A DNA stretch of 11,127 nt. It comes from Pedosphaera sp. GTDB lineage: Bacteria; Verrucomicrobiota; Verrucomicrobiia; Limisphaerales; SIBH01. Location: the NCBI GenBank assembly GCA_031414955.1, contig JANOQV010000291.1, forward strand, positions 1 through 11,127, given 5' to 3'. The translations under genes and the position numbers were made by a program. A model generated the notes under the pieces. It searched no databases. It was not told the DNA's origin and worked only from the letters and a program-made list of their open reading frames with translations. This document shows positions 1 through 11,127 of this stretch, in pieces; position 1 is the stretch's first letter, and each line of letters begins with the position of its first letter.

Positions 1-82
1 AGACCTCGTCGTAGCGTTTGGTCTGCGGGGCCGGCGGGGTCGTGCCGGCTTCGGTCTTCTCGGTCTTGTTGCTTTTTTTCAT
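1..82 (-). CDS. IS3-family transposase OrfA, N-terminal fragment (partial)
   Basis: ATG at 82-80 gives MKKSNKTEKTEAGTTPPAPQTKRYDEV..., open to the edge. KRYDEV(F) fits the usual 'RRY(S/D)xEFK' start of the IS3 OrfA HTH. It lies just inside the IR-like end. Confidence 0.65.
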   Translation of the reverse strand, partial: MKKSNKTEKTEAGTTPPAPQTKRYDEV

Positions 83-140
83 GGGCGCTTTGGAATTAGC
101 GCCCCGCCTCCAAGGTGTCCATCAAACCGGGTGAAGCCCA
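1..140 (-). mobile_element. Left end of an IS3-family insertion sequence (runs off the window edge)
   Basis: Minus strand from 140 reads TGGGCTTCACCCGGTTTGATGGACACC. The 5'-TG terminus and internal GGACAC resemble IS3-group terminal inverted repeats (recalled IS3 IRL TGATCTTACCCAGCAATAGTGGACAC). An OrfA-like start follows at 82. The other end is not visible. Confidence 0.75.
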
Positions 141-150
141 GAAAGCCCAA

Positions 151-201
151 TTACCCGCAGCCGTCGGCCAAGGCGTGAATACGGCTAAGTTCAGTGTTCA
201 T
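151..201 (-). pseudogene. Relic start of a third Rhs C-terminal module (MNTELSRIHALADGCG*)
   Basis: ATGAACACTGAACT is identical to the first 14 nt of module B at 2131. Translation MNTELSRIHALADG vs MNTELSRIGSLVDD. It sits just downstream of an immunity-like gene, as module B does. TAA at 153-151, IS end 10 bp further on. Confidence 0.8.
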
Positions 202-242
202 AACTCCGGCTTCACATCTGCGGCCCATATGATTGCCGTCGG

Positions 243-623
243 TCACTTCTTCAAGCGATTTGTAGATAATGGGAAAGTCGGAACGCCGTATTGCTCTGGT
301 GCGAAAGGATTTTCTTGCCTGTACTTCTTCATCGCCTCGAGAGTGCGCAATGCGACGCTCGAGATATTTTCTGATTTGATCAGTGAAAAATCTGCCAGTT
401 TGCTGTTTAGCGCCATTTCCAATGCTAATCTCGCGTCATTCGATTGATTGCGATTTAAGCGATCCACGGCAGTCAGCAAGAACCCACCGTCGGAAGCTAA
501 TGCCGTCGCCTTTGTAATTTGGTCGCGAGTTTCTGCATTCTTACTCCGCAAGCCGAAGAAAATGCTTGTTGAGGCGACGCCGAGCAACAATGAAAGCAAG
601 GCTAAAAACAACTTGAGCTTCAT
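243..623 (-). CDS. Putative immunity protein for module B tip (126 aa, N-terminal signal/TM segment)
   Basis: ATG at 623 overlaps the module B stop (ATGA coupling), so it is preferred over the longer 668 start. MKLKLFLALLSLLLGVASTSIFFGLR is a basic residue plus hydrophobic helix. Low GC. Position is typical of Rhs immunity genes. Confidence 0.7.
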   Translation of the reverse strand: MKLKLFLALLSLLLGVASTSIFFGLRSKNAETRDQITKATALASDGGFLLTAVDRLNRNQSNDARLALEMALNSKLADFSLIKSENISSVALRTLEAMKKYRQENPFAPEQYGVPTFPLSTNRLKK

Positions 624-2131
624 GGCTTTTCGAGCCCAGCTGCGCACACGGCCGCCTGGGCAGCACAAAGAGCAAGACAGGAGAAGAATTTATCTCCTGT
701 GGGGTCCGGGGTTTTACCTCCAGGATATGACCATTGGGCGAAACAGCAGGCTTCGCATGATTTCTTATACTCGTTGCAAACCGTTGGATCTCCTAAAATC
801 GGAGGTGCTTGCCAGCAGTCTTCGATTTTTTCCGGATCTTCTTTTGGTTTCGGTGGCTTAGGCTTGGAGCAGCCAGTACCAATGATCACTATTACGCAGA
901 TGCAAATTAGAATAGGAATGATACTCCCAGTTGGGTCCACAAAATCTCGCGGTGAATTCAGACAGTATATGTACAGGTTGTTGGAATCTTGATACTGTTC
1001 TGGATCGCGTGTCAGCCACCTACCCAATCCCGGATGCAGATACCTGTTCCTAACCTGATACAATCCCGTCTCCCCATCCCAGCGATAGGCCCCAAAGCGC
1101 GTCTCCCACTCGTAGCTGGAACTGGTCTGGGTGACAAAGCTCGCGTCCATCACCCGCGAGGTGCCAAACGCCTCATAACCATACCGCTCCAGCACCACGC
1201 CGCTCGTGTCCGTCACCGCCGTGGGCTGAAAATAATCTTGGATCACATATAGCCGTTCGCTGCCCCGGTCCCGCAGCACCAGGTCATCCGTATAACGAAC
1301 GCCCCAGACAAACTGCCGGTCCGCCGTCGTGCCGGCATTCAGCCGCTCCTCGATGATCTGCCACTGCGCCGTGTAATAGTAGTGCCGAGTGTCGCTGCCC
1401 GTGGTCTTGATCACCCGCCGGTTCAACCCGTCATAGCGATAGGTGGCCACCGTGGTGCTGACATCGTTGACTTGTACCAGTCGGTTCCAGGCGTCGTACT
1501 TCAGGTCGTAGCCTGCGCCCCAGTTGTCTGGCTTGGGCACCTTGGTCATGTTCCCCGCCGCATCCTCCGCCACCAGCGCGCTGGAACTGTCGATCTGTGT
1601 CAGTTCGTTGGCCGCGTTGTGGGTGCGCGTCTGCGGCGTGCCCGCATTCACCACATATTGGTTCCAGTTCCCCGTGGGATCGAAGGTGAACTGCTCCCGC
1701 CCAGCCAGCGTCCCGCTCACGATCCCGCTGTTCCCATTGTTCAGCTCTCCGCGCTGGAAATCACTCAACTGATCAAGGCCATCGTAAGCGTACAGTTCAT
1801 CCTGCCGCCCGCTGGCCCCGGCCACCGCATTCCGGCGATACAGGCGGTTGTCCGCCCGGTCGTAGCCGTGCTTCAGGCGTTCCAACTCCGCGCCGCTGCT
1901 GTTCTTGATCCAGCGCAGGTCGATGGCCCGGCCAAAGCGATCCCAACCCGTATACTGGTCGCCCCCGTCGCCATCCGGCTCGCTGCCCTGCTTGATCCAG
2001 GTGAACTTTGTCCCCGGCTGCGCAAAATCCACCTGCGCCGTCCGGTTCACCCCCAGATACGTGTACTCCGCCACATGCGTCGGCCCATCATCGTCCACCA
2101 AGGAACCAATGCGCGAGAGTTCAGTGTTCAT
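620..2131 (-). CDS. Rhs module B: C-terminal core (YD repeats plus RHS-associated core) with variable Cys-rich tip, 503 aa
   Basis: YD repeats (YDRADNR, YDAWNR, YDGLNRR). Core-end signature RYGYEAFG...GLYQVRNRYLHPGLGRWLTRDP...NLYIYCLNSPRDFVDPTG, with DPTG at 937-926. About 100 aa of unique tip follow. Confidence 0.93.
   Translation of the reverse strand: MNTELSRIGSLVDDDGPTHVAEYTYLGVNRTAQVDFAQPGTKFTWIKQGSEPDGDGGDQYTGWDRFGRAIDLRWIKNSSGAELERLKHGYDRADNRLYRRNAVAGASGRQDELYAYDGLDQLSDFQRGELNNGNSGIVSGTLAGREQFTFDPTGNWNQYVVNAGTPQTRTHNAANELTQIDSSSALVAEDAAGNMTKVPKPDNWGAGYDLKYDAWNRLVQVNDVSTTVATYRYDGLNRRVIKTTGSDTRHYYYTAQWQIIEERLNAGTTADRQFVWGVRYTDDLVLRDRGSERLYVIQDYFQPTAVTDTSGVVLERYGYEAFGTSRVMDASFVTQTSSSYEWETRFGAYRWDGETGLYQVRNRYLHPGLGRWLTRDPEQYQDSNNLYIYCLNSPRDFVDPTGSIIPILICICVIVIIGTGCSKPKPPKPKEDPEKIEDCWQAPPILGDPTVCNEYKKSCEACCFAQWSYPGGKTPDPTGDKFFSCLALCAAQAAVCAAGLEKP
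1002..2131. repeat. ~1.13 kb direct repeat, copy B (Rhs core end)
   Basis: Aligns to 3037-4166 at a constant offset of 2035 wherever checked. It includes a 140-bp identical tract (1830-1969 vs 3865-4004). Similarity falls after the TRDP codons. Confidence 0.95.
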
Positions 2132-2184
2132 GATGAGTGTTGATTGTTAGAACTGATCCATTTCACTTCGAAGTTTCCACAATG

Positions 2185-2613
2185 CTACGTTGGATTGGAG
2201 AGAGGCTTATCCACTTCAAACCAGCCGAAGCCTTCAGCTTCTGTTGAAGACGTAGGAACGCCAAGAGCTTTTGCGGCTGCCTTGGTTGCAGCTAGACAAA
2301 AGCCCACAGTAGCCGCGCTTTGGAGATCCCGGCCTTCGAATGCGGTGAAGTGATAATCGAATGGTTCGGCGTATATCCTCCGCAGATGCACTACTCCATT
2401 GACCGCAGCAAGTGTGCATTGGATATAAATCTCCTCGGAAGACTTTGTATATTCGGTGCCAGCAATCAAAGAAGGGGGCAACGTCGAAGTGAAGTGTGGC
2501 ATTTTAGGGTCGGTGCCGAGGCAAATTGAAATGCCGACTTTCACATAAATTTCGCCCGCATCGACTGATTTTTTGAGCTCTACGACCGCAGTTAGTGGAG
2601 GGGGCACGTTCAC
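2185..2613 (-). CDS. Putative immunity protein for module A tip (142 aa)
   Basis: Small low-GC ORF (GTG start, uncertain) 26 bp downstream of module A's stop. It fills most of the gap between modules A and B. No obvious signal peptide. Confidence 0.65.
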   Translation of the reverse strand: MNVPPPLTAVVELKKSVDAGEIYVKVGISICLGTDPKMPHFTSTLPPSLIAGTEYTKSSEEIYIQCTLAAVNGVVHLRRIYAEPFDYHFTAFEGRDLQSAATVGFCLAATKAAAKALGVPTSSTEAEGFGWFEVDKPLSNPT

Positions 2614-2639
2614 AGATTAAAGTAAGCTTGTTTGATAAA

Positions 2640-4166
2640 TCAATAAGGGATGCAGTGGAAGGTAGGGGACTCAAATTCTATGCAGGGTACTGATACGGGC
2701 ACCTCAATGGTCGTATGGATGATCCTGCCATCAGGATAAAAACAGATGTAATTGCACAGCTTCCTTCTTGGAGTTGTGGAACGAGTTTTGACAATTTCCT
2801 CCTCAGTCTTTTCGCATGTCTTTTTGCATTTGTTGTAAATCCACTTCGTTAAGAGATAAACGTCCACCGCGAGCAGAACCCATCCAACGCCTGGAATGAA
2901 CTTAGTTACCACTCTGGTGGCAACAAATTTTAAGACCGGGGCTGCGCACGCTGCGGCAAGACCCAGGGCGTCAATCTCATTTGTAGGTCGATTGTGGCAA
3001 TAATCGAAAAGGTTCAGCCCATCGCTGTATTCAATCGGATCTCGTGTCATCCACCTCCCCAATCCCGGATGCAGATACCTGTTCCTGACCTGATACAGTC
3101 CCGTCTCCCCATCCCAGCGATAGGCCCCAAAGCGCGTCTCCCAATCGTAGCTGGAAGCTGTCTGTGTCCCGAAGCTCGCGTCCATCACCCGCGAGGTGCC
3201 AAACGCCTCGTAACCATAACGCTCCAGCACCACCCCGCTGGTGTTGGTCACCGCCGTGGGCTGGAAGTAATCCTGAATCGCGTAGAGCCGTTCACTGCCC
3301 CGGTCCCGCAGCACCAGATCATCCGTGTAACGAACGCCCCAGACAAACTGCCGGTCCGCCGTCGTGCTGGAATTCAACCGCTCCTCAATGATCTGCCACT
3401 GGTCCGTGTAATAGTAGTGCCGCGTGTCGCTCCCCGTGGTCTTGGTCACCCGCCGGTTCAGCCCGTCGTAGCGGTAGGTCGCCACTGTCGTGCTCCCGTC
3501 CTTCACCTCCACCACCCGGTTCCAGGCATCGCACTTCAGATCATGGGCGCTGGACCAACTCCCCGGCTTGGGTGCCCGGGTCATGTTCCCTGCCGCGTCC
3601 TCCGCCACCAGCGCGCTGGAACTGTCGATCTGCGTCAGTTCGTTGGCCGCGTTGTGGGTGCGCGTCTGCGGTGTGCCGGCATTGACCACATACTGGTTCC
3701 AGTTCCCCGTGGGATCGAAGGTGAACTGCTCCCGCCCAGCCAGCGTCCCGCTCACGATCCCGCTGTTCCCGTTGTTCAACTCACCGCGCTGGAAATCACT
3801 CAACTGGTAAAGGCCATCGTAGGCGTACAGTTCATCCTGCCGCCCGCTAGCCCCGGCCACCACGTTCCGGCGATACAGGCGGTTGTCCGCCCGGTCGTAG
3901 CCGTGCTTCAGGCGTTCCAACTCCGCGCCGCTGCTGTTCTTGATCCAGCGCAGGTCGATGGCCCGGCCAAAGCGATCCCAACCCGTATACTGGTCGCCCC
4001 CGTCCCCATCTGGCTCGCTGCCCTGCTTTATCCAAGTGAACTTCGTCCCCGGCTGCGCGAAATCCACCTGCGCCGTCCGGTCTACCCCTAGATAGGTGTA
4101 CTCCACCAAGACGGTCGTCCCGTCGTCGTCCACCAGGGAACCAATCCGCGAAAGTTCACTGTTCAT
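2640..4166 (-). CDS. Rhs module A: C-terminal core with variable tip, 508 aa; in frame with the upstream Rhs ORF
   Basis: Same core motifs as module B, ending NLFDYCHNRPTNEIDALGL (PxxxxDxxG at 2972-2961), then a 105-aa tip. GGAG at 4178-4175 lies 8 nt before the ATG. Confidence 0.93.
   Translation of the reverse strand: MNSELSRIGSLVDDDGTTVLVEYTYLGVDRTAQVDFAQPGTKFTWIKQGSEPDGDGGDQYTGWDRFGRAIDLRWIKNSSGAELERLKHGYDRADNRLYRRNVVAGASGRQDELYAYDGLYQLSDFQRGELNNGNSGIVSGTLAGREQFTFDPTGNWNQYVVNAGTPQTRTHNAANELTQIDSSSALVAEDAAGNMTRAPKPGSWSSAHDLKCDAWNRVVEVKDGSTTVATYRYDGLNRRVTKTTGSDTRHYYYTDQWQIIEERLNSSTTADRQFVWGVRYTDDLVLRDRGSERLYAIQDYFQPTAVTNTSGVVLERYGYEAFGTSRVMDASFGTQTASSYDWETRFGAYRWDGETGLYQVRNRYLHPGLGRWMTRDPIEYSDGLNLFDYCHNRPTNEIDALGLAAACAAPVLKFVATRVVTKFIPGVGWVLLAVDVYLLTKWIYNKCKKTCEKTEEEIVKTRSTTPRRKLCNYICFYPDGRIIHTTIEVPVSVPCIEFESPTFHCIPY
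3037..4166. repeat. ~1.13 kb direct repeat, copy A (Rhs core end)
   Basis: Partner of 1002-2131. Homology starts precisely at the ATG, and the upstream sequences are unrelated. Confidence 0.95.
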
Positions 4167-4169
4167 GGG

Positions 4170-7100
4170 TCAATCTCCGTAATCGAAGTTAAGGCCGCGG
4201 CCGTCCGGGTAGGTGATATTCGTGGGGCGAATGGTGTTCCCGGTGCCACCAACATAGCCATACTGCACGTTGGGCGTGCCGGAGCCAGCCGCGCCGCCAT
4301 GCGCCTGGCCTTCCACCTGCAATTGCGCAAACTCGTTGTAGGTGAAGGCCGACTCGTTGACTATGGTGCTGCCGGTGGCCGAATTGTAACTGGTGATCTT
4401 GGCGAGCATCCCGCGAAACTCGTAGGTGCGGCTCACGCGAAGCACCGCGTTGTCCACCGCCGAACCACTGGGCAAGGTCACACGGTCATGAGCCAGCCGC
4501 CCGAGCTTGTCGTACTCGTAAGCGTGAACGACTCCGCGTTGGTCCTTCATCTGTTTCTTCTCCCCCAACCGGTTATAGGCATACTCCACATGGTCGGTGC
4601 CGGAAAGCGGATTCGGTGAGTCGCTGGAATCGGGATAAATCACCGCGCGGAGCAACCGACTGCTGGCCACGTCGGAATCCGTGAGGGTGGTGCCATAGAC
4701 GTAAGTGGTGACTTGGTTGCCAGTCGTGGCATTGACCGCAGTGAGCGTGCCGAGATCGCCATCGGTGTTGTAAGCGTATTGGGTGGTCTTGTTGATGTCG
4801 CTGCCGCTGCCGCTAGCCTGGTAGTTTTCGATGGTCCCGGTCAGCCGCCCGGCCTGGTCGAATTCCGCCCGCTTGACTGTACCCTTCGGGTCAGTGACCT
4901 GCCACGCATTGCCGCTATCATCATAGTCGGTGGTGGTCACCAGCACGGTGTTCGAGCGGGCGGCACAAGTGGACGGGCGGGTAAGTGCGGTTCCGCCATT
5001 GGTTCCGTAGCTCGCGACGTTGCGGCCCCGGCCCAAAGCATCGGGGTAAATCGCGGAATAGCTGGCACGGGCCTTGGGCTGACTGCCGCCGGGCGTGGTC
5101 AACGGGCCGGTGCCGGTCGCATTATGGAATCGCTCACGCGTGATTTGCAGGACGACATTGCCTTCGGCATCATACGTCAATTCCTCCTGCTGCATGACGG
5201 TGTCGTTGGCCAGGTCGCCAGGCCCAAAGGCGAAGTAGCGGGCGGTGATGCGGTTCAAACCGTCGTAGACCATGGACTGGAACATCTGGCTGCCGGATGG
5301 CAGGCGGCGGATCTGGTTGCCGGCGGCATCGTACCAGTAATTGTCCGTGAGCGAATTGCCACTCGCCCCGTTCGTGCCTTGGCGAACCGTCCGATAAATG
5401 CCCCCGCGCGGGTCATATTTGTTTTCAGTCTTCCAGCCGAGCGCGCCCGTGCTGCCGGTGTCACGACGCTCCGTAAGAATCAAACGATCCAGGTTATTGT
5501 GGTTGAACATTTCGTAGAAGTCGATTTCACCATCGGTGAAAGTGCGGCGACTGCGGAAGTCATAGCCGTGGGTGGTGACGCGTGTGTCACTGTCACTGGC
5601 GAATTGCGTCACCTGGGTCAGATTTCCATTCCCGCCCGCCGCGCCACCATCGTATTGCAACGCTTCGACCTTCTTCATGTTGTTGCCGCCAGTGCCGGCC
5701 CCAGCCGGGTTAGCATAAGTAGCGCCGGAGTCATTGGTGCCGATCCACTTCTCCGCCACCCAGCCCTTGGGGTGATAGACCTGCCGGGTGATGGTGCCGC
5801 CGGGAGTCTTCTCCCGGACTTGCCGCTTCATAGTATCGTAACCAAAGCGGGTCTCGTTGAAATTCGTTCCCGCCACGCCAATGCCCGAGGACGGGATGGT
5901 GGTGTAGAGCCGTTGGAGCAAAAGTTGGCGCGAGGTTTCGTAAGCGAAGAAAGTCCACCGTACCCAGGAAGTCTGCGCGAACGTGTCGGTCGGGAGCAGC
6001 TTGCCGCTGGTGCTGGAGCGGGTCGCCTTGATTTCATCGGTGAGCCGGCTCGCGTTGTCGAACTTGCGGATGGAGACGGGATTGATCAGCGTTTCCGAGC
6101 TGTCGGAAACCTTTTGATAGCCCATGCCCTCCCACTGCTGTCGCTCATCGTCCTTGTACACCACCCAGCGCGCCCGGCGAACCGAAGTCGCGGTGCCGCT
6201 CAGGTCGATCTCGTGCGTCGGCCCCAGTTCCTGGGTCACGCGCCCGCGCTCGTCCACGGTGAAGTCCGTGATCAGGTGCAACCCGCCGCCGCTCGGTGTG
6301 CTCCAGCCGCTGGGAACGGCCGGGCTGTCCGTAATGAGGGTGGTGTTCACATCTTCGATGGTTTGCAGAACCGCCCCGGTTGAAAGGTCAAACTTGTTGC
6401 GTTTAAGAAAGCCGCGTTCGTTCTTCCTCCAAGTGTTGCGGCCATTGATATCGAAGACTTCCTCGAAGAAATCCGCCGTGCCCGATCCGTTCTGGCTGGT
6501 GGAAACAACGGGCAAAGTGGTGGTTCGTTTCTCGAACTGGGTGCTGCCCGAGAACCAGGTATAAGTGTAATCCGTGGTGGCCGCGTCTGAACCGCCACTC
6601 GCATCGCTTTGATAAACGATTTCCTTCCAGGTCAGGTTCACCGTTGAATTGCCGGCCGTGCGCGAGGCGTACTTCCATTCGCGCAACTTGGCCTCCGTGC
6701 CACTGCTGCCCTGCTTTACTTTTTCGTAGCGGAGATAACCGGCCAGTTCGCCATTGGCCAGATCGGTGGACGTGTAAAAGTCGTTCACATGGATCAGCCC
6801 GTCGCTGGATTTGAGGGTGACCAGCCCCGGATCGGACTCGGAGTAGCTCTGAACGGCGGCGGACGATCCCTTGAGCACCAGACGTCCGGCATCGTCATAC
6901 TTGAAATACTCATACCACTCGGCGGAGCCCGCCTTGAAGACCTTGAGCATCGGCTGCGTGGCGTAGTTGGTATAGACGATGTTCTGCGTGCCGTCCGTGA
7001 GGGTCTCCGTGGTCTTGGTTTTCCAGCGATTGAATCCGTCGCTGTGCGCGGAGGTGGAACGACCGAACAGGTAGCTCAATTGCGCGCCGCCCGCCTTTTC

Positions 7101-8135
7101 GGCGGTGACTTCCTTGCTGGAACTGCTGTACTCGAAATAGTTGTCCGAATAGGGCAGGATTTGCGCAAAGGTGGCCAGGTCCGGGGTGATGCCCACCGAC
7201 TCCATCTTGGCGTAACCCTGCGGCCCCAGCACGATCTTGAGCGCATGGGCAAAACCGTTGCTCTCGCCGGTCAGGTAGTAGCGATACAGGCTCTTGGAAA
7301 GATCCTGCCAAGCGTTGGATTTGAATTCCTGTATGGTCACACGCTTGAGGTCGCCGGTGGTGCCATTCGTGTCGGTGCTCACGTAGTAGTCATACTTCGC
7401 GCGCCGCACATCGTTGCCGTTGACCTTGAGCGTCACATACTGGAAGCGACTCGCATTCTCACCGGAGGTGTGGAACGCGTAGTGGTAGCCAGCACTATTG
7501 CCGCCGGACTGCATGACAAACGAGGCGATGCGGTCATCGCCTCCGTAGGTCGCCACGGTCTCGTTTCCATACGGGTCGGTGAAACTCTTGAACTCGCCGC
7601 GCTGGATGGCCGGATGGTTGGTGGTGAAGTCGAAAAACTTGATGACCCGCCCGGTATGCACGTCGGTGTAGATCAACAAATGGTTGGTGGTGTCTTGGAC
7701 CAGGGTGTCTTGGACGAAGAAACGTGCCACCCAACTGCCCGAAACGAGATCGAACCAGAGCGCTTCCTGAATGATGCCCACCAGGCAGAGGGTGGACGAG
7801 TCCGGCTGGGCGAGTTGCGGCAATTGCGCCACGAACCAACTGTTGCCGTTCGCGCCCGCATCCTGATTGGAAAGCCGGTTGCTGTAACTGCGGGTATGGC
7901 CCCAGGGAACTCCGAAGCCATCGGAGGAAAGATCCGTCGTGATGAACCGCACTTCGCCATCACCGTAGCGCACGGGATCGGAACTGAAGGATGAATCTGG
8001 AGGCGGGGGACATGGCGCCACGTCGGGGCAACAACAAGACGTGCATGTCCCTCCGGTTCCATCACCTCCGGGGCCGCAGGTCTTGCCGCAAAGAGTGGGT
8101 GGTTTTGAAGATGTCGGAACTGCGGGTGAACTCAT
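4170..8135 (-). CDS. Rhs/YD-repeat protein, N-terminal and main core portion (1321 aa), lacking the core end and tip
   Basis: DUF6531-like start (SSDPVRYGDGEV...TDL...G.PWGHTRSY) and many YD repeats (YDDAGR, YDAAGN, YDGLNR, YDAEGN, YDKLGR). GAGG lies 8 nt before the ATG. It ends at TGA 4172-4170 in the middle of the repeat region. Confidence 0.92.
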   Translation of the reverse strand: MSSPAVPTSSKPPTLCGKTCGPGGDGTGGTCTSCCCPDVAPCPPPPDSSFSSDPVRYGDGEVRFITTDLSSDGFGVPWGHTRSYSNRLSNQDAGANGNSWFVAQLPQLAQPDSSTLCLVGIIQEALWFDLVSGSWVARFFVQDTLVQDTTNHLLIYTDVHTGRVIKFFDFTTNHPAIQRGEFKSFTDPYGNETVATYGGDDRIASFVMQSGGNSAGYHYAFHTSGENASRFQYVTLKVNGNDVRRAKYDYYVSTDTNGTTGDLKRVTIQEFKSNAWQDLSKSLYRYYLTGESNGFAHALKIVLGPQGYAKMESVGITPDLATFAQILPYSDNYFEYSSSSKEVTAEKAGGAQLSYLFGRSTSAHSDGFNRWKTKTTETLTDGTQNIVYTNYATQPMLKVFKAGSAEWYEYFKYDDAGRLVLKGSSAAVQSYSESDPGLVTLKSSDGLIHVNDFYTSTDLANGELAGYLRYEKVKQGSSGTEAKLREWKYASRTAGNSTVNLTWKEIVYQSDASGGSDAATTDYTYTWFSGSTQFEKRTTTLPVVSTSQNGSGTADFFEEVFDINGRNTWRKNERGFLKRNKFDLSTGAVLQTIEDVNTTLITDSPAVPSGWSTPSGGGLHLITDFTVDERGRVTQELGPTHEIDLSGTATSVRRARWVVYKDDERQQWEGMGYQKVSDSSETLINPVSIRKFDNASRLTDEIKATRSSTSGKLLPTDTFAQTSWVRWTFFAYETSRQLLLQRLYTTIPSSGIGVAGTNFNETRFGYDTMKRQVREKTPGGTITRQVYHPKGWVAEKWIGTNDSGATYANPAGAGTGGNNMKKVEALQYDGGAAGGNGNLTQVTQFASDSDTRVTTHGYDFRSRRTFTDGEIDFYEMFNHNNLDRLILTERRDTGSTGALGWKTENKYDPRGGIYRTVRQGTNGASGNSLTDNYWYDAAGNQIRRLPSGSQMFQSMVYDGLNRITARYFAFGPGDLANDTVMQQEELTYDAEGNVVLQITRERFHNATGTGPLTTPGGSQPKARASYSAIYPDALGRGRNVASYGTNGGTALTRPSTCAARSNTVLVTTTDYDDSGNAWQVTDPKGTVKRAEFDQAGRLTGTIENYQASGSGSDINKTTQYAYNTDGDLGTLTAVNATTGNQVTTYVYGTTLTDSDVASSRLLRAVIYPDSSDSPNPLSGTDHVEYAYNRLGEKKQMKDQRGVVHAYEYDKLGRLAHDRVTLPSGSAVDNAVLRVSRTYEFRGMLAKITSYNSATGSTIVNESAFTYNEFAQLQVEGQAHGGAAGSGTPNVQYGYVGGTGNTIRPTNITYPDGRGLNFDYGD

Positions 8136-8271
8136 AAATTTTTCCTCGGTGGTTTAGATTTGGCTGTGACAGATATTCGTTCGTGGCAGAGAAATTTTCA
8201 TTGGTTGCTTTATGCTCTCCATAAATTGGCAGAACAAAGACAAAAACTTGTATATTTGCACAATCGAATTT

Positions 8272-8419
8272 TGGGGGAGCGCCCGCCTCGGGTGCAGTGG
8301 GCCGTGCCCTCGCGGCTCACATTGGCATCGACCGGTTCGTTTTGTTTAGGCTGAACGAGAGCGATTTGCTTCGGCAGGAGGGCGTGCCGTACTACAGCCG
8401 GGGGCGGCTATGCTCCCCA
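8272..8419. repeat. REP/REPIN-like palindromic element
   Basis: Terminal inverted repeats GGGGAGC (8274-8280) / GCTCCCC (8412-8418). Four internal GC-rich hairpins at 8279-8295, 8297-8320, 8372-8389 and 8396-8409. Left loops are CCT/CCCT and right loops GAGGG/GGGG, i.e. mirror-complementary. Confidence 0.6.
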
Positions 8420-8547
8420 TCACTCACGTTGGCGTGCGAGTTAACCAGTGGGCGATCAAAACGATCTCGACCGTGATCGGAAAGGTTATTCAGAGCCTCC
8501 TCACGTCGGCTGCTACGGGCGGAACTCGCCTCGCAGCGCGAGGCTTT

Positions 8548-8892
8548 CTACCTGGCTAGTTTTGTGCGGCGCTTCATCCATTCGCGCGGCGTGAGTCCAA
8601 CGGCGTGTTTGAAGTCGTGCGAGGCGTGGGCGGCATCGTGGTAGCCGAGGGCATCGAAGAATTCCTTGATGCGCTCGCCCAGGCGCAGGCGGAATTTGAA
8701 TTCGCAGAGGCGGAGTTTTTCCAGCCACTTCTTGACCGCGATTTTGAAATGTTGGTGAAAGAAATCCCGCAGCGTGCTGACGCTGGCACCACAATTCTGG
8801 GCCAGCGCTTTCACGCAGTACCGAGCCTTGGCGATTCGAGCCGGCCAATCCGTGATGGCTCGCAAACGGTCCATGACAGTTTGAGTTTTCAT
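8548..8892 (-). CDS. Stand-alone AraC/XylS-family HTH transcriptional regulator (114 aa)
   Basis: First HTH LAQNCGASVSTLRDFF. The AraC C-terminal signature appears as LGYHDAAHASHDFKHAVGLTPREW (cf. GFxDxSHFxRxFKxxxGxTP). No sensor domain. Confidence 0.85.
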   Translation of the reverse strand: MKTQTVMDRLRAITDWPARIAKARYCVKALAQNCGASVSTLRDFFHQHFKIAVKKWLEKLRLCEFKFRLRLGERIKEFFDALGYHDAAHASHDFKHAVGLTPREWMKRRTKLAR

Positions 8893-8930
8893 AGCGCGTT
8901 ATTGGCAGGCGGATTCGCGGAAACAGAGCA

Positions 8931-9320
8931 GTGGGTGCAGGACTGCGGGCGCGGGGGGGGCGAAAGTATGGTATCGGCTCACTGGCGGCGGAGAATCTCG
9001 CGGCTCTCGGTGAGTCCAACATCACACAAGAGAAATTGACCGCGCTGACGACGAAGACGGACGCCTTCGCGGCGGTGTCGTCGAAGCCCCGCCAGAGTGT
9101 GGCGAAAAAGGCGTTGCCCCGCCTCTTGAAGCAAGGCCAGAGCATCCTCTCTCGCCGCGTGGATCGTTTGATGGTGCAGTTCAAGGAGAGCGCGCCGGAG
9201 TTTTACGCGGAGTACAAGACGGCCCGCAAAATCGTGGACCAACTCGGCACCCAGCAGGCGCGCGCGGCCACTAACGTCCTTTCGGCGCACAGCCAGCCCG
9301 AGTTGTTGAAGGCGGCGTAA
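8931..9320 (+). pseudogene. Hypothetical helical protein, probably a 5'-truncated fragment
   Basis: Host-like codon usage from ~8980 to TAA 9320. The amphipathic C-terminal motif VDRLMVQFKESAPEFYAEYKTARKIVD is recalled from longer uncharacterised proteins. The 5' part runs through a G8 tract and has no convincing start. Confidence 0.5.
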
Positions 9321-9567
9321 AGCCAGGCTGCCCATCCTGCTAACGACCACCGCAAGCGCAGGCTCGTGGTGGTCGTTCTGTTGTTTGCCAGTCACCTCAA
9401 ATGGGGGCATACGACGTATGGTGTGGCGCAGAAGCAGGACCATTTCTCTTTTCCGTTACACATCACAGGTCCAGCGACGCGAAAATACGGGTTTACCCTG
9501 AGTTCTTCATTGACCCATCTCCGCAGACTTCTTAGGAATGCCAACGAACCCAAGCCCCTTCAATGCT

Positions 9568-10629
9568 ATGCGCGAAAAACTTAGATGCGCGGTCATCGGC
9601 GTTGGTGCCATCGGCATCGAGCACCTGAACAGCCTGTTGCACTGTCCCCGTGCCGCCACGGTGGCGATCGCAGAACTCAACCCTCAACGTCTGCGGGAAG
9701 CCGCGGAAAAATTCCACATCCCGCGCTCCTACTGCAACTACGAGGAGTTGCTCGAACAGCCCGACATTGATGCCGTCACCATCGCCCTGCCCAACTTCCT
9801 GCACGCCCCCGTAGCCATCGCCGCGCTCAACGCGCGCAAGCATGTGCTGATCGAGAAGCCCATGGCCACCAACGCCAAGGAGGCGGCCAAGATCGTGGCC
9901 GCCGCGCAGAAGAACCGGCGCACCGTGATGGTCGGGAAGAATCTCCGCTTCGACAAACACACCCAGAGCGCCCGCCTGGCCATCCAGCGCGGCGATCTGG
10001 GCGAGGTGTATCACGCGCGCGCCTTCTCGCACCGGCAGAGCGAGATACCCCGCATCGGCTCCTGGTTCACGCAAAAGAATCTGGCCGGGGGCGGCTGTCT
10101 GGCGGACGCCGGTTCGATGCTCATCGACACCCTCTTTCACCTACTCAACGACTTCGAGGTTGTATCCGTTTCGGCCACCGCGCATTCCAAATTTGGCACC
10201 CGTGGCAAAGGCGAAGGCAGTTGGGGCAAGAGCGAAATCGATCCGAAACGCACGTTCGACGTCGAAGATCACGGCAGCGCCTTCCTGCGCATGAAGAAAG
10301 GCTACACCGTGACGGTGGAAACAAGTTGGGCGGGATTTCATCCGGGGGACAGCCGGGAGGAAGGCATCGACCTGCTCGGGACGGAGGCCGGCCTGAGCCT
10401 GTATCCGGCCAAGCTCTTCAAGCAAAGCCTGCAAGGCTTCGAGACCACGCACTTCTACAACACGAAGAACGGGCCGGTGGAGGATCGCATTTCGCATTTC
10501 GTGAACTGCATCATCGAAGGCAAGAAGACGCTCGTGCCGCTGGAGGAATCGCTGAAAGTGCAGCAGGTGATGGACGCGATTTACCAGTCGGCGGAGACGG
10601 GCAAGGAAGTGCGGCTGGGCGGGAAATGA
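9568..10629 (+). CDS. Gfo/Idh/MocA-family NAD(P)-dependent oxidoreductase
   Basis: Rossmann motif CAVIGVGAIG, DAVTIALPNFLH, HVLIEKP, GGGCLAD and DVED. The start is probably 9568 (MREKLR), with an alternative at 9538. Confidence 0.95.
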   Translation: MREKLRCAVIGVGAIGIEHLNSLLHCPRAATVAIAELNPQRLREAAEKFHIPRSYCNYEELLEQPDIDAVTIALPNFLHAPVAIAALNARKHVLIEKPMATNAKEAAKIVAAAQKNRRTVMVGKNLRFDKHTQSARLAIQRGDLGEVYHARAFSHRQSEIPRIGSWFTQKNLAGGGCLADAGSMLIDTLFHLLNDFEVVSVSATAHSKFGTRGKGEGSWGKSEIDPKRTFDVEDHGSAFLRMKKGYTVTVETSWAGFHPGDSREEGIDLLGTEAGLSLYPAKLFKQSLQGFETTHFYNTKNGPVEDRISHFVNCIIEGKKTLVPLEESLKVQQVMDAIYQSAETGKEVRLGGK

Positions 10630-10642
10630 ATTCCGTGGCCGG

Positions 10643-10727
10643 GAATTTTCTCCCGCAGATTCAGAGCGACCGCAGATGCAGATTTTCCATCCGTGGCTGT
10701 CCTGAATCCGTGGGAAATTCTTTTCTT
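10643..10727. terminator. Long imperfect hairpin between convergent genes; probable bidirectional terminator/REP-derived
   Basis: Arms 10653-10677 and 10689-10713 pair at 17/25 Watson-Crick positions. The stem extends outward (GAATT.../...AATTC) and is followed by TTTTCTT on the + strand. Confidence 0.6.
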
Positions 10728-10758
10728 AAAAATCAGAGGTCAGGCGGGACGCGCTGGC

Positions 10759-11127
10759 CTACCGCACCGCCGCCGCACCGTTCCCCTCGTTAAGATACGT
10801 TGCCCCGTCCACTTCGCTTAATTTCAGATACTGGCTCCAGCGCAGGAAACCAATGTCGCGCGTCGCTTCAAGGCGTTCGGTTTTCACTTTCGGCATGGAG
10901 CCGCTGTGCGTGGCGAAGGATTCGTGCAGCACGCGGCCGTCGAGCGGTTGCGGCGGTTTCACGCCCAGGAGATGCAGCACCGTGGGCACGAGATCAATGT
11001 TGCCGCTGGGAATTTCATTCAGGAAGCCGCGTTTGAAATCCGGGCCGGACGCGACCAGCGTGTTGTTCATGTCAAAGCGCGAGAGCGAGGCGTGGCTGCC
11101 TTTGCCCTTCGTGCCGTCCATCGAGTA
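10759..11127 (-). CDS. Alkaline phosphatase superfamily / nucleotide pyrophosphatase-phosphodiesterase, C-terminal part (partial)
   Basis: GSHASLSRFDMNNTLVASGPDF...GNIDLVPTVLHLLG...LDGRVL is the typical C-terminal signature of this superfamily. The frame is open to the window edge. Confidence 0.85.
   Translation of the reverse strand, partial: YSMDGTKGKGSHASLSRFDMNNTLVASGPDFKRGFLNEIPSGNIDLVPTVLHLLGVKPPQPLDGRVLHESFATHSGSMPKVKTERLEATRDIGFLRWSQYLKLSEVDGATYLNEGNGAAAVR

What the first reader, a model, noticed from the sequence alone, without database searches (positions are those of the whole stretch)
151..8135. Candidate bipartite Rhs system: one N-terminal shell gene plus separately translated, interchangeable C-terminal shell+toxin subunits
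Seen: the large Rhs gene stops (…DYGD-TGA-CCC-ATG…) one codon before the Met at which module A starts. Module B (2131) and the relic (201) start at that same homologous Met (MN[S/T]ELSRI). Homology between modules begins exactly at the ATG. Known: canonical Rhs proteins are single polypeptides forming a beta-cocoon, and orphan rhs-CT modules are usually viewed as donors for recombination. Inference: here even the first module is a separate ORF with a good SD, so no full-length Rhs is encoded in the window. The 1321-aa piece might assemble in trans with any of several ~500-aa subunits, letting one cell load different toxins without DNA rearrangement. The mundane alternative is a dead or recombined gene.
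Basis: partly seen in the sequence, partly recalled or inferred. Interest (0 to 1): 0.85.

Follow-up and report, generated by a model that had tools for sequence, protein, structure and literature searches.

The report
Two-gene Rhs toxin shell, swappable caps
A bacterial toxin container that is normally one giant protein is encoded here as one large shell gene plus several smaller cap-and-toxin genes, and relatives have the same split, so a cell may be able to load different toxins into one shell without rearranging its DNA.

Summary
Confirmed, and not a dead gene. The 1321-aa Rhs gene stops one codon before module A. The TGA is in contigs of two samples. Of the nine best database hits, six (ours included) end at this site, at 46-84% identity to each other, and three are fused. 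The 12 best module hits all start at the same Met. A same-genus relic copy uses TAG there. Other branches of the family are split about 40 residues later (N ends and module starts match; one DNA junction seen) and probably about 210 residues earlier. All three cuts lie in loops of the predicted shell, and none is the TcB/TcC cut. A predicted N+A complex continues the beta-sheet across the cut (0.93, best control 0.00; may reflect likeness to solved shells). Best reading: a bipartite Rhs that works like TcB/TcC, arose separately, and carries interchangeable cap+toxin subunits. Translation, assembly, toxicity and delivery are not shown. The Shine-Dalgarno argument is weak in this genome, and most of the family is fused. 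New variant of a known kind; not found in seven literature searches.

The parts
4170..8135 (-). N gene: large part of an Rhs/YD beta-shell (1321 aa); disordered Cys-rich leader (about 1-50), no toxin, no protease motif
   Evidence: ORF; RHS_repeat E 4e-4; model of residues 1-850 pLDDT 89, 1-46 disordered; best fold matches are T6SS Rhs cores, Z 25-26
4164..4181 (-). Junction, site 1: GGA GAT TGA CCC ATG; in-frame stop, one codon, module Met
   Evidence: Sequence; no other letters in contigs of X1 and X2; same site in relatives
2640..4166 (-). Module A: about 402-aa shell cap with Rhs core (D376, D399) plus about 106-aa Cys-rich tip
   Evidence: TIGR03696 61 bits, cut-off 32.5; motifs; predicted to pair with N
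2185..2613 (-). Putative immunity gene A (about 142 aa, start uncertain, low GC)
   Evidence: Position and GC; no Pfam or NCBIfam hit; unnamed Atlas clusters at 0.93; immunity is inferred from position
620..2131 (-). Module B: same start and shell cap (89% identical to A over 402 aa), unrelated about 101-aa Cys-rich tip
   Evidence: dN/dS 0.18 against A
243..623 (-). Putative immunity gene B (126 aa, hydrophobic N-terminus), start overlaps module B stop (ATGA)
   Evidence: Sequence; no family hit over cut-off; immunity is inferred from position
151..201 (-). Relic module start (16 codons, then stop)
   Evidence: Repeat family D3; 70-73% identical to the starts of A and B
1..140 (-). End of a multicopy insertion sequence; breaks the contig just after the relic
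   Evidence: Identical 140 nt at ends of C40 and C34, related 44-nt end on C96 and C134; IS3-like label is recalled

Best explanation
A bipartite Rhs polymorphic-toxin system, probably in a Verrucomicrobiota bacterium (inferred from named relatives). The N gene makes about three quarters of the YD-repeat cocoon. Each downstream module is its own ORF: the last ~400 residues of the cocoon, the Rhs aspartyl-protease core, and a variable Cys-rich tip, followed by a cognate immunity gene. Steps: (1) N and the modules are translated as separate chains, the first module probably coupled to the N stop [split shown; translation inferred]. (2) A module's first strand pairs with N's last strand and closes the shell [predicted]. 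(3) The core cuts the tip, which stays enclosed until delivery [from known Rhs/TcC biochemistry; both Asp present]. (4) Because all modules keep the same start and a conserved cap, one N can take A or B, so the cell fields a mixed arsenal without recombination, as YenB does with YenC1-3 [inferred]. The export route is unknown; the genome has a T6SS, but no link is shown.
For: Same N end in 6 of the top 9 of 120 listed homologues, plus P0243; split N pieces are 46-100% identical open frames. The top 12 of 120 module hits start at the same Met; 41 more start at module position 41; the other 67 start at 49 positions, at most 4 each. Three modules with different tips share the longest-contig length (60,797) of split N piece P0002. 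Different stop codon (TAG) at site 1 in G011 and an intact 1922-codon frame ending at site 2 in G211. Out-of-frame junctions inferred at site 2. dN/dS 0.18 for the A and B caps, 0.095 in the first 200 codons. Cuts lie in loops of a pLDDT-88 model of a fused sister. Complex score 0.93, best of 3 controls 0.00; the mark was reached by 116 of 157 solved and 2 of 215 mismatched pairs; runs agree in at least 99% of contacts; partner pLDDT at least 93; N 1315-1318 pairs with A 9-12. Precedent: YenB with YenC1/2/3 (PMC11067744, passages).
Against: No transcript, protein or binding data. The complex pass may come from likeness to solved single-chain shells. Module B has no SD, and SD motifs are not enriched in this genome. 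Most of the family is fused: 93 of 120 N hits. In the genome samples, 23 further places in 16 genomes that span the junction have no stop (9, 14 more). Three of the 10 clade members are fused, and a split-only clade is rejected (p-AU 2.5e-51). The two genomes with a split seen in DNA show decay: G011's N is a ~175-codon relic with an internal stop, and one G211 module is frameshifted. Most support is protein-level gene calls; co-location is inferred from equal contig lengths. Purifying selection on caps is also expected for recombination donors.
Confidence: 0.7

Rival explanations
1. Two-chain shell, but only the first module is made (coupled to the N stop). Later modules are silent donors that replace the first by homologous recombination, as in canonical rhs arrays.
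For: Only module A has an SD-like motif and an adjacent stop; the downstream G011 module also lacks one. A and B are about 90% identical over ~1.1 kb. Relics and frameshifted modules occur. C-terminal displacement is the standard model (PMC2935791, passages).
Against: Donors need no start codon or fixed 5' end, yet downstream modules keep both: module B, L002, P0124/P0241/P0242, and 41 site-2 starts. SD motifs look unimportant in this genome. dN/dS is lowest in the first 200 codons.
Confidence: 0.18
2. The N gene is a decaying or switched-off remnant; the modules act alone as toxin-antitoxin pairs or as immunity reservoirs.
For: Salmonella rhs tips are made from internal starts as type II TA modules (PMC7043789, passages). 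G011 holds only a relic N. Fused sisters exist.
Against: Seven N frames of 1259-1324 aa stay open at 46-100% identity and end at one site. The Salmonella starts lie within about 89 nt of the PxxxxDPxG motif, while here ~400 residues of shell are kept, which a TA toxin would not need.
Confidence: 0.07
3. The stop is read through or recoded, giving a normal single-chain Rhs.
For: The window's TGA and the TAG codons of G011 and G211 are in frame with the module.
Against: The stop differs between relatives (TGA, TAG). P0153 and P0155 imply a stop and a start in different frames, and the YEDPEP* endings fit an ATGA overlap (both inferred by back-translation). No tRNA-Sec or tRNA-Pyl was found by ARAGORN in G000 (incomplete genome). 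The aligned residue in fused forms is S/A/G/T, not Cys.
Confidence: 0.04
4. Sequencing or assembly artefact.
For: The genome is a fragmented metagenome assembly (313 contigs); many database proteins end at contig breaks.
Against: Same base in contigs of two runs; same end in relatives on contigs of 61, 66 and 218 kb.
Confidence: 0.01

Closest known systems
TcB/TcC (BC) cocoon of ABC toxin complexes, e.g. Yersinia entomophaga YenB with YenC1, YenC2, YenC3 (PMC11067744; PDB 4igl, 5kis, 6l7i)
   Same: RHS shell made of two chains; the C-terminal chain carries the protease core and a variable tip; several C subunits share one B and give a mixed toxin population; fused B-C genes also occur (PMC7861908, passage).
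   Different: The cut is elsewhere: TcC chains align from model residue 264-266 and YenB ends at 270, while site 1 is at 501, site 2 near 542 and site 3 near 290-298. The cap is ~400 aa, not ~680. N matches T6SS Rhs cores (Z 25-26) better than TcB (Z 9-16) and has no TcB Pfam domains. Each tip is followed by a putative immunity gene; no TcA gene lies in the window.
Canonical Rhs effectors with orphan tip arrays (RhsA, Rhs1, RhsP, Tse5, Tse15; PMC2935791, PMC5727410)
   Same: YD shell fold (Z 20-26), Rhs-associated core, variable low-GC tip plus small gene, tandem array.
   Different: No intact full-length gene heads the array; all modules begin at one Met with a full cap. In Serratia only one fragment had a start site (PMC2935791). 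No PAAR or VgrG domain was detected on N.
Salmonella rhs-CT type II toxin-antitoxin modules (PMC7043789)
   Same: C-terminal Rhs parts made without recombination from their own start codons.
   Different: There the main gene is intact and only the tip is made; here the main gene ends at the module start and ~400 shell residues are kept.
Bacterial teneurin-like proteins (PMC13018210; PDB 9ifo, 9pt5)
   Same: Best sequence hits for module A in the PDB (E 2e-13 and 3e-11) and top fold match for the junction region (Z 25.2); toxin in a YD shell with immunity genes.
   Different: Single chains with FN-plug and NHL domains; the word search of that paper found no split forms and no Verrucomicrobia or Planctomycetes.

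Membership tests
Rhs polymorphic toxin | YD/RHS-repeat beta-shell | tested here: met
   PF05593 hits; models pLDDT 88-89; fold matches Z 20-26, rmsd 2.4-4.5 A over 500-700 residues for the top rows
Rhs polymorphic toxin | Rhs-associated core with two Asp and DxxG before the tip | tested here: met
   TIGR03696 over cut-off in A and B; D376 and D399 in both; cleavage itself not tested
Rhs polymorphic toxin | Variable tip followed by a small cognate gene | tested here: met
   Unrelated tips in A and B, each followed by a small low-GC ORF; PLA2-like tip in relative P0126
Rhs polymorphic toxin | Tip is toxic and the small gene neutralises it | not testable with these tools
   No family hit over cut-off for tips A or B; weak Ntox16 lead for tip B, 0.78
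Rhs polymorphic toxin | Shell, core and tip in one polypeptide | tested here: not met
   Stop between N and module A, conserved in relatives
Rhs polymorphic toxin | N-terminal delivery domain (PAAR, VgrG, signal peptide) | tested here: inconclusive
   No Pfam hit in N 1-200; leader 1-46 disordered; genome has TssC and two VgrG on other contigs
Tc toxin BC component | Shell formed by two separately encoded chains | tested here: inconclusive
   Two ORFs shown; binding only predicted (0.93, best control 0.00)
Tc toxin BC component | Cut at the TcB/TcC boundary, C chain with ~680-aa shell part | tested here: not met
   Tc boundary at model residue 264-270, site 1 at 501
Tc toxin BC component | TcB domains (SpvB, TcdB_toxin_midN, midC) | tested here: not met
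   No such Pfam hit at E up to 0.1; only general fold likeness to TcB, Z 9-16
Tc toxin BC component | TcA translocase gene nearby | tested here: inconclusive
   None in the window; the PF03538 genome search rang nowhere, controls included
Canonical orphan rhs array | Intact full-length rhs at the head, 5'-truncated fragments mostly without a start behind it | tested here: not met
   Head gene ends at the module start; A, B and the relic share one ATG
Salmonella-type rhs TA module | Internal promoter and start just upstream of the PxxxxDPxG motif | not tested
   The sigma-70 scan found no minus-strand site, but it does not cover this organism's promoters well; no RNA data

The most novel reading that the evidence does not exclude
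In PVC-group bacteria this Rhs family has been cut into two chains independently at three or more surface loops (N-equivalent positions about 1110, 1321 and 1362), and split and fused states interconvert within clades. Each split turns the 'orphan' array into a set of co-expressed, interchangeable cap+toxin subunits. The TcB/TcC design would then be one case of a recurring evolutionary move, and some arrays read as silent donors would be active arsenals.
Probability: 0.55. Interest if true: 0.85.

Novelty: new variant of a known kind. Interest (0 to 1): 0.72.

Why it matters
Orphan rhs modules are usually read as silent donors or as sources of immunity. A conserved stop-and-restart at a fixed shell loop gives a second way to use them: toxin choice at the protein level. 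It makes three questions directly testable: whether an Rhs cocoon can close after translation around a cargo, which loops tolerate a cut, and how the TcB/TcC split arose. It also warns annotators that such genes are not pseudogenes.

Tried and rejected
Expression: no RNA holder listed; contigs cannot show expression. Viral contigs: 4 pattern matches, no relative. Genome and metagenome scans (10 and 15 loci) gave fused or partial copies, no site-1 split locus. Class and phylum samples of 401 genomes each added no split locus; these are samples, not proof of absence. SD strength as evidence: rejected as weak; the 16S tail was not found in the assembly. Sigma-70 and terminator scans: at or below shuffled counts. 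Selenocysteine or pyrrolysine: no such tRNA found. Afp/phage sheath: 0 matches. PF03538 search uninformative. Tip and immunity families: none over cut-off; Atlas gave leads only. One origin of the site-1 split with no reversal: rejected. A possible fourth site near N 980: 5 of 109 proteins end at 979-982 but matching starts were not found; not claimed. P0045, P0056 and P0085 end PEV[SI] and may be one-base frameshifts, so 3 of the 14 site-2 N rows are uncertain. P0414 ends at a contig end and is not counted. Earlier findings of this scan: nothing relevant. Literature: seven searches listed no paper on a split non-Tc Rhs shell; the library lacks most subscription papers, and no supplements were read, including those of PMC3482391, which may list such architectures.
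Full report
Observation. The window is a whole contig of an assembly of 6.5 Mb in 313 contigs, 95.9% complete. On the minus strand lie a 1321-aa ORF (8135-4170, called N), module A (4166-2640), a small gene, module B (2131-620), a small gene, and a 16-codon relic at 201. N ends FDYGD-TGA, and module A's ATG follows after one codon. A, B and the relic share the start MN(S/T)ELSRI. Identity between A and B begins at the ATG and ends at the tips. Contigs of two runs carry the TGA with no other letters over 3975 to about 8400; both runs are from one study, and one may be the source. Bases 1-140 are a multicopy insertion-sequence end that breaks the contig, so more modules may lie beyond.

What the parts are. 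N has YD repeats and folds like the first part of T6SS Rhs cores (Z 25-26) after a disordered Cys-rich leader. The modules carry the Rhs-associated core over its cut-off, with Asp at 376 and 399, then tips of about 100 aa with 7 and 11 Cys. That these Asp form the self-cleaving protease is established knowledge of Rhs and TcC, not tested here. The small genes have no family hit; immunity is inferred from position. The genome encodes TssC and two VgrG elsewhere; nothing ties them to this locus. Named relatives are mostly Verrucomicrobiota, then Planctomycetota, so the host phylum is inferred.

Is the split conserved? The search with N's C-terminal part gave 519 hits, of which 120 were listed. 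Of these 120, 6 (ours included) end within 3 residues of our stop, 11 end 39-43 residues later, 93 are fused and 10 end elsewhere. The 6 are among the top 9 hits; the other 3 of the 9 are fused. Their endings differ: YGD, YGD, YEDPEP, YAG. Three lie on contigs of 61-218 kb. The search with module A listed 120 of 382 hits. The top 12 (two are ours) start exactly at the Met; 41 start at module position 41; the other 67 start at 49 positions, at most 4 each. Split N piece P0002 and three modules with the same start and different tips all have a longest contig of 60,797 bases; I infer one array like ours. In DNA, same-genus genome G011 has FSYED-TAG, one codon, then MNSQLN, but its N is a relic of about 175 codons with an internal stop; another G011 contig holds two modules, one seen starting MNNQLNRI.

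Further cut sites. Site 2: genome G211 has an open frame of 1922 codons ending VEYGS-TAG, with ATG five codons later; its downstream modules carry the N tail and stop, and one is frameshifted. N pieces and modules share contig lengths in three more cases. The mis-called starts of P0153 and P0155, read in another frame, can give QVD[N/S]PQPD and a stop, the ending of the site-2 N pieces; this implies a stop and a start out of frame (inferred). Site 3: 18 fetched proteins start at N-equivalent 1107-1116, 15 with Met, and 4 of 109 new proteins from the last search end at 1107-1109 just after ENY or ENC; P0421 and P0200 share a contig length of 13,980. No DNA was seen for site 3, so it is probable, not shown.

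History. In a tree of 124 N segments, the 7 site-1 pieces and 3 fused proteins form one clade with support 100; site-2 pieces (14, of which 3 uncertain) are scattered among fused proteins. The cap tree (111 rows; 49 of 94 fused rows left out for size) gives the same clade, 14 site-1 modules with the 3 fused. In a rooted 16-row tree one basal branch is all split and the other is mixed; a split-only clade is rejected (p-AU 2.5e-51). The three fused sisters keep Met at the site, against 12 of 93 fused rows overall. Either one fission with re-fusions, or repeated fission at an internal Met, fits. Both need selection: site-1 N pieces are 46-84% identical (one pair 100%) and stay open. Against generality: 93 of 120 hits are fused, and in genome samples 23 places in 16 genomes that span the junction have no stop.

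Structure. A model of a fused sister (L026, 905 aa, pLDDT 88) puts the site-1 Met at residue 501, after the loop behind strand 490-494, and site 2 near 542, after a hairpin loop; site 3 falls near the loop at 287-298. Loops are frequent in this fold, so this is consistent rather than strong. TcC chains align from model residue 264-266 and YenB ends at 270, so site 1 is about 235 residues downstream of the Tc cut. The predicted complex of N 830-1321 with A 1-404 scored 0.93 against a best control of 0.00; the mark was reached by 116 of 157 solved complexes and 2 of 215 mismatched pairs; the runs agree in at least 99% of contacts, and the partner's pLDDT is at least 93. N 1315-1318 pairs with A 9-12, continuing the sheet. 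Halves of a split gene can pass by likeness to solved shells, so this shows fit, not binding.

Translation signals. GGAGA precedes module A, and GAGGA precedes the G011 junction, both formed by the last N codons. Module B has none. SD motifs were found before 93 of 1065 starts (8.7%) against 8.3% in random windows (the set includes false ORFs), so neither presence nor absence weighs much. dN/dS between the A and B caps is 0.18, and 0.095 in the first 200 codons; donors for recombination would also show this.

Mechanism. Most likely (0.70): N and each module are made separately; a module completes the cocoon, cuts its tip and encloses it; N can take any module of its array. Shown: the split, its conservation, the common start, selection on the caps. 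Predicted: the fit. Inferred: translation of B, interchange, toxicity, immunity. Unknown: export. Rivals: only the first module is made and the rest are donors (0.18); N is a remnant and the modules act alone (0.07); read-through (0.04); artefact (0.01).

Comparison. It works like TcB/TcC, where YenB pairs with YenC1, YenC2 or the orphan YenC3 and yields mixed complexes in vivo (PMC11067744, passages), and where fused B-C genes exist (PMC7861908, passages). It is not a Tc member: different cut, no TcB domains, Rhs-type N. It has Rhs parts but fails the single-chain feature. Canonical arrays have an intact head gene and mostly startless fragments (PMC2935791, passages), though some orphans are transcribed (PMC5727410, passages) or act as TA modules from starts close to the tip (PMC7043789, passages). 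I also saw passages of PMC3482391 and PMC11435725, and the abstract, outline and passages of PMC13018210; none describes this split in what I saw. Seven searches listed no description; supplements were not read.

Verdict. Real, conserved, and probably functional. New variant of a known kind. Interest 0.72.

Noticed in passing
window 1-140: End of a multicopy insertion sequence, identical at ends of C40 and C34, other end on C96 and C134; 3-bp flanks pair C34 with C96 and C40 with C134. IS3-like is a recalled label.
   Followed up: partly
window 8548-8892 (-): Stand-alone AraC-type HTH gene (114 aa, PF12833 over cut-off) upstream of N on the same strand; a possible regulator.
   Followed up: no
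window 620-925 (-): Tip B starts with a hydrophobic stretch and TGC, then a Pro/Lys-rich linker, like a lipoprotein signal; tips of P0124 and P0127 start the same way (SGC). Weak Ntox16 lead.
   Followed up: partly
window 7971-8135 (-) and module tips: N's first 55 residues hold 7 of its 9 Cys, and 11 of 12 site-1 tips checked are 6-15% Cys; this may point to disulfide or metal binding and an oxidising destination.
   Followed up: no
window 2185-2613 (-): Putative immunity A resembles unnamed Atlas clusters (0.93) and, weakly, EF-G domain IV (0.91; family on 12% of members).
   Followed up: partly
P0420, P0421, P0364, P0388 (ends); P0176, P0179, P0184, P0199-P0201, P0208, P0236 and others (starts): Probable third cut site at N-equivalent about 1110, some 30 residues after the TcB/TcC boundary.
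   Followed up: partly
P0442, P0444, P0451, P0452, P0453: Five proteins end at N-equivalent 979-982 after YDL[DA]ETxYP; no matching starts found, so either a fourth site or contig breaks.
   Followed up: partly
G000 contigs C56, C96, C266, C292, C300, C13, C134: Nine more Rhs-core matches of other families, in frames up to 3903 codons, one on the same contig as a VgrG; TssC on C69 and C208.
   Followed up: no
window 8931-9320 (+), 9538-10629 (+), 10759-11127 (-): A 129-aa ORF without family hit, a Gfo/Idh/MocA oxidoreductase, and the end of a probable phosphatase/sulfatase-like gene; no sign that they belong to the Rhs locus.
   Followed up: no
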